Assembly (NCBI GenBank): GCA_050261335.1
Contig: JBLNDE010000058.1
Span: 102,968-166,967, forward strand
Direction of reading: 5' to 3'
From: Bacillota bacterium
GTDB taxonomy: Bacteria > Bacillota > SHA-98 > UBA4971
DNA: 64,000 bases
The position numbers were made by a program, and so were the translations under genes. This document shows positions 1 through 64,000 of this stretch, one piece after another. The notes under the pieces are model-generated. The model saw nothing but the letters and a program-made list of their open reading frames with translations, did not search any database and was not told the DNA's origin. Positions within the stretch are counted from its first letter, which is position 1. Each line of letters opens with the position of its first letter.

Positions 1-94
1 GCGATCGTATATACCTCGCCACGGGGTTCCACGGTACCAGCATTGTCCTGGAGTTCGAGCTGCATGACCACAGGGAGAAGAAGGAGACGAGCCT

Positions 95-412
95 ATGCTG
101 ACCCTGCATGTGTCGTGGTCTGATTGCACCCGCCTGGTTGTCCTGGCCGGAGAGCTGGACATGGAAGGCGCTGCGGCGCTCGAGGAGGCTGCTCTCGCGG
201 GTACCGGGACGGGGCCGGGAACAGGGACCGAGACAGAGCTGGTCCTCGACTTTTCTCAGGTGGATTTCGTGGATTCCACCGGAATGTACTCCCTTGTGCG
301 GATCCACAGGGCCTGGCATGAGCGCGGGGGGCGCGTAACCATGATCAACCTGTCTGACGAGATCTCAGAAGTATTCGAATTGGTAGGGCTGACGGGAGGC
401 GACTTTTCATAA
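95..412 (+). CDS. STAS-domain anti-sigma-factor antagonist (SpoIIAA/RsbV-like)
   Basis: 105-aa ORF with STAS-like sequence (DFSQVDFVDSTGMYSL, conserved Ser/Thr region); AGGAGA RBS upstream of ATG; stop followed 1 nt later by start of phosphatase gene. Confidence 0.8.
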   Translation: MLTLHVSWSDCTRLVVLAGELDMEGAAALEEAALAGTGTGPGTGTETELVLDFSQVDFVDSTGMYSLVRIHRAWHERGGRVTMINLSDEISEVFELVGLTGGDFS

Positions 413-413
413 G

Positions 414-1202
414 ATGGCGACGCTGGCGGGCTTCCAGTCTGACCTCAGCACGCTACAGGGTCTTCAAGACCTCCTGACGCCGAAGTACCTTCCTCAGCTC
501 GAAGGGGCCGACATCGACGGGGCGAGCATCCCGGCCGGGGCCATCGGGGGCGATTACTTTGACGCGAGGGTGGCGCGGTCCGGCGCGCTTTTTATGTGCA
601 TGGCAGATGTGATGGGCAAGGGCCTCCGGGCTGCTCTTCTCAGCCTCAGCCTGCGCAGCGCGTTTCGCTCGGTATTGTGCTACGAGGAACGACACTGTGG
701 TATCATGAACGTTCTGAACCAGGTTGTCGGGGAGGAACTGCGCCGTGCAGGCGCGTTTGCCACCTTTTGCCTGCTCAGCTTCGAACCGGGGGCGAGGAGC
801 CTGGCGTGCAGCAACGCCGGTCACTGTCCGCCCCTGATCTACACTAACGGACACGCCACATACTTTGGAGGTGCAGGGCAGGCTTTGGGGCTCTCCGAGA
901 ATTGCCCGGCACCCGTCGCCGAGACTGCCCGGCTGGCACCAGGGGAGGTTGTGGTGCTCTATACCGATGGTCTTGTGGAGGCCCGGAACCCTCCTGGAGA
1001 GAAGTTCGGAAAAGAGCGGCTGCAGCACGCGGTGGAGGAGTCCGTCGCCCTGCGCGCAACGGAGATCCGGGAGGCCATACTGAGCCGGTTATTCTCATTT
1101 ACCGACGGCCAGGAACAGCGGGATGACATCACCCTGGCGGTTCTCAAGATCAAGGTCGAGGAGGGCGGTGCCAGGCTTGGAGGTTCAGAGAGAGCAACTT
1201 GA
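414..1202 (+). CDS. PP2C-family serine phosphatase (SpoIIE/RsbU-type catalytic domain only)
   Basis: 262-aa ORF with PP2C/SpoIIE motifs (GDYFD, ADVMGKG, DGLVEA, QRDDIT); no N-terminal sensor domain; sits between two STAS genes. Confidence 0.8.
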   Translation: MATLAGFQSDLSTLQGLQDLLTPKYLPQLEGADIDGASIPAGAIGGDYFDARVARSGALFMCMADVMGKGLRAALLSLSLRSAFRSVLCYEERHCGIMNVLNQVVGEELRRAGAFATFCLLSFEPGARSLACSNAGHCPPLIYTNGHATYFGGAGQALGLSENCPAPVAETARLAPGEVVVLYTDGLVEARNPPGEKFGKERLQHAVEESVALRATEIREAILSRLFSFTDGQEQRDDITLAVLKIKVEEGGARLGGSERAT

Positions 1203-1491
1203 CAGTGGGACGATCCTGCGAGTCTCGGGCGAGCTCGACTTCAGTAATGTCCACGACTTGCAGGAACAGATAGAGACCCAGCTTACGGGGACGGTGGAAG
1301 TCGACCTCTCGGGTCTCGCCTTCATGGACTCCTCCGGGATGGGCATGTTGCTCAACGTCGCGAGAAAGCTGGCATCGCGGGGGCAAGTGCTGAGTGTAAC
1401 CAACATCCCCGTCGAGATCCGCGAAAGCATGGCGCTGGTCGGCTTTTTCCACATTCTGGGGGACCTCTTCCCTGAGAGCCGGGCGGAATGA
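1177..1491 (+). CDS. second STAS-domain anti-sigma-factor antagonist
   Basis: STAS-like sequence (LSGLAFMDSSGMGMLLNV); ORF opens at 1123 but overlaps the phosphatase; in-frame TTG at 1177 preceded by GAGGAGGGCGG is the likely start; stop overlaps ATG of next gene (ATGA). Confidence 0.7.
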   Translation: MEVQREQLDSGTILRVSGELDFSNVHDLQEQIETQLTGTVEVDLSGLAFMDSSGMGMLLNVARKLASRGQVLSVTNIPVEIRESMALVGFFHILGDLFPESRAE

Positions 1492-3335
1492 AGATGGTGT
1501 CATCGATGTCGGATCCCTCTGCGATCGCTTCAGCAAATGATGGCGGTGAGGCGACAGGGCCTGTGGCCTGGGTGACGGGGGGCCAGGTATACGTAAGGCA
1601 CGAACCAGGCGGTCCGTACCCTGTGCTCAAACCCGGCCCGGGCGTGGAGTTGTATGTCAACGGGCGCCGCTGTGGCGATCCTGCTCTGGTCACGATGGCC
1701 GACTCGGTGGAAGTGCGTGGTGTAGACGAGACCGTCGCGGGGAAATGGGAGCTAAACGTGAGCGACGACGGCATGGCAGCCGCTCTCAGGGTAAGCCCGC
1801 GCATCGTCACGAGACGCACCATCCGCGACTTGCCACCGTCGCCCATTCTGGAGCTTGTCGCCGAAGAAAGCAGGGAGTACCTGCCTCCTGCTTCCCTGGA
1901 GCAGATCCTGGAGGCCATGCAACAGCATGGAATCGTGTTCGGTATCGACGAAGCTGCGTGCCGAGAAATGGCCCGGTGCGCCGACGAGAGGGAGCTGACC
2001 GTTGCCAGGGGTGTGCCGCCGGAGGCCGGCGTGGACGGCAGGGTCGAGATCCTGTTCTGGCCGGAGGCCAGAAGGCCCCTGAGCAAGACGAATGAACACG
2101 ATCGTGTCGATTTCCGCGAGCGGTTCCAGTTCACCTCGATAGAGCCCGGAACCGTGCTGGCCCGAAAGGTGCCGCCGACACCTGGGAAGCCGGGACGAGA
2201 CGTCTTTGGCAGGCTGGTCCCGCCTCCGCCGGCCAGGAGCATGGAGATCGTGGTGGGCAAGGGGGTCGTCCTGAGCGCCGACGGCATGGAGGCCGTTGCC
2301 GTCCGCTCCGGTCGCCCTGTCGCGGGTCGGCAGGGTGAGGGTGTGTACCTGGCGGTTCGAGAGGTCCTTGCGGTCGATCATGATGTCGGCATAGAGTCAG
2401 GGAACGTTGCTTTCCGGGGAGACGTCCACATCACGGGGAACGTCCTGGAAGGGATGATGGTCAGAGCGGGCGGTCACGTCATCATCCGTGGATATGTGGC
2501 CGGCGCCACCGTCCGCGCCGGTGGCGGGGTTCTCATCTCCGGCAATGTCTTTTCCTCGCAAGTGACCGCCGGCGGCGCGTCCTCCGCCGCCCGCGAGGTG
2601 GCTTCGGTGCTGCGGAACATACAGAGCCGGTTGGGTGATCTATTGGCCGCCACCGACCAGGTGCAGCGGCATCCGGCCTTTCGCCAGGCCGACCTCCGGG
2701 ACGGCCCGGGACCGCTATTGCGGCTCCTCCTGGAACGGAAGTTCCGCGATCTTCCGTCTCTGGTGCGGGTTCTCGGGCAGGCTGTCAAGCTTTTGCCGCC
2801 TGAGATGTGGGATGAGGAGCTGTCGGGGCTGTGCCGCCAGTTGGAGATAGCGCTGGTTTTCTCTCCCATGACGGTGAGGGACGTGAGCTCACTCAGGCTG
2901 CTGGCCGCAGCCGCCCGGGACATGGAGGCAGAGTTCGGGCCACACGACGGCGAGGGCACCGATCTCGTGGTCGGGTACGCGCTCAACTCCACGCTGGCGA
3001 GCGCCGGCGCGGTCAGAGTGGTAGGTAGCGGCTGCTACAACACGCGCATTCTGGCCGGGGCGGGAGTGGTCATCGTTGGCAGCTGCAGGGGAGGGGAGGT
3101 GGAGGCGGGAGGCGATGTCGTTGTCGGCGAGCTTGGATCTCAGGCCGGCGTGAAGACGTCGGTGAGGGTCCCACCCGGCTCAAAGGTCACGGTAAGGCTG
3201 GTCTGGGAGCACGTGCAGGTTCAGGTGGGTCACCAGGCCCACCGCTTCGATCGGCAGGCAAGAAACGTGCGCCTGGCCCTCGACCGCGAAGGAAAGCTCC
3301 GGTTGAGCCGGGTTCGAAGGCTCGCGGCATGGTGA
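1488..3335 (+). CDS. FapA-like / DUF342-family protein (flagellar-assembly-protein-A-like, beta-helical repeats)
   Basis: 615-aa ORF; N-terminal region resembles DUF342/FapA (IVFGIDEAA, GTVLARKVPPTPGKPGRDVFGR); central hexapeptide-like G-N-V/A-G-G repeats typical of this family; translationally coupled to upstream STAS gene. Confidence 0.65.
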   Translation: MKMVSSMSDPSAIASANDGGEATGPVAWVTGGQVYVRHEPGGPYPVLKPGPGVELYVNGRRCGDPALVTMADSVEVRGVDETVAGKWELNVSDDGMAAALRVSPRIVTRRTIRDLPPSPILELVAEESREYLPPASLEQILEAMQQHGIVFGIDEAACREMARCADERELTVARGVPPEAGVDGRVEILFWPEARRPLSKTNEHDRVDFRERFQFTSIEPGTVLARKVPPTPGKPGRDVFGRLVPPPPARSMEIVVGKGVVLSADGMEAVAVRSGRPVAGRQGEGVYLAVREVLAVDHDVGIESGNVAFRGDVHITGNVLEGMMVRAGGHVIIRGYVAGATVRAGGGVLISGNVFSSQVTAGGASSAAREVASVLRNIQSRLGDLLAATDQVQRHPAFRQADLRDGPGPLLRLLLERKFRDLPSLVRVLGQAVKLLPPEMWDEELSGLCRQLEIALVFSPMTVRDVSSLRLLAAAARDMEAEFGPHDGEGTDLVVGYALNSTLASAGAVRVVGSGCYNTRILAGAGVVIVGSCRGGEVEAGGDVVVGELGSQAGVKTSVRVPPGSKVTVRLVWEHVQVQVGHQAHRFDRQARNVRLALDREGKLRLSRVRRLAAW

Positions 3336-3519
3336 GCGCAGGCCTCCTCGATCTCTCGTGCGAGGTCGCACCTGTTGGGACGACCTCGCTCCATGCCCTG
3401 GTTGGGCCGGCCGTGCCGTCCGCGGTTCGGGAGGCGGCGTTCGTCCGCAGGCCTCGATCGGTGCGGGCAAGAGCTGCCTCGCTGTCATCCATCGGTAGCC
3501 TCACCAAAATGCCCGTCCG

Positions 3520-3548
3520 GAGATCCCAACTTGTGTGATACAATCTCA
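3520..3548 (+). promoter_or_regulatory. candidate sigmaA promoter with extended -10 (TGTGATACAAT) upstream of the NhaC-like gene
   Basis: Sequence cttgtgtgatacaatctc; located ~100 nt upstream of the predicted start. Confidence 0.35.
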
Positions 3549-3641
3549 TTGCGGTGCGCCCGCTGTGCCGGGCGAGTGACGCCCGATTCGGGATGGATCG
3601 GGGTGGCTGGGAGGTTACGGAGCGTGCGCAGGACTTTCTCG

Positions 3642-5243
3642 GTGGCAGAGGCATCGTTCATTCTCGCCGGAATTGTGGTGCTGCTTGCCATATCCATTGC
3701 TGTGCTACTCATACCTGCGTACTGGCCCCTGTTCACGGCGCTGTTCGGGTGCGTGTGTCTGGCCTTGCGCCGGGGGTTCCCTCTCAGCGCGGTGCTGGAG
3801 ATGGCGCGCGAGGGCGTCGGGAAGGCGATGGTGCCGATCTGGATGCTGGCGCTCATCGGCGCGCTGATGGGCCTGTGGCGGCTCAACGGGACGGCGGCGA
3901 CCATAGCCGTCTATGGCAGCCCCCTGGTGAGCGCGAGGCATTTCGCGCTCGGAGCTTTCCTTTTGTGTGCCGTGGTTTCCATGGCCATGGGGACTGCCAA
4001 CGGCGCGGCGAGCATAATCGGCCTCCCGCTCATGATGGTTGCACAGGCGCACCGACTGCCGCCCGGATTCATCGCCGGGGCCGTGGTCTCCGGCATTTAC
4101 CTGGGCGACCGCTCATCGCTGGTGTCGAGCGTCCTCCACATGGTCTCGCGCCTGACCGGGAGCGAACCCCGGGCAGTGTTCCGCCGGCTTGCGGCAACGC
4201 TGGTTCCTGCAGTGGCGCTGTCAGCGCTGCTATACTGGCTCGGCGGCCCCGGCCCCGCGGACAGCGGCAGGGGGGGTGCGTCCCTCTCCGCATCCGCCCC
4301 CGTATCCGTAACCGCGGTCGCATCTGCGTCTGCACTGGGACCTCCACCCGGGCGAGCAGACGCACAGGTGTTTGCGCCTGTAGCTGCACGTGCGTTTTCA
4401 CCTTCACTTTCACCTCCACCTTCGCCTTTACCTGAACCTGCGCCTGGGCCCGGGCCGGGCTCTGCCTCCGCCCCCGCTTCGTGCTCCGCGTCTGAGCCTC
4501 CACCGGCATCAGGATCGCCCGCCATCCTCGATGCTCTCAAACGGAGCGGCGGCGTTTCGCCCGTTCTTTTGCTCGCCCCGGCTTGCATGATGATCCTGGC
4601 CGCTTTCAGGGTGCCGATCCTCACGAACCTCTCCCTGAACGTCCTGGTGGCCGCGGCCGTTGCCATCGTTGCACAGCGCGCGTCGCCCGTCATAGTGGCT
4701 CGCACAGCCCTTCTCGGGCACCACCCGCCCGGCACTGCGGCTCTGGCCGCCGTAACAGCCGGAGGCGGGCTCGCGTCGATGGTCGGCGTCCTGCTCGTGC
4801 TGATCTCGTCAACCGCCCTGTCGGGCGTCCTTGTGGGGACCGGGATCTTCGACGCCGCCCTCGGGAAGTGGCTTTCGGGCCTTGCGAGCCCACGCAGGAT
4901 CCTCCTTGCCAGCATGGGCTTCAGTATCGCAACAGGCATGGCCGCAGCGAATCAGGCCATCTCGGTGGTACTTCCGTGCACGCTGCTCGAACGTGTCTAC
5001 CGCGAGAAGGGGATGCCCGGGCTTGCCCTCGCCCATGCGGTCTCAGACTCCGGCGTCATAGTCGCGCCGCTCGTCCCATGGAGCGTGGCAGCGCTCGGGC
5101 CTGCTGCGATCCTCGGCGTTGCGCCCGCCGCGTACCTGCCGTACGCGTTTCTCTGCTGGACGCTTCCCGCGGTCTCGGTTGCGTGGATCCTGCTGAGAGA
5201 GGCTACTTACGCCCCGCGCCTCGCGGAGGCACGCCGGCAATAG
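3642..5243 (+). CDS. Na+/H+ antiporter NhaC-family membrane transporter with internal low-complexity linker
   Basis: Multi-TM protein resembling NhaC family; ORF opens at 3375 but the hydrophobic core begins at in-frame GTG 3642; ~90-aa Pro/Ala/Ser/Gly-rich insertion between the two halves. Confidence 0.6.
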   Translation: MAEASFILAGIVVLLAISIAVLLIPAYWPLFTALFGCVCLALRRGFPLSAVLEMAREGVGKAMVPIWMLALIGALMGLWRLNGTAATIAVYGSPLVSARHFALGAFLLCAVVSMAMGTANGAASIIGLPLMMVAQAHRLPPGFIAGAVVSGIYLGDRSSLVSSVLHMVSRLTGSEPRAVFRRLAATLVPAVALSALLYWLGGPGPADSGRGGASLSASAPVSVTAVASASALGPPPGRADAQVFAPVAARAFSPSLSPPPSPLPEPAPGPGPGSASAPASCSASEPPPASGSPAILDALKRSGGVSPVLLLAPACMMILAAFRVPILTNLSLNVLVAAAVAIVAQRASPVIVARTALLGHHPPGTAALAAVTAGGGLASMVGVLLVLISSTALSGVLVGTGIFDAALGKWLSGLASPRRILLASMGFSIATGMAAANQAISVVLPCTLLERVYREKGMPGLALAHAVSDSGVIVAPLVPWSVAALGPAAILGVAPAAYLPYAFLCWTLPAVSVAWILLREATYAPRLAEARRQ

Positions 5244-5602
5244 CGACTGTGCCGCCGGACCGGCCTCCGAGCCGGTCCCCAAGCCGGCCTCCGGGTCGGC
5301 CCCTGGGTCGGCCGCCTGGCCTCGCGGCGGCACCGCAAGTACAGGTCCGCCGTCGGCTGTACAGTCGGGTCAGCTCGGGTCCACCTGCCAGGCAGGAATC
5401 CAGATTTGCATGTGGAAGCCTACAACTTTGTGAACCTCTGCGTCACGCCATCCGGGTTGCGGCCTTGCGTGACTGCGCCTGGCTTCGCCGCCCTGCACCA
5501 CGCCATGCCACGCCGCACTGCGCCGACCGATGATTCCCGGGAGTTGGACGATAGACGAATACACGCCATGATGGCCATTGGAGGGCCAAGCGGGCTTCCA
5601 TC

Positions 5603-6916
5603 ATGATCAGAAAGGCAGCGATGAAAGCACAAACAGGGTCAATGGCCACGCGCATTGCGCGGGCGTTCGCAGGCAATTTCGGCCGGATTCGAGGAAACGC
5701 CAGAGCCATCCTGCTTCTCGAACCCATGTGGGCCATACCCTTCAGCATGTACAGCGTCTATGCCAGCCTGTTCATGCGGGAACTCGGCCTCACCTCGCAG
5801 CAGATCGGCCTTCTGGCCTCGGTGGGCATGGCGAGCACGATTCTGAGTTCGGGCGTCTCCGGCTATGTCACAGATCGGCTCGGGCGGCGGCGGACAACCC
5901 TCATCTTCGACATGGCGTGCTGGTCGGCCTCGACGCTCGCCTGGGCCACTGCGCACGGTTTCTGGCAGTTCTTCCTGGCGGCTGTCCTCAACGGGTTGCA
6001 GGCCGTTCCTATGACATCCTGGACATGTCTGCTCGTGGAGGATAGCGACCCGCACGACCGGCTTCCCATTTTCACGGCCCTGCAGGTGATAACCGTAGCG
6101 GCGTCCTTTGCCACCCCTCTTGCGGGGCTGGCTATCCGGCGCTACGGGGTGGTGACAGGCACCCGGGGCCTGTATCTTTTTGCCTTCATCAGCATGACCA
6201 CGATGTTCCTGCTACGCAACCACCTTACGCGGGAGACCCGGGTGGGCCATGCCCGGAGGAGCGCCACGGGCTCGCATGGATTCCGGGAGTCGCTGAGCGA
6301 ACATGGCGGCGCGCTCCGTTCGATGCTGCGACACCGTGAGGCCCTCACATACTTCCTCCTTGCGGCAATTGTATGGTTCCGCGACAGCCTCACCCTGCCG
6401 TTCGGGCAGTTGCTGCTGGTTGACCGCCTGGGGTTGCCAGGCGACATCCTGGCGACGTTTCCCGCCCTGGGCGCCGTCGCAACGCTTCTGGTATCGGCGT
6501 TCGTCCTGCCAGCCCTTGCGCGGCACGAGGGCGCGGGGATCCTGGGTGGCCTGGCCTTGTCCGGGGCGTCCACAGCCATACTGCTCTGCGTGCCTCGCGG
6601 CAGCGTGGCCGGCGTGGTGGTGAGCAGCGTCGTCGGAGCTGCCGGCGCCGCGATGTTCGTGCCGGCCCTGAACACCGGATGGAACAACTCGCTCTCTGAC
6701 AGCGGGAGAGCGCAGATCCTGGCCATGTCCTCCACCACCTGGGGCCTAGCCCGCCTTCCGGCAGGCTGGATCGGTGGGCAGCTTTACGCCCTCGCGCCGG
6801 TATCGCCCTTTTACGCCGGGCTCGCTCTGACCGTGGCTGGCATGGCCCTGGTCTCCTTGCGGGCGATGCGGACGGCTCCCCACGCGAGATCCCCCCGCAG
6901 CGAGCGTGCGATGTAA
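5603..6916 (+). CDS. MFS-family transporter
   Basis: 437-aa ORF with 12 predicted TM segments and MFS signature-like motif (GYVTDRLGRRRT); alternative ATG at 5621. Confidence 0.75.
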   Translation: MIRKAAMKAQTGSMATRIARAFAGNFGRIRGNARAILLLEPMWAIPFSMYSVYASLFMRELGLTSQQIGLLASVGMASTILSSGVSGYVTDRLGRRRTTLIFDMACWSASTLAWATAHGFWQFFLAAVLNGLQAVPMTSWTCLLVEDSDPHDRLPIFTALQVITVAASFATPLAGLAIRRYGVVTGTRGLYLFAFISMTTMFLLRNHLTRETRVGHARRSATGSHGFRESLSEHGGALRSMLRHREALTYFLLAAIVWFRDSLTLPFGQLLLVDRLGLPGDILATFPALGAVATLLVSAFVLPALARHEGAGILGGLALSGASTAILLCVPRGSVAGVVVSSVVGAAGAAMFVPALNTGWNNSLSDSGRAQILAMSSTTWGLARLPAGWIGGQLYALAPVSPFYAGLALTVAGMALVSLRAMRTAPHARSPRSERAM

Positions 6917-7018
6917 CCCTCTTTGGCCTCCTTTCTTCCTGCCCCAGGGATCCTCCTTGCCAGCCGCCCGGCCGGCGTCTGCTGCCAGGTGGCCGGCGCC
7001 AGGGCGCCGGGTGGCGGT

Positions 7019-7048
7019 TGACAGTGCGGGCTGCGTCCCGTAGACTTG
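7019..7048 (+). promoter_or_regulatory. candidate sigmaA promoter (TTGACA-17-TAGACT)
   Basis: ggTTGACAgtgcgggctgcgtcccgTAGACTtgg upstream of the Uma2 remnant. Confidence 0.35.
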
Positions 7049-7101
7049 GTGTATGGATGGAATTCCCAACACGATTGCCGAAGTGAGGACGGGTGAGCAG
7101 A

Positions 7102-7539
7102 GTGACGGACTCGCGCGATTCGGATATGTCGCGGGAGACCGCCCCGAAGTACGTGGCGACCAGTATACCGCTCACGTACGATGACTACTGCCGGAAGCCG
7201 CCTGGGCAGAGATACCAGCTCGTCGAGGGGACCTTATGATGGTGCAGTCGCCAAACGTGTTTCATCAGGAGACCTCCGGCAGGATAGGGGATGCTCTGCG
7301 CCGGTGGATCCATGGCAACAGCTTCGGCAAAGTGTACCATGCCCCCGTCGACGTGGTGCTGGGGGAACACAACGTCTTCCAGCTGGGTGGTCGATCCCGA
7401 AGCTCGGAGCGTCGAGGCGGCCGCCCACAATGGGCATGAGCTTGCCACTGTGCAGGTCTATCCGCGCGGAACGTCGCTTGAGACCCCCTTTTTGCCCGGG
7501 CTTGCGCTGCACATAGACGGGCTTTTCCGTGAAGAGTGA
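7102..7539 (+). pseudogene. Uma2-family (DUF820) endonuclease remnant, frameshifted and internally deleted
   Basis: Three frames carry consecutive pieces of a Uma2-like protein: ...IPLTYDDYCRKPPGQRYQLVEGTL* (stop at ~7237), then MMVQSPNVFHQETSGRIGDALRRWIHGNSFGKVYHAPVDVVLGEHNVFQ, then ...WVVDPEARSVEAAAHNGHELATVQVYPRG...LPGLALHIDGLF; the central PD-(D/E)xK segment appears missing. Confidence 0.55.
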
Positions 7540-7670
7540 ATGGTATAGGGGTTTCGCCGGCCGTTTTCGGCTTCCTTTCGTGGTGTATAATGTACGTGGG
7601 CCGCTCGAGTCCAACGGTAAGACCCTGCGTGTCGTTTCGAGAGACAACGGCCTGGATGGGAGTTGGTAGC

Positions 7671-8153
7671 ATGCCACGGCCGCCCAAGTGCAGGCGAGTG
7701 GAGTTCCTACCCGAGGTGACTGTATTCAAGCCCGCCGGCGTTCCCATGCGCGGGCTCCGGGAAGAGGTGCTGACCGTCGAGGAACTGGAGGCCGTCCGCC
7801 TGAAAGACCTCGAGGGACTCGAGCAGGAGGAGTGCGCCGAAAGGATGCAGGTCTCGCGGCCGACCTTCCAGAGGGTTCTCGTGTCTGCAAGGGAGAAGAT
7901 CGCAAGGGCCCTGGTCGAAGGCATGGCCATTCGTGTGCAAGGCGGCACCTACCGTCTCGCCTCGCGCACGTTCCAATGCCGAGCCTGCGGCCACGAGTTC
8001 GAGGTGTCCTTTGGCACCGGTCAGCGCGGGATCGACATGACCTGTCCACAGTGTGGGGCTGGCGAGGTTCATCGCACCGACCAGGACGGTCACGGGTCCG
8101 GCAACATGCCCTGGGGTCGCCGCGGCCGGGGGTGGGAGCGGGAGCGGGAGTAG
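7671..8153 (+). CDS. DUF134-family protein with C-terminal zinc-ribbon (CxxC...CxxC)
   Basis: [70 protein letters not shown] matches DUF134 (UPF0251); GGGAG RBS before ATG 7671; C-terminal CRACGHEF...CPQCG. Confidence 0.7.
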
Positions 8154-8235
8154 CCGTCCCGGGCTGGGGACGCGTCGCAAGAGCGCAAGGCGTCCGACCA
8201 GGCCTCTTCCATCGTTCCCAGGCGTTTCGATACGT

Positions 8236-8533
8236 GCCGTTTCTTCAGCACGCTTTTTCTTCAACGCGCGTAACGTTGGGCAGATACCGGATGCGGACGG
8301 CGTCGGGATGATCTGAGACCTCTCTCAGGAGCTTGCCATGGGCAAGACCCTCGAGGAGGCCTGCGCCATCACGGAGGGGGGACGTCCTGCGAAGCCTCGG
8401 TGGCCTGCCTGAGCACAAGATCCACTGTTCCGCGCTCGGCCCCGCAGCGCTTCGGCTGGCGATCTTCGACTACATCAGGAAGTCGCGGCGGCGCGAGGGC
8501 GGCGCCGAGGCGGGGGCGGCGGAGGCGCAATGA
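8236..8533 (+). pseudogene. IscU/NifU-type Fe-S scaffold remnant (internal deletion of cluster-ligand region plus frameshift)
   Basis: N-terminal-like segment ...FNARNVGQIPDADGVGMI* joined directly to a C-terminal-like segment LSQELAMGKTLEEACAITEG / (frameshift at G-run ~8378) / DVLRSLGGLPEHKIHCSALGPAALRLAIFDYIRK; the Cys-containing middle (~70 codons) is absent. Confidence 0.5.
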
Positions 8534-8683
8534 AGCGTTGAGCAGACGTGGACAGGTGCGAAAGCCGGCTACGGGCCATGCAGGGCACGCAGGAATGCCG
8601 GGGTACGGCGGAGAATGAAATGGCCGTGCGCATTACCTGTGTGTACCGTACGTGTATCCTGCGGAACAGGAGGGTCGCGTGAA

Positions 8684-9721
8684 ATGGTCCAGGCCGACCG
8701 GGATCTCGAGCTTTCGGAAGTACGCAGGCGCGCAAAGGAGAGGATGGACGGCATCTGCCGGGTGTGCCGGGTGTGCGACGGCAGGGTATGCGCCGGGGAG
8801 GTCCCGGGAATGGGCGGGATCGGCACCGGCGCCGGGTTCATCCGCAATGCCGAGGCCCTTGCGCAGGTCAATCTCAACATGAGAGTCCTGCACGACGTCG
8901 CCGCGCCGGAACTCGAGGTTACGCTATTCGGGCTGCCCCTGGCACTTCCGGTCCTCGGTGCGCCCGTCGCAGGCGTGAAGATCAACTTCCGCGAGCTGAT
9001 GAGCGAGGAGGACCTCGCAGCCGCCATGGTGGGCGGCTGCCTCGACGCGGGCACTATCGCGATGACGGGCGACGGCGGCCATCCCGAGGTGTTCGCGTCT
9101 GGGATCGCCGCCGTACGTGAGACCGGCGGGCGGGGCATCCCCATAATCAAGCCAGGTCCGAACCACGACATCATCCGCAAGTTCAGGGCGGCCGAGGAAG
9201 CAGGAGCGCCGGCGGTGGGCATTGACGTGGACGCGGCCGGCCTCGTGAATATGCGCCTCCTCGGCGCCCCCGTCGGCCCCAAGTCCCCGCAAGCCCTCCG
9301 CGAGCTGGCGGGGTCCACCTCTTTGCCGCTGATTCTGAAGGGCATCATGACTCCCGACGAAGCCGAGATCGCGGCGGAATGCGGCGCGGCGGCGATCGTC
9401 GTGTCAAACCACGGCGGGCGCGCGCTCGACCACACGCCCGGGGTGGCGGAGGTGCTTCCCGGCATTGCGAGGGCCGTCAAGGGCAGGGCCACCGTCCTTG
9501 CAGACGGAGCCGTCCGCACGGGTGTGGACGTCCTCAAGTACCTGGCCCTCGGCGCCGACGCTGTCCTGGTGGGGCGTCCGCTGGCGATCGGCGCGTTCGG
9601 AGCCGGACGCGCCGGCGTGGCCCGCGTAATCGGGGCCATCCGCGACGACCTGCGGACGGCCATGATCCTCACCGGCTGCCCGTCGATCCTCGCCATCGGA
9701 CCGCAGGTGCTTGCGTCGTGA
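8684..9721 (+). CDS. FMN-dependent alpha-hydroxy-acid dehydrogenase/oxidase family protein with N-terminal Cys cluster
   Basis: TIM-barrel FMN-dependent dehydrogenase motifs (IVVSNHGGRALD, LALGADAV); N-terminal CRVCRVCDGRVC; GGAGGG RBS before ATG 8684. Confidence 0.7.
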   Translation: MVQADRDLELSEVRRRAKERMDGICRVCRVCDGRVCAGEVPGMGGIGTGAGFIRNAEALAQVNLNMRVLHDVAAPELEVTLFGLPLALPVLGAPVAGVKINFRELMSEEDLAAAMVGGCLDAGTIAMTGDGGHPEVFASGIAAVRETGGRGIPIIKPGPNHDIIRKFRAAEEAGAPAVGIDVDAAGLVNMRLLGAPVGPKSPQALRELAGSTSLPLILKGIMTPDEAEIAAECGAAAIVVSNHGGRALDHTPGVAEVLPGIARAVKGRATVLADGAVRTGVDVLKYLALGADAVLVGRPLAIGAFGAGRAGVARVIGAIRDDLRTAMILTGCPSILAIGPQVLAS

Positions 9722-9783
9722 CAGGGAGGCCGTCCGGTCCTGGGCTGCGGGGCTGGTCCCACTCCTTCTGAAGAGAGATGCGT

Positions 9784-9801
9784 GATGCCTGTCAGGGCAT
9801 C
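9784..9801. terminator. hairpin (GATGCC-tgtcag-GGCATC) at convergent gene junction, overlapping the glycosidase stop codon
   Basis: Perfect 6-bp stem/6-nt loop, extendable to GAGATGC...GCATCTC; no T-tract (common in high-GC genomes). Confidence 0.3.
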
Positions 9802-11666
9802 TCCACAATGTCCCCTTCAGACGGGCCGAACGTAAGCCAGAGCGCGCCATCATCTGAAGGCAGGGGCACGTTCCGGCGCCAGGACCAGGCGGAACGCCCG
9901 CCAGCTTGCGGGACGGCGATGTGAACCGTCTGCCCTCGCGGGTCGTGGTTTACGACCACGAGCGTCCTCCTGTCGGGCGATGCGAACTCCCTGACCTCCA
10001 CGGCGGGGTTGGGATCTATCAGTGCGCCCTTGATGCCGGCAAGGCTCGCCGCGTACGAGTAGACCGCATGGTAAGGGTGCTGCGCCTGCTCGAATGCGTA
10101 CGGGGTCGTAGCGAGGTAGAGTTCGAACGGCAGCGTTACGAGCAGTGCGTGGCCTCGTCCGTACTCGTTTACGACGAAGCCAGGGTTCAAGCTGTCCCCG
10201 CGCGCCGAAAGGCTCAGGTGTTTCCTTGCGAGGAGCGCCGGCGTCGGCTTCGGCAGCGGGCCTACCAGCGTGCGCTCGCACCCGGGGACACCCACAGACC
10301 AGACGTCGCCCTGCGGGGTGCTCGCGCAGGTGACGCTGGCGCCGAACAGGTCATCCATCCCGTCCACAGCGAGGCCATCATACGAGCAGTATAGCGTCCC
10401 GCCCGACTCCACGAACGCTCTCAACGCCGCGAAGTCCGACACGTTCAGCGTCCCGCGCCGCGTGGCGCAGGGCACGAAGATCGCCCGGTAGGAGCGGGCG
10501 GCGTCCTGCAGCCTGTCCACGGCCAGGAGGTCCACATCGATCCCGGCCCGCTTCGCCAGGATGTATGAGGCGAACAGGACCGCCGCGTTTCGCTCCGGCC
10601 CGTTCTCGGGGTCGGGGTTATCGTAGTAACGCCTGGGGATGGCTATGGCCGCTCGGGCCGGGGCCGGTTCCAGCTCTCCCATGCGCGCGGCCCGCACGGT
10701 TCGTGCGAAGGACGCGAGCACCTCGCCTTTTGCCTTGACGCGTCCGTCCGCGGCGGTTATTCCGAAGCCGACCTCGTAGGGCGTGGAGTCGTAGGGCAGT
10801 CGGTCCTGCCTCCTGAAATCCCCGAAACACCAGGCGAGCGCGCCCGTTGCGCCGTTTGCGAGGGCGCTGTGGAGGGCGGCTGAGAAGAAGCGGGCCTCGA
10901 CGTCTTCCGCGTCCATCTGCGTCGTGGACCCGAACTCCTCGAGCAGGACCCTCTTGCCGCCGAGCCCCTCCGTGAGCCTGCATGCGAACGGCACGAAATG
11001 ACTGCTCCGAACGCTGTCGAGCGGCTCGGGACACAGTTGCGTGTAGGAAGGATACGGGTGCATGCAGAGGAAATCGCTCACCTCCGCGACATCGCGCAGG
11101 CGGAACGGCCCGGGGGTGAAGAGCGACCATGCGTGGGTGCCCAACGTCACCTGGTGGGTGGGGTCGTGCGCCTTGATCTCACGGTAGAGCACGCGCGCCC
11201 ACAGCCAGGCGGCGTCCACGGAGGGGGGCGTGGCGAAGACGTCAGGCTCGTTGGCGAGGTCCCAGAAGAGGATGGCGTGCTCGTCGCGGTAGCGCCGGGC
11301 GAACTCGCCCACGAGCCTGACCTGGGCTCGCAGCATGCCGGGGTCGGTGTAAGGGTTGCGGTCGCGCCGCCACGGCACGTCCCAGTTCTCGCCGCTCATG
11401 TGGCCCGTGAAGAACGTGGGTATGAGTCGCACGCCATGACGCCGTGCGATCTTCACGAGCTCATCGAACCTGGCCATGGCCTCCTCCGACACGGTCTCCG
11501 GGTGTGGCTGGAAGTCCTGCCAGAGGAGGAAAATCCTGCATGCGTTCAGGGATAGCTCCGCCATCTGCCTGAACTCCGCCTCGATGGAGGATGCGTTCCA
11601 CTCTTTCCACATGTGCACGCCGGTTTCCCTCGGCCAGTAATTGACGCCGCAAGTAAACTCGTTCAT
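9792..11666 (-). CDS. clan GH-A glycoside hydrolase (GH5/GH42-like TIM barrel, NEP motif) with GH42-trimerisation-like C-terminal domain
   Basis: GVNYWP..., WDLANEP catalytic acid/base-type motif; C-terminal region resembles beta-galactosidase trimerisation domain; GGAGGT RBS, second ATG (11666) preferred. Confidence 0.65.
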   Translation of the reverse strand: MNEFTCGVNYWPRETGVHMWKEWNASSIEAEFRQMAELSLNACRIFLLWQDFQPHPETVSEEAMARFDELVKIARRHGVRLIPTFFTGHMSGENWDVPWRRDRNPYTDPGMLRAQVRLVGEFARRYRDEHAILFWDLANEPDVFATPPSVDAAWLWARVLYREIKAHDPTHQVTLGTHAWSLFTPGPFRLRDVAEVSDFLCMHPYPSYTQLCPEPLDSVRSSHFVPFACRLTEGLGGKRVLLEEFGSTTQMDAEDVEARFFSAALHSALANGATGALAWCFGDFRRQDRLPYDSTPYEVGFGITAADGRVKAKGEVLASFARTVRAARMGELEPAPARAAIAIPRRYYDNPDPENGPERNAAVLFASYILAKRAGIDVDLLAVDRLQDAARSYRAIFVPCATRRGTLNVSDFAALRAFVESGGTLYCSYDGLAVDGMDDLFGASVTCASTPQGDVWSVGVPGCERTLVGPLPKPTPALLARKHLSLSARGDSLNPGFVVNEYGRGHALLVTLPFELYLATTPYAFEQAQHPYHAVYSYAASLAGIKGALIDPNPAVEVREFASPDRRTLVVVNHDPRGQTVHIAVPQAGGRSAWSWRRNVPLPSDDGALWLTFGPSEGDIVEMP

Positions 11667-11780
11667 CCTCATACCTCCGCATCACTCACGTCCTGGTGCA
11701 TCTGCGTGTGTGCCCGTGCCAGCGCGCTAGGGCCGTCACGTCACTAACCGACTCTCTTCGAGTCGCCAGCAACCCATCTC

Positions 11781-11890
11781 AAAGCCGGCAACATTCTTGC
11801 GCGAGACCGTTGATTCTCCCCGGTAACTGTCAGTTCGGCCGTGGACGGCGACCGTCTTCCGGGATTCCACCGGGTCGCGCTGCCATGAAA
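11781..11890. repeat. copy X of a ~110-nt duplicated non-coding element (second copy at 21048-21157)
   Basis: ~85% identity over ~110 nt: ...gcgcgagaccgttgattctccccggtaactgtcagttcggccgtggacggcgaccgtcttccgggattccaccgggtcgcgctgccatgaa. Confidence 0.6.
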
Positions 11891-12075
11891 TCGGCGACGC
11901 ACATCATCGTTGCCGCCTTACCCGTTCCATACATCACGGATCTCCTGGGAACTACACGGTCAAGGGCTGCCAGGGCCAGGAGTCGGCCCCCTAGACAGGC
12001 CCGCCGGACCGGCCGAACCGGGTGGCATCCCCCATGTGACAGAGCGGTATTGGCCGTCCTCCGGCTATCCTCCGG

Positions 12076-12972
12076 CTATCCTTTCAGGCCGGTCAGCGAT
12101 ATCCCCTCGATGAAGTAGCGCTGTGCCACGAAGAACGTTACGAGCATCGGCAGGGCGAGCACCGTGGACATGGCCATGAGCCAGTGCCACTGGGGCGCCT
12201 CGTTCACCCCGCCCATGAATAGATACATGCCAAGCGTCAGCGTGTACTTGCCCATGTCGTTCAGGTAGATGAGGGGCCCGAGGAAGTTGTTCCAGTAGCC
12301 CCGGAAAGCGAATACCGCCACCGCCAGGATGGCGGGCTTTATCTGTGGCAGCATCACGTGGCCGAAGGTCTGGAGCACATTGGCCCCGTCGATCCTCGCG
12401 GCCTCCTCCAGGTCACGCGGTATGCCCAGGAAGAACTGTCTCAACAGAAACACGTAGAACGGACCCCACGCCGTCCACGCAGGCAGGACCAGTGGGTCGA
12501 AGGTGTTGAGGAGACCCAGGTTCCGCCAGATCATGTAGGTCGGGATCAGCGTCACATGGTAGGGAAGCATCATGGTGGAGAGGAGTATGAAGAAGAGCGC
12601 GTTCCTCCCTGGGAAGGAATACCGCGCGAACCCGTACGCCACGAGGGTGCAGCTTGTAAGCTCCGCGAACATCCCGAGGGCCGTGACGAACACGGTGTTC
12701 GCAAGATACCGCCCGAACGGAACGGCCCGCCAGGCGTCGAGGTAGTTGTGCCACTGCGGAGGGATGGGCAGCCACGCCGGCGGGTAGGCGAACACGTCTT
12801 TCAGCTCCTTGAGGGAGCTCGACACCATCCAGAAGAACGGCACGAGGAGCACCGCCGCGCCTGCGGTCACGACGAGGTATGAAACCAACCGGACCGCGAG
12901 CTTCGCAGTGCGCCGCCGGCGCCTCGCTCTCAAGGAGATCCCGGTGACCAGTGCCTGTGCTTGCCCGCTCAT
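12076..12972 (-). CDS. carbohydrate ABC transporter permease (MalG-like)
   Basis: 6-TM permease with EAA-type loop; ATG 12972 overlaps upstream permease stop (ATGA). Confidence 0.85.
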   Translation of the reverse strand: MSGQAQALVTGISLRARRRRRTAKLAVRLVSYLVVTAGAAVLLVPFFWMVSSSLKELKDVFAYPPAWLPIPPQWHNYLDAWRAVPFGRYLANTVFVTALGMFAELTSCTLVAYGFARYSFPGRNALFFILLSTMMLPYHVTLIPTYMIWRNLGLLNTFDPLVLPAWTAWGPFYVFLLRQFFLGIPRDLEEAARIDGANVLQTFGHVMLPQIKPAILAVAVFAFRGYWNNFLGPLIYLNDMGKYTLTLGMYLFMGGVNEAPQWHWLMAMSTVLALPMLVTFFVAQRYFIEGISLTGLKG

Positions 12973-13964
12973 TTCCGCACCTCCGCCTCGTAGTAGACCC
13001 ACGCGCTTGACGAGCGAAAGACGAGGAGCGTGAGGCCGAGGATGATGACCAGGAGCACCCATGCGATGGCCGAGGCCTCGCCCATCTTGAGTTGCAGGAA
13101 TCCGCGCTCGTATACGAGCTGGTTCATGAACCGCCCCGCGGCCGACGTGGGCCGCGCGAACATGGCCACGGTGAAGATCTGCAGCGCGCCGATGATTCCC
13201 ATGATCACCTGCAACAGGACCACCGGCGATATCTGCGGAAACGTCACGCTCCAGAACTTCGCGAGGGGGCCCGCTCCGTCGATCTCAGCGGCCTCATAGA
13301 GGACCTTTGGCACGTTCTTGACGGCGGCGAGGAAGACCACCATGTTTATGCCGAATATTCCCCAGATGCTCATGATAACGAAAGCCGGGAGCACAAACTC
13401 CGGGTCGCCGAACCAGTCCGGCTTTCCGAGGCCGAGAACCCCGAAGAGGGGACGGCAGACGACGTTGAGAAGGCCGGCCTCGCTGTTGAAGATCCAGCGC
13501 CATAGAAGAGCCACCGATACCTCGGGAAGGACCGCCGGGAGGTAGTAGACCGTCCGGTAGGTGCCTATCCCCCTGATGTCGATTGAGAGGAGCAGCGCCA
13601 CCATCAGGGATCCCACAACTCCCAGGGGCACGCTGAGGAATGCATACGCGAGCGTGAGCTTGACGGACGGCCAGAAATCAAGTATGTCTGAAAAAAGCCA
13701 TCTATAGTTCTCGAGGCCCACCCACTTCGGCGCCGTGAAGAGGTCGTACGACGTGAAGCTCAGGCCCAGGGACGCCAGAATGGGCCCGGCGGTGAACACG
13801 AGGAAACCTGCAAGCCATGGGGTTATGAGCGCGTAACCCGCTGCGGTCTCTTCGCGGGCGTGGACGAGCTTGAGCAGGCCATACACACCGAGGCAAAGCA
13901 GGGCCACCATGCCAGAGGTCACTAGATATCGGGCGAGCGTGCCGGCGTAAAGGCTGCCGTCCAT
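12969..13964 (-). CDS. carbohydrate ABC transporter permease (MalF-like)
   Basis: 331-aa multi-TM permease typical of CUT1 sugar ABC systems. Confidence 0.85.
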   Translation of the reverse strand: MDGSLYAGTLARYLVTSGMVALLCLGVYGLLKLVHAREETAAGYALITPWLAGFLVFTAGPILASLGLSFTSYDLFTAPKWVGLENYRWLFSDILDFWPSVKLTLAYAFLSVPLGVVGSLMVALLLSIDIRGIGTYRTVYYLPAVLPEVSVALLWRWIFNSEAGLLNVVCRPLFGVLGLGKPDWFGDPEFVLPAFVIMSIWGIFGINMVVFLAAVKNVPKVLYEAAEIDGAGPLAKFWSVTFPQISPVVLLQVIMGIIGALQIFTVAMFARPTSAAGRFMNQLVYERGFLQLKMGEASAIAWVLLVIILGLTLLVFRSSSAWVYYEAEVRK

Positions 13965-14328
13965 CTGGCATCTTCTCCCTCCTTACTATCCTGTCGCACA
14001 TTGTGGCGCGGCGCTATGCTGAGCTATGCTGAGCTGAGCTGAGCTATGCTGTGCAGTGCTGGGCTGCGCCATAATGTGCCGTGCCGTATCGAGCCATGGG
14101 GGGCCCGCGAACCCAGGGCTGGGCAGGGGGCGGTGCTCACAGTGCGGCTCCCTGGCGTCTGCCTTGCCGCCCCCCACCAGGCTATGAGCTGCGCCTGAAC
14201 GGCAGCCCCAGACCGGGCGATCGCTCTCCTGGCCTTGCGCGGCCGGACGCACCGGCGTCGGGTACCCCGTCCTTTCCACTTTCGACGTTCCGCGTTCAGA
14301 GTCCCGCTTTCCCGTTTCCGCCTGCCGC

Positions 14329-15627
14329 TTACTTGCCCAGCGTCTTCTCAAGCAGCGGCCGGACGCGCTTTGCAAGCTGCTCGGCGGTGCCGCGACCGTT
14401 CATGAGCGGGTCTGCGAACTGGTTCCAGAAGATGCTGTCCCACTCGGCATAGTTGGGGAAGATGCGAAAGCCCCGGGTATCCTCCATGGCGGCCACGATG
14501 GCGTCGATGGAATGCCTCTTCTCGGGCTTCAACTTGAGCAGCATCTCCTTTGTGGCGAGCGATCTTCGCGGCGGCACGACCTTCCAGTGGTGTATCGCGT
14601 CGGAGAGGTCGAGGAACGCCTCGAACGCCGCGTCAGGCTGCTTCGTCTTCGCGTTGATGGCCATTCCGCCTATCCACACGAAGCTTGCGCGCCTGCCCGA
14701 CGGCCCCTTCGGGATCATGAACGCCTGAGACCTGAATATGGGCTTGTAGTCCAGGTCGTCGGCGGCGCCGCCCATGAACATCGCCACCTGCTGGTTGCGG
14801 TACATGGTGTCGAAGCCGCGGTCTCTTATAACCGAGAGAGGCGGCGCCACATGGTACTTGTTCATCAGGTCCACGTAGAACTGCGCCCCTTTGATGGCCT
14901 CAGGCGAGTCCACCGGGCACGACTTGAAGTCAGGGCCTATCACGTCGCCGCCCGCCTGCCAGATGAACATCTGCACCGGCGGCCAGCCGTTCAGCGTGAA
15001 GCCCCACTGCTGGACGTTGTCGGGATCGAAACCCTTGTCATCTGGGTGCTTGCCGTTCTTGTCCGCGGTCAGCGCCTTCGCCGCGGCGAGGAACTTATCC
15101 CAGTCCCAGGTCTCGTCGGGGTAGGCGAGCTTTGCCTTGTCGAAAAGATCGAGGTTCACGAACAGCATCACCGGCTGGTTGATCCAGGGTAGCCCGTAGA
15201 CCTTTCCCTCGTAGGTCAGGCGCTCCAAGGACGCGGGGAAGTAGTCATCCAGCCTGGCCGCGGGATGTTTCGATGCCTTCAACCGGTCCGTGATGTCCAT
15301 GAGCGTGCCCTTCTGCGCGAAACTCGGCACGAACTCCTGGCCGATCCAGAAGAGGTCTGCGCCGGTCTGCGCGGCGAGGGTCGTCGTGAGCTTGGTCATG
15401 TACTCCGCGGGGCTCGATTCCTGCACGATCTCGTACGTGCCCGACTTGGCGTTGAGCTGGTCGAGGATGGCCTGAAGCTCCTTGGCTTCCTCGACGCCGG
15501 CCCATGTGGCGAGGCGTATCTTCACCCTGGACGCAGCGAGCCCTTGCTGCGCCCCACCTGTGAGCGCAAGCGACGTCAGCAAGAGCAAACTGAGCACGCA
15601 AACCAACGTAAGCCTGCGACCTGACAT
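14329..15627 (-). CDS. extracellular solute-binding protein (family 1), sugar ABC transporter
   Basis: Signal/lipoprotein-like N-terminus (MSGRRLTLVCVLSLLLLTSLALTGG) after GGAGG RBS; the ORF opens at 15852 but ATG 15625-15627 is the likely start. Confidence 0.85.
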   Translation of the reverse strand: MSGRRLTLVCVLSLLLLTSLALTGGAQQGLAASRVKIRLATWAGVEEAKELQAILDQLNAKSGTYEIVQESSPAEYMTKLTTTLAAQTGADLFWIGQEFVPSFAQKGTLMDITDRLKASKHPAARLDDYFPASLERLTYEGKVYGLPWINQPVMLFVNLDLFDKAKLAYPDETWDWDKFLAAAKALTADKNGKHPDDKGFDPDNVQQWGFTLNGWPPVQMFIWQAGGDVIGPDFKSCPVDSPEAIKGAQFYVDLMNKYHVAPPLSVIRDRGFDTMYRNQQVAMFMGGAADDLDYKPIFRSQAFMIPKGPSGRRASFVWIGGMAINAKTKQPDAAFEAFLDLSDAIHHWKVVPPRRSLATKEMLLKLKPEKRHSIDAIVAAMEDTRGFRIFPNYAEWDSIFWNQFADPLMNGRGTAEQLAKRVRPLLEKTLGK

Positions 15628-15886
15628 CTTCAATCGCCCTCCTCGTAGACGTTCAGAGTCGTTCGCGTCACCCGCGTTACCCTTCGTGCAACCTTCGCGC
15701 CACCTTCTTGCCGCCCCTTCGTACCACCTCTCCCATCGTCTCGGGATGTTCCCGCGATCCCACCTGGATGCGTGGATGTGCGACCAATCGTCCTCTCGGC
15801 GAGTTCCGGCTTCATCCGGCTTCCGCCCCGCCTTCCTGGGCCGTTCCATCACCTCCCTTTGCTTTGAGTGTGACCGCGCCCTTGCG

Positions 15887-18658
15887 TCACACTGCCTTCA
15901 TCGAGTTCCCCCAGCCTTCGGGCAGAACCACCAGTTTGCAGCATTCGCCGGGGTCGAGGGCGACGTCGACGGAGCCTCCGGACGCCGCTTGGGTGCGCGC
16001 AGCCTCCCATCGCCCGTCCTTGCCGAGACAGGCCGCTTCCACTCTCCATGGGCGCCTGAGGTGGGCGGCGGAGGTGAGGTCCACGGTGCCCTGGAACCGC
16101 GTGGACGTCGGGTTGTACACCAGCACCGACCGGGGCGCGTCCTCGTCCATGAACGGGCGGTCCCAGTCGAGAAGGTCGAGGTAGACCGTGGTTATCGACG
16201 GGTCCGATGCCCTTGCGAATGCCTCGAACATGAGATACAGCCACAGGACCTCGCCGGCGCCGTATATCTCCTTGCCCACGTAACCTGTGGAGTCTGGTAG
16301 TTCCAGCGTGCCGATGTTCTCGTAGGGGATGTGGGGGCAGGCCGCTCCTGTCCGCTCCGGCTCCGGCAGGAAGGGATCGAAGTAGTAGAAGTTATTGCGG
16401 CGCTGAAGGTCCAGGACCCTGAGGAGGGCGGGGTTGAAACCGCCTTTTTTCAGCAGCGGCAGCCATGGCAGCACCGACTCGACGTTCTCCTTGAACGCAG
16501 GGTAAAGGATGGACGCGCATGCCTGGAAGAGGCCACGCGTGTGATACGCGCCGCGGCTTCGCGCGAGGTCATCGTACCAGTAAAGCATCCGCAGCTCGGC
16601 GCGGATGAGGTCATGAGAGATGCGGGCGAGGGACGGGTCGTCGAGGAGCGACGAAAGCTCGAAGGCCGCGAGCGCCCCGAACGCGAACTGCTGAGGCTCG
16701 TGGTACAGGAGGTCGAGCGGCAGCCTGATCATGGTCAGGAGGGCGTCCCTCGCCTCGCCCAGGAACTCCTCACGCCCGCTGAGGCGGAACGCGAGGACCG
16801 CGCCGTAGGCGTAGAGCCCGGCCACGGAGTAGTTCGTTCCCGAGTCCGCCGGCATACCGGTCGCAGGGTCGTAGAAGAGAGGGAAGACGTGGCGCACGTT
16901 GTGGGCGTAACGCCTGGCGCTCTCGAAAGCCGCCATGAACATGTTCGCGAGCTTCGCCGTGTCAGCCGCGGGGGGTGTGAGGCGGTGCGATTCCTGAAGT
17001 ATCTGCCATGCTTTTACTGCCTGCTGTGTCTGCTGTGTGTTCGGCGTGCGGGGCGCATGCGGCGCATGCGGCGCGTGCAATGCGCACAGTGAAGGCGGCA
17101 TCCGCCGCGCCGCCTGCTGCGCAGCCCGCTCACGCGTCTTCTGCGCCGCCTGCGACATCTCCAGGAGGTGCACGATCCACGGCCACTTGATGAGGCCATT
17201 CTCGAAGGAATACCACGTATCCACTTTCTCCTGGCCGTGCGTGTGCGGGTAGTTGTTGCTGATGAAGCCGATGTCCTCCCGGAAGAAGTGGGGGAGGGTG
17301 GCCGTCAGGCGGCGAAGGTACTCGAGCAGAGCCGAATCCGGGCCTGCGCTGACCCCCCGGGGCGCGTCGATCCCAGGGCCTCTCTCGCACGGGTGCTGCA
17401 GGCAGGAAGCGGGCTCACCGTGGCGGGCGGGTGCGGCCGCATCTTCGGATGAGGCGGCGGATCTGCCGGGCTCGCTTGCGCGGGCGTAGTGCAGGAGGGG
17501 CCAGAGCACGTCTGCCTGCGTCATCAGCTCGAACGACCGCGGCTCCGCCCACTGACGCGAGCTCGAGCGCACGTATGCGGGGTGACCCCAGATGCCCTCC
17601 ACCTCGGTCTGGCATGCTGGGTCGTGCATGAGCTCATCCAACGCCGCGCCGGCCACTTCCGCCCAGGAGCCACGTGGAAGGCGTCCACTCCGGCGCCCCT
17701 GCGACCGAGGCCCGAGTTCCGGCTTCTCATCGCCGCCGAGGAGCAGCGAGGCGGCGTCGATGAGCGTCGCGAGGGCATCCCACTGCGAAGGGATGTCCTG
17801 GCGGTGGCGCTGGTAGATTGAGTATCGGAAGACGTGGTCGCCTGCGGGGAAGACCCGGCCGTGGTAGTGGTCTGCCCAGAGCCCCACGCCGAACCGCTCC
17901 TTGCGCGGCCCGCCGAGCTTGCTTGAGCACAGGCAATCCTCGAACCTTGCCAGACTCGCCCGGGACATCCATGTCATGCAGGTCATGTCGAAGTACAGGA
18001 CGACCTCGGCACGTCGGACAGGGTCGTAGCAATACACGGCGGGGAAGTCGTTGCCCCGCACGCCGGTGCAGTTCCTCGTGGGGTTCGAGATGACGACCCT
18101 GCGCCACTCGTGGTTCTGGCGCTCGTTCATGGTGGCGTACTCTGACATCCAGAGGACTATCTCCGGCTCGATGGACGGGGATGGCTGAAGGACCAGCGGC
18201 CTTTCGAGGTGGACGGCGACGGACACGTGGATCCACGGGTCGCCGGGCGTCACGGAGACTTCGGCGTCGAACGGGTACAGGGCTTTGTCGACATCGCGAA
18301 GACCCTCCGCGTCCGTCGCGCAGTATTCGGGGTTGCGCGGGGCGGCGCCGTCTTTCGGCACGCATCCCGTTCCGGTCCCTGAGAAGAGGACGGCCTGCCG
18401 TCCGTCGCCGCGTGAGGGAGCGATGGTGTATGAAGACGGCGCAAGGTCGAAACTGGCCCCGCCCACGAGGACGTTGGGAAGGCCGGCGACAACCGTCCAC
18501 CCGGCTCCGTCGTGCACGCGGGTTGTGAAGCGCAGTCTACCGTCGTCCCCGCGCCTGAAGATCATCTGTTGCCCTGACGCGGTAACGACCGGCCCTGACG
18601 GCGTGTCGTATATGGCTGTGTCGCGTTCGGACAGACCTGGGAGGTCGCGGTCTTCCAT
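15887..18658 (-). CDS. large hypothetical protein (~920 aa), possibly a novel carbohydrate-active enzyme
   Basis: Long ORF with AGGAGG RBS before ATG 18658; immediately downstream of the LacI regulator and upstream of the sugar ABC transporter and glycosidase on the same strand; no confident family assignment from sequence alone. Confidence 0.55.
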   Translation of the reverse strand: MEDRDLPGLSERDTAIYDTPSGPVVTASGQQMIFRRGDDGRLRFTTRVHDGAGWTVVAGLPNVLVGGASFDLAPSSYTIAPSRGDGRQAVLFSGTGTGCVPKDGAAPRNPEYCATDAEGLRDVDKALYPFDAEVSVTPGDPWIHVSVAVHLERPLVLQPSPSIEPEIVLWMSEYATMNERQNHEWRRVVISNPTRNCTGVRGNDFPAVYCYDPVRRAEVVLYFDMTCMTWMSRASLARFEDCLCSSKLGGPRKERFGVGLWADHYHGRVFPAGDHVFRYSIYQRHRQDIPSQWDALATLIDAASLLLGGDEKPELGPRSQGRRSGRLPRGSWAEVAGAALDELMHDPACQTEVEGIWGHPAYVRSSSRQWAEPRSFELMTQADVLWPLLHYARASEPGRSAASSEDAAAPARHGEPASCLQHPCERGPGIDAPRGVSAGPDSALLEYLRRLTATLPHFFREDIGFISNNYPHTHGQEKVDTWYSFENGLIKWPWIVHLLEMSQAAQKTRERAAQQAARRMPPSLCALHAPHAPHAPRTPNTQQTQQAVKAWQILQESHRLTPPAADTAKLANMFMAAFESARRYAHNVRHVFPLFYDPATGMPADSGTNYSVAGLYAYGAVLAFRLSGREEFLGEARDALLTMIRLPLDLLYHEPQQFAFGALAAFELSSLLDDPSLARISHDLIRAELRMLYWYDDLARSRGAYHTRGLFQACASILYPAFKENVESVLPWLPLLKKGGFNPALLRVLDLQRRNNFYYFDPFLPEPERTGAACPHIPYENIGTLELPDSTGYVGKEIYGAGEVLWLYLMFEAFARASDPSITTVYLDLLDWDRPFMDEDAPRSVLVYNPTSTRFQGTVDLTSAAHLRRPWRVEAACLGKDGRWEAARTQAASGGSVDVALDPGECCKLVVLPEGWGNSMKAV

Positions 18659-18662
18659 GGAG

Positions 18663-19898
18663 TCATGCCTCCGTTTCGTTTGTCGGCTCGGACGTTTCGC
18701 CGCCCGCCGTGCCACTCGTGGCGGATGCAGGCATGGCCACCGTACCGCGCGTCATGAGCGTCGCCCGGATCACGATTTTGATCGGGGCGGGGTCGACCCC
18801 GTTGATGATATCCACGAGCCTGCGGGCGGCGATGGAACCAAGCTGCTGCTTTGGGATGTGCATCGTTGTGAGCGGGGGGTGGGTGTGGCTCGCCACCTGT
18901 ATGTCGTCGAACCCGATGACGGACACTTCGTCCGGCACCCTGATGCCGCGCTCGTGGAGAGCCTTGAGCACACCGAGCGCGGTCATGTCGTTGTCCGCGA
19001 ATATGGCGGTTGGCGACTGAGGCAGGTCCATCAGACGGAGCGTTCCCTCATATCCGATCTGCGGGCCATGCGTGTCAACGGACTCGGAGAACACCACCAA
19101 TCTACGATGGGACGGCAGGCGAAGTTCGTCAAGGGCCTTCGTATAACCAGCATAACGCTGCGCAAGGGAGATGTGCGACTGCGGCCCACCGACGAAAGCG
19201 ATCCGGCGGTGGCCGGAGCGGTATAGGTGCTCTATCGCAGACCTGGTCGCGGCCTCGTTGTCCGAGACCACGCAGTCTACAGGCTCGCCCGGAAGCTCGT
19301 TATCCACGAGGACCACCGGGATCCCACGCTCGCGGGCTGTCCGGGCCACCTGCGGGTGAACGTCGCATCCCACGAGGAGCAGTCCTCTGAAGCCGCTGCA
19401 GCCGTTCTCGCCTGCCTGATCAGCGAAGAGACCGCTGTTATCGCCGGCGCCGTCTATGCTTCGAAGGAAGACCCGGTAGCCCAGGTTCTGCAGGCTTTCC
19501 TCGATGCCCGCCACTACTGCGCCGTAGAACGGGTCGGTCACCAGGGACGAAAGCCGCCTGTTGAATACGATGCCGATGCTTGCGCTCAAGCCTCCAGACA
19601 CGCCGGCGCCCGCACCCACACTCGCGCCCGCGCCGCCGCCACTGCCACTGCTACTGGCGCCGCTGTTGCCGCTGCTATTGCCGGTGCTATTGCGGCCGCC
19701 GCCCGCGCCGTGCCATGCCCTGGGCCCCGTAGCCGCGTCCACCGCCTCCGCGCGTGGACGGTAGCCCAGTGACCGCGCTACGTTCAGGACGCGGGAACGG
19801 GTCCGCTCGCTGATCCGCCCTTTCCGGCTGAGGGCTCGTGATGCCGTGGAAGGCGAGACTCCGGCCTGCCTCGCGATCTCTCGAATGGTCGTGTCCAC
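18663..19898 (-). CDS. LacI-family transcriptional regulator with Gly/Ser-rich insertion
   Basis: N-terminal HTH (MDTTIREIARQAGVSPSTASRALS) and periplasmic-binding-fold C-terminal domain; ~60-aa G/S/A low-complexity insert after the HTH. Confidence 0.85.
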   Translation of the reverse strand: MDTTIREIARQAGVSPSTASRALSRKGRISERTRSRVLNVARSLGYRPRAEAVDAATGPRAWHGAGGGRNSTGNSSGNSGASSSGSGGGAGASVGAGAGVSGGLSASIGIVFNRRLSSLVTDPFYGAVVAGIEESLQNLGYRVFLRSIDGAGDNSGLFADQAGENGCSGFRGLLLVGCDVHPQVARTARERGIPVVLVDNELPGEPVDCVVSDNEAATRSAIEHLYRSGHRRIAFVGGPQSHISLAQRYAGYTKALDELRLPSHRRLVVFSESVDTHGPQIGYEGTLRLMDLPQSPTAIFADNDMTALGVLKALHERGIRVPDEVSVIGFDDIQVASHTHPPLTTMHIPKQQLGSIAARRLVDIINGVDPAPIKIVIRATLMTRGTVAMPASATSGTAGGETSEPTNETEA

Positions 19899-20230
19899 TG
19901 AGGAATCGTCTCCCTTTCGGCAATCGTCCTCCTGCCTCGGCGATCGTCTTCTTGCGGTCGCCGCGTTCTCGCTGCGGAGTGACGATCACTGTTGCAGTGT
20001 TGTGGTGTTCTGGTGTTGTGGTGTTGCGCAAACATGCGCACGCGTTGCCCATCTATTGATGCAATACTATGTCACGCGCCAGATTCCTCCTTTCGGGCGG
20101 AATTCTTTTCGCATTCGCAGCTTACCCAAGAATGCCAGCGGAGCAGGCAGAAGAGAGGGCGTACGCCACGCAGGCACGCTCGCGCGGACGCTCGCAGGCA
20201 TGTTGCGCACAGTTGCGCATCGCGCGCAGA

Positions 20231-20303
20231 AGGGAGACGGCTCGTCCCTGGTACTGCTCTGTCAGATACGAAATGCCATCCGGTCTTGGGGGTCTGGCGG
20301 GCT
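20231..20303 (+). repeat. conserved ~65-nt leader element, copy 1 (second copy at 23199-23279)
   Basis: gtactgctctgtcagatacgaaatgccatccggtcttgggggtctggcgggcttgtctggcagg vs gtactgctttgccagatacgaaataccacccggcctcgcgggcctggcgggtttgtctg...: ~85% identity; flanks not similar. Confidence 0.7.
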
Positions 20304-20350
20304 TGTCTGGCAGGTCGGCTCCTGGCCGTGGTGGCCGTGGTGGCCATGGT
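20304..20350 (+). repeat. short tandem repeat (GGCCGTGGT)x~4-5 between leader 1 and array 1
   Basis: tggccgtggtggccgtggtggccatggtggccgtggtggccc; absent from the second copy. Confidence 0.8.
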
Positions 20351-20389
20351 GGCCGTGGTGGCCCTTGACCGTGCAGTTCCTTGGAAACC

Positions 20390-20860
20390 CGTGATGTACG
20401 GAACGGGTGCCGCAGAAAGAGTGATGTACGTCAGCAGTCGGTTCCGATGCGTAACGCAAGGAACGGGTAAGGCCGGGACCGGTGACGTACATCAGCGGAT
20501 GGCGCTCAATGATGACGTAGGGAACAGCTCAGGGGGAACCCGTGATGTACGTCACCCGTCCCGCTTCGACGAGTGACGTACGGAACGATTTATGGAGAAC
20601 CCGTGATGTGGGGAACGGATAAGGCGGGAACGCTGATGTACGTCACCGATTGGCTCCCGATTCGTGACGTATGGAACGGGAAGAGCCAGAGGAGTGACGA
20701 GCGTCATCCTTCCCCTTGCATGCGTGACACAGGGAACGGGTAAGGTCCGGACCAGTGATGTACATCAGCGGATGGCGCTCAATGATGACGTAGGGAACCG
20801 TTGAGGACGGACCCGTGACGTACGTCAGCCGTCGGCTCTGGTGACGGCACTATCAGGCGC
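20390..20860 (+). repeat. array 1: ~15 direct repeats with ~30-31-nt period, each starting GTGAYGTAYG; alternating palindromic (GTGAYGTACGTCAC) and GGAAC-type (GTGACGTAnGGAACGGG) units
   Basis: Unit starts near 20390, 20420, 20451, 20481, 20512, 20541, 20571, 20602, 20633, 20662, 20693, 20722, 20753, 20784, 20813; ~66-nt segment duplicated within the array (20461-20525 vs 20727-20795). Confidence 0.85.
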
Positions 20861-20929
20861 TCCATATGTGACAGAGCAGTACTAAGTGAGGGTTCGTTGG
20901 CTCTTCCCCGTTTTCTAGCGGCTGCTGGG

Positions 20930-21045
20930 CTCTCGGTGTTGCACTCGGAGACGGCGCTCTGAGCCGGGCGCGCTTCGCCAAAACCTGGCTCGCCGGGCCA
21001 GTCGCCGGGTCTTGACACCTCTCGTGCAGTCACCGCGAGCCCCTC
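20930..21045. repeat. dispersed intergenic repeat family 2, copy A (core GTTGCACTCGGAGACGGCGC...GGGCGCGCTTCGCCAA)
   Basis: Shares 60-120 nt of similarity with copies at 56280-56410, 49398-49560, 40970-41070 and 25487-25580. Confidence 0.55.
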
Positions 21046-21047
21046 CC

Positions 21048-21157
21048 AAAGTCGGAAGCATTTCCGCGCGAGATCGTCGATTCTCCCCAGTAACTGCCAG
21101 TTTGGGCGTGGACGGCGACCGTTTTCCGGGATTCCACTGAGTTGCGTTGCCATGAAG
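21048..21157. repeat. copy Y of the ~110-nt duplicated element (see 11781-11890)
   Basis: ...gcgcgagatcgtcgattctccccagtaactgccagtttgggcgtggacggcgaccgttttccgggattccactgagttgcgttgccatgaa; ~135 nt upstream of the DUF1848 gene. Confidence 0.6.
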
Positions 21158-21293
21158 TGGAGGAAACCGGCAATCTCCTGCACCATCACTTGGGGGGGCG
21201 GGGCAGAGGGCTGCTTGGCTTTTACCGACGCTTCTTTGGGTGTAGAATGCTATTGGCAGGAGCACGCTGCCCGCCCTGCCTTCCTCGCACGAG

Positions 21294-22148
21294 GTGAGCG
21301 AAGTGATCATTAGCGCAAGCCGCAGGACTGACATACCGAAGTTCTACGCCGAGTGGTTCATGGACCGCGTTCGCGCCGGCCGCTGCGCGTGTCCGAATCC
21401 CTTCAATCCGAAGCAGGTCTTCGAGGTGTCCCTGCGGCCCGAGGACGTTGACGTGATCGTCTTCTGGAGCAAGGACCCGGATCCCCTCCTGGCGCACCTG
21501 GACGAGCTCGACCGCAGGGGGTTCAGGTACTACTTCCAGTTCACCCTGAACGGCTATCCGTCGTTCCTGGAGCCGGGCGTGCCGCCGCTGGAGAAGACCT
21601 TCGCGACGTTCAGGCGCCTGTCGGAGGCGGTCTCTCCTGAAAGGGTGATCTGGCGCTACGACCCGATAGTGCTCACCAGCGTGACTGATGCTTCATATCA
21701 CGAGCGCCGGTTCCGGGAGATCGCAACGGCCCTCGCGGGCAGAACCAGGCGCGTGGTCATAAGCCTCGTCGACGATTATCGGGGCTCGCGCGCTCGCCTC
21801 GCCCGGCTGGCAGGCCAGGGCATACAGGTAGCGCAGCGATGCAGCGCCGATGACCCGCCCACGGCAGGCCTCCTTGCGACTATGGCGCGCGTCGCCGTCG
21901 AGTCGGACATGGAGATCGTGACCTGCGCTGAGGAGAAGGGCCTCGAAAGCCTCGGGATCAAGCCCGGCAAGTGCATCGACGACGAGTACATCGCCCGCGT
22001 TTTCGGCATCCGCGTCCCGGGCAAGAAGGACCCCGGCCAGCGCGCGGCATGCGGCTGCGTCGTGAGCAGGGATATCGGCGTGTACGGCACGTGCCGGCAT
22101 GGTTGCCTCTACTGCTACGCTTCCGCAACCGTCCCGCAACTTTCTTGA
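21294..22148 (+). CDS. DUF1848-family protein with C-terminal Cys cluster (possible Fe-S enzyme)
   Basis: N-terminal ISASRRTDIPKFYAEWF characteristic of DUF1848; C-terminal CGCVVSRDIGVYGTCRHGCLYC; GTG start; candidate -10 TAGAAT at ~21243. Confidence 0.65.
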   Translation: MSEVIISASRRTDIPKFYAEWFMDRVRAGRCACPNPFNPKQVFEVSLRPEDVDVIVFWSKDPDPLLAHLDELDRRGFRYYFQFTLNGYPSFLEPGVPPLEKTFATFRRLSEAVSPERVIWRYDPIVLTSVTDASYHERRFREIATALAGRTRRVVISLVDDYRGSRARLARLAGQGIQVAQRCSADDPPTAGLLATMARVAVESDMEIVTCAEEKGLESLGIKPGKCIDDEYIARVFGIRVPGKKDPGQRAACGCVVSRDIGVYGTCRHGCLYCYASATVPQLS

Positions 22149-22167
22149 CAACTGGGGTCCGGTAGTC

Positions 22168-22205
22168 CTAGAATAAAGGCGGCGATCATATATATGTAGC
22201 ATGCA
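22168..22205 (+). promoter_or_regulatory. AT-rich imperfect palindrome (ATATATGTAGCATGCATATAT) plus TAGAAT element upstream of the padR-like gene; candidate autoregulatory operator/promoter
   Basis: Only strongly AT-rich stretch in the local region, centred on GCATGC, immediately upstream of RBS AGGGAG. Confidence 0.35.
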
Positions 22206-22224
22206 TATATAGGGAGCGATCAGA

Positions 22225-22644
22225 ATGTGCAACGATGATCGGGACCGGTGCCACTCCAACGGGTCGAGGGCCCACAGGTGCGACTGCGCAGGTTCGCGGG
22301 TCGAGCGCTTCATCGAGCCGTGCCTGCTCTTGCTCCTGCTCGAGAAGCCTGCGCACGGGTACGACCTGATGGAACGGCTCAGGGAATTCGGGTTCGATGC
22401 CGAAGACCAGGACCCCGGCATGGTATACCGCAACCTTCGGCGCCTCGAACACCAGGGCATGGTCGAATCCGAGTGGGACACATCCGGGCCTGGCCCCGCA
22501 AAGCGCCTCTACCAGGTCACAGCGGAAGGTCGCGACTTACTTCAGGCGTGGAGCGCGGTCATCAGGCGGAACAAGGCGACCCTCGAGGAATTCCTCGAAC
22601 GTTACGAAGCTCTGGCAGGACGATCCGATACTCCCTCCGGATGA
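22225..22644 (+). CDS. PadR-family transcriptional regulator with Cys/His-rich N-terminal extension
   Basis: Winged-helix PadR core (LLLLLLEKPAHGYDLMERL...MVYRNLRRLEHQGMVESEW...KRLYQVTAEGR); N-terminus MCNDDRDRCHSNGSRAHRCDCAG; AGGGAG RBS. Confidence 0.75.
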   Translation: MCNDDRDRCHSNGSRAHRCDCAGSRVERFIEPCLLLLLLEKPAHGYDLMERLREFGFDAEDQDPGMVYRNLRRLEHQGMVESEWDTSGPGPAKRLYQVTAEGRDLLQAWSAVIRRNKATLEEFLERYEALAGRSDTPSG

Positions 22645-22885
22645 CTCCCGCTTCCTCATCGCGTATGGTAAACGTGGTACACGGGATGTGGGGATGCGCG
22701 TCTTTGGCAAAGGGCTGGCTTTGGAGCCGGCTTCCAGAAAAGCGCCCCACGACTCCTGCCGGGCGGTGCTGCGGGTGGCGGGGGAGGACGAATTTCCAGC
22801 TTGGGGCCAGAGAAGGTGGCCAATCTGAAGGGCTTATCCCTAAGGGCGAGACCCGGAAGGCGGGCATGGAAAGGAGGGGGAGGAC

Positions 22886-23107
22886 GTGATGTGTTGTGAA
22901 GGACACACTTACCATCATGGTGCAAGGGAGCATGCGGGCGGAGGATGCTGCTGCCATGCGGAGCCACGATATTTCCATAGGCGCTTCTTTTCGCGCGAGG
23001 AGACCCTTGGGATGCTCAAGGACTACCTCGAAGACCTGAGGGCCGAGGTGCGCGAGGTCGAGAGGCGGATAGAGTGCCTCGAGAAGGACGCTCATAAAGA
23101 GGAGTAG
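22886..23107 (+). CDS. DUF5320-family small protein (Cys/His-rich N-terminus plus coiled coil)
   Basis: MMCCEGHTYHHGAREHAGGGCCCH...RRFFSREETLGMLKDYLEDLRAEVREVERRIECLEK; strong RBS AGGAGGGGGAGG. Confidence 0.6.
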   Translation: MMCCEGHTYHHGAREHAGGGCCCHAEPRYFHRRFFSREETLGMLKDYLEDLRAEVREVERRIECLEKDAHKEE

Positions 23108-23198
23108 GGTGGCATCTCTTCACGGAAGGCGGCCCGCACATGTGTTGGTTTGCGTATGCATTGAGTCGTTGGCGGGCCGCCTGTCACGTTTTGGCCTA

Positions 23199-23279
23199 GT
23201 ACTGCTTTGCCAGATACGAAATACCACCCGGCCTCGCGGGCCTGGCGGGTTTGTCTGCGTCTGGCAGGGGGGGCGCCGG
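23199..23279 (+). repeat. conserved leader element, copy 2
   Basis: See 20231-20303. Confidence 0.7.
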
Positions 23280-23352
23280 GGAGGGATGGAGCGACTCGTG
23301 GTCTTGGTGACCCTTGACAGCGTGGCTCCCGGAAGACCGTTCCCGGAAGACC

Positions 23353-23895
23353 CGTGATGTGCTGAAGGGGTAGTACGGAAAGAGTGACGCACGGTACCCG
23401 TCCCGTTGCACGCGTGACACAGGGAACCGGTGAGGACAGGACTAGTGCTGTACATCAGCGGACGGCTCCCAAGCGTAACGTGCAGAACGCTTGGGAAACA
23501 ACCCGTGATGTGCGTCACCCGTCCCGGTTCGAGAGTGACGTATGGAAGACTTCGCGGTGGAGCCGTGACGCAGGGAACGAATAGGGTGGCAGTGATGATG
23601 CACGTCACTGATCAGGCGCGGATGCGTGACGTGCGGAACACTTCATGAGGAACACGTGACGGAGGGAACGGGTAAGGCGGGAAGGATGACGTACGTCACG
23701 GATCGGGTCCTGATGCGTGACGCGCGGAACGGGAAGAGCCTGACCAGTGACGTAGGTCACGCGTTCCCTGGCACATGTGATGTTGGAAACGGGTAGGGCC
23801 GTGACGGGTGAGGTGCGTCACCCGATAGCTGTCAACGATCACGTGGGGAACGCTTAGTGAAACACCCGTGACCTACGTCAACCGTCAACTTCCAG
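23353..23895 (+). repeat. array 2: ~18 direct repeats with ~30-nt period, same GTGAYG-initiated repeat family as array 1
   Basis: Unit starts near 23353, 23384, 23414, 23445, 23475, 23505, 23535, 23565, 23592, 23626, 23656, 23687, 23716, 23746, 23776, 23800, 23842, 23867; includes palindromic units (GTGATGTGCGTCACCC, TGACGTACGTCAC) and GGAAC-type units. Confidence 0.85.
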
Positions 23896-23950
23896 GGCCA
23901 TCGAACGGCGGGAGCGGGGGAGCCGTCGGTTTTCCGCGTTCAAAGAGCGA

Positions 23951-24487
23951 ATGGTCTTCCCAGCGGACTCGAAATGGGCGCACTGTCCAGACAGGGGGTG
24001 GACTGTTACGTTCACGTCGACTACATATACAATCGCTATTGTGTTTTTCCTCATCTCATTCGCGAAGGACCGCGACAGGACCCGCACGGCCTTACGTAAG
24101 TCCCTCGCCGCGTTTCTCGGTATCCTTCCTGACTTCGCGGCGGTGCTGGCCGTTGTTGGGCTTGTTCTGACGTTCCTGTCCCCGACGACAGTGGCCGGAC
24201 TCATAGGGGCGGGGACCGGGTTTGTCGGGATGATCATCACCTCGCTCATAGGCGCCGTCACCCTGATCCCGGGTTTTGTCGCTTTCCCGCTCGCTAAGTC
24301 CCTCCTTGAACGCGGCGCCGGGATCGCCCAGATAGCAGTGTTTGTGTCCACGCTCATGATGGTCGGCTTTGTGACCGCACCTCTTGAGATCCGCTACTTC
24401 GGCAGGAAGGTCACGCTCCTCAGGAACGGTCTCGCATACCTGTATTCCTTCATAGTGGCCTTCATCATAAGGGTGGTGGTTAAGTGA
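23951..24487 (+). CDS. permease (DUF318/PF03773), first subunit of a split two-component membrane permease
   Basis: Hydrophobic multi-TM ORF; stop overlaps GTG start of second half (GTGA); true start may be downstream of 23951. Confidence 0.6.
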   Translation: MVFPADSKWAHCPDRGWTVTFTSTTYTIAIVFFLISFAKDRDRTRTALRKSLAAFLGILPDFAAVLAVVGLVLTFLSPTTVAGLIGAGTGFVGMIITSLIGAVTLIPGFVAFPLAKSLLERGAGIAQIAVFVSTLMMVGFVTAPLEIRYFGRKVTLLRNGLAYLYSFIVAFIIRVVVK

Positions 24488-25227
24488 GCCGCTCACTGCA
24501 CGATGATCCACCACGCGAGAGTAGCCCGGCCAGTGCTATGGTAACCGGCGATATCAGCCCGAGGCCGGGGGTGGCACCGGCCTCGGACACCGCGGACGCC
24601 GCGAATTGCGCCACGGGGGGCGGCCGCCCCGTAGCGGCGCACAGAACAGCGGCGCACAGAACGATTGGCACGATGGGCCGGAGCCGGCTGGCGGCGGTCG
24701 CGAGGGTGGCCCTCCGCTACAGGGTGTTTCTCCTCATCATAGCCGCCGACGCAGTGATCTGGGCGGTTCGTCCCAGCGCCGGAACGGCGGTGTTCGAGCG
24801 CACGCTGTCCAATTTCGCTGAAATGGCGGCTGTCCTACCGCCGATCTTTCTCTTGATCGGCCTGTTGGATGTCTGGGTCCCGAGGGAGACTCTCATGCGG
24901 TTTCTCGGCGATAGATCCGGGCTCCTTGGGGTCGCCATCAGCATTGTCCTTGGAGCTGTGGCCGCAGGTCCTCTCTACGCCGCCTTCCCGGTGGCGGCCA
25001 TCATGATGAGAAAAGGTGCTAAGTTCTCCAATGTGACCGTGTTCCTCGGCTCCTGGTCCACCCTGAAGATCCCCATGGCTCTCTTCGAGGCATCGGCGCT
25101 CGGCGCCCGTTTCGCCATCACGCGCTGGATCGCGAGCGTGCTCGGGGTTGCTGCAATGGCCGTAATCATCGACCGCGCCGTCACTAAGGACGAGAAACGT
25201 GCGGTGTACACTCGGCATGAGGTCTGA
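24484..25227 (+). CDS. permease (DUF318/PF03773), second subunit of the split permease
   Basis: Multi-TM C-terminal region resembling predicted-permease family; N-terminal 60 aa low-complexity, alternative start ATG ~24673. Confidence 0.6.
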   Translation: MSRSLHDDPPRESSPASAMVTGDISPRPGVAPASDTADAANCATGGGRPVAAHRTAAHRTIGTMGRSRLAAVARVALRYRVFLLIIAADAVIWAVRPSAGTAVFERTLSNFAEMAAVLPPIFLLIGLLDVWVPRETLMRFLGDRSGLLGVAISIVLGAVAAGPLYAAFPVAAIMMRKGAKFSNVTVFLGSWSTLKIPMALFEASALGARFAITRWIASVLGVAAMAVIIDRAVTKDEKRAVYTRHEV

Positions 25228-25486
25228 CCATCGCGCAGCGTCTGTCCGCCTGCGCCATCACCTGAGACCACGGCGATTTGGTTCGCAAGAGCCGCAAGGA
25301 GGTTCGCACGGGCCGTGGATCTCGCAGATCGTCCAGCAACTGCCTGATTTTCGTTGACTGCCCACTTCGGGGAGCGTATAGTAGTGATGAAAGGGGGGAG
25401 ACGAGCGTGGACGGCGACCCAGGTAGTACCGGGCTACGCGGCCTCCGGTGCCGGAGTTCGGGAACCGCGGCTGCCTCTGGCGTCTA

Positions 25487-25580
25487 GGCATGGCGCCATA
25501 AGTTCTCGCCACTTTTCTTGAGGGTGCTAGGGTTGCCTGTGCTTGCTGGGGCGGGGTGCCGGGAATTTGGCTGGCCCGTG
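25487..25580. repeat. dispersed repeat family 2, copy E (5' module ATGGCGCCATAAGTT...GGTTGCC.GTGCTTGC...)
   Basis: ~80% identical over ~75 nt to 49398-49475. Confidence 0.55.
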
Positions 25581-25584
25581 CGCC

Positions 25585-25700
25585 AGATTCGGACGAGGCT
25601 CGCCGCACGCGCCGTCCCCGGAGGGCAACACCGGCAACCCTGCTGGAAAGGACTCGCCCGCTGAAATGGGGCGCGAACTTGCGGCGATGCACTTAGCATG
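25585..25700. repeat. dispersed repeat family 3, copy F2 (CCGCACGCGCCGTCCCCGGAG.GCAACAC.GGCAAC...GCTGAAA...GCGCGAA...GGCGAT..ACTTAGC)
   Basis: ~110 nt similar to 33880-33995. Confidence 0.55.
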
Positions 25701-26028
25701 CCTTTCCGGGAGCATTGACCCCTCGTGATGCGGCGCGCATCCGCGCGTTCGAGGGTGTTCCGCGCGAGGGCGCCGGGAGGTTGCGCCGGGTTTCGCGACC
25801 CTGGCCCCATGGGCCAAGGATGAGTTGTGACCCGACGTGAGATCTCAGGCCGCTTTCCTTGTGTACATCTCGCGGACACCCGTTTGAACAGACGACCTGC
25901 GCGCAGGCGCGACAGGGTGCGGGCTTCGGGCGGGCCGGCCGGCGGGCGGACGGGCAGGTATGCACGCTGACCGACGCCGAAACCGGACCTTCGGACGCGC
26001 CGCACTGGGCATCGAGGGAGGGGTACGA

Positions 26029-27003
26029 GTGCTGGCTGCATACAAGACTGTCGGCGACGACCTTGCAAAGACCGACGCCATAGGCGAAAAGGGCACCTGG
26101 GTGAGCCTTCTTGGCCCTACGGAGGAGGAGATACTCCGGACCCACAAAGAGCTGAACGTGTTGCTGGACTTCCTGCGGGCGCCCCTCGACGAGGAGGAGC
26201 GGCCCCGGATCGAGTCCGACGAAGGACAGGTGCTGGTCCTCATAAACGTCCCGATAGCCATGGGGAACGGCGACCCTGTGCTATACGATACGATCCCGGT
26301 AGGCATCATCATCACCGAGGACAACATCGTCACCGTGTGCCTCCAGGAGAACCCCATCCTCGCAGAGTTCGCCTGCGCGAAGCCCAGGACGCTCTACACC
26401 TTCAAGAAGACGCGGTTCCTTCTGCAGCTTCTCTTCAAGACAGCCGGGCTTTACCTGAGGTACCTGCGGCAGATCGACAAGCAGACCAGCGAGATCGAGG
26501 CGCGGCTTCACCGCTCGATGAAGAACGAGGAGCTTGTAAAGCTGCTCAACCTCGAGAAGAGCCTCGTGTTCTTCAGCACGTCCCTCAAGTCGAACGAGAT
26601 CGTCATGGAGAAACTGCTCAGGCTCTACCTCGTGAGAGCCGACGCCGGCGCACATGCCACGACTAGGGTGCTCAGGGCCTATCCCGAGGACGAGGACCTG
26701 CTCGAGGACGTCATAACCGAGAACAAGCAGGCCATCGAGATGGCGGACATATACACTAGCATCCTGACGGGCATGATGGACGCGTTCGCCTCGATGATAT
26801 CCAACAACCTCAACATCGTCATGAAATTCCTGACATCCGTGACGATAGTCCTGTCCATCCCGACCATTGTGGCAAGCTTCTACGGGATGAACGTCTCTCT
26901 CCCGTTCCAGCGCTCGCCTTACGCATTTCTCGGCACCATGGCCGTCTCTTTCGCAGCGAGCCTGACCGCGGTGATTCTGCTGGTGAGGAGAAGGATGTTC
27001 TAG
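26029..27003 (+). CDS. corA: CorA-family magnesium/cobalt transporter
   Basis: C-terminal two TM helices with FYGMNV motif; GAGGGAGGGG RBS before GTG 26029; ORF opens at 25960. Confidence 0.8.
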   Translation: MLAAYKTVGDDLAKTDAIGEKGTWVSLLGPTEEEILRTHKELNVLLDFLRAPLDEEERPRIESDEGQVLVLINVPIAMGNGDPVLYDTIPVGIIITEDNIVTVCLQENPILAEFACAKPRTLYTFKKTRFLLQLLFKTAGLYLRYLRQIDKQTSEIEARLHRSMKNEELVKLLNLEKSLVFFSTSLKSNEIVMEKLLRLYLVRADAGAHATTRVLRAYPEDEDLLEDVITENKQAIEMADIYTSILTGMMDAFASMISNNLNIVMKFLTSVTIVLSIPTIVASFYGMNVSLPFQRSPYAFLGTMAVSFAASLTAVILLVRRRMF

Positions 27004-27461
27004 GCATGGCGTCATGAGTCTGCGCCGCATCTCCTGCCGGTGTCGGGGTTGTCGATGCCCGAGCAGCCGGTTGCGGGCCGCGGTGTAGACTGGTAGGACA
27101 ATCGGTTTCCAGCGGCGCTGGCCGGAGACTGTCCCGAGACTGTCTTGGAACTATCCCCGCCTTGTCCTCAACAGGCCTACGCAAACTGACAGACTTATGG
27201 TATCATATAGCTAATAGAGCGGCGTTGGAAACGCACCCAGAGTATGGAACTATACTCGGCTGGCGCCGGAAGCATGTTTCGGCAGCGCGGAAGCAGCGAG
27301 CGGTACCCTGTCCCGCAAGACCGTACAGGCTTCAAGGGATCTCGAGTCGATTGCGACCGCGCGTTGCGCACGTGAATGCGGCCTGACAATCGAGCCCTAC
27401 ACGGGCTTGCGAGGCACAGTAGCAGGGGCAGGCCCTCGGGAGAGCAGGGGGGAGACGGGGA

Positions 27462-28700
27462 GTGGGCACGGCTCGAGGTTTGCTACGTGAGTCAAGGATC
27501 TTCTCATCCGACGTTTCCGGGATTGTGTGGCGCAGCCTTGACTGCTTGCTTCAAAGGAGGGGCGGAGCGGCGATTGTGCTGGTGCTTCTGCTGACGGTCG
27601 CATGTTCCGTCCCAGGCCGGGCCGCGCTGGTCGCGGGCTCCCTTGCGGTGCTGGCCGGATGCGTCCGCGGCGGAGCGCGCAGCGGGCTTGCCTTCGCGGC
27701 GATCACGGTGGTGGCGGCCGGCGCTTGCGGGGTTGTGCGGTACGGCGCCCTGCCTGGCGGTCTTCTGCTAGATGCCCTGGTGCTTGTTTCATTCGCCACC
27801 GTCTTCGGGAGCCTCGTGGACTCCACCCGCAGCCGTGTTGCACTTCCCGTTGAGGAGCCGGAGGGGCGACAGGCGTACGACGCTCTCGTGAACCTCATGC
27901 AGGAGGGAATGGTCCTGGTGGACCTCAAGGAGAATATCGTCTTCGTCAACAGCGCTTTCGCGCACATGCTCGGATATGCCTCCGACGAGCTGGTCGGCAG
28001 GAACCTCGCGGAGCTTACCTCGCCGGACCAATACCGGGTTTACAGGGAGAAAACGAAGCAGCGTAAGAAGGGGCGCTCCGACAGATACGAGTCGAAGATG
28101 TTCAGGAAGGACGGCGAGGTCGTGGACGTTCTCGTCTCGGCGACGCCGTTCGTTGCGTCGGACGGGACTGTGAAAGGCACGATAGGGGTCTTCTGGGACA
28201 TCACCGATCGCAAGAAAGAGGAAGAGGAACTCAAGTACCTGAGCACGCACGACGGGCTGACCGGCGTGTACAACAGGGCCCACTTCGAACATGAGATGAA
28301 AAGGCTCGACGCCGAGCATTACCTTCCGGTCTCCATGATAATGTGCGATGTGGACAACCTCAAGCAGGTGAACGACGCCCACGGCCATGCGGCCGGTGAC
28401 CACACACTGAAACGGGCCGGAGAGATCGTGCGGAGCGCCGTCCGCGCGTCCGACATCGTAGCGCGCATCGGCGGGGACGAGTTCGCGGTTCTCCTGCCCT
28501 ACACAAACGCCAACGCCGCCAGGGCCATCCGCGAGCGGATCCGTCAGCGCGCGGCTCTCGCAAGCGACCTCCTGACCAGCCTGTCCCTCGGCGCAGCGAC
28601 CAGGGACAGCATGAACATGAGCATGGCGCAGCTTTTCAAGGGCGCCGACGACGCCATGTACGTCGAGAAGCCCAAGTCAACCCGCGCCTATGCGACATGA
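27462..28700 (+). CDS. membrane-anchored PAS-GGDEF diguanylate cyclase
   Basis: N-terminal TM segments, PAS-like region, intact GGDEF active site (RIGGDEFAVLL) with RxxD I-site (RASD); exact start uncertain. Confidence 0.75.
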   Translation: MGTARGLLRESRIFSSDVSGIVWRSLDCLLQRRGGAAIVLVLLLTVACSVPGRAALVAGSLAVLAGCVRGGARSGLAFAAITVVAAGACGVVRYGALPGGLLLDALVLVSFATVFGSLVDSTRSRVALPVEEPEGRQAYDALVNLMQEGMVLVDLKENIVFVNSAFAHMLGYASDELVGRNLAELTSPDQYRVYREKTKQRKKGRSDRYESKMFRKDGEVVDVLVSATPFVASDGTVKGTIGVFWDITDRKKEEEELKYLSTHDGLTGVYNRAHFEHEMKRLDAEHYLPVSMIMCDVDNLKQVNDAHGHAAGDHTLKRAGEIVRSAVRASDIVARIGGDEFAVLLPYTNANAARAIRERIRQRAALASDLLTSLSLGAATRDSMNMSMAQLFKGADDAMYVEKPKSTRAYAT

Positions 28701-28743
28701 CCGCACATGACGGTCCGCGGGCACCGGGTGTTGTGCCCATGGC

Positions 28744-30342
28744 CTATGTGGCGTGCCCGCGCCTTAGGACGCGGCCGGGCGCAAGGCCCGTGTGCTCGCC
28801 GCGCTCGATGACGGGCCGTCCGGCCACGAGCACCCAGTCTATTCCCACGGGATAGCGGTGAGGGTCATCGTAGGTGGCGGTGTCGGCCACTTCGTCCGGG
28901 TCGAAAACGACGAGGTCCGCGACCATCCCTGGGCGGATCACGCCCCGGTCGAACAACCCGATTCGCTGGGCCGGAAGCGACGTCATCTTCCGGACGGCCT
29001 CCTCCAGCCGCAGGATGCCGCGCTCCCGCACGTATCGCGCCAGCACCCTCGGGAACGTCCCGTAGCTCCTCGGATGTGGCTTGCCCCTGCCGAGCGGGCC
29101 GTAAGGTGCCCGCACCGACGCGTCGCTCCCGACGGACGCCCCGGGCCAGGCCAGCACGTATTCCACGTCGTCCTCGCACATGCCGAACCGCACCGTCTGC
29201 ACGGCCGCCGACTCGTCAATGATAAGGTCCAGCGCAGCGGCGAACGGATCCTTCCCGGTCATCGCCGCGACCTCCGCCAGGTTCCTGCCCTCGAAGCACT
29301 TGTTGCGCTCCTTCGTGACAGACGATATCACCGTCTTGTCCCAGCCGCGCTTTCGGCCCTCCTCTTCCTCCACGAGCGGGCGGATACACTCGCGCACCGA
29401 CCCGTCTTTGAGCCTTTCGATGGCCCTGTCGAGCCCGCCGTCGAATATCCACTGGGGCAATATGACCGAGAGGCCCGTGGATGACGCCGTGTAAGGGTAT
29501 ACGTCGCAGGCTACGTCCACACCGCGCGCCCTCGCCCTGCGCATGAGGTCGATGGTCGTGCGGACCTTGCCCCAGTTCTGGACGCCCCCTGACTTGTGGT
29601 GGGACACCTGGACCGGTACCCCGGCCCTCTCGCCGACGGAGATGGCTTCCTCCACCGCCTCAATTACCCTGTCTTCCTCGTAGCGGATGTGGCTTGCGTA
29701 GATGCCTCCCGCATCGGCGGCGACGCGCGCGAGGTCGACGATCTCGTCGGTGGACGCGTAGCACGACGGCGGGTAGATGAGGCCCGTGGACAGGCCCCAC
29801 GCGCCCTCAGCCATGGCCTGTGCCACCAGGGACTTCATGCGCTCCATCTCCTCGCGCGACGGGGCCCGCTCGACGCACCCCATGACGGCCCGCCTCACGG
29901 TGCCGTGGCCGACGAGGGACGCGATGTTCACAGCGGTGGTGGACTCCTCGACGAACCTCAAGTATTCGCCGAACGACCTCCAGCGCACGTCGATCCCGGT
30001 ATCCTCGAGGTCACGCCTTATGTCGGCGTGCGCCTCGCCTTCCAGCGGCGCGAGGGAGTACCCGCAATTGCCGACGACCTCAGAGGTCACTCCCTGGCGG
30101 ACCTTGCTCTCGGCGCGCGGGTTCACGAGGATGGTGTCGTCGGAGTGGGAGTGGATGTCGATGAAGCCCGGGGCCACGACGCGCCCGTCAGCGTCGATGA
30201 CGTGGGCACCCGGCGCCGCGTCGAGATGTCTTCCGACGCGGGCTATCCTGTCGCCCGCGATCTCCACGTCTCCCAGGAACCACGGCGCGCCGGTCCCATC
30301 GACGATCCTCGCACCCCGGATGACGACCCTCTCTTCCGGCAT
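28744..30342 (-). CDS. N-acyl-D-amino-acid deacylase (D-aminoacylase) family amidohydrolase
   Basis: MPEERVVIRGARIVDGTG...IDIHSHSD; AGGGAGG RBS before ATG 30342. Confidence 0.8.
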   Translation of the reverse strand: MPEERVVIRGARIVDGTGAPWFLGDVEIAGDRIARVGRHLDAAPGAHVIDADGRVVAPGFIDIHSHSDDTILVNPRAESKVRQGVTSEVVGNCGYSLAPLEGEAHADIRRDLEDTGIDVRWRSFGEYLRFVEESTTAVNIASLVGHGTVRRAVMGCVERAPSREEMERMKSLVAQAMAEGAWGLSTGLIYPPSCYASTDEIVDLARVAADAGGIYASHIRYEEDRVIEAVEEAISVGERAGVPVQVSHHKSGGVQNWGKVRTTIDLMRRARARGVDVACDVYPYTASSTGLSVILPQWIFDGGLDRAIERLKDGSVRECIRPLVEEEEGRKRGWDKTVISSVTKERNKCFEGRNLAEVAAMTGKDPFAAALDLIIDESAAVQTVRFGMCEDDVEYVLAWPGASVGSDASVRAPYGPLGRGKPHPRSYGTFPRVLARYVRERGILRLEEAVRKMTSLPAQRIGLFDRGVIRPGMVADLVVFDPDEVADTATYDDPHRYPVGIDWVLVAGRPVIERGEHTGLAPGRVLRRGHAT

Positions 30343-30349
30343 GACCTCC

Positions 30350-31696
30350 CTACCTCCTCTCGAGCAACTCCAGGACAACGTCGACCATCAGCGCGACCCC
30401 GGTGGCCATGGCGTCCTCGTCGAAGTCGAACTTCGGGTGGTGCGCCGGGTAGCGCGCGCCCTTCTCGGGGTTGCCGGCACCCAGCATGAACATGACGCCG
30501 GGTACCTCCTGGAGGAAATACGCGAAATCCTCCCCTCCCATCGAAGGCTCGATGTCCTCGATGACGCGCCTTTTGCCCAGCATCTTCCTGGCGCTGTCGG
30601 CCACGATCGCCGCCACCCTCTCGTCGTTCACGAGGGGCGGGTAGCCTGGCGAATACGTGAACTCGAACGCGGCGCCGGCGCTTCGGGTAACCCCGTCGAG
30701 CGTCCGCCTGATGATGTCAGGGATGGTCTTTCGCAGCGCCGGGTTCAGAGTCCGGACCGTGCCGCTCATCGTGACCTTGTCCGCGATGACGTTATGGCGG
30801 TAGCCGCCGGAGATGGTTCCGATGGTGAGGACCACCGGCTCAACGGGGTTCACCTGACGGCTGACGATGGACTGGAGCGCCGTCACCGCCTGGGCTGCCA
30901 CGACGATGGCGTCCACGGACCTGTGGGGCGCCGCGCCGTGGCCCCCCTCGCCCCTGATGGTGATGGTGATGCTGTCCGCGGCCGCCATGACCGGGCCGCC
31001 CTTCACCGCGATCACACCGGTGGGTAGGTCTGGCCAGAGGTGCGTCGCGACGATGGCGCACACATCAGGGTCGGAAAGCGCGCCGTCCCTTATCATCGGC
31101 TCAGCGCCGCCCGGCCCCTCCTCGGCAGGCTGGAATATCAGCTTCACGCTCCCCGTGAACTCTCCCGCAAGCGAAGAGAGCAGCTTCGCCGCTCCGAGGA
31201 GCATCGCGACATGGCCGTCGTGGCCGCAGGCGTGCATAACGCCTGGCACCCGAGATCTGTAATCGACGTCCTTGCGGTCCTCGATGGGAAGCGCGTCCAT
31301 GTCAGCACGAAGCGCAACGCAGGGTCCCGCGGTGGAGCCGCATCGCGGTCCGCTGCCGGGGCCGATGCCAGGGCCAGGATGGGGCGTAGCGCCGGCGCAG
31401 GCGCCGCCGTAACCAGCTGCGCCTGGGGCGGTGTCGTCCCTGGAGCAGGAACCCGGGGCGGGTCTGGCCCCGAGACCCCGGACCACACCGACCACGCCCG
31501 TTCCGCCGACCGCCTCCCTCACGCTCGCCCCAAGCTCACACAGCTTGGACGCAACCATTCCTGCCGTACGTCGCTCCTCGCCGCCGAGTTCGGGGTTCAT
31601 GTGAAGGTCGCGCCGCACGGCGATCATCTGGGGAAGCAGGTCGTTCGCCATGGCGAGAAGCGTGCGTCTTCTGGACCTCGCTCTGCCGTCTGTCAT
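30350..31696 (-). CDS. M20-family amidohydrolase/peptidase (hippurate hydrolase / N-acyl-L-amino-acid amidohydrolase-like) with low-complexity insert
   Basis: M20D motifs (HACGHD, metal ligands); ~60-aa G/P/A-rich insertion; GGAGGT RBS before ATG 31696 (alternative ATG 31651). Confidence 0.75.
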   Translation of the reverse strand: MTDGRARSRRRTLLAMANDLLPQMIAVRRDLHMNPELGGEERRTAGMVASKLCELGASVREAVGGTGVVGVVRGLGARPAPGSCSRDDTAPGAAGYGGACAGATPHPGPGIGPGSGPRCGSTAGPCVALRADMDALPIEDRKDVDYRSRVPGVMHACGHDGHVAMLLGAAKLLSSLAGEFTGSVKLIFQPAEEGPGGAEPMIRDGALSDPDVCAIVATHLWPDLPTGVIAVKGGPVMAAADSITITIRGEGGHGAAPHRSVDAIVVAAQAVTALQSIVSRQVNPVEPVVLTIGTISGGYRHNVIADKVTMSGTVRTLNPALRKTIPDIIRRTLDGVTRSAGAAFEFTYSPGYPPLVNDERVAAIVADSARKMLGKRRVIEDIEPSMGGEDFAYFLQEVPGVMFMLGAGNPEKGARYPAHHPKFDFDEDAMATGVALMVDVVLELLERR

Positions 31697-31715
31697 GGCT
31701 TGCCAATACCTCCGC

Positions 31716-32540
31716 TTACTGCAAAGTCTCGCCCGCAAGCGTGATGGCGGCCCTCATCGCTTTGAACACCGTGATATAGTCGTCCGCGGCGAACTTCACC
31801 GCTCTCGGGCCGATCCGTTCCACGCCCGGGATAAGCTCCGCCATGTCAGCCATACCGGTATTGTTCACATGCAGCTCGAGACATACTGGCGGATGCACCT
31901 CGAAACAGGCGACGGACCCCAGGCCCGCAAGGGCCTTCTTCGCCCCATCCCTGATGAGTGCCTGCGCCTTCTCTGGGTGCAGGGACCTTGCGGCGTACCG
32001 GCCTATCGCCTCCTTGACGGCCACAGTCACGACACCCGGGATGAGGCCCCTGGCCTGCTGGACGACGGCGGTATCGCCGCTCACCATGGCGACAGGGACT
32101 CCGAAGTAGCCTGCCACGGCGGCGTTGATCCCCGTTTCACCAAGTTCCATGCTGTTGATGACCGCCCGCGACACCACGCGCCCCGCGTAGGTGTGGTCCA
32201 GCACGGCGTCCTGGGTGCCGCACGCGGCGTGGTAACCGACGAACAGCGCGGCATCGAAGGTATCGTCTATGCCCTCCATCATGCTGAGGGGCTTGGGCGT
32301 GCCGGATATGAGGTAGGCGTCTCTATGAAGTCTTTCAGGGAGTATATTGCGCATGGTACCGTGCGAGTCGTTGACCACTATCTCGGTCGCACCCGCCTCC
32401 ATGGCGCCCGCTATGGCCGCGTTCACCTCCTCGGTCATGAGGAGACGCGCCCGTTCGTGCTCCTTGCCGTCTCTCATGGTGTGCTCGGCGTGGGTGACCC
32501 CGGCCACGCCCTCCAGGTCGGCTGAAATGTACACCTTCAT
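31716..32540 (-). CDS. dppA: D-aminopeptidase DppA (peptidase M55)
   Basis: MKVYISADLEGVAGV...VNDSHG matches M55; AAGGGGG RBS before ATG 32540. Confidence 0.8.
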   Translation of the reverse strand: MKVYISADLEGVAGVTHAEHTMRDGKEHERARLLMTEEVNAAIAGAMEAGATEIVVNDSHGTMRNILPERLHRDAYLISGTPKPLSMMEGIDDTFDAALFVGYHAACGTQDAVLDHTYAGRVVSRAVINSMELGETGINAAVAGYFGVPVAMVSGDTAVVQQARGLIPGVVTVAVKEAIGRYAARSLHPEKAQALIRDGAKKALAGLGSVACFEVHPPVCLELHVNNTGMADMAELIPGVERIGPRAVKFAADDYITVFKAMRAAITLAGETLQ

Positions 32541-32787
32541 CGCGTATACCCCCTTGTCCGCGGTAATGACCGCTCGTTCCCAGTTGCGGCCGAGTGCGAG
32601 TCCGGAGATGACCGCCGCTTTGCAGCAGATTCGCGGTGCCGGCACGGCGCCTGCACTCCGCGGGCCGCACGCTTGCGGCGCCCTTTGTTGGATCTGGCGC
32701 CTCAGGCAGATCGAGTCCGAAGCCCCATGTGGTGCAAACGCTGGTCTCGAATTCATCACCGGGCTGGTACGGACTTCTAAACCCCAC

Positions 32788-33840
32788 TCACGACCTTAGT
32801 TCGAACTCCGGGACGATCTCGCCCACGATGTCGCCCCGATGGTTCAGCACATGGGGATGATGATGCGCGGCGAGCGCCTGGAGCTGCCTTTGGTCGAGGA
32901 CCCCCAGGCGTGCCAGCACCTCGAGCACCACCGGGCCCGCGGCTCTTACGTTGCCGTCCTCGATCTTCACGGCGACGCCGATACCTCGATCGAGGACGCC
33001 GATGCAGTACACTCCCTCAGCTCCGCTCTTTGCCACGAGCCGATCCCCGGCCACCTCCATGAGGGCGGTGGTGAGCCTGCCGCGCCCCGCCACCATGTGG
33101 GGATACGCCCGCATGGCGCTACAGACGCGTCGCGCCCCCGCGGCCGCAGCGCCCCCTGGCAGGCGGTCAGGGCGGACGAGCGTTGCGAACGCCCTCGCCA
33201 TGGCTGCCAGGGGAAGCCCGAAGACCGGCACCCCGCAGCCATCCACGCCGATGGCGATGGCATCCGCGGGCACGCCCGCAAAGAGCGATACCTCACGGAG
33301 CATCAAGCGCTGCACGGGATGGTCCGGCCGGAAGTAGCCTTCGATGGGGTAGCCCATGTGGACGGCCACGGCGAGCATGGCCGCATGCTTGCCCGAGCAG
33401 TTGCAGTGGAGTTGCCACGGCGCGACGCCGCACGCGAGAAGATTCCTGGCCGATCCTGCGTCGAGCGGCGGATGCACCCCGCAGGCAAGGGCGGAATCGG
33501 TGAGGCCGAGTTTCCGTAATATGCCTGCGACCGTTCGAATGTGGACATCCTCGCCACTATGAGATGCACACATGACGGCGATCTCGCAGTCCTCGAACGC
33601 GAAGCGCTCCGCGGCCCCGGTCTCGATGACCGGCACCGCCTGTATGGGCTTGGCGCTCGACCGCCAGTAACTCACCTTTCCCGGGTCTCCGACCCAAAAT
33701 AAAACGCGGCCCGCACTGTCGGCAACCGCCACGTCAGCCCTGTGGACGCTTTCGACAATGGGCCCGCGCGTCACCTTAACGGCCGGCTCTGACAACAAGA
33801 CCACCTTCCTGCTGTGTTGCGATCGGCGCCTGACGCCCAA
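32788..33840 (-). CDS. asparaginase-like protein (Asparaginase_II / PF06089 family)
   Basis: ~350-aa soluble protein with family-like conserved blocks (HSGE..H, GxDGCGVP); assignment from memory of the family signature. Confidence 0.55.
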   Translation of the reverse strand: MGVRRRSQHSRKVVLLSEPAVKVTRGPIVESVHRADVAVADSAGRVLFWVGDPGKVSYWRSSAKPIQAVPVIETGAAERFAFEDCEIAVMCASHSGEDVHIRTVAGILRKLGLTDSALACGVHPPLDAGSARNLLACGVAPWQLHCNCSGKHAAMLAVAVHMGYPIEGYFRPDHPVQRLMLREVSLFAGVPADAIAIGVDGCGVPVFGLPLAAMARAFATLVRPDRLPGGAAAAGARRVCSAMRAYPHMVAGRGRLTTALMEVAGDRLVAKSGAEGVYCIGVLDRGIGVAVKIEDGNVRAAGPVVLEVLARLGVLDQRQLQALAAHHHPHVLNHRGDIVGEIVPEFELRS

Positions 33841-33879
33841 CGCCTGAGCATACCGCGATAAGCCTTGAGCGCCGAATTC

Positions 33880-33995
33880 GAACGCATCTCACCGCACGCG
33901 CCGTCCCCGGAGTGCGACACGGGCAACTCTGGATAGAGCCTGCGCGCTGAAAAGTAGCGCGAAATGGTGGCGATCTACTTAGCGCCTTGCGGCCG
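33880..33995. repeat. dispersed repeat family 3, copy F1
   Basis: See 25585-25700. Confidence 0.55.
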
Positions 33996-34764
33996 CCTCA
34001 GCCACGAACGTCTCGAATATCTCGAGCATCGCCGGATGCGCGCGTGTCATGCACTCCGGGTGCCACTGCACGCCCACGACGAAGAGGTCATGGGCGGACT
34101 CTACGCCCTCGATCACCCCGTCGGTGGCGCGAGCCGAAACCAGGAATCCCGGCGCGACCTCGCGCACGGCCTGGTGGTGGAAGGAGTTCACGGAGACCTC
34201 ACCCGCGCCTACCATCCCCGCCAGCTTGGAATGGCGCTCCACGACGACCTTGTGGCTTGCGTGGTATCGCGGCGCGTCCTGCTTATGCTTGATGGCCCCG
34301 TTCACCTGCGACGCGATGTCCTGGTAGAGGGTACCGCCCATGGCGACGTTGAGGACCTGGATGCCCCTGCAGATCGCGAGGATCGGCGTGCCCGCCTGGA
34401 TGGCCGCTCGCACGAGGGCAAGCTCGAACGCGTCACGCTCCGGGTCGATGTGCCCGAGGCACGGGTGAGGGTCCTCGCCGAAGTGCCTGGGGTCGAGGTC
34501 GGCTCCGCCTGTGAGGAGTATGCCGCCGAGGGTGCCGGCAAGACGGACCGCGGACTCGCCGTCGTCGCATGTGGCAGGCAGGATCACAGCATCACCGCCG
34601 GCCCTGGCGAGGGCATAGATGTAATCGTGGGATAAGGTATACCTCTTCGATTCGCCGGTTTCGTTCGGACCAGAACTCGAACACGTTACGCCGACGAGCG
34701 GTCGCAATCCCGGTCCCCCTCTCGTGACACGCGCGCGAGCCGTGAGCGCCGGGTGACGCGTCAC
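33979..34764 (-). CDS. class-I glutamine amidotransferase-like peptidase C26 (gamma-glutamyl hydrolase PuuD-like)
   Basis: Cys-His catalytic region (LAICRGIQVLN...WHPE); start codon uncertain. Confidence 0.75.
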   Translation of the reverse strand: MTRHPALTARARVTRGGPGLRPLVGVTCSSSGPNETGESKRYTLSHDYIYALARAGGDAVILPATCDDGESAVRLAGTLGGILLTGGADLDPRHFGEDPHPCLGHIDPERDAFELALVRAAIQAGTPILAICRGIQVLNVAMGGTLYQDIASQVNGAIKHKQDAPRYHASHKVVVERHSKLAGMVGAGEVSVNSFHHQAVREVAPGFLVSARATDGVIEGVESAHDLFVVGVQWHPECMTRAHPAMLEIFETFVAEAAARR

Positions 34765-34894
34765 TCTGGACTATATTCGCCTGGACAGGCCAAACTCCTC
34801 CGGGGAAGGCGAGGAAAAGTATCCATGGTGAGGATGCGAAGCCCGCGCAGCCATGCTGCAAGCCGCGGTTCCAGCGGGCCTCGCGTGACCGGCG

Positions 34895-35254
34895 CTACAT
34901 CTCCACGAGGCCGAGGCTGATCTCGAGGGCTCTTTCGACCCGGTCCATCGTGACCGGGTCAAGGTGGGAAACCTTCTCGATGAGTCTGCGGCGGTCTATC
35001 GTCCGCAGCTGCTCGAGAAGGATGACCGAATCCATCGGCAGTCTGCTCTTGCTCGAATGCAGTTCGACGTGGGTGGGAAGCCGCGCCTTGTCGATGCGCG
35101 AGGTGATGGCCGCCACGATCGTGGTGGGGCTGTACCGATTCCCGATGTCGTTCTGGAGGATCAGGACTGGCCTCGTGCCGCCCTGCTCCGAGCCGATGAC
35201 GGGGTTCAGGTCCGCGTAGAAGATGTCGCCGCGCCTAAGCTCCTTCGGTTCCAT
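34895..35254 (-). CDS. mazF: MazF/PemK-family endoribonuclease toxin
   Basis: [52 protein letters not shown] typical of MazF/PemK. Confidence 0.85.
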
Positions 35255-35504
35255 TGCTGCGCGCCAGGACCTCCTCGTAGAGGGCGAGGGCCTCGTTCTC
35301 CACTGCCACGGCTTCGCCGGCAAGCTCGAGGTTCAGCCCGGCCATCTTCCGGTAGCCCTCCTTCAGCCTTTCGCGCAGTTCCAGCCTGCGCTTCTCCTCG
35401 ATGTAGCGTCGCATGGCCTCCCGTATGAACTCGCTCCGGTTCCGCTTCTCCTGCCTTGCGATCCCATCAACCTCCTGCAAAAGGCTATCCGGCAGGGTGA
35501 TCAT
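35235..35504 (-). CDS. mazE: ribbon-helix-helix (CopG/MazE-like) antitoxin
   Basis: [37 protein letters not shown]; AGGAGGATC RBS abutting ATG 35504; overlaps toxin start by 20 nt. Confidence 0.8.
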
Positions 35505-35584
35505 GATCCTCCTGACCTGCTGGGCCACGGCAACCCCTCCGCTCGCTCGGGCACTATAATATATACTATAGTCTACACCGAGAT

Positions 35585-35622
35585 TATATACATGCCTAGG
35601 AAAACCTGTCAACGACGTATAT
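35585..35622 (-). promoter_or_regulatory. sigmaA-type promoter (TTGACA-16-TATATAAT) for mazEF, followed by a short ACTATAGT...ATAGT palindrome
   Basis: Minus-strand sequence cgtcgTTGACAggttttcctaggcatgTATATAATctcggtgtagactatagtatatattatagtg. Confidence 0.5.
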
Positions 35623-35639
35623 GGGCGCGAGCATGAGCA

Positions 35640-35705
35640 TGGGCATGAACATGAGCATGAGCATGGGTGCGAGGAAGGGCATGGGTGAGTCGACATGGGT
35701 CTGTG
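35640..35705. repeat. imperfect hexanucleotide microsatellite (GAGCAT/GGGCAT)n, ~10 units
   Basis: gagcatgagcatgggcatgaacatgagcatgagcatgggtgcgaggaagggcatgggtgag in a non-coding spacer. Confidence 0.8.
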
Positions 35706-35904
35706 CGCGTGGATCTGTGGGCCAGGGCCGGTGGGCGTGACCTGTGAGCATGGCCTGTCCGCATGAAAAACGCACCCCCGCGTCGCCAGGTCTGCACGAC
35801 GCCGCGTCTCCACGTGCTCGTGTGCGCATCGTCATTGTGGATTCTCCGGTTATGCGTGTGGTATAATCTGCTTGAATTCGCCCTTCGTGCGGGAGGTTCC
35901 GCTG

Positions 35905-36528
35905 GTGCTGGTATACCGGGCTTCGGGCCCGAATGACACGAGAAGGCTTGGGGAGGCGCTGGGGAAGCTACTCAGGCCTGGCGATGTGGTTTGCCTCGAT
36001 GGCCGGCTCGGTGCCGGCAAGACCGTGTTCGTGCAGGGCGTGGCCGCGGGCATGGGCGTCAGGGGTCGGGTCACGAGCCCCACGTTTACCATAATCCATG
36101 AGCATCCCGGGAGAGTGCCGCTGTACCACATCGATGCCTACAGGCTTGACGGGGCACCGGATGCCGTGACCGTGGGGATCGAGGACTACGTCTACGGGTC
36201 GGGCGCCGTGGCCATCGAGTGGCCTGAGAGGATCCGCGAGCTTTTGCCCCAGGAGAGGCTCGACGTGGAGATTATGGTGCCCGCAGACGGTGACGGTGGG
36301 CGTGAAGACGCGCGCTGGCACAGACCCGGGGGCAGGCGTGTCGGCGGGAACGGGAGCGAGAGCGACGGCGAGGGCGAAGGTAAGGACGTGAGTGAGGGCG
36401 GGGACGAGAGCGGTGGCGACGGCGAGGGCGCGAGCGACCATACCAGAGAGATCGCGTTCTCTCCGCGCGGGGAGAGGTTCCGGCGCATGGTCGAGGAGTT
36501 GAGAGTGCTTGCGGGTCCTGGGGATTGA
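35905..36528 (+). CDS. tsaE: tRNA threonylcarbamoyladenosine biosynthesis protein TsaE with acidic Gly-rich C-terminal extension
   Basis: Walker A (GRLGAGKT), SPTF and IEW motifs; GGGAGG RBS before GTG 35905; candidate extended -10 TGGTATAAT at ~35856. Confidence 0.8.
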   Translation: MLVYRASGPNDTRRLGEALGKLLRPGDVVCLDGRLGAGKTVFVQGVAAGMGVRGRVTSPTFTIIHEHPGRVPLYHIDAYRLDGAPDAVTVGIEDYVYGSGAVAIEWPERIRELLPQERLDVEIMVPADGDGGREDARWHRPGGRRVGGNGSESDGEGEGKDVSEGGDESGGDGEGASDHTREIAFSPRGERFRRMVEELRVLAGPGD

Positions 36529-37327
36529 CACTTCCACGTTCACGGGAGGGGTGGCGCTCGTATCCGGCGACGAGGTGGTCGCCGAGTACAGCGCCATTGT
36601 AACGAGGACGAGCTCGGAGAGCATCGCCGCAGCCTGCGAGAGGCTCCTTGCTGAGGCCGGATGGACCGTCTCTGACCTGGATGGTGTCGCGGTGGCCGTA
36701 GGCCCGGGGTCGTTCACGGGTGTCCGGATAGGTGTGACCATGGCCAAGGCGCTGGGCTACGCGCTGGACCTCCCCATCGGCCCTGTCGTGACCCTTGACG
36801 CCATCGCGGCGAACCTGCCCTTCTCGAGGGCGCTCGTGTGCCCGCTCGTCTCTGCCAGGCGTAACCTTGTGTACACGGCCACCTACCGCGTGGGCGGGCA
36901 GTATCCGGAGCGGATGACCGACTACGAGGTCAGGGATGTCTGCGAGCTCGCGGCGAGATTACGAGTGCACACGGACGTGGACGTGGGCGTGGACGCCGAC
37001 CTGCACGCGCAGTCGGGCCCGGACGGGTACTCGGGCTCGAACCCGGACGCACACGCGGGCGGGGCAGAGGTCCTGTTCGTCGGGGATGGCGCGATGGCGC
37101 ACAGACAGGTTATACTTGAAAACGCCCGCGGAAGAGCTGCGATAGGGCCGGAGTGGTGCATCGGGCCTCGTCCTGCTGTGGTGGCGGCCATGGGAAAGCT
37201 CGAGATAGAGGCAGGGCGCGCCGCGGATGTCTATGGGCTGGAGCCGTTCTACCTGGGGAGATCCAGCGCCGAGACGGTGAGGGGCGAGGCTACATCAGGC
37301 GGGGGGCGTGCACAGGGTGGATTTTGA
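36509..37327 (+). CDS. tsaB: tRNA threonylcarbamoyladenosine biosynthesis protein TsaB (YeaZ) with internal low-complexity insert
   Basis: LGIDTSTFTGGVALVSGDEVVAEY...GPGSFTGVRIGV; TTG start. Confidence 0.8.
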   Translation: MRVLGIDTSTFTGGVALVSGDEVVAEYSAIVTRTSSESIAAACERLLAEAGWTVSDLDGVAVAVGPGSFTGVRIGVTMAKALGYALDLPIGPVVTLDAIAANLPFSRALVCPLVSARRNLVYTATYRVGGQYPERMTDYEVRDVCELAARLRVHTDVDVGVDADLHAQSGPDGYSGSNPDAHAGGAEVLFVGDGAMAHRQVILENARGRAAIGPEWCIGPRPAVVAAMGKLEIEAGRAADVYGLEPFYLGRSSAETVRGEATSGGGRAQGGF

Positions 37328-37811
37328 GATCAGCCCCATGCGGCAGAGCGATCTCGATGACATCATGGAGATCGAGAAGTCCTCGTTCCCGACTCCGTGG
37401 TCCCGGAACGCGTTCCTCTCGGAAATCTACGAGAACAGCAGGGCGTGTTACCTGGTGGCCCGGGAGAACGGCGCCGTCATAGGTTACGTCGGGATCTGGA
37501 TCATCCTCGACGAGGGCCACGTCACGAACCTCGCGGTACATCCGGACCACCGACGTCGCGGCGTCGGCGAGAAGCTCATGAAGGCTATCATGGACTATGC
37601 CAGGTCGAAAGGGGCCGGGAGGATCACCCTCGAGGTCAGGGTGTCCAACCTCGGGGCCCAGCGACTCTATGAGAGACTGGGGTTCGTGAGCGTCGGCATA
37701 CGGCCTGGCTACTACCACGACAACGGCGAGGACGCCATGATAATGTGGAAGAACGAGCGGCCCCCGAAGGACCGAGATCGACCTGTGAGGGACCGGCATG
37801 GGCGACGCTAG
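37308..37811 (+). CDS. rimI: ribosomal-protein-alanine N-acetyltransferase RimI (GNAT)
   Basis: GNAT acetyl-CoA motif (HRRRGVGEKLM); genomic context tsaB-rimI-tsaD; start may be GTG 37308 or ATG 37338. Confidence 0.75.
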   Translation: MHRVDFEISPMRQSDLDDIMEIEKSSFPTPWSRNAFLSEIYENSRACYLVARENGAVIGYVGIWIILDEGHVTNLAVHPDHRRRGVGEKLMKAIMDYARSKGAGRITLEVRVSNLGAQRLYERLGFVSVGIRPGYYHDNGEDAMIMWKNERPPKDRDRPVRDRHGRR

Positions 37812-38853
37812 AGGCCGCGCGTCATGCGTGCTCGGGATCGAGACAAGCTGCGACGAGACATCCGCGGCCGTGCTGCAGGGCGATGGGTCGGGCGAGACGT
37901 CCTCCCCTGGCCTTCGGCTTCGGTCCAGCGTGGTCGCATCTCAGGTATGTCTTCACACGCGGTTCGGCGGGGTCGTTCCCGAGGTCGCCTCGCGCCGCCA
38001 CGTGGAAACGATCATCCCCGTCATCGACCAGGCGCTGCGCGATGCAGGTGTAGCCCTTTCGGACTTGACGGCGGTGGCGGCGACTCGCGGGCCTGGCCTC
38101 GTGGGCGCCATCCTGGTGGGGCTGTCGGCGGCCAAGACCATGGCGCTGGCGCTGAAGGTGCCTTTCATCGGGGTCAACCACATCGAGGCTCACATGTATG
38201 CGAACTTCATCGAGCACCCGGATCTTCGTCCGCCGTTTGTGTGCCTCGTGGTTTCGGGGGGGCATACAGACCTCGTGTACCTGCGGGACCACGGCTCCTA
38301 TGAGGTGATGGGTCGCACGCGCGACGACGCCGCAGGGGAGGCGTTCGACAAGGTGGCGCGGGTGCTCGGGTTGGGCTACCCCGGAGGCCCCGCGATCGAC
38401 AATGCAGCGCGAGGCGGGGACCCGGGCGCTGTGCGCTTTCCCAGGGCGTTCCTGGAGGAAGGATCGTATGACTTCAGCTTCAGCGGGCTCAAGACCGCTG
38501 TGGTGAACTTCGTGAGAAAGGCCGAGACGAGCGGCGTGCCCCTGGGCATTGCCGACATTGCTGCCAGCTTCCAGGAAGCGGTGGTGGACGTCCTGGTGAA
38601 GAAGACGGTTCGGGCGGCGCTCGATAAGCACGTTTCCACTCTCGCGCTCGCCGGTGGCGTGGCGGCCAACTCCAGACTCAGGGAACAGCTGGCGCGAGGT
38701 GCATCTGAGGTAGGGCTACGCCTCGTGTCGCCGTCGCCTGCTCTGTGCACTGATAACGCAGCCATGGTGGCATGCGCGGGTTACTTCCGCGTGGCGAGAG
38801 GGGAGGCCAGCTCTCTGGACGTCCCTGCCGTCCCCGACCTCGACCTTGAGTGA
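37798..38853 (+). CDS. tsaD: tRNA N6-adenosine threonylcarbamoyltransferase TsaD (Kae1/Gcp)
   Basis: VLGIETSCDETSAAV..., HIEAHMYA, GGVAANSRLRE motifs; short S/G-rich insert near N-terminus. Confidence 0.85.
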   Translation: MGDARGRASCVLGIETSCDETSAAVLQGDGSGETSSPGLRLRSSVVASQVCLHTRFGGVVPEVASRRHVETIIPVIDQALRDAGVALSDLTAVAATRGPGLVGAILVGLSAAKTMALALKVPFIGVNHIEAHMYANFIEHPDLRPPFVCLVVSGGHTDLVYLRDHGSYEVMGRTRDDAAGEAFDKVARVLGLGYPGGPAIDNAARGGDPGAVRFPRAFLEEGSYDFSFSGLKTAVVNFVRKAETSGVPLGIADIAASFQEAVVDVLVKKTVRAALDKHVSTLALAGGVAANSRLREQLARGASEVGLRLVSPSPALCTDNAAMVACAGYFRVARGEASSLDVPAVPDLDLE

Positions 38854-38922
38854 CCAGAGTGAGATGCAAGGTAATTCCGCTTCCGGGTTTTCGATGGCAC
38901 AATGCCGGCCGGGCCTACCAGC

Positions 38923-38956
38923 TTGTGGATAACCCTGTGGATAATGTGGATAAAAG
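38923..38956 (+). promoter_or_regulatory. cluster of three tandem DnaA boxes (TTGTGGATAA, CTGTGGATAA, TGTGGATAAAA)
   Basis: Three same-orientation matches to the DnaA-box consensus TTATCCACA (reverse complement TGTGGATAA) with 12- and 10-nt spacing, inside a lower-GC ~250-nt spacer. Confidence 0.6.
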
Positions 38957-39157
38957 GGAAGGCTTGGCAGAGGAGGATGGTCCACCCAACAATCTATATG
39001 CAGGGGTGGCCAGGATTATGACAGTATCAGGAGACAATGTTTGTAGACAGTTCTGCACCGTGTCACATTCTCATGACGTATCGGAGCGGGATTGACAGGG
39101 TGCCGGTGCTGGGGCGAGGGCGAAACGCAAAGACGAAGAGGGAGAGGGGGTTGAAGC

Positions 39158-40123
39158 GTGGCACGTATCGGAGGCGGCGATATCGGCCTTGAGCCGGGGG
39201 GACCGGCCGGGCCCGTAGGCCCGAGCCCGTTTGAGCCGGTGGAGAGGCCGCGCCTCATCACGTTCTGGCGTATGCTCTTCCTTATCGGCGCGGCCATCGC
39301 TGCGCTCGTTATTACGCTATACGTGCTCGTGTCCTCGTGGCTTGCGCCTGAGGCCACTTTCGGCGTGGCGGATCGGCCGGTGAACATTCTCATCCTCGGA
39401 ACGGACAGGACCTACGACGACCACGGGAAGCCCATGGAGGGGCCGGTACGCGCAGATGTCATAATGCTCGCGTCGGTGAACCCGCAGGTCAATAAGATCT
39501 ACCTCGTGTCGATCCCGAGGGATACGAGGGCGCGGATCCCGGGGCACGGCACGAACAAAGTGAATGCCTCGCACACCTTTGGCGGGCAGGACCTGACTCG
39601 CAGGACCGTCGAGGACCTCGTTGGCGTGCCCATCGACCGTTACGTGGAGGCCGATTTCCAGGGGTTCGTGCGCATCGTGGACGCCCTTGGAGGGGTCGAG
39701 ATCGATGTGGACAAGGACATGCGGTACGTGGACAGGGCCGGCGGCTTCAAGGTCGATCTGAAGAAGGGCAGGCAAGTCCTGGACGGGGCGAAGGCGCTTG
39801 GGTACGTGAGGTACCGGGCGGATGCCCTCGGGGACATCAGCCGGGTGAGACGCCAGCAGACGCTTCTAAAAGCCGTTGCTCGCCAGGTCGTAAGCTTGCG
39901 CAACCTTCGCAATGCGCGCAAGATCCTCGGGATACTGATGGACCACGTGAGGACCGATATGTCCAGGCGCGACATGGCGTCCATCGGCTGGTTCGTCGTG
40001 AGGACGAAGGCCGAGGTGGTGTCGGAGACACTGCCGGGGGAGTTCTCCCCGTTATACTGGGTTCCTGACCAGAAGCGGATAGAGGAGCTCGTGGACGCAA
40101 TGCTGGAGGGTTTCGGGAAGTAA
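39158..40123 (+). CDS. LytR-CpsA-Psr (LCP) family cell-envelope phosphotransferase
   Basis: N-terminal TM anchor then LCP domain (ILILGTDRTYDDHG...IPRDT...GYVRYR); GGGAGAGGGGG RBS before GTG. Confidence 0.8.
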   Translation: MARIGGGDIGLEPGGPAGPVGPSPFEPVERPRLITFWRMLFLIGAAIAALVITLYVLVSSWLAPEATFGVADRPVNILILGTDRTYDDHGKPMEGPVRADVIMLASVNPQVNKIYLVSIPRDTRARIPGHGTNKVNASHTFGGQDLTRRTVEDLVGVPIDRYVEADFQGFVRIVDALGGVEIDVDKDMRYVDRAGGFKVDLKKGRQVLDGAKALGYVRYRADALGDISRVRRQQTLLKAVARQVVSLRNLRNARKILGILMDHVRTDMSRRDMASIGWFVVRTKAEVVSETLPGEFSPLYWVPDQKRIEELVDAMLEGFGK

Positions 40124-40128
40124 GGCGG

Positions 40129-40884
40129 GTGCAGCAGAACAGGGGGAGGTTCAGGGGGATGGTGCGCATCGACGTGGCCCTTGTGCCACAGGAGATTGAG
40201 GCAAGAAGCCTCAACGGGATCACGGCAGTAGTCATCGACGTTCTGAGAGCAAGCACGAGTATCGCATGCGCCATCTCAAACGGATGCGACGAGGTCATTC
40301 CCACGATCTCCGTGGAGGAGGCGGTGGAGATCTCGCGCGCCTACGCGAGGGGTGACTATCTTCTCTGCGGTGAGCGAAAGGGGGAGAAGATCGAGGGCTT
40401 CGACCTTGGCAACTCCCCGCTGGAGTACACGGAGGACCGCGTGGCGGGAAAGAAGATAATCATGACGACCACCAACGGCACGGGCGCCATCAGGGCGGTG
40501 AAGGCCGCGGACGACGTCATCGTGGGGTCCTGCTGGAACCTTTCCGCGGCCTGCGAGCGGGCCGTGTCGTTCGGCAGGGACATCCTCATCGTGTGCGCCG
40601 GTGAGGGCAGGAGGTTCGCCCTGGAGGATGCGGTGTGCGCGGGCATGATGTGCGCGCGGATCGCTTCTATGGTCGAAGCGGACGAGTCCGATGGCTGCGT
40701 CGCCGCCCGCCGTCTGTACGCCGCCTTCCGCGACGATATCGAGGCTGCGCTCGCGGGCTCGGAGCACGCACGGCATCTTGCGCGCATCGGCTTCGGCGAC
40801 GACGTCACCGCGGCCGCGCAGGTGGACAGGGTCTGCGTGGTGCCGGTGCTGCACGGCGGCCATATCGTGCGGAAAGCCGAGTAA
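40129..40884 (+). CDS. 2-phosphosulfolactate phosphatase (ComB) family protein
   Basis: ITAVVIDVLRASTSIA..., GERKGEKIEGFDLGNSP motif characteristic of ComB family. Confidence 0.7.
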   Translation: MQQNRGRFRGMVRIDVALVPQEIEARSLNGITAVVIDVLRASTSIACAISNGCDEVIPTISVEEAVEISRAYARGDYLLCGERKGEKIEGFDLGNSPLEYTEDRVAGKKIIMTTTNGTGAIRAVKAADDVIVGSCWNLSAACERAVSFGRDILIVCAGEGRRFALEDAVCAGMMCARIASMVEADESDGCVAARRLYAAFRDDIEAALAGSEHARHLARIGFGDDVTAAAQVDRVCVVPVLHGGHIVRKAE

Positions 40885-40969
40885 CGTGGTGAGCGACTTG
40901 CGCAGGGTGATACCAGGTAGATCGTCGCAGACCCGCGCCACTTGTGAGTACGGGAATCCTGTCCAGGGT

Positions 40970-41070
40970 CGCCGGTGTTGCACTCCGGGGACTGCGCGTG
41001 CGGAGCGATGCGTTCGAGTCTGGCGCTCAAGACCGGCCGAATTCCGGGCGCCCCGCCCTGGCAAGCACCG
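40970..41070. repeat. dispersed repeat family 2, copy D
   Basis: ggtgttgcactccggggactgcgcgtgcggagcg...; upstream of the SpoIID-like gene. Confidence 0.5.
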
Positions 41071-41107
41071 GCAGCTCCGACATCTTCAGGAAAAGCAGCG
41101 CAGATGT

Positions 41108-43207
41108 ATGGCACCATACTTAGTGACTGCACTGGCCCTGAGTATCGTGGGCGCGCGGGCGTGGGGCTTCTTCGCCTCGGAGCCGGCGGAAGCCGCGGAC
41201 GGCGTGGTGGGTGGCAAAGCGGTATCCGCCGAGGCTGGGGTCAGGGCCGAGGCTGCGACCGGCGCCGAGGCCGAGGCCGGGACCGGGGCGGCTCATATCA
41301 TGATGCAGGTGCGCCTCTCGGCGCGGTCGCCCGTCAGGTTCACACTGGACCAGGACGCGACGGCCATGGCGGTCTGGGACGAGGTGATCGCGCGCGAGAC
41401 CACGCTCGGAAGGTCGTTCACAGCTGTCCTGGGTGCCTCGGGAGCGGGCGACGGTGCTTACCAGGTGGAGGTGGCGAGGTTCGAGCACATCGAGGATGCA
41501 CTCGGCCTGCGGTCAAAGCTCGCAACATGCCTTTCGTATGACGACAGGGTGCGGTGTCTGCCGTACATCGTGCCCGAGGGTGACAGATGGGTCCTGCGGA
41601 TCGGCAAGACGGGCGATCCGGACACGGTGTACAGGCTGCGGGCGGCGCTCGCTTGGGCGGGGATGGAGCGGGGCTTCTTGCCGACCCCCGTCGTCGTGAG
41701 GCCGCAGGCCGAGGAGAGGACGCGCCTCGTGGCCGCGGGCGGGGCCTGCGAGGTGCGCGCCGGCGATCTTCCCGGTGAGGTCGTGCTGGCAACCGCGTCC
41801 GGCGAGTCCATGTCCTTCCCGGGCGGGCGCGTGCGCATCGTGCCGCGCAACCCTCTGGATATCGGGTTTACGCTGGGCGGTGTCCGCTACAAGGGTGAAC
41901 TCGAGGTAGCACGCAGGGACTCCTGGGACGGCAAGGTCGAGCTTGTGGCGACAAATCGCGTCGACATCGAGTCCTACGTGGAGGGTGTGTTGGCAGGCGA
42001 GGTGTACCCCAACTGGGAGATGGAGGCGCTCAAGGCGCAGGCAGTTGCGGCGAGGACGTACGCGCTCTACCGTAAGGCCGACAGCTACTACGACCGCGGG
42101 TACGATGTAGACGATACGGTGGCGTACCAGAAGTATTCGGGCGGGCACGCCATACAGTCGTTCCGGCAGGCGGTGGCCGAGACCCGCGGCGAGGTCATTA
42201 CTTACCAGGGCAGGCTCATAAAGGCGCATTACTTTGCTTCAGGCGGCGGAACGACCGAGGGTGACGAGGAGATCTGGCCCGGCGGCGGAGACGAGCCTTA
42301 CCTTGAGGCAGTGGCGGACTTCGACCAGATCTCGCCGCATTACCTCTGGCAGAATCCCCTGGCGATGTGGGCGGGGGATCTCCTCGCAAAGCTCGGCCTC
42401 GGGGCGGCGTTTCCCGCGTGGATCGAGCCCTCGCTGACGTCAGACTCGGGCGAGAAGGTGCTCGCGTACCGTTTCCGTACGGCCGCCGGCAGCGTGACCC
42501 TGACGCGGGAACAGGTCAGGCGCAAGCTGGGTCTCAAGAGCCCTCTCTTCACCATCAAGCTCATCGGGACTGAGGAGACGCGTGTCGCCCTGCCGCGGGC
42601 GACGCCGCTTGCGTCTCCCGAACCCGGGCCGGATGGCTCAGGCAAGCCCGGCGCTCCCGGAGCGCCGCCAGGTGCGGCGGGGGGAGCGGCGCACGGTGCG
42701 GCTGTTGTGGCTTCGAGCGGGGCCGGTAGCCCCGTGCTTCCCGCAGTCGGTGGCTGCGTGCCGGTGAGGGACGGCGCCATTACAACCGGCTACAGGGTCA
42801 AGCTGGACAGCGACGTGTTCGTGACGGGCACAGCGGTCGGTCCCGGACGCGCCGGAGAGTTGTCTCCCGCGACCCTCGTCGTCATCGACGGCGCAGGGTA
42901 CGGCCACGGTGTGGGCCTCAGCCAGTGGGGCGCGCAGGGCATGGCACTCATGCGGGACGAGTCTGGAAAGCCTCTGTATACATACGTGGACATCCTGAAG
43001 CATTACTACACCGGGGTAGAGGTAGTGGGCAACTACAACCTACCCGTCGTCCCTGCGGGCCCCGGTCCCGGGACCGCCCCCGATGTCGTCCCCGATGCGG
43101 TTCCCGGCGCTGCTCCCGGTCAGAGCGTCCCCAATCAGGAGGCCCCCGGTCGCAGCACCCCTCCTGCTGACCTCCCCGCCACGGATGTCTCTTTCGAGCG
43201 TCGGTAG
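41108..43207 (+). CDS. SpoIID/LytB-domain protein with N-terminal signal anchor and Pro/Ala-rich C-terminal tail
   Basis: SpoIID/LytB domain blocks (LKAQAVAARTYALYR, GEVITYQGRLIKAHYFASGGGTTEG); ATG 41108 gives a signal-peptide-like MAPYLVTALALSIVGARA; the ORF opens at 40691. Confidence 0.7.
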   Translation: MAPYLVTALALSIVGARAWGFFASEPAEAADGVVGGKAVSAEAGVRAEAATGAEAEAGTGAAHIMMQVRLSARSPVRFTLDQDATAMAVWDEVIARETTLGRSFTAVLGASGAGDGAYQVEVARFEHIEDALGLRSKLATCLSYDDRVRCLPYIVPEGDRWVLRIGKTGDPDTVYRLRAALAWAGMERGFLPTPVVVRPQAEERTRLVAAGGACEVRAGDLPGEVVLATASGESMSFPGGRVRIVPRNPLDIGFTLGGVRYKGELEVARRDSWDGKVELVATNRVDIESYVEGVLAGEVYPNWEMEALKAQAVAARTYALYRKADSYYDRGYDVDDTVAYQKYSGGHAIQSFRQAVAETRGEVITYQGRLIKAHYFASGGGTTEGDEEIWPGGGDEPYLEAVADFDQISPHYLWQNPLAMWAGDLLAKLGLGAAFPAWIEPSLTSDSGEKVLAYRFRTAAGSVTLTREQVRRKLGLKSPLFTIKLIGTEETRVALPRATPLASPEPGPDGSGKPGAPGAPPGAAGGAAHGAAVVASSGAGSPVLPAVGGCVPVRDGAITTGYRVKLDSDVFVTGTAVGPGRAGELSPATLVVIDGAGYGHGVGLSQWGAQGMALMRDESGKPLYTYVDILKHYYTGVEVVGNYNLPVVPAGPGPGTAPDVVPDAVPGAAPGQSVPNQEAPGRSTPPADLPATDVSFERR

Positions 43208-44632
43208 CCCAATGAGGCTCGCGAATTCGAGCCGTACCAGCCGCTTCCCAGTGATGAGCCTCGGGGCGAACTGCTTCTTGCAGGAGACGAACCAGTAGAG
43301 CGACACGACTGCGAGCCAGGCAAGGCCCGAAATGAAGCCGACGCGCTGCCCCGGCACGAACGGCAGCGTCAGGATGACGCCGGTGATGAGAGCCACGGTC
43401 ATGCATGAGGTGTATGGGTATCCAGGCATTTTGAACTTGAGCGCCGACGGGTCCCGCGCGAGGATCCGGCGGCGCATGTATAACTGGGACAGGCTTATGA
43501 TGAGCCAGGAGAACAGAAACCCGAACCCCCCGATCCCCGTGATATAGAGAAACGCCGTCTTGGGCACCAGGTAGTACAGGATGACCCCGATGTAAAGAAA
43601 GAAGGTGCTTCCAACGACGGCGAGATACGGGACGCGGGACTTCCTCCCAAGCCGCGTGAAGAACCTGGGCGCTGCCCCCGCCTCTGCCAGTGAGTAGAGC
43701 ATCCGCGAGCTTGTGTACAGCCCGGAGTTCATGCTCGACAGGGCGGCCGTGATGACCACGAAGTTCATGATGTCGGCGGCCGCGGGGATCCTGAGGAGCT
43801 GGTATACACGGACGAAGGGGCTCGCCCCGAGGCCCACTTCGAACCAGGGTATGGTGCCCACGAGCACGGTCATTGATCCGATGTAGAGCACGATGGTCCT
43901 GAGGGCGACGCCGTTCACCGCCCGGGGCACGCTGGTCGCAGGGTCCTCGGTCTCGGCTGCGGCCACCCCGATGACCTCCGTCCCGCCGTATGCGACCATC
44001 ACCATGACCATGGCCAGGAGCACGCCGGCGACGCCCTTGGGCGCGAAGCCTCCGTGCCCGACATAGTTCCTGAGGCCGACCGGGGTGAAAGGCCCGATCC
44101 CGAGTATGACAGCTCCGCCTATCAAGATGAAGGCCACTATGGCCACGACCTTGATCATGGCGAACCAGAACTCGAACTCGCCGAACGACCTGACGCTGGC
44201 GAGGTTCACGATCGTCATGGCCACGGCGAAGACGAGGCCGAAGACGAGCGCAAGCTCGGGCGAGACCCAGAGGCGCATGTATGTCGATGCGGCCACGATC
44301 TCGGCGGACATGATGACCACCCAGGCGATCCAGTAGGTCCAGCCGACCACGTAGCCAGCGTATGGGTGCAGGGATTCCGCCGCGTAAGTGCGAAAGGAGC
44401 CCTCTACGGGCTCGGCCACGGACATCTCGGCGAGAGCGAGCATCACCATCATCATGATGACGCCGCCGAGCGCGAAGGACAGGATGACGGCCGGGCCCGC
44501 GAGTCTCACCGTGGCCGCACTGCCGAGGAACATCCCCACCCCGATGACACCGCCGATGGATATCATCGAGAGGTGGCGCGAGGCAAGGCCGCGACGAAGC
44601 CCGCTCTGCCCGGAAGAGGCCAATGAATTCAC
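43040..44632 (-). CDS. APC-superfamily amino-acid permease
   Basis: 12-TM amino-acid permease signature (SMISIGGVIGVGMF); GTG start; C-terminal tail overlaps the convergent SpoIID-like gene by ~168 nt. Confidence 0.8.
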   Translation of the reverse strand: MNSLASSGQSGLRRGLASRHLSMISIGGVIGVGMFLGSAATVRLAGPAVILSFALGGVIMMMVMLALAEMSVAEPVEGSFRTYAAESLHPYAGYVVGWTYWIAWVVIMSAEIVAASTYMRLWVSPELALVFGLVFAVAMTIVNLASVRSFGEFEFWFAMIKVVAIVAFILIGGAVILGIGPFTPVGLRNYVGHGGFAPKGVAGVLLAMVMVMVAYGGTEVIGVAAAETEDPATSVPRAVNGVALRTIVLYIGSMTVLVGTIPWFEVGLGASPFVRVYQLLRIPAAADIMNFVVITAALSSMNSGLYTSSRMLYSLAEAGAAPRFFTRLGRKSRVPYLAVVGSTFFLYIGVILYYLVPKTAFLYITGIGGFGFLFSWLIISLSQLYMRRRILARDPSALKFKMPGYPYTSCMTVALITGVILTLPFVPGQRVGFISGLAWLAVVSLYWFVSCKKQFAPRLITGKRLVRLEFASLIGLPTLERDIRGGEVSRRGAATGGLLIGDALTGSSAGNRIGDDIGGGPGTGARRDDG

Positions 44633-44754
44633 CCCGAACGCTAGGATTTCCGCGCTCCGCGTCGAATATTCAGCCGTGGCGCGTAAAGCGTGCTCCCGGG
44701 GTCGCGAAACCCCGGTGCAGGACCCGTCCGGGTCGGATAGGAGGTGGGCGTCCC

Positions 44755-45558
44755 ATGGGCAGGACAGCGTGCCGGCTTGCCGCCGTCCTCGTCCTGTCTT
44801 CGGTCATGCTTACCGGCTGTCTTCCGAAGGCGCGTGAGGAAGCCACGAACCCCTCGGACCTCTTCCGGGCCGCGGTAGACAATACATTCGCCCTGAAGAG
44901 CGTGCGAGTGGTCGAGGAGACGGCGTTTCCGTCCTCCGAAAGGCTGCTCCCTGCTCGCGAGGCGAAGGCGCTCGGCACGGGGATATGGACGCGCGTCGTG
45001 GAGTTCGTGGCGCCCGACCGGGTTCACTATTCCTCGTCGTCCGAGGACGGAGGGATGGAGGCGTACCGCGTGGGATCCTCCATGGCATACAGGCTCACCG
45101 ACCTTGAGGGATCTGGCGATGAGCCAGGTGGGGCAGGCAATGGGGGATGGATCCGGGTGGATCGCGCCGCGGACGTGAAGGACGAGACGGTACGCTCAGA
45201 GCTCGAATGGCTCGCTGGAGTGACGGGGGCAGAGAGCATCCTCGATGGCGGGCTGCGTGAGGTCGAGAACGTCACGAAAACAGGGGAGGAAAACGTCGAG
45301 CGTGTGCGCTGCGCCGTCCTCAGCTTCGACAGCCCGGCCTGGCTTGCGCGCTTTGAGGCGAATCTCGCGGAGGCAGGGATCAACGCGAAGCAGGTGAAAT
45401 ACGAGATAAGGGGGTGGGTGACATCGAGGGGCGAACCGCTCATCTACAAGATCGAGGACATGTGGGTATACCAGGAGCCGGGGTCGGGTGTCTACGAGTA
45501 CACGATAAGCACGAGGGTGCTGGAGCCTGTCCCGGACCTTCGCATAGAGCTTCCCTGA
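44755..45558 (+). CDS. hypothetical lipoprotein
   Basis: Lipobox (VLSSVMLTGC) after GGAGGTGG RBS; no family assignment. Confidence 0.55.
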   Translation: MGRTACRLAAVLVLSSVMLTGCLPKAREEATNPSDLFRAAVDNTFALKSVRVVEETAFPSSERLLPAREAKALGTGIWTRVVEFVAPDRVHYSSSSEDGGMEAYRVGSSMAYRLTDLEGSGDEPGGAGNGGWIRVDRAADVKDETVRSELEWLAGVTGAESILDGGLREVENVTKTGEENVERVRCAVLSFDSPAWLARFEANLAEAGINAKQVKYEIRGWVTSRGEPLIYKIEDMWVYQEPGSGVYEYTISTRVLEPVPDLRIELP

Positions 45559-45649
45559 TGGCCAGCGCGGCGTGCGGGCGTGCGGGAAGGAGGGAAGGAG
45601 GCGGTCCCCGGGGTACGGATCGACAGGACATGTGCTATACTTGAGTCAA

Positions 45650-45795
45650 GCTGCCAAGTTACCCTCCGAGTCACGACGCCTGCACCTTTCATGGATGGCG
45701 CGTGACCGGCAGCCGCGAGGGTCACGCCTTTGCGGCTCGAGGGTTTGCTGGGAAACCGGCAAGCCTCCCATTATTGGAAAGGAGATGTAAGAATC
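45650..45795 (+). ncRNA. candidate molybdenum/tungsten-cofactor (Moco-type) riboswitch upstream of tupA
   Basis: Leader contains CCCTCCGAG...CTCGAGGG pairing and GCCTCCcattattGGAAAGGAG overlapping the RBS, reminiscent of the Moco RNA motif; assignment from memory, not verified. Confidence 0.3.
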
Positions 45796-46680
45796 ATGTC
45801 AGGTCTCAAGGGTCTTCTCTTCGCTCACGTAGGACGTCAGCTCGTCATGTTCACGCTGCTCATAAGTACCCTCGCTACGATTCCCGGTACCGCCGCCACT
45901 GCGGCGCCCGCCAGCCGTGAGGTCATCCTGGCCACCACCACGAGCACACAAGACAGCGGCCTCCTCGACGTGCTAATCCCCATGTTCGAAAGCCAGACCG
46001 GGTACATAGTAAAGACCATCGCCGTCGGAACGGGGCAGGCCCTCGCGCTCGGGGCGCGGGGCGAGGCTGACGTGCTCCTGTGCCACGCACCCGCGGCTGA
46101 GATGGAGCTCGTCAAGAGCGGAGCTGCCACGAACCGCAAGCTCGTCATGCACAATGACTTCATCATCGTGGGGCCGGCGACCGACCCGGCCGGCATACGG
46201 GGCGTTGCGTCCGCGGCTGAGGCTTTCGCGAAGATCGCCGCAGCACAGGCTGTATTCGTGTCGCGGGGCGATGATTCCGGCACGCACAAGAAGGAGAAGG
46301 AGATCTGGACGAAGGCTGGGGTGAAGCCCGCGGGGCGCTGGTACCAGGAGGCTGGGGCCGGCATGGGACAGACCCTCAACATCGCGTCAGAAAAAGGGGG
46401 TTACACTCTCACCGACCGCGCCACGTACCTCGCGCTCAAGAAGCGCCTGGGCCTCGAGATCCTGGTGCAGGGCGACGGGGTGCTCCTCAACATCTACCAC
46501 GTGATGCAGGTGAACCCCGAGAAGTTCGACAAGGTGAACGGGCCGGGGGCCGTCGCTTTCGTGGACTTCATGGTTGCTGAGAGCACCCAGAAGGCCATAG
46601 CCTCGTTCGGCGTCAAGGAGTACGGCGAGCCGCTCTTCTTTGCCGACGCCGGCAAGAGCGAGAACGAGCTCGGGCGGTGA
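45796..46680 (+). CDS. tupA: tungstate ABC transporter substrate-binding protein TupA
   Basis: TTTSTQDSGLLD anion-binding motif typical of TupA/WtpA; signal peptide; AAGGAG RBS. Confidence 0.8.
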   Translation: MSGLKGLLFAHVGRQLVMFTLLISTLATIPGTAATAAPASREVILATTTSTQDSGLLDVLIPMFESQTGYIVKTIAVGTGQALALGARGEADVLLCHAPAAEMELVKSGAATNRKLVMHNDFIIVGPATDPAGIRGVASAAEAFAKIAAAQAVFVSRGDDSGTHKKEKEIWTKAGVKPAGRWYQEAGAGMGQTLNIASEKGGYTLTDRATYLALKKRLGLEILVQGDGVLLNIYHVMQVNPEKFDKVNGPGAVAFVDFMVAESTQKAIASFGVKEYGEPLFFADAGKSENELGR

Positions 46681-46687
46681 GGCGCGC

Positions 46688-47386
46688 TTGGATCTCATAG
46701 TCGAAGGCGTAGTTAAGGCGTTCTGGCTACTTGTCAGAGCCGACCGTGAGGTCGTGCGGATCACCCTGCTCACTCTGCGGGTGTCGGGGCTTGCAACCCT
46801 CATAGCCGTGGTGGTGGGCGTGCCTCTGGGGACCGTGCTTGCGCTTTCCACTTTTCGGGGTCGCCAGGTCGCGGTGAGCATCGTGAACACCGGCATGGGC
46901 CTCCCGCCCGTGGTGGTGGGGCTGTGGGTGAGCATCCTCCTTTGGCGATACGGCCCGCTCGGGTTTCTGCGCCTTATGTATACTCCTGCGGCCATGGTGA
47001 TAGCCCAGTCGGTGATAGCCACGCCTATCGTGACAGGTTTCACGATGGCGGGGATAGGTCAGCTCGACCCGGGGGTACGCTTGCAGATGCTCTCGCTCGG
47101 GGCGTCGCGATGGCAACTTCTCTGGATCCTTCTGCGTGAGGCCAGGCTCTCGGTGCTCGCTGCGGTGATGGCAGGATTCGGCGGGGTGATATCGGAGATC
47201 GGCGCGTCAATGATGGTGGGCGGCAATGTCATGGGCCAGACGCGCATCCTCACCACGGCCACCGCCATGGAGGTGTCGCGCGGCCACTTCGACATGGCCA
47301 TAGCGCTCAGCGTGATCCTGCTCGCGCTTGCCTATGGGATCACGTTCGGGCTCACCCATCTCCAGCAGAAGGGCACGCACGTTTGA
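46688..47386 (+). CDS. tupB: tungstate ABC transporter permease TupB
   Basis: 5-6 TM permease downstream of tupA; TTG start. Confidence 0.75.
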   Translation: MDLIVEGVVKAFWLLVRADREVVRITLLTLRVSGLATLIAVVVGVPLGTVLALSTFRGRQVAVSIVNTGMGLPPVVVGLWVSILLWRYGPLGFLRLMYTPAAMVIAQSVIATPIVTGFTMAGIGQLDPGVRLQMLSLGASRWQLLWILLREARLSVLAAVMAGFGGVISEIGASMMVGGNVMGQTRILTTATAMEVSRGHFDMAIALSVILLALAYGITFGLTHLQQKGTHV

Positions 47387-47413
47387 GTTCGAGTTCGAGA
47401 GAGGGATGTACGC

Positions 47414-48202
47414 TTGGAAGAGGCGGTCCTGGAGATCAAGAACCTCAAGGTGCACCGGGGAACGAGGCCGGTGCTGGACGTGTCGCACCTTGTGGTGCGG
47501 CGGGGCGAAACGCTCGCGGTGGTCGGCCCGAATGGGGCGGGCAAGAGCACGCTCCTCCAGGTGATGGCATGCCTCCTCCGACCTGCCGGGGGCGAGGTCC
47601 GGGTATGCGGCGAGGCGGTCGGACGGGGGACCGACCTCGTGAGGCTGAGGCGCCGCATGGCCATGGTGCTCCAGCGCCCGTACCTCCTGGACGGGACGGT
47701 CTTCGACAACGTGGCCGTGGGTCTTCGGATGCGAGGCCTTCCCCGCGACGAGGTCCGCCGGAGGGTAGAGGGCGCGCTCGCCGCTTTCGGCATCGAGCAC
47801 CTTGCCGGGCGGCGGGCGCGGACACTCTCGGGCGGCGAAAGCCAGAGGGTGAGCCTCGCGAGGGCGTTCGTGCTGGAGCCAGAGGTGCTGTTTCTGGACG
47901 AGCCCACGAGCTCGCTGGACGCGCCGACCCGGATGGCCCTGCTCGCCGAGCTCGGCGAGGAGGTGCGAAGGACGGGCGTGACCACTGTGTTCGTGACCCA
48001 CGATGTGATCGAGATCCCGTTCCTCGCCGACAGAACCGTCGTCATGGCGGGCGGGCGGGTCGTGGCTGACGGGCCGGTGAGGGAGGTGCTGGGCGCCGAC
48101 ATGCGTCGGGCCCTCGCTGACCTCGCGGGGTCGGCCCGCTGGATTCTGTCCTGGGACGGTGATGGAGTTGCCGCTTTTCCTGTCGCTCACGCCTCCGGAT
48201 GA
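47414..48202 (+). CDS. tupC: ABC transporter ATP-binding protein TupC
   Basis: Walker A GPNGAGKST, signature LSGGESQR, Walker B LFLDEPTSSLD. Confidence 0.8.
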   Translation: MEEAVLEIKNLKVHRGTRPVLDVSHLVVRRGETLAVVGPNGAGKSTLLQVMACLLRPAGGEVRVCGEAVGRGTDLVRLRRRMAMVLQRPYLLDGTVFDNVAVGLRMRGLPRDEVRRRVEGALAAFGIEHLAGRRARTLSGGESQRVSLARAFVLEPEVLFLDEPTSSLDAPTRMALLAELGEEVRRTGVTTVFVTHDVIEIPFLADRTVVMAGGRVVADGPVREVLGADMRRALADLAGSARWILSWDGDGVAAFPVAHASG

Positions 48203-49397
48203 GGCCTGGCGGAGGCTGGAGGAGCACCTTCCTCCGGGCCCGCACGAGACCGCGACGGTCGGCCTCTTCGAGGCCTGTGGCCGCGTGCTTGCGGAGGACG
48301 TGGCGTCCCCGGGCGACCTGCCGGGCTTCCCCAGGTCGACGGTGGACGGCTTTGCGGTCCGCGCCCGCGACACGTTCGGGGCGACGGAGGGCCTGCCCGC
48401 GATCCTCACCCTTGGCGGTGAGGTGCGCATGGGCGAGGAGGCCCGCTTCGTCGTTGGCCCAGGGAAGTGCGTCCGGGTCGCAACCGGCGCGATGATGCCC
48501 CCCGAAGCGGACGCCGTGGTGATGGTGGAGACCGCCGAAGACATAGGGGACGGGCTCGTCGCCGTCACCAGGCCCGTAGCGCCGGGCGAGAACGTCGTGG
48601 GTGCAGCGGAGGACGTGGAGGGTGGCGACGTCCTGGTGCGTAAGGGCGCGAGGCTGCGCCCGCAGGACATCGGCGCGCTCGCGGCTGCGGGGGTCTCCCG
48701 GGTGAGAGTGGCCGTCGGCCCAAAGGTGGCGATAATGTCCACCGGAGACGAGCTGGTGGAGGTCTCCTGTGCGCCCGCCCCCGGAGAAGTGCGCGACACG
48801 AATTCATACTCGCTGTACGCAGCGGCGCTCGCCGAAGGTGCCCGACCGGTGGCGACGGGGGTCGTGAAGGACGATTACGATGAAATCGCCCTGGCCATGC
48901 GCGAGCAGCTTTCCCGCGCGGACATGCTCATCGTCTCGGGCGGCAGCTCAATCGGGGCGCGGGACTTCGCCCGCAACGCCATGGACTCGCTGGGACGGCC
49001 CGGGGTGCTGGTGCACGGAGTCGCAGTGCGCCCGGGCAAGCCCACCATCCTCGCGGCGGCTGACGGAAAGCCCGTGTTCGGCCTGCCTGGTCACCCGGTG
49101 TCGTGCCTGACCGTCTTCAGGCTCTTCGTGGCGCCTGCCATAGCGAGGTGGATGGGGACCCGCCCGCAGCGGCGCGATGTCGAGGCGCGCCTCGGGGCCA
49201 ATGTTGCGTCGGTGGCCGGCCGCGAAGACTACGTCGGGGTGAGGCTCGTGCTGCGCGATGGCGTGAGATGGGCGGAGCCGGTCTTCACGAAATCCGCCCT
49301 GATATCAGGGCTTGTGGCTTCCGACGGGGTCGTGAGGATCCCGGCAGACGTCGAGGGCCTGGAGAAGGGTGCCCCTGTTACCGTCGCCCTGTTCTAA
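48159..49397 (+). CDS. moeA: molybdopterin molybdenum/tungsten-transferase MoeA
   Basis: MoeA domains (LEACGRVLAEDV, GGSSIGARDF, PGKP); start overlaps tupC 3' end (alternative later starts possible). Confidence 0.8.
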   Translation: MMELPLFLSLTPPDEAWRRLEEHLPPGPHETATVGLFEACGRVLAEDVASPGDLPGFPRSTVDGFAVRARDTFGATEGLPAILTLGGEVRMGEEARFVVGPGKCVRVATGAMMPPEADAVVMVETAEDIGDGLVAVTRPVAPGENVVGAAEDVEGGDVLVRKGARLRPQDIGALAAAGVSRVRVAVGPKVAIMSTGDELVEVSCAPAPGEVRDTNSYSLYAAALAEGARPVATGVVKDDYDEIALAMREQLSRADMLIVSGGSSIGARDFARNAMDSLGRPGVLVHGVAVRPGKPTILAAADGKPVFGLPGHPVSCLTVFRLFVAPAIARWMGTRPQRRDVEARLGANVASVAGREDYVGVRLVLRDGVRWAEPVFTKSALISGLVASDGVVRIPADVEGLEKGAPVTVALF

Positions 49398-49560
49398 GTA
49401 TGGCGCCATAAGTTTGCGCCATCTTCCCTGACGGTGTTGGGGTTGCCGGTGCTTGCACTCCGGGGACGGCGCCCCAGGTCAGGGCGCGCTGTGGCAGTAT
49501 CTGGATTGCCCGGCAACCGACGGGGGCTCGAGGCCTCTTGTGTAGTCACCTCAGCGTACT
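49398..49560. repeat. dispersed repeat family 2, copy C (begins immediately after the moeA stop)
   Basis: tatggcgccataagtttgcgccatcttccctgacggtgttggggttgccggtgcttgcactccggggacggcgcc... Confidence 0.55.
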
Positions 49561-49565
49561 GGAGG

Positions 49566-51500
49566 GTGGATACGACGAAGCGCAACGTATACCTGGAAGA
49601 GACGCCTCTCGATGAGGCGCGGCAAAGGTTTTTCGATGCGCTCGACGCCCGGGGAATCGCGCGGCCGCGAGACGGCGAGACCATCCCCGTGGACGTCCCG
49701 GCGCTCGGGCGCATTACAGCTTCACCCGTGTTCGCGCGCATCTCGTCCCCGCATTACCATTCGTGCGCCATGGACGGCATCGCCACGCGCGCGCAGGCGA
49801 CTTTCGGCGCAAGCGAGAGGAATCCTGTCGCCTTGCGCCTTGGGGAGGACGCCGTGTGGGTGGATACGGGCGATCCTCTGCCTTCCGGGTTTGACGCGGT
49901 CATAATGGTCGAGGACCTCGTGCAGATCCGCGACGACTCTGTCACCGTGATAGCTCCCGCAAGGCCGTGGCAGCACGTACGCACGGTGGGCGAGGACATC
50001 GTCGCCACCGAGCTCGTCCTCCCCGAGAACCACTCGATCCGCCCGGCGGATCTCGGGGCCATGCTCGCGGCGGGCGTGATGGAAGTAAGCGTTCGCAAGA
50101 GGCCCAGGGCGGCCGTGATTCCAACAGGCGACGAGCTTGTCCCGCCGGGGACCAGGCTCTCGCCCGGGGACATCGTGGAGTTCAACTCGAGGATCATCGG
50201 CGGCCTCGTCCACGAGTGGGGTGGGAAGCCCCTCTTCCATGAGATCGTGAGGGACGATTACGATGCCATCGCGAAGGCCGTGCGTGCCGCGGCGGGGGAG
50301 GCAGACGTCGTCATCGTGAACGCCGGGTCCTCGGCGGGAAGCGAGGACTACACGAGCCACGTCGCGAGGTGTCTGGGCGAGCTTATCGTGCACGGCGTCG
50401 CCGTCAAGCCCGGCAAGCCCACCGTCCTCGGGATCGTCTGCGGACGGCCGTTCCTGGGAATTCCAGGGTACCCGGTGTCCGCGGCGCTTGCGTGCGAGCT
50501 TTTCCTGAGGCCGATCCTGGCGAGGATGTTGGGGCGTCCCGTGAGCAGGTCCCCGAGGCTTGCTGCCGTGGCCACGCGGCGCGTCGTCTCTACGCCGGGC
50601 GTGGACGAGTTCATCAGGGTGAAAGTGGGCGAGGTGGGCGGAAAGCGCGTGGTCACGCCGCTTGCGCGAGGGGCGGGGGCGATAATGTCCCTGGTGCGCG
50701 CGGACGGCATCGTTCGCATCCCGCCCTCGGCACAGGGCGTGGAAGAAGCGTCCACCGTGGAGGTGGAGCTTCTGCGGGATCCCGACGAGATAGCCAGCAC
50801 CGTGGCCGTGATAGGGAGCCACGACCTCGCTCTCGACGTGCTTGCGAGCCACGTGGCTCGCTCGTTTCCCGGCATGAACCTTTCGTCGGCGCACGTGGGT
50901 AGCATGGGCGGCATCATGGCGATCCGCAGGGGCGAGGCGCACCTCGCGGGCATCCATCTCATTGACGAGGAGACAGGGGAGTATAACGTCCCATACGTGA
51001 AACGCCTGCTCGGGGCGGAGGGCTTTGCCCTGGTGAACCTCGTCCACCGCGAGCAGGGGTTCATCGTGGCGAAGGGAAACCCGAAGGGCATCGCGGGATT
51101 AGCGGATGTTGCGAGGCCTGGAGTTGTGTTCGTGAACAGGCAGCGCGGCGCCGGCACCAGGATACTCCTGGACCTCGAGCTTGCGAAGCTCGGCATCGAC
51201 CCTGGCAGGATCGCAGGCTATGAGCGCGAAGAGTATACTCACATGGGCGTCGCGGCGTCCGTGGCCAGCGGGGCGGCGGATGCGGGCCTGGGGATACGGA
51301 GCGCCGCGGTGGCGCTCGGCCTCGATTTCGTCCCGGTGGCGAAGGAGCGGTACGATCTTCTCACGACGAGGGCATTCCTGGGGTCTTCGATGATGGAAAG
51401 GCTTCTTGCCGTGATGCGGTCGGAGGATTTCAAGGAGGCCGTCGTGGCGCTCGGCGGATACGACGTCTCGGACACCGGAAGGGTCGTGTGGCAGGGATGA
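49566..51500 (+). CDS. MoeA paralog fused to C-terminal COG1910-type periplasmic-binding-like (molybdate/tungstate-binding) domain
   Basis: N-terminal ~400 aa MoeA-like (PGKPTVLG, GSSAGSEDY); C-terminal ~250 aa PBP-like domain; GTG 49566 inferred start (RBS spacing short, uncertain). Confidence 0.7.
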   Translation: MDTTKRNVYLEETPLDEARQRFFDALDARGIARPRDGETIPVDVPALGRITASPVFARISSPHYHSCAMDGIATRAQATFGASERNPVALRLGEDAVWVDTGDPLPSGFDAVIMVEDLVQIRDDSVTVIAPARPWQHVRTVGEDIVATELVLPENHSIRPADLGAMLAAGVMEVSVRKRPRAAVIPTGDELVPPGTRLSPGDIVEFNSRIIGGLVHEWGGKPLFHEIVRDDYDAIAKAVRAAAGEADVVIVNAGSSAGSEDYTSHVARCLGELIVHGVAVKPGKPTVLGIVCGRPFLGIPGYPVSAALACELFLRPILARMLGRPVSRSPRLAAVATRRVVSTPGVDEFIRVKVGEVGGKRVVTPLARGAGAIMSLVRADGIVRIPPSAQGVEEASTVEVELLRDPDEIASTVAVIGSHDLALDVLASHVARSFPGMNLSSAHVGSMGGIMAIRRGEAHLAGIHLIDEETGEYNVPYVKRLLGAEGFALVNLVHREQGFIVAKGNPKGIAGLADVARPGVVFVNRQRGAGTRILLDLELAKLGIDPGRIAGYEREEYTHMGVAASVASGAADAGLGIRSAAVALGLDFVPVAKERYDLLTTRAFLGSSMMERLLAVMRSEDFKEAVVALGGYDVSDTGRVVWQG

Positions 51501-52504
51501 CAGGACTCTACGACAGGTTCGGGCGCAGGATCACCTACCTTCGCGTGTCCGTGACGGATAAATGTAACCTCCGATGCGTGTACTGCATGCCCGAAGAGGG
51601 CATTGTTCCCCGGTCGCATGACGAGATACTGAGGATCGAAGAGATCGTCCGCGTGATTCGGGTCGCGACGGGCCTTGGTATCAACAAGATCAGGGTCACC
51701 GGCGGGGAGCCGCTGGTAAGAAAGGGCGTCGTCGACCTTGTGAGGATGGTCGCCACGATCCCGGGCGTGCAGGACCTCTCCATGACCACCAACGCCACTC
51801 TCCTCAGGCACCATGCCCGCGATCTTGCGAAGGCGGGGCTGCGGCGGGTGAACGTCAGCCTCGACACACTGCGTCCCGATGTATACGCGAAGATCACGCG
51901 GCGCGGCGACATCCGGACGGCGCTCGAGGGGATAGCCGCCGCCGAGGTTGCAGGGCTTCGTCCACTCAGGCTGAACGCCGTGGTCGTGCGTGGCATGAAC
52001 GATGGCGAGATCGAGGACCTCGCCAGGCTCACGCTGACGCATGCGTGGGACGTCAGGTTCATCGAGTTCATGCCTTTCTGGGGGAACGGCGGGAGTCTCG
52101 GGCCGTCGCAGGTGGTTCCCATCGAGGAGATAAGGGGGAGGGTGGTCGATCTCGGGCCGCAACCTTGCAGCGCGTGTCAGCCCCCGGGCGGGGCCGGCCC
52201 TGCGACTTACCTGCGGCTTCCGGGCGCCATGGGACGGGTGGGCTTCATATCCAGGGAGGGCGACGGCTTCTGCGTGCGATGTAACAGGCTGCGTCTCACT
52301 GCCGATGGCAAGCTCCTGCCGTGCCTTCTGGCCGGCCTGGCGCTGGACCTGCGGGGCGCGCTCCGGGGCGGCGCCGGCGACGATGATATCGCGGCGCTCA
52401 TCCGCAAGGCCGTGGCACTGAAGCCCGAGAGCGGGGCCGTGCGCGGGGACGGTGGCACGTGTTCTCGGCGGGTCGCGCCGCCGCTGTCAGACATCGGCGG
52501 GTAG
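51497..52504 (+). CDS. moaA: GTP 3',8-cyclase MoaA (radical SAM)
   Basis: CNLRCVYCMP radical-SAM motif, ITYLRVSVTDKCN; ATGA overlap with upstream stop. Confidence 0.85.
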   Translation: MTGLYDRFGRRITYLRVSVTDKCNLRCVYCMPEEGIVPRSHDEILRIEEIVRVIRVATGLGINKIRVTGGEPLVRKGVVDLVRMVATIPGVQDLSMTTNATLLRHHARDLAKAGLRRVNVSLDTLRPDVYAKITRRGDIRTALEGIAAAEVAGLRPLRLNAVVVRGMNDGEIEDLARLTLTHAWDVRFIEFMPFWGNGGSLGPSQVVPIEEIRGRVVDLGPQPCSACQPPGGAGPATYLRLPGAMGRVGFISREGDGFCVRCNRLRLTADGKLLPCLLAGLALDLRGALRGGAGDDDIAALIRKAVALKPESGAVRGDGGTCSRRVAPPLSDIGG

Positions 52505-52575
52505 GGCAAGACACGGGGCGCGGCTGCGCGTGGCCTCAGCTTCGTGTGGTATGGGCTTGAGAGGGCGGTGGGTAC

Positions 52576-53088
52576 ATGAACGAAGGAGTGTCATGCGGGG
52601 GCCTGACGCACCTCGACGAGGCGGGCAAGGCCCGCATGGTGGACGTGACCGGTAAGCCCGACACCGCGCGCGAGGCACGGGCGAGGTGCAGGATCGCGAT
52701 GGCCCCTGAGACCCTGGCGATGGCAGAGAGGGGCGAGGGGCCGAAAGGAGACGTCTTCGGCGTCGCAAGGGTGGCCGCGGTGATGGCTGCGAAGAATGCG
52801 TCCTGTCTCATCCCGATGTGCCATCCCATTCCCATAACCGGGGTCGACGTGGCCTTCAAGACCGATGCCGCCGGGACCGTCGACGTCCAGGTCACAGTGC
52901 GCACGTTCGGGAAGACGGGCGCCGAGATGGAGGCGCTCACCGGCGCGTGCGTGGCCGCGCTCACCATCTACGACATGTGCAAGGCTGTGGACCGGTCCAT
53001 GGTGATATGCGACGTGCGGCTCGTGCGCAAGTCAGGCGGCAAGAGCGGCGAGTTCGTGCGGGAGGGAGAGGAGCCGTGGGAGGAGTAG
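52576..53088 (+). CDS. moaC: cyclic pyranopterin monophosphate synthase MoaC
   Basis: LTHLDEAGKARMVDVTGK, CHPIPITGV, ALTIYDMCKA motifs. Confidence 0.85.
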   Translation: MNEGVSCGGLTHLDEAGKARMVDVTGKPDTAREARARCRIAMAPETLAMAERGEGPKGDVFGVARVAAVMAAKNASCLIPMCHPIPITGVDVAFKTDAAGTVDVQVTVRTFGKTGAEMEALTGACVAALTIYDMCKAVDRSMVICDVRLVRKSGGKSGEFVREGEEPWEE

Positions 53089-54002
53089 TCGTTGCGGTTT
53101 GCGTGAGTGAGACGAAGGGCGTGAGCAAGCGCGACGTCGGTCGGGCGAGGCTGGTGGAGGGGCACGGCCTGGAAGGCGATGCCCACGCAGGTCCGTGGCA
53201 CAGGCAGGTGAGCCTCCTTGCCGAGGAGAGCATTGGGAAAATACAGGCGAAGGGCATCGACGTCGGTGCCGGAGCGTTCGCCGAGAACATCACGACGCGC
53301 GGTATCGACCTTTACCACCTGCCCGTAGGCACGCGCCTCGAGGTGGGTCGCGAGGTGGTGCTGGAGATCACCCAGATTGGCAAGGAGTGCCACAGCGGCT
53401 GTGCCATCTTCAGGCAGGTCGGGGAGTGCGTGATGCCGCGGGAGGGCGTATTCGCCAGAGTGGTGCGCGGGGGAGAGATCGGGCGAGGAGATGAGATCAG
53501 GGTGAAAACACCGGTCCTGTTCGCTATCCTGACTGTGAGCGACAAGGGGTCGCGGGGCGAGAGGCGAGATGAAAGCGGAGACGTGATCGAGCGCACGGTA
53601 TCGGACCTGGGCAGGGTGGTGGAGCGACGCATCGTGCCCGATGATTACGACATGATCGTGGAGGAGTTGCGGCGCATGTCCGACAAGCTCGGGGTCGACG
53701 TCGTCCTGACCACCGGCGGCACGGGCTTCAGCCCCCGCGACATCACGCCGGAGGCTACGAGGTCCGTCATCGACAGGCTGGTCCCCGGCATTCCCGAGGC
53801 GATGCGCGCGGCGGGCCTGGGCAAGACACCCCACGCGATGCTGAGCAGGGCCGCGGCCGGGATTCGCCGCAAGACCCTCATCGTGAACCTGCCCGGCAGC
53901 CCGAAGGGTGTTGAGGAGTGTCTGTCCGTGGTGCTTCCGGCCATCCCCCACGCCGTGGAGACCCTGCGTGGGGTGGCGGTCGAATGCGCCCGCGCCGACT
54001 GA
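53076..54002 (+). CDS. MOSC-domain / MogA(MoaB)-domain fusion protein
   Basis: N-terminal ~140 aa MOSC-like; C-terminal ~165 aa MogA/MoaB-like (LTTGGTGFSPRDITPEA, IVNLPGSP); GTG 53076 after GGGAGGGAGAGGAG RBS; the ORF opens at 52818. Confidence 0.7.
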   Translation: MGGVVVAVCVSETKGVSKRDVGRARLVEGHGLEGDAHAGPWHRQVSLLAEESIGKIQAKGIDVGAGAFAENITTRGIDLYHLPVGTRLEVGREVVLEITQIGKECHSGCAIFRQVGECVMPREGVFARVVRGGEIGRGDEIRVKTPVLFAILTVSDKGSRGERRDESGDVIERTVSDLGRVVERRIVPDDYDMIVEELRRMSDKLGVDVVLTTGGTGFSPRDITPEATRSVIDRLVPGIPEAMRAAGLGKTPHAMLSRAAAGIRRKTLIVNLPGSPKGVEECLSVVLPAIPHAVETLRGVAVECARAD

Positions 54003-54146
54003 GCGCGGCAGCGCGGCCTGATGCTTGTCCCTGGAAGGCTGAGGTTGTATAATGTGTACGTTCTTTCCGCCGGTGCCCCGGCTGTCCCGACCAGGGGCCA
54101 GGCGGCCGGGACGAGCTTTTGGAACATGCGGGAGGCGGAGGAATTG

Positions 54147-54679
<533 letters not shown>

Positions 54680-54683
<4 letters not shown>

Positions 54684-56209
54684 TAGCCATCCTTGACTTC
54701 GGCTCACAATACAGCATGCTCATCGCCCGCAAGGTGCGCGAGCTTTCGGTGTACTGCGAGATCCTTCCGCATGATACGTCCGCGTTCCATCTCGCGGCGC
54801 TGAAGCCAGAGGGCATCATCCTTTCGGGCGGGCCATCGAGCGTGTACGAGGAGAACGCGCCCGGCTGCGACCGGCGCGTATTCGAAATGGGCGTCCCGGT
54901 GCTTGGGATATGCTACGGGATGCAGCTCATGGCGCATGTCCTTGGGGGAGACGTGACTCCCTCCGGCCTTCGCGAGTATGGCAAGACCACGGTTTTCGTG
55001 GACGACCCGTCCGACCTTTTTGCCGGGATGGGCGCCAGTTTCACGTCGTGGATGAGCCACCAGGACCGCGTGAACGCGCCCCCGCCTGGCTTCGACCTCA
55101 TCGCTCACACCACGAGCACCCCTGTTGCCGCCATGCGCGACCGAGGGCGCAAGCTATACGCACTGCAGTTCCATCCTGAGGTGGTCCACACCGAGCGCGG
55201 CAAGGAGATCCTTGCGAACTTCCTGCTCAAGGTGTGCGGCTGCGAGCGATCGTGGACCCCTGGAAGGTTTGTCGACGATCAGGTGGACCGCATCCGGCAG
55301 GAGGTGGGCGAGGGGCGCGCCGTCGCCGCGCTTTCAGGCGGGGTGGATTCGTCTGTGGCCTCTGTTCTGGTGCACCGGGCGATTGGCGACAGGCTCACCT
55401 GCGTCTTCGTGGACACGGGCCTGCTCCGAAAGGGCGAACCCGACCAGGTGCGCGCGACGTTCGGCGAGCATTTCCGGATGAACCTGCGCACCGTCGATGC
55501 GCGCGAGAGGTTTTACGCGGCGCTGCGGGGGGTCATCGACCCCGAGGAGAAGCGGAAGAGAATCGGGCGCGAATTCATCGACGTGTTCGAGGAGGAGGCC
55601 CGGCTCTGCGGCGACGTTGACTTCCTGGTGCAGGGCACGCTGTATCCCGACGTCATCGAGAGCGCAGGGTCGCGCCTCGGCCCTGCGGCGAAGATCAAGT
55701 CTCATCACAATGTAGGCGGACTTCCCGAGACCATGAGGCTGCGGCTCATAGAGCCCTTGCGCTATCTCTTCAAGGACGAGGTCCGGGCCATCGGGCGCGA
55801 CCTGGGGATACCGGCATCGATACTCGAACGGCATCCTTTCCCTGGACCGGGGCTCGCTGTACGGATCGTTGGAGAGGTTACCCCGGAGAGCCTCGAGATC
55901 CTGCGTGAAGCGGACGCCGTCATCGAGGAGGAGACGAGGGCAGCGGGGCTGTACACCGGCCTGTGGCAGGCGTTTGCGGTCCTCCTCGACGTGCGGAGCG
56001 TGGGGGTGATGGGCGACATGCGCACCTATGAGCGGCCCATCGTCATCCGCGCCGTGACGAGCGAGGACGGCATGACGTGCGACTGGGCGCGCCTTCCCCA
56101 CGAGGTGCTGGAGAAGATCTCCACGCGCATCGTGAACGAGGTCAATGGTGTGAATCGCGTGGTGTATGACATAAGCACGAAGCCGCCGGCCACGATCGAG
56201 TGGGAGTAG
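54680..56209 (+). CDS. guaA: GMP synthase (glutamine-hydrolysing) GuaA
   Basis: GATase domain (GICYGMQL), ATP-PPase SGGVDSSV, C-terminal dimerisation domain ending IEWE. Confidence 0.9.
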
Positions 56210-56279
56210 CGTTCCCGTGCGCCCTGAGCAGATCGCCGCAAATCTGCGCTGCTCTTCAGCGCGCAGGTCCTCGCCAGGG

Positions 56280-56410
56280 TTGTCGCTGGTGCACTCGGGG
56301 ACGGCGCGCCAAGCGGGGCGCGCTTCGCCAAGAGCCGGCCTGTCGGGCGGGCGGCCGGATTCTAACACCCCTCGTGCCGCACCGTGTGTCTGCACGTCGG
56401 GCGATAAGGC
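56280..56410. repeat. dispersed repeat family 2, copy B
   Basis: ggtgcactcggggacggcgcgccaagcggggcgcgcttcgccaagagccggcc...; between convergent guaA and the purine permease. Confidence 0.55.
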
Positions 56411-56641
56411 CCCTGCGGAGCCTCAGTAGCTACCGCAAGGGCCTTGTGTTTCGTAGAGCGTCCTTCGGATGCCGGGTGGATCACCTCGCACTGCCGCCTT
56501 GCCGCGCGCCGACGCGCTCCAGGTTGCGGGCATCGCGCCTCTCCGACAGATCTCGAAGGATTCCATCGCAGGAGCCTTGCCAGACGTGGCTGCAGTCGAA
56601 ACGGCAGGCGTCTTTCCGCCGGCCCCGCTTCGTCCTCGGCA

Positions 56642-57988
56642 TCAGGTTATGAGCGGCAGGATGAATCTGATGACGAAGAGCACCGCCAGCACCCACATGG
56701 TCGCGCTGATCTGCCTTGCCCTGCCCGCCAGCAGCTTGATGATGACGTACCCGAGGACCCCGAATACGAGCCCTTCCGCTATGCTGTATGCGAACGGCAT
56801 CATGGCGATGGCGAGGAACGCCGGGATCGCCTCGGTGAAGTCAGTGAAGTCTATCTTCATGACCGGCTCCATCATGAAGATGCCTACGATTATGAGAGCC
56901 GGCGCCGTGGCTGCGGCGGGAATCAGCTTCACGAGCGGCGCGAAGAACAGCGACAACAGGAACAGCACCGCGACCGTGACCGCCGTGAGGCCCGTGCGGC
57001 CGCCCTCGGCGACTCCCGACGCGCTCTCGATATAGGTGGTCACCGTGCTGGTGCCGAAGACTGCCCCGCCGATGGTGCCCACCGCGTCTGCAAGGAGGGC
57101 CTGGTCGGCTCTGGGTAGCTCGCCCTTTTCGTTCAAGAAGCCTGCCTTTGTGGAGACGCCTATGAGCGTGCCTGCTGTGTCGAAGAGGTCAACGAAGGTG
57201 AAGGTGAAGACCACAGTTATGAGACCCACGTCCAGCAGGCCGCGGAAGTCCATCTGGAGGAAGGTCGGGGCGAGGCTGGGCGGGGCGCCGACAATGCTCG
57301 CAAGGCTCGTCGGCGTGGGGTTCAGCTTGAATGCCATCCCCACGACCGTGGTAATGAGGATGCCGAGGAGCAGCGATCCCTTGACGCGTCGCGAAATGAG
57401 AAGCCCCATCACAGCGAGACCGAAGAGGGAGAGGAGCACGTTGGGAGCCGTTATGGTTCCGAGGCTCACGAGTGTAGCCGGATTCTTCACGATTATGCCG
57501 GCTTCCTGCATTCCTATGAACGCGATGAACAGGCCGATGCCAACGCTCACTGCAAGCTTGAGGGTCATCGGCACACCGTTGATGATGGCCTTTCGAACCG
57601 GGAGCAGCGTCAGTATCAGGAAGATCACGCCGTCAACGAACACTGCGGCAAGGGCTGTTTGCCAGCTTATGCCCATTCCGAGGACGACCGTGAATGCGAA
57701 GAAGGCGTTCAAGCCCATTCCCGGCGCCATCGCAAACGGGTAGTTTGCGTAGAACGCCATGATGAGGGTGCCTAGAGCGGTGCCGAGGATGGTCGCGACC
57801 ATCACGGCCCCGACGTCCATGCCCGTGTTGCCCAGGATGGAAGGGTTGACAATGATGATGTAGGCCATGGTCATGAACGTCGTGATGCCCGCTATGATCT
57901 CGGTTCTGACGTTGGTCCCGTTCTCTTTCAGGTGGAACACGCTTTCAAGGAGCCCGCCATCTGCACTGTGCGACTTCACCTGTGCCAT
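56642..57988 (-). CDS. NCS2/AzgA-family purine (guanine/hypoxanthine) permease
   Basis: IAGITTFMTMAYIIIVNPSIL and later NCS2 blocks; GGAGG RBS before ATG 57988. Confidence 0.8.
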   Translation of the reverse strand: MAQVKSHSADGGLLESVFHLKENGTNVRTEIIAGITTFMTMAYIIIVNPSILGNTGMDVGAVMVATILGTALGTLIMAFYANYPFAMAPGMGLNAFFAFTVVLGMGISWQTALAAVFVDGVIFLILTLLPVRKAIINGVPMTLKLAVSVGIGLFIAFIGMQEAGIIVKNPATLVSLGTITAPNVLLSLFGLAVMGLLISRRVKGSLLLGILITTVVGMAFKLNPTPTSLASIVGAPPSLAPTFLQMDFRGLLDVGLITVVFTFTFVDLFDTAGTLIGVSTKAGFLNEKGELPRADQALLADAVGTIGGAVFGTSTVTTYIESASGVAEGGRTGLTAVTVAVLFLLSLFFAPLVKLIPAAATAPALIIVGIFMMEPVMKIDFTDFTEAIPAFLAIAMMPFAYSIAEGLVFGVLGYVIIKLLAGRARQISATMWVLAVLFVIRFILPLIT

Positions 57989-58442
57989 GCCGAAACCTCC
58001 TCACGTTCTGACATCCTCCGAGTGTGAGCCCAGAGATGTCTGCTGTTCCTCCAAGTGTCGCCGGTGCTGCGCCATAGTTGCGCTCGTTGCGCTCCTGGGG
58101 CGGTGTGCTGGGTGCGAGCTTCCCTGGGACCTGGCCTTCGAGCCTGCCGAGTCCGAATGGTGGAGCAGCGCGGACTCAAGCTACCTGGAACGCACCGGAC
58201 GACTGGCACAGACCAGTGAGTGTGCACTTGGACGCATAACATGCGAGTCATGACTGTGCCTGATGCGTACCTGATCGTGCTCCGTGGCGCCAGAGACCCG
58301 TTGAGTTTGCTTTCCTTTGCCTCCTCCGGGACCTCCCTCCCTTCTCGCTCGATCCGCCGCGGCCCGAAACCCAAGCCGCTGGCATGTCCTCTTTCTGGCA
58401 TTTCGACGCGTCTATGCAAAAACCTCCTCAGTCAGGACGGCC

Positions 58443-59639
58443 TCAGCGGCCCGACGGTCGGCGGGCGCCGACGGATGCTGCAAGGGCGGATATGACGTGA
58501 TCGAGGTCGTCCCTCGTGAGCGCAGGGTGCACGGGAAGCGAGAGAACGCGCCGGTAGGCCCACTCCGTCACGGGGCACGACGCGGCCGCCGCACTGAAGC
58601 GGTCCGCGAGGGCGGGCTGGGCATAGATCGGCTGCGGGTAGTGGACACCGGTTTCCACGCCGGCCGCCTTCAGGGCCGACGCGATCTCGTCGCGGTTGCG
58701 GCCAGCCTTCTCCTCGTCCACGGTCACGGTATATTGATGAAAAGCGTGCGTCACGTGCGGCGCGACGTAAGGAGGCGTTATGCCCGGGAGCGCCGACAGC
58801 GCGGAGGTGAGGTGCGCTGCGTTTTCCCGCCGGGCGCGCGAGAAGTCGTCCATGAGGCCGACCTGCGTGCACCCGATCGCCGCGGCCACCTCGGTCATGC
58901 GGTAGTTGAAGCCGACCATCGTGTGGTGGTATTTGCTCTCCTGGCCGATGTTGCGCAGGCGGCGCATCTTCGCGGCCAGGTCGTCACTCGCAGTGGTTAC
59001 GAAGCCGCCCTCCATCGTGTGGAGGTTCTTCGTGGCGTAGGTGCTGAAGCAGGTTACATCGCCTATCGTTCCGACCTTCTTGCCCCGGTATTCGGCGCCG
59101 ATGGCCTGCGCTGCGTCCTCCACGATGAAAAGGCCGTGGCGCTCGGCGATTGACCGGATGACGTCCATCTCTGCGGGCTGGCCATAGAGGTGTACCGGCT
59201 CGATGCCCACCGTGCGCGGGGTTATCCTTTCCTCGATGGAGGCAGGGTCGATGTTGAACGTCCTGGGGTCGATGTCCGCGAAAACCGGGGTTGCGCCGCA
59301 ATACATGATAGCGTAGGCCGACGAAGCGAAGCTGAAAGGCGTCGTGATGACCTGGTCCCCGGGGCTGATCCCGAGCGCCAGAAACGCAATGTGCAGTGCG
59401 GCGGTGCCGCTGCCGACCGCGATCACGTGTTTTGCTCCCAGGTAGTCACGAAGCCGCTCCTCGAAGTCTTCGACCATCCGTCCCTGAATGAGCATTCCGG
59501 ACCGCAGCACCGAGAGCACGGTCTCCTCCATCTCCCGACCGTGGTAGGGCTTCGCCATGGGGACCCGCCGGTATCCCGGGTTCAATGCAGCCACGCCATT
59601 TCCACCATCATTGCCGTTCAGCTCGCGTTCTGACTTCAT
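58443..59639 (-). CDS. DegT/DnrJ/EryC1/StrS-family PLP-dependent aminotransferase
   Basis: PLP-fold motifs (DAAQAIGAEY, lysine in FSTYATKNL); GAGGAGAG RBS before ATG 59639; the ORF opens at 59960. Confidence 0.8.
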   Translation of the reverse strand: MKSERELNGNDGGNGVAALNPGYRRVPMAKPYHGREMEETVLSVLRSGMLIQGRMVEDFEERLRDYLGAKHVIAVGSGTAALHIAFLALGISPGDQVITTPFSFASSAYAIMYCGATPVFADIDPRTFNIDPASIEERITPRTVGIEPVHLYGQPAEMDVIRSIAERHGLFIVEDAAQAIGAEYRGKKVGTIGDVTCFSTYATKNLHTMEGGFVTTASDDLAAKMRRLRNIGQESKYHHTMVGFNYRMTEVAAAIGCTQVGLMDDFSRARRENAAHLTSALSALPGITPPYVAPHVTHAFHQYTVTVDEEKAGRNRDEIASALKAAGVETGVHYPQPIYAQPALADRFSAAAASCPVTEWAYRRVLSLPVHPALTRDDLDHVISALAASVGARRPSGR

Positions 59640-60023
59640 CGTATCTCTCCTCGTGTGACGGCCTTCACCGAGACGTTCTACGAGGCCGCTCTTGCGGTGT
59701 GCCGAGTAGATGGCCACAAGCTCGCGCTGTCCTTGTGCCATGCTTGGCCGCGAGGCCCTGCCGCACCGCTGGGGTTGCAGCATGGAATCCCGGCCTTCTG
59801 ACGGCCTCCATCTCTGCGTTCTTAACACACGACAGAGCATATTCTGCGCATGACCTGGATCTCCTGCCTCTTGGTGGCGCGACGCCGTCGCGCCCGTCCT
59901 GGAAAATCCGTCCTCGGAGTGGAGGGATACGGTGACGTCGTGTAGAATACCCAACAACATGCCAGAGGATCACGCGGCCGACTGAGGACGCCACCTGAAG
60001 ACATATCGGAGGGGGGACGCATC

Positions 60024-61475
60024 TTGCGGGACGTGCCGGAACTCGAGGAAGCCCTCGATCTCGCGGTCGCGAGAGGGGCGAGCTATGCCGACATCAGGGT
60101 GGTGAGAAGACGCCAGGAGTCGCTGTCCGTCAAGAACGGGACGGTCGAGGGCGTGTCCATGGGCGAAGACGCAGGCTTCGGCGTGAGGGTTCTCGTGAAC
60201 GGCGCCTGGGGGTTTGCGTCCAGCTCGAAGCTGGACCTTGACGAGGCGCTGCGGGTTGCGGGCGACGCGGTCAGGATAGCGCGGGCAAGCGGCGCTGTCA
60301 GGCAGCGCGAGGTCAGGCTGGCGCCTGTGGAGCCTGTCGCCGGATCGCACGCGACGCCGTGCAAGGTCGACCCGTTCGAGGTCCCGGTGGACGAGAAGAT
60401 CCAGATCCTCCTCGACGCTGACAGACTGGCGCGCGAGGATGGGAGGGTCAGGGTTTCCACGGCCTCGATGGGCTTCTTCGAGGAAGAGAAGACCTTCATG
60501 TCGACGGAAGGCGCGAGGATCGAGCAGAGGAGGGTGGAAAGCGGCGCTGGCCTCTCGGCGGTGGCAGTCGGCCAGGGAGAGGTGCAGAGGCGGTCTTACC
60601 CGGCGGCGTTCGGGGGCGATTTCGCGTGCGCCGGGTATGAGTTCGTGGAAGCGCTCGACCTTCCGGGCCATGCGGAGCAGGTGGGCAGGGAGGCTGGGGA
60701 ACTTCTCGAAGCCCCGCAGTGCCCGTCCGTGACCACCACCGTGATCGTGGGAACCAACCAGATGGCCCTGCAGATACACGAGTCCTGCGGGCATCCGTCG
60801 GAACTCGACAGGGTGCTTGGCACCGAGGCGAGCTACGCGGGCACGAGCTTCCTGACCCCCGAGAAACGAGGCAAGTTCAGGTACGGGTCCGAGCTCGTGA
60901 GCATCACGGCGGATGCGACGATCCCGGGGGGCCTTGGCAGCTTCGGGTATGATGACGAGGGTGTGCCTGCCCAGCGGACGCCGCTCGTGGACGGGGGCAT
61001 ATTCGCGAATTACCTGACATCGCGGGAGACGGCGGCGAGGTTCGGCGAAATGAGCGGCGGGACCATGCGCGCCGACGGCCCGCACCGGATGCCGATAATC
61101 AGGATGACCAACATCAACCTCGAGCCCGGCGATTGGACTCTTGAGGAGATGATCCGCGACACCAAGGAAGGCATCTTCCTCGACACGAACAAGAGCTGGA
61201 GCATTGACGACAAGCGCCTCAATTTCCAGTTCGGCACGGAAGTGGGTTACCTCATCAAGGACGGCGCCATCGCCGGGATGGTGAAGAACCCGACCTACAC
61301 GGGGATCACGCCGGAGTTCTGGGGTGGCTGCGATGCCGTCGCAGGCAGGGGCGAATGGCGTCTGTGGGGCATTCCCAGTTGCGGCAAGGGCGAGCCGATG
61401 CAGGTGGCGCACGTCGGCCACGGCTCGGCGCCTGCGAGATTCCGCAACGTGAGGGTAGGTGTTGGGAAATGGTAG
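60024..61475 (+). CDS. tldD: metalloprotease TldD
   Basis: HESCGH motif, TldD/PmbA fold blocks; GGAGGGGGG RBS before TTG 60024; a 514-aa antisense ORF over it is judged spurious. Confidence 0.85.
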   Translation: MRDVPELEEALDLAVARGASYADIRVVRRRQESLSVKNGTVEGVSMGEDAGFGVRVLVNGAWGFASSSKLDLDEALRVAGDAVRIARASGAVRQREVRLAPVEPVAGSHATPCKVDPFEVPVDEKIQILLDADRLAREDGRVRVSTASMGFFEEEKTFMSTEGARIEQRRVESGAGLSAVAVGQGEVQRRSYPAAFGGDFACAGYEFVEALDLPGHAEQVGREAGELLEAPQCPSVTTTVIVGTNQMALQIHESCGHPSELDRVLGTEASYAGTSFLTPEKRGKFRYGSELVSITADATIPGGLGSFGYDDEGVPAQRTPLVDGGIFANYLTSRETAARFGEMSGGTMRADGPHRMPIIRMTNINLEPGDWTLEEMIRDTKEGIFLDTNKSWSIDDKRLNFQFGTEVGYLIKDGAIAGMVKNPTYTGITPEFWGGCDAVAGRGEWRLWGIPSCGKGEPMQVAHVGHGSAPARFRNVRVGVGKW

Positions 61476-62830
61476 GCGCGAAGGGCAAGGCCTTGCGGAG
61501 CAGGGACCATGCACGGGTGGCCGACATCGTGCTGAATACGTCCAGGGCAGACCAGGTCGAGGTGGCCGTCGAGACGGCTGAAACTTACCTCACGCGGTTC
61601 GCCAATTCCGAAATCCACCAGAACACCGGTGAACGTACGACAGAAGTGGTGGTGAGATCGGTATTCGGCCGAAAGGTGGGAGTGGCTTCCACCACCAGCC
61701 TCGATCGGGGGGCGGTGGAGGAGACGGTGAGGCGGGCCGAGGATATCGCGAAGCTGCAGCCCGAGAACCCCGGGTTCCCCGGGCTGCCGGGGCCGGCCGA
61801 GTATGGGGCGGCCGATGGGTACTGCGAAGAGACTGCCGCGTGCTCGCCCGAACAGCGGGCGGCTGGGGTGGCCGAGATCTGCGGGCTTGCGGTCAAGAAC
61901 GGGCTTGTGGCCTCGGGGTCGTTCTCCACGACTGCGCGCGAGGCGATGGTCGCAAACTCGCGCGGGCTTCTCGCCGAGATGCGGTTCACCCGTGCGAACC
62001 TCCTCACGGTCGTCATGTCTACGACGGGTTCGGGTTACGGGGAGCAGTTCTCGGTGTGCGTGGGCGACATAGACCCGCGCCAGGTGGCCGAGGAGGCGGT
62101 GGAGGGATGCCTCGCCGACGCTGAGCCAGGGGATGTCGAGCCAGGCGAGTATGAGGCCATCTTCGAGGAGTACGCGGTGGCAGACATGATCCAGATGCTC
62201 GCCTACATGGGGTTTGGCGCGCTGGCGTTCCAGGAAGGCCGCAGCTTCATGTCGGGTAACATCGGGCAGAGGATAACAGGCGGCAACGTCACAATCTGGG
62301 ATGACGGGCTCGACCCGGCGGGGGTGCCGCTGTCCTTCGACGTTGAGGGCGTGCCCAAGCAGAAGGTGGTGCTCATCGAGGGGGGCGTCGCGCGGGGTGT
62401 CGTGTACGACTCGTACACGGCGGCGCGGGAGGGGAAGCAGTCCACAGGCCATGCCATATCGCCTATGCCTTCGGCCGGGCCTTTCGCCGTCAACCTCTTC
62501 ATGGCGGGAGGCGACTCCAGCCTGGAGGAGATGATCGCCGCCACGAAGCGCGGCATCTACGTGAAGCGACTCCATTACACGAACCCCGTCCATCCCGTGA
62601 AGTCGCTCCTGACGGGCATGACCAGGGACGGCACGTTCCTTGTGGAGAACGGCAGGATCGTGCGGCCCGTGAAGAACCTTCGCTTCACCGAGAGCATCCT
62701 CGGCGCGCTGGGGTCGACGGAACTCGTCTCAAGGGAGACGAAGCTCCTGCCCCTCTACTCGCTGGGCGGCGTGAGGGCCCCGGCAGTGAAGGTGAAGAGG
62801 TTCACCTTCACGGGTGTTACCGAGTACTAA
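61469..62830 (+). CDS. pmbA: TldD/PmbA-family protein (PmbA/TldE partner)
   Basis: PmbA-like blocks (FANSEIHQNTGER, ending FTFTG); ATG 61469 overlaps tldD stop. Confidence 0.8.
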   Translation: MVGAKGKALRSRDHARVADIVLNTSRADQVEVAVETAETYLTRFANSEIHQNTGERTTEVVVRSVFGRKVGVASTTSLDRGAVEETVRRAEDIAKLQPENPGFPGLPGPAEYGAADGYCEETAACSPEQRAAGVAEICGLAVKNGLVASGSFSTTAREAMVANSRGLLAEMRFTRANLLTVVMSTTGSGYGEQFSVCVGDIDPRQVAEEAVEGCLADAEPGDVEPGEYEAIFEEYAVADMIQMLAYMGFGALAFQEGRSFMSGNIGQRITGGNVTIWDDGLDPAGVPLSFDVEGVPKQKVVLIEGGVARGVVYDSYTAAREGKQSTGHAISPMPSAGPFAVNLFMAGGDSSLEEMIAATKRGIYVKRLHYTNPVHPVKSLLTGMTRDGTFLVENGRIVRPVKNLRFTESILGALGSTELVSRETKLLPLYSLGGVRAPAVKVKRFTFTGVTEY

Positions 62831-62900
62831 GGGTACCGCCCTTCGTTGCGCACGGAGGCGCGAACGTGGTGTAACCGGAGTTCGGCGTCTGGGAGGCAAT

Positions 62901-63716
62901 TCAGGGCGGGCCGACCTGGTAGAGTCTGAGGTCCTCGGTCTTGATATCATCAGGGGGCACGAGTCGGTAGTGACGTTCAGAGGCGATCCTGACCTGGCTG
63001 TCCTGCTGGACGAACTCAAAGAGAGCAATGTGGTTGCTACTGATAAACTGGGCTCCGATCGGTCGGCAGATCAAATCAGGGAGCCTCAACTGACACATTG
63101 CGAAGTCCTGCTCGACCTGAACGACACTCAGTACGTCGCTACCGCCCTTTGCCTGGACAGGGAATACATAGTGCGCGCCTCGCCGATCCAAGCCGACATA
63201 CACTTCGTCCGTCTCCAATTGGCCGAGGCCCGGGACGTTGGTGCGAAGGTGGCTTTGCAATGAGTAGCACGTGACGCCGGTGAACGTATCGACCAAGCGG
63301 TTGTAACGCAGTTTCGCCAAACGAGCCTGCTCGTCGCTCAGAGCGTACATCGCAACTATGCCGGGGGTCGCGTCTGGCACCTTTGTCTCCTCCATCCCGA
63401 CTGTCGGCGATACCCAAGCTAGAGCGGTAGCCACGAAGCGGTACCTGGCCGGCCCAGTTCCCCTGATGATCCAATCCTCTCCGGGAGGCGCCTTCCTGCG
63501 TACCGCTTCAGGCAGCGGCGTGCGGTACCTAAAGGAGTAGACGACATCCCCGAGGTTCTTGGGCCTGGTGATGCCGAGAGCCTCACAAGCCTTGAGGATA
63601 TCATCTCGCTCCCAATCGATTGCTCGTTCGCCTTCGCGGTACTTGGATTCGAAAACCCACTCGATGATCCTGCTGTACGTAGTGTCTCTATCGCTCACTG
63701 AGGCGCCCTCCCTCAC
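62901..63716 (-). CDS. hypothetical protein, possible PD-(D/E)xK-type nuclease (candidate restriction endonuclease)
   Basis: 271-aa ORF in a slightly lower-GC segment; D...EVYVGLD...VQAK arrangement loosely resembles a PD-(D/E)xK core; adjacent to a partial ORF with weak methyltransferase-like C-terminus. Confidence 0.35.
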   Translation of the reverse strand: MREGASVSDRDTTYSRIIEWVFESKYREGERAIDWERDDILKACEALGITRPKNLGDVVYSFRYRTPLPEAVRRKAPPGEDWIIRGTGPARYRFVATALAWVSPTVGMEETKVPDATPGIVAMYALSDEQARLAKLRYNRLVDTFTGVTCYSLQSHLRTNVPGLGQLETDEVYVGLDRRGAHYVFPVQAKGGSDVLSVVQVEQDFAMCQLRLPDLICRPIGAQFISSNHIALFEFVQQDSQVRIASERHYRLVPPDDIKTEDLRLYQVGPP

Positions 63717-63723
63717 GACGATC

Positions 63724-64000
63724 CTAGACTCGGCCGCCCGGCCACCGTAAGACGAGCACCTCTTCGCGCATCTGCTCCCTGGTTGCTGTGGCCAGGCGCG
63801 TCCGGAACAGGTCTATGCCTAATACTTCATACCCGAGCGATGAGGCGATACTGGCCAGGAGCTGGCCCGTTCTTATCATGACATGCAGGAACGATGCCTG
63901 GTCACCGACGACGTAAGCTAAATGGGCCCCAGGGCGCAGGGCGGAACGCAATCCAGCGAGGTGACGAGCCATGCCGCCGAAATAGAGCTTGGTGACTGAA
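63724..64000 (-). CDS. partial CDS (C-terminal end; gene continues beyond window), weakly DNA-methyltransferase-like
   Basis: In-frame coding continues to the window edge; C-terminal TGQLLASIASSLGYEVLGIDL resembles the SAM-binding region of N4/N6 DNA methyltransferases. Confidence 0.3.
   Translation of the reverse strand, partial: SVTKLYFGGMARHLAGLRSALRPGAHLAYVVGDQASFLHVMIRTGQLLASIASSLGYEVLGIDLFRTRLATATREQMREEVLVLRWPGGRV

What the first reader, a model, noticed from the sequence alone, without database searches (positions are those of the whole stretch)
21294..23107. Cassette proteins share a Cys/His-cluster theme
The three genes enclosed by the arrays each carry Cys/His-rich segments. DUF1848 has a C-terminal CGC...C...CxxC cluster. 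The PadR N-terminus reads MCNDDRDRCHSNGSRAHRCDC before a normal winged-helix core. The DUF5320 N-terminus reads MMCCEGHTYHHGAREHAGGGCCCH before a coiled coil. This suggests a metal- or redox-responsive regulatory unit. PadR and DUF5320 are separated by an unusual 240-nt spacer rather than abutting.
Basis: partly seen in the sequence, partly recalled or inferred. Interest (0 to 1): 0.6.

Follow-up and report, generated by a model that had tools for sequence, protein, structure and literature searches.

The report
Cys-tailed PadR metal-efflux operon candidate
Two of the three genes (a PadR repressor with a cysteine-rich tail and a small cysteine/histidine-rich coiled-coil protein) belong with a downstream split permease to a widespread, undescribed, self-regulated operon that most likely senses and exports a metal. 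The third gene (DUF1848) is an unrelated iron-sulfur-type enzyme that happens to sit next door.

Summary
The Cys/His-rich segments are real and none is a start-site artefact.

- **PadR tail.** The tail MCx6Cx9CxC plus Cys33 is conserved in orthologues (C2 46, C9 37, C19 45, C21 51, C33 62 of 64).
- **Small ORF.** It belongs to a family of about 65-aa proteins (MCC..H..H..CCC..RRFxSxEE + coiled coil; 83 representatives). It is not a Pfam DUF5320 member; only the coiled coil resembles that family.
- **DUF1848.** Its 8 cysteines, including CX3CX2C, are invariant across its family, so they look like an enzyme feature.
- **Synteny in 80 genomes.** PadR sits next to a split ArsP-family permease in 38 loci and next to the small protein in 30. 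DUF1848 is adjacent only in the 2 closest relatives.
- **Operator.** A TATATG-N7-CATATA palindrome lies upstream in 63% of loci against 0.8% of controls.
- **Tail type tracks cargo.** Cys-rich tails go with the permease or small protein. His-rich tails go with ABC exporter pairs.
- **Lineage-specific features.** The 240-nt spacer and the flanking arrays vary among close relatives.

Best reading: an autoregulated, probably metal-responsive efflux operon that works like CopY/CopZ or SmtB/SmtA. The metal is unknown and no binding has been shown.

The parts
22145..22174 (+). Sigma-70-like promoter of the PadR operon (TTGACA, 18 nt, TAGAAT). The -35 hexamer overlaps the DUF1848 stop codon.
   Evidence: 11 of 12 consensus matches. 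The same promoter is conserved in L008.
22189..22211 (.). Candidate PadR operator: palindrome TATATATG-TAGCATG-CATATATA (core TATATG-N7-CATATA at 22191-22209), between the -10 box and the RBS.
   Evidence: It is the only perfect match in the 64-kb window. The arms are kept and the centre varies in L006-L009. A match with <=2 mismatches occurs in 50 of 79 orthologue upstream regions against 0.8% of 1,473 control segments.
22225..22644 (+). PadR-s2-type repressor, 139 aa. The Cys-rich N-terminal tail is aa 1-22 (22225-22290). Near-invariant Cys33 lies in helix alpha1.
   Evidence: PF03551, E=6e-18. Orthologue alignment A1. Cys column counts. In the AF2 model the core has high pLDDT (about 84-97 by 10-residue block) and the tail is below 50.
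22645..22888 (+). Lineage-specific intergenic spacer. It contains a roughly 170-nt insertion relative to L008. Only the last ~30 nt, the RBS region, are conserved.
   Evidence: No Rfam hit. RNA fold z=-1.0.
22889..23107 (+). Small Cys/His-rich coiled-coil protein, 72 aa from the ATG (the ORF opens at GTG 22886): MCCEGHTYHHGAREHAGGGCCCH...RRFFSREE plus a heptad coiled coil.
   Evidence: 83 family representatives by phmmer. Alignment A2. It is adjacent to PadR in 30 of 80 loci. No Pfam hit of its own.
23951..24487 (+). Split permease half A (one 4-TMS ArsP-family repeat unit). The start codon is uncertain.
   Evidence: PF03773, 27.2 bits, below the cut-off of 32.3. Conserved next to PadR. No conserved Cys or His.
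24484..25227 (+). Split permease half B. The conserved part starts at ATG 24673. The upstream 63 codons are a low-complexity, lineage-specific stretch.
   Evidence: PF03773, 44.2 bits, above the cut-off. Weak hit to the SO_0444 Cu/Zn efflux model, 20.7 bits against a cut-off of 300..
21294..22148 (+). DUF1848 protein: a neighbour, not part of the conserved unit. It has 8 invariant Cys, including a C-terminal CX3CX2C.
   Evidence: PF08902, E=4e-98. Invariant Cys in A3. Present in 2 of 80 PadR loci. AF2 pLDDT 90.6, alpha/beta-barrel-like, with no close PDB match.

Best explanation
The functional unit is an autoregulated efflux operon. It comprises a short PadR-s2-type repressor with a Cys-rich N-terminal tail, a small Cys/His-rich coiled-coil protein, and a permease of the ArsP family (PF03773) encoded as two half-size genes.

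**Proposed mechanism (inferred, not shown)**
1. The apo-PadR dimer sits on the TATATG-N7-CATATA operator between the -10 box and the RBS, and represses its own operon.
2. A thiophilic metal ion is bound by the flexible tail cysteines (C2, C9, C19, C21) together with Cys33 on helix alpha1. The identity is unknown; Zn, Cd, Cu(I), Ni and Co are candidates.
3. Metal binding pulls on the winged-helix domain and releases the DNA.
4. The small protein dimerises or trimerises through its coiled coil and binds the same metal through MCC/His/CCC. It would act as a buffer or chaperone for the exporter, or for the repressor.
5. The permease removes the metal or a complex of it.

**What lies outside the unit**
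- DUF1848 is an unrelated Fe-S-type enzyme.
- The 240-nt spacer and the flanking repeat arrays are recent, lineage-specific additions.
For: **Shown here**
- **Tail conservation.** Consensus MCx6Cx7CxCxGxRxERFxEPCLLLLL in 64 orthologues. 51 of 80 genomic loci have >=3 tail Cys.
- **Gene linkage despite rearrangement.** Orders seen are PadR-small-permA-permB, small-permA-permB-PadR in Desulfofundulus, and divergent/convergent arrangements in Moorella. The permease is adjacent in 38 of 80 loci, the small protein in 30, either one in 50.
- **Conserved operator.** 63% of upstream regions against 0.8% of controls.
- **Tail class co-varies with cargo.** With Cys>=3 tails, 32 of 51 loci have the permease and 28 of 51 the small protein. 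With His>=5 tails, 9 of 11 loci have heterodimeric ABC exporter pairs (Pfam-confirmed for L024).
- **Links to cation efflux.** CDF cation-efflux genes lie next to PadR in Moorella naiadis and in an Anaerolineae MAG.
- **Fusions of the small-protein module.** It is found fused to an ArsR/SmtB-type HTH (P0107) and to an FmdE domain with CGCGC repeats (P0161).
- **Metallothionein-like family variants.** Examples are (HG)n runs, and 162-aa forms rich in CC and CCCC.

**From the literature**
- PF03773 members include the SO_0444 Cu/Zn efflux protein (PMC3219624) and the organoarsenical exporter ArsP (PMC7176098).

**From my own knowledge**
- Mixed His plus vicinal-Cys composition is typical of metal-binding proteins such as Hpn and metallothioneins, not of redox sensors.
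Against: - No metal binding, DNA binding or transport has been measured.
- The split permease has no conserved Cys or His. It lacks the CSC motif shared by SO_0444 and SaoE (bioRxiv 10.1101/2022.07.06.499078). Its SO_0444 score is far below the cut-off.
- AF2 gives the tail pLDDT below 50, so no preformed metal site is predicted.
- A few loci carry sulfur-trafficking genes such as DsrE/DsrH and CoADR-rhodanese. Others, in Chloroflexota, carry Fe-S-trafficking genes (Mrp/NBP35, NifX-like, ferredoxin). Either fits other signals.
- In this window about 840 nt, including array B, separate the small gene from the permease. Co-transcription here is therefore uncertain.
Confidence: 0.5

Rival explanations
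1. Fe-S-cluster-based redox, O2 or NO sensor. The tail cysteines plus Cys33 would ligate a [4Fe-4S] or [2Fe-2S] cluster, FNR-like: an N-terminal Cys cluster plus one core Cys. Cluster loss or oxidation would switch DNA binding.
For: - Four well-conserved Cys per monomer, of which one lies in the core.
- All named carriers appear to be anaerobes (anaerobic lifestyle from my own knowledge).
- The Chloroflexota branch sits beside ferredoxin, Mrp/NBP35, NifX-like and canonical DUF5320 genes.
Against: - Vicinal CC/CCC motifs and His-rich runs in the partner protein and in some tails are atypical of Fe-S ligation.
- The regulated genes are mostly exporters: split permease, ABC, CDF.
- C2 and C9 are less conserved.
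Confidence: 0.15
2. Sensor of reactive sulfur species or thiol-reactive electrophiles, CstR/SqrR/BigR-like. Tail cysteines would form per- or polysulfide or disulfide bridges that release the repressor. The permease would export a sulfur compound.
For: - DsrE, DsrH, cysteine desulfurase or CoADR-rhodanese genes are near PadR in L002, L005/L033, L078 and L084.
- The permease has no metal-type Cys/His ligands.
- The ArsP family is related to TSUP (TauE-type) transporters (PMC7176098).
Against: - Sulfur genes appear in only a handful of the 80-85 loci.
- His-rich tails and His-rich partner proteins have no role in sulfur sensing.
- The CDF and ArsR-fusion links point to metals.
Confidence: 0.12
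3. Ordinary LmrR-like drug or toxic-organic efflux regulator. The ligand would bind at the dimer interface, and the Cys-rich tail would be incidental or merely structural.
For: - The PadR-s2 architecture and the invariant Trp109 in the C-terminal helix resemble LmrR and bcPadR (PMC3506622).
- ABC exporter pairs are the cargo in one branch.
Against: - The tail is conserved and its class changes with the cargo.
- The co-conserved partner is Cys/His-rich.
Confidence: 0.1
4. One reading: DUF1848, PadR and the small protein form one three-protein metal/redox unit framed by the repeat arrays.
For: - The genes are adjacent in the window and in the two closest relatives.
- All three carry Cys clusters.
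Against: - DUF1848 is present in 2 of 80 loci.
- It is separated from PadR by a nucleotidyltransferase gene and a second small ORF in L008.
- PadR has its own promoter starting at the DUF1848 stop codon.
- DUF1848's Cys are invariant in a very large stand-alone family.
- The arrays are absent or partial in close relatives with the same gene order.
Confidence: 0.04

Closest known systems
CopY/CopZ (copYZAB) copper operon of Enterococcus hirae (from my own knowledge)
   Same: - A winged-helix repressor with a flexible Cys-rich tail containing CxC.
- A small cytoplasmic metal-binding partner encoded next to it.
- An exporter in the same self-regulated operon.
- A palindromic operator near the promoter.
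   Different: - CopY has a BlaI/MecI fold with a C-terminal CxCx4CxC tail. Here the fold is PadR-s2 and the tail is N-terminal, plus one core Cys.
- CopZ is a ferredoxin-fold MxCxxC protein. Here the partner is a coiled coil with MCC/His/CCC.
- The exporters there are P-type ATPases. Here it is a split ArsP-family permease.
- There is no sequence homology.
SmtB/SmtA (ArsR-family sensor plus metallothionein) and Hpn-type His/Cys-rich metal-storage proteins (from my own knowledge)
   Same: - A regulator paired with a small, compositionally Cys/His-rich protein.
- One member of the small-protein family is fused to an ArsR-type HTH.
   Different: - There is no homology to SmtA, BmtA or Hpn.
- The partner here has a conserved RRFxSxEE motif and a coiled coil.
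- The regulator is PadR, not ArsR.
PadR subfamily 2 (LmrR, bcPadR1/2, TM0937; PMC3506622)
   Same: - The size class, the wHTH plus a single long C-terminal helix, and the conserved Trp.
- The operator is a variant of the ATGT/ACAT inverted repeat.
- Regulation of adjacent exporters.
   Different: - A 22-aa Cys-rich N-terminal tail and a near-invariant Cys in alpha1, which no solved homologue covers.
- The alpha3 motif is DPGxVYRNLRRLE instead of EGTLYPxLxRLE.
- The ATGT/ACAT spacer is shorter (about 5 nt) than the canonical 8-10 nt.
Pfam DUF5320 (PF17253)
   Same: - A C-terminal coiled coil (hhalign probability 85%, E=6e-6, 40 columns).
- Small size.
- Canonical DUF5320 genes lie near PadRs of the same subfamily in Chloroflexota.
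   Different: - The window protein has no hit. The best family member scores 23.3 bits against a cut-off of 27.
- The N-terminal GDGTGP...GRGxGYC half is replaced by MCC..H..CCC.
ArsP / SO_0444 permeases (PF03773; TC 2.A.119)
   Same: - A Pfam match, with each half equal to one 4-TMS repeat unit (PMC7176098).
- Family members export Cu/Zn or organoarsenicals (PMC3219624, PMC7176098).
   Different: - It is encoded as two genes.
- It has no CSC or vicinal-Cys motif.
- It scores far below the SO_0444 equivalog cut-off.

Membership tests
PadR family, subfamily 2 (PadR-s2) | PadR wHTH domain above the Pfam gathering score | tested here: met
   PF03551, 65.1 bits against a cut-off of 27, aa 34-107. 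A profile of A1 hits 52 PadR structures.
PadR family, subfamily 2 (PadR-s2) | Short protein with a single long C-terminal dimerisation helix and a conserved Trp (PMC3506622) | tested here: met
   The AF2 model has H100-133 with block pLDDT mostly in the 90s, falling at the C-terminus. W109 is invariant.
PadR family, subfamily 2 (PadR-s2) | Inverted-repeat operator of the ATGT/ACAT type in its own promoter | tested here: met
   TATATG(T)-N-(A)CATATA at 22189-22211, conserved in 63% of orthologue loci against 0.8% of controls. Binding itself was not tested.
DUF5320 (PF17253) | Score above the Pfam gathering threshold | tested here: not met
   No hit at E<=10 for the window protein. 28 of 68 family members hit weakly, the best at 23.3 bits against 27.
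DUF5320 (PF17253) | N-terminal Gly-rich GDGTGP...GRGxGYC region | tested here: not met
   It is absent from the sequence. Compare the canonical members in A4.
DUF5320 (PF17253) | C-terminal coiled coil | tested here: met
   hhalign of A2 against A4: probability 85% over 40 columns. The A2 profile hits only coiled coils in the PDB. Coiled-coil similarity can be convergent.
DUF1848 (PF08902) | Full-length Pfam match and the family's C-terminal Cys cluster | tested here: met
   328.9 bits, profile positions 1-262 of 262. C31, C211, C227, C253, C255, C267, C271 and C274 are invariant in 41 diverse members.
Radical SAM superfamily (considered for DUF1848) | CX3CX2C motif within a Radical_SAM domain and partial TIM barrel | tested here: inconclusive
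SO_0444-type Cu/Zn efflux / ArsP (PF03773) | PF03773 match | tested here: met
   permB 44.2 bits, above the cut-off of 32.3. permA 27.2 bits, below it.
SO_0444-type Cu/Zn efflux / ArsP (PF03773) | Equivalog score and the conserved CSC / vicinal-Cys metal motif | tested here: not met
   20.7 bits against a cut-off of 300. No column has >=30% Cys or His in 38-39 orthologues of either half.
CopY/CopZ-type metalloregulatory operon | Metal-dependent release of the repressor, and metal transfer from the small partner | not testable with these tools
   This needs biochemistry. Only the architecture is analogous, and the folds differ.

The most novel reading that the evidence does not exclude
PadR-s2 proteins with modular N-terminal Cys- or His-rich tails are a previously unrecognised structural family of bacterial metal sensors. 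The tail type specifies the metal and matches the exporter it controls.

The small DUF5320-like coiled-coil proteins would be their cognate metallochaperones or anti-repressors, handing metal to the tail as CopZ does to CopY. Their N-termini mirror the style of the PadR tail:
- MC..CxC tails pair with MCC..CCC partners in Bacillota.
- MPRGRWGRGGG..C tails pair with MPRGDxTGP..GYC partners in Chloroflexota.

If so, this would also give the first functional handle on DUF5320.
Probability: 0.3. Interest if true: 0.75.

Novelty: new variant of a known kind. Interest (0 to 1): 0.55.

Why it matters
**A possible new sensor scaffold.** From my own knowledge, bacterial metal sensing is attributed to a short list of regulator folds: ArsR/SmtB, MerR, CsoR/RcnR, CopY, Fur, DtxR and NikR, plus a few MarR, TetR and Rrf2 cases. 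PadR is not on that list; the Cd-binding Rv3488 is an isolated report.

A conserved PadR subfamily is found across anaerobic Bacillota, Chloroflexota and Atribacterota. Its N-terminal tail changes with the exporter it sits beside. That would add a modular sensor scaffold to the list.

**Testable roles for three uncharacterised groups:**
- an uncharacterised family of small Cys/His-rich proteins;
- their relatives in DUF5320;
- the two-gene ArsP-type permeases, whose homologues matter for acid tolerance and virulence in streptococci. That link is from memory; a search returned related papers but I did not read them.

**A caution for annotation.** A shared 'Cys-rich' look does not make neighbouring genes a unit. 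DUF1848 is a bystander here.

Tried and rejected
- **Start-site artefact for the PadR tail: rejected.** It is the only viable start, an RBS precedes it, and the tail is conserved in orthologues.
- **Small ORF spurious: rejected.** It has 83 family representatives, conserved position and a GGAGG RBS.
- **Small ORF as a DUF5320 member: rejected.** It fails Pfam criteria. Only the coiled coil aligns.
- **Word-indexed homologue search for the small protein: uninformative.** It found only one near-identical protein. The exhaustive phmmer search was needed.
- **Mobile three-gene cassette bounded by arrays: rejected.** L001 keeps the same gene order and flanks with no arrays, and L008 has only array A.
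- **Functional RNA or repeat in the 240-nt spacer: no support.** There is no Rfam hit, no similarity elsewhere, and the fold z-score is -1.0.
- **Structured zinc-knuckle tail: not supported.** AF2 gives pLDDT below 50. This is neutral, because AF2 does not model metals.
- **Defence-system role: not supported.** PadR and the small protein have no PADLOC hits. DUF1848 matches the RT-associated DUF1848 model, but no RT gene was seen among the ORFs listed around it.
- **Literature: nothing found.** I found no paper on DUF5320 or DUF1848 function, or on a Cys-tailed PadR metal sensor.
Full report
**What is there**

- 21294-22148 is a full-length DUF1848 protein (PF08902, E=4e-98).
- 22225-22644 is a PadR protein whose Pfam domain covers only aa 34-107, which leaves a 33-residue N-terminal extension.
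- 22886-23107 has no Pfam match at all, even at E<=10.

Background composition in the window's long ORFs is C 1.5% and H 2.9%.
- The PadR tail has 4 Cys in 21 aa (P=2e-4).
- The small protein's first 24 residues have 10 C+H (P=3e-8). That is more than any of 16,227 background 24-aa windows.

**Are the extensions real?**

PadR has no alternative start before Met49, which would destroy the wHTH. Upstream of the ATG at 22225 lie a GGGAG RBS, a near-consensus promoter (TTGACA-18-TAGAAT, 11 of 12) and a perfect palindrome.

An alignment of 64 orthologues gives the consensus MCxxxxxxCxxxxxxxCxCxGxRxERFxEPCLLLLL. Cys is present at the window's positions as follows:

| Position | Sequences with Cys (of 64) |
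|---|---|
| 2 | 46 |
| 9 | 37 |
| 19 | 45 |
| 21 | 51 |
| 33 | 62 |

That test is passed.

AF2 models the wHTH and the long C-terminal helix well, with high pLDDT (about 84-97 by 10-residue block). It leaves residues 1-22 below 50, meaning a flexible tail in the apo state. Cys33 lies in helix alpha1.

**The small protein**

A word-indexed search found only one near-identical protein. An exhaustive phmmer scan of 1.84 billion representatives found 83 proteins, nearly all 56-75 aa.

Their alignment gives MCCxxxxxHxxxHxxxxxCCCGxxxxxFxRRFxSxEExxxxLExYLxxLxxExxxVEExIxxL. This is a Cys/His-rich head, a conserved RRFxSxEE linker and a heptad coiled coil.
- The family start is MCC, so the real start here is the ATG at 22889.
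- C21 is present in 59 of 68 sequences and C23 in 63 of 68.
- Longer relatives are strikingly metallothionein- or Hpn-like. Examples are (HG)n runs and 162-aa forms full of CC and CCCC.
- Two fusions are informative. P0107 is an ArsR-type HTH (HTH_5, E=1e-11) followed by this module. P0161 is an FmdE domain plus CGCGC repeats plus this module.

*Is it DUF5320?*
- 28 of 68 members give sub-threshold PF17253 hits. The best is 23.3 bits against a cut-off of 27, and the hits cover profile positions 41-99, the C-terminal half.
- A profile-profile comparison with three canonical DUF5320 proteins aligns only the 40-column coiled coil (probability 85%).
- The defining GDGTGP/GRGxGYC head is absent.
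- It is therefore DUF5320-like at best, and not a member.

**What the genes travel with**

The closest relative (L001/L006) is about 92-95% identical in DNA over the genes. It has the order DUF1848, PadR, small protein, two ArsP_1 genes, then CorA.

More distant PadR orthologues keep PadR, optionally the small protein, and the two half-size ArsP_1 genes. They lose DUF1848. In Moorella naiadis the neighbour is a CDF cation-efflux gene.

I fetched 80 genomic loci of the subfamily and scored neighbours within 2.5 kb:

| Neighbour of PadR | Loci (of 80) |
|---|---|
| Split permease | 38 |
| Small protein | 30 |
| Both | 18 |
| Either | 50 |
| CDF | 2 |
| DUF1848 | 2 (only the nearest relatives) |

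- The linkage survives rearrangement. Desulfofundulus has small-permA-permB-PadR. Moorella has permBA divergent from PadR, with the small gene convergent.
- In L008 a nucleotidyltransferase gene and a second small ORF sit between DUF1848 and PadR.
- The conserved unit is therefore PadR, the small protein and the split permease. DUF1848 is a bystander.

**DUF1848 itself**

- It belongs to a very large family, with more than 7,900 homologues at E<=1e-10.
- All eight of its cysteines are invariant: C31, C211, C227, C253, C255, C267, C271 and C274. The last three form CX3CX2C.
- The AF2 model is confident (pLDDT 90.6) and alpha/beta-barrel-like, with only generic barrel matches in the PDB.
- No solved homologue exists.
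- This is the signature of an enzyme with one or two Fe-S clusters, not of a sensor that shares a theme with its neighbours.
- It matches PADLOC's RT-associated DUF1848 model, but no reverse-transcriptase gene was seen among the ORFs listed around it (PMC9226505).

**Regulation**

The palindrome TATATATG-TAGCATG-CATATATA (22189-22211) lies between the -10 box and the RBS. It is the only perfect TATATG-N7-CATATA in the 64-kb window.
- Close relatives keep the arms and vary the centre.
- Across the subfamily, 50 of 79 upstream regions hold a match with <=2 mismatches, against 0.8% of 1,473 control segments from the same loci.
- The carriers include Bacillota, Chloroflexota and Atribacterota.
- Many sites read TATATGT-N5-ACATATA. 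That is the canonical PadR ATGT/ACAT inverted repeat with a shorter spacer (PMC3506622).
- An autoregulated repressor is the straightforward reading.

**The tail behaves like a sensor module**

Classing the 32 residues before the ERFxEPC core gives a clear pattern:

| Tail class | Loci | Neighbours |
|---|---|---|
| >=3 Cys | 51 | split permease 32, small protein 28 |
| >=5 His | 11 | heterodimeric ABC exporter pair 9 (Pfam-confirmed for L024) |
| 1-2 Cys (mostly Chloroflexota, MPRGRWGRGGG..ACPRR) | 15 | Mrp/NBP35, ferredoxin, NifX-like, CoADR-rhodanese, canonical DUF5320 |

**Mechanism**

I commit to a metal-excess-responsive efflux operon. Apo-PadR represses. A thiophilic metal captured by the tail cysteines and Cys33 releases it. 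The small protein buffers or delivers the metal, and the permease exports it.

*Shown:*
- conservation of the tail;
- gene linkage;
- the operator;
- co-variation of tail class with cargo;
- the fusions of the small-protein module.

*Inferred:*
- metal binding, the identity of the metal, allostery, and the partner's role.

*Support from the literature:*
- PF03773 members export Cu/Zn (SO_0444, PMC3219624) and organoarsenicals (ArsP, PMC7176098).
- The ArsP repeat unit is 4 TMS. This fits two half-size genes that each match the first half of the profile.

*Weaknesses:*
- The split permease has no conserved Cys or His and lacks the CSC motif of SO_0444/SaoE (bioRxiv 10.1101/2022.07.06.499078).
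- A minority of loci carry sulfur-trafficking or Fe-S-trafficking genes. Fe-S/redox and reactive-sulfur sensing therefore remain live rivals.

**Spacer and arrays**

PadR-to-small-gene spacing is -1 to 97 nt in the other same-strand loci where the small gene directly follows PadR; in two of them (L059, L071) the genes overlap by 1 nt. It is 240 nt only here and in L001/L006.
- L008 has 73 nt, so this lineage carries an insertion of about 170 nt.
- The inserted DNA has no similarity elsewhere, no Rfam hit and no unusual fold (z=-1.0).

The flanking arrays are 15-16 units of about 30.3 nt. Units begin GTGAYGnnnGGAAC or the palindrome GTGACGTACGTCAC.
- They are real and far above chance: 18 of 20 window matches fall in the two arrays, against an expectation of 2.8.
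- They are variable. L008 has only array A. L001 has neither, and array B corresponds to a clean 638-nt indel (23351-23988).
- They do not define a cassette.

**Comparison with known systems**

Functionally the closest analogues are CopY/CopZ and SmtB/SmtA, in which a Cys-tailed or metal-sensing repressor is paired with a small metal-binding protein and an exporter. Neither is homologous.
- By membership, the regulator is a PadR-s2 protein with an extra tail that no solved structure covers.
- The partner is outside DUF5320.
- The permease is an atypical, split PF03773 member.
- I found no paper describing this subfamily.
- The only PadR-type protein linked to metals that I know of is Rv3488 (PDB 5zhc; the Cd link is from my own knowledge).

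**Verdict**

- It is a new variant of a known kind of system, with moderate interest.

Noticed in passing
window 20391-20845 and 23354-23886: Two arrays of about 15-16 units with a ~30.3-nt period. Units begin GTGAYGnnnGGAAC or the palindrome GTGACGTACGTCAC, with higher-order periods of 61, 91, 121 and 182 nt. There is no Rfam hit. Array A is also in L008 (1876-2283). Both arrays are absent from L001, where array B corresponds to a clean 638-nt indel. Their function is unknown; a protein-binding-site array or a foldback element is possible.
   Followed up: partly
window 20247-20309 / 23195-23257; 20251-20277 vs 20856-20882; 20323-20363: A 63-nt direct repeat (84% identity) precedes each array. 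Array A is bracketed by 27-nt inverted repeats (81% complementary). It is preceded by (TGGCCGTGG)x4.6. The copy at 23195-23257 contains a weak terminator-like hairpin, and a similar stretch is present in L001 (10310-10432).
   Followed up: partly
window 20882-21025; L001 7773-7915 and 13379-13441: A stretch of about 140 nt upstream of DUF1848 occurs inverted at the equivalent place in L001. Part of it occurs again downstream of CorA in L001. This is another small dispersed repeat in these genomes.
   Followed up: no
L008 3458-4326: A nucleotidyltransferase-domain gene (NTP_transf_2/Polbeta) and an overlapping 98-aa ORF are inserted between DUF1848 and the PadR promoter in this relative. The pair could be a toxin-antitoxin module; the second ORF has no Pfam hit.
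   Followed up: partly
window 24488-24672: Other loci have permA and permB overlapping by 4 nt. Here about 185 nt of low-complexity sequence lies between the permA stop and the conserved permB start (ATG 24673). It includes a perfect 15-nt tandem, AGCGGCGCACAGAAC x2, at 24633-24662. It stays in frame from a GTGA overlap at 24484, so the true permB start is ambiguous.
   Followed up: partly
window 21294-22148: DUF1848 matches PADLOC's 'RTasDUF1848' (DRT accessory) model at E=8e-47, but no reverse-transcriptase gene was seen among the ORFs listed around it. The family is huge and mostly stand-alone. Its eight invariant Cys include a C-terminal CX3CX2C, which suggests an uncharacterised Fe-S or radical-type enzyme.
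   Followed up: partly
L081, L083-L085 (PadR N-termini); L082 2402-2734 and L085 7440-7766: Several Chloroflexota PadRs of this subfamily begin MPRGRWGRGGG..GGACPRR. This resembles the MPRGDxTGP..GRxxGYC head of the canonical DUF5320 proteins encoded nearby in L082 and L085. Bacillota PadRs (MC..CxC) pair with MCC..CCC partners. It may be co-variation of the regulator tail and the partner head, but there are only two canonical DUF5320 cases.
   Followed up: partly
window 18663-19898 (minus strand), repeats at 19601-19693: The LacI-type regulator upstream carries a long Gly/Ser/Ala-rich low-complexity insert between its HTH and its sugar-binding core (NSTGNSSGNSGASSSGSGGGAGASVGAGAGVSGG). The insert is encoded by 6-, 12- and 24-nt tandem repeats.
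   Followed up: no
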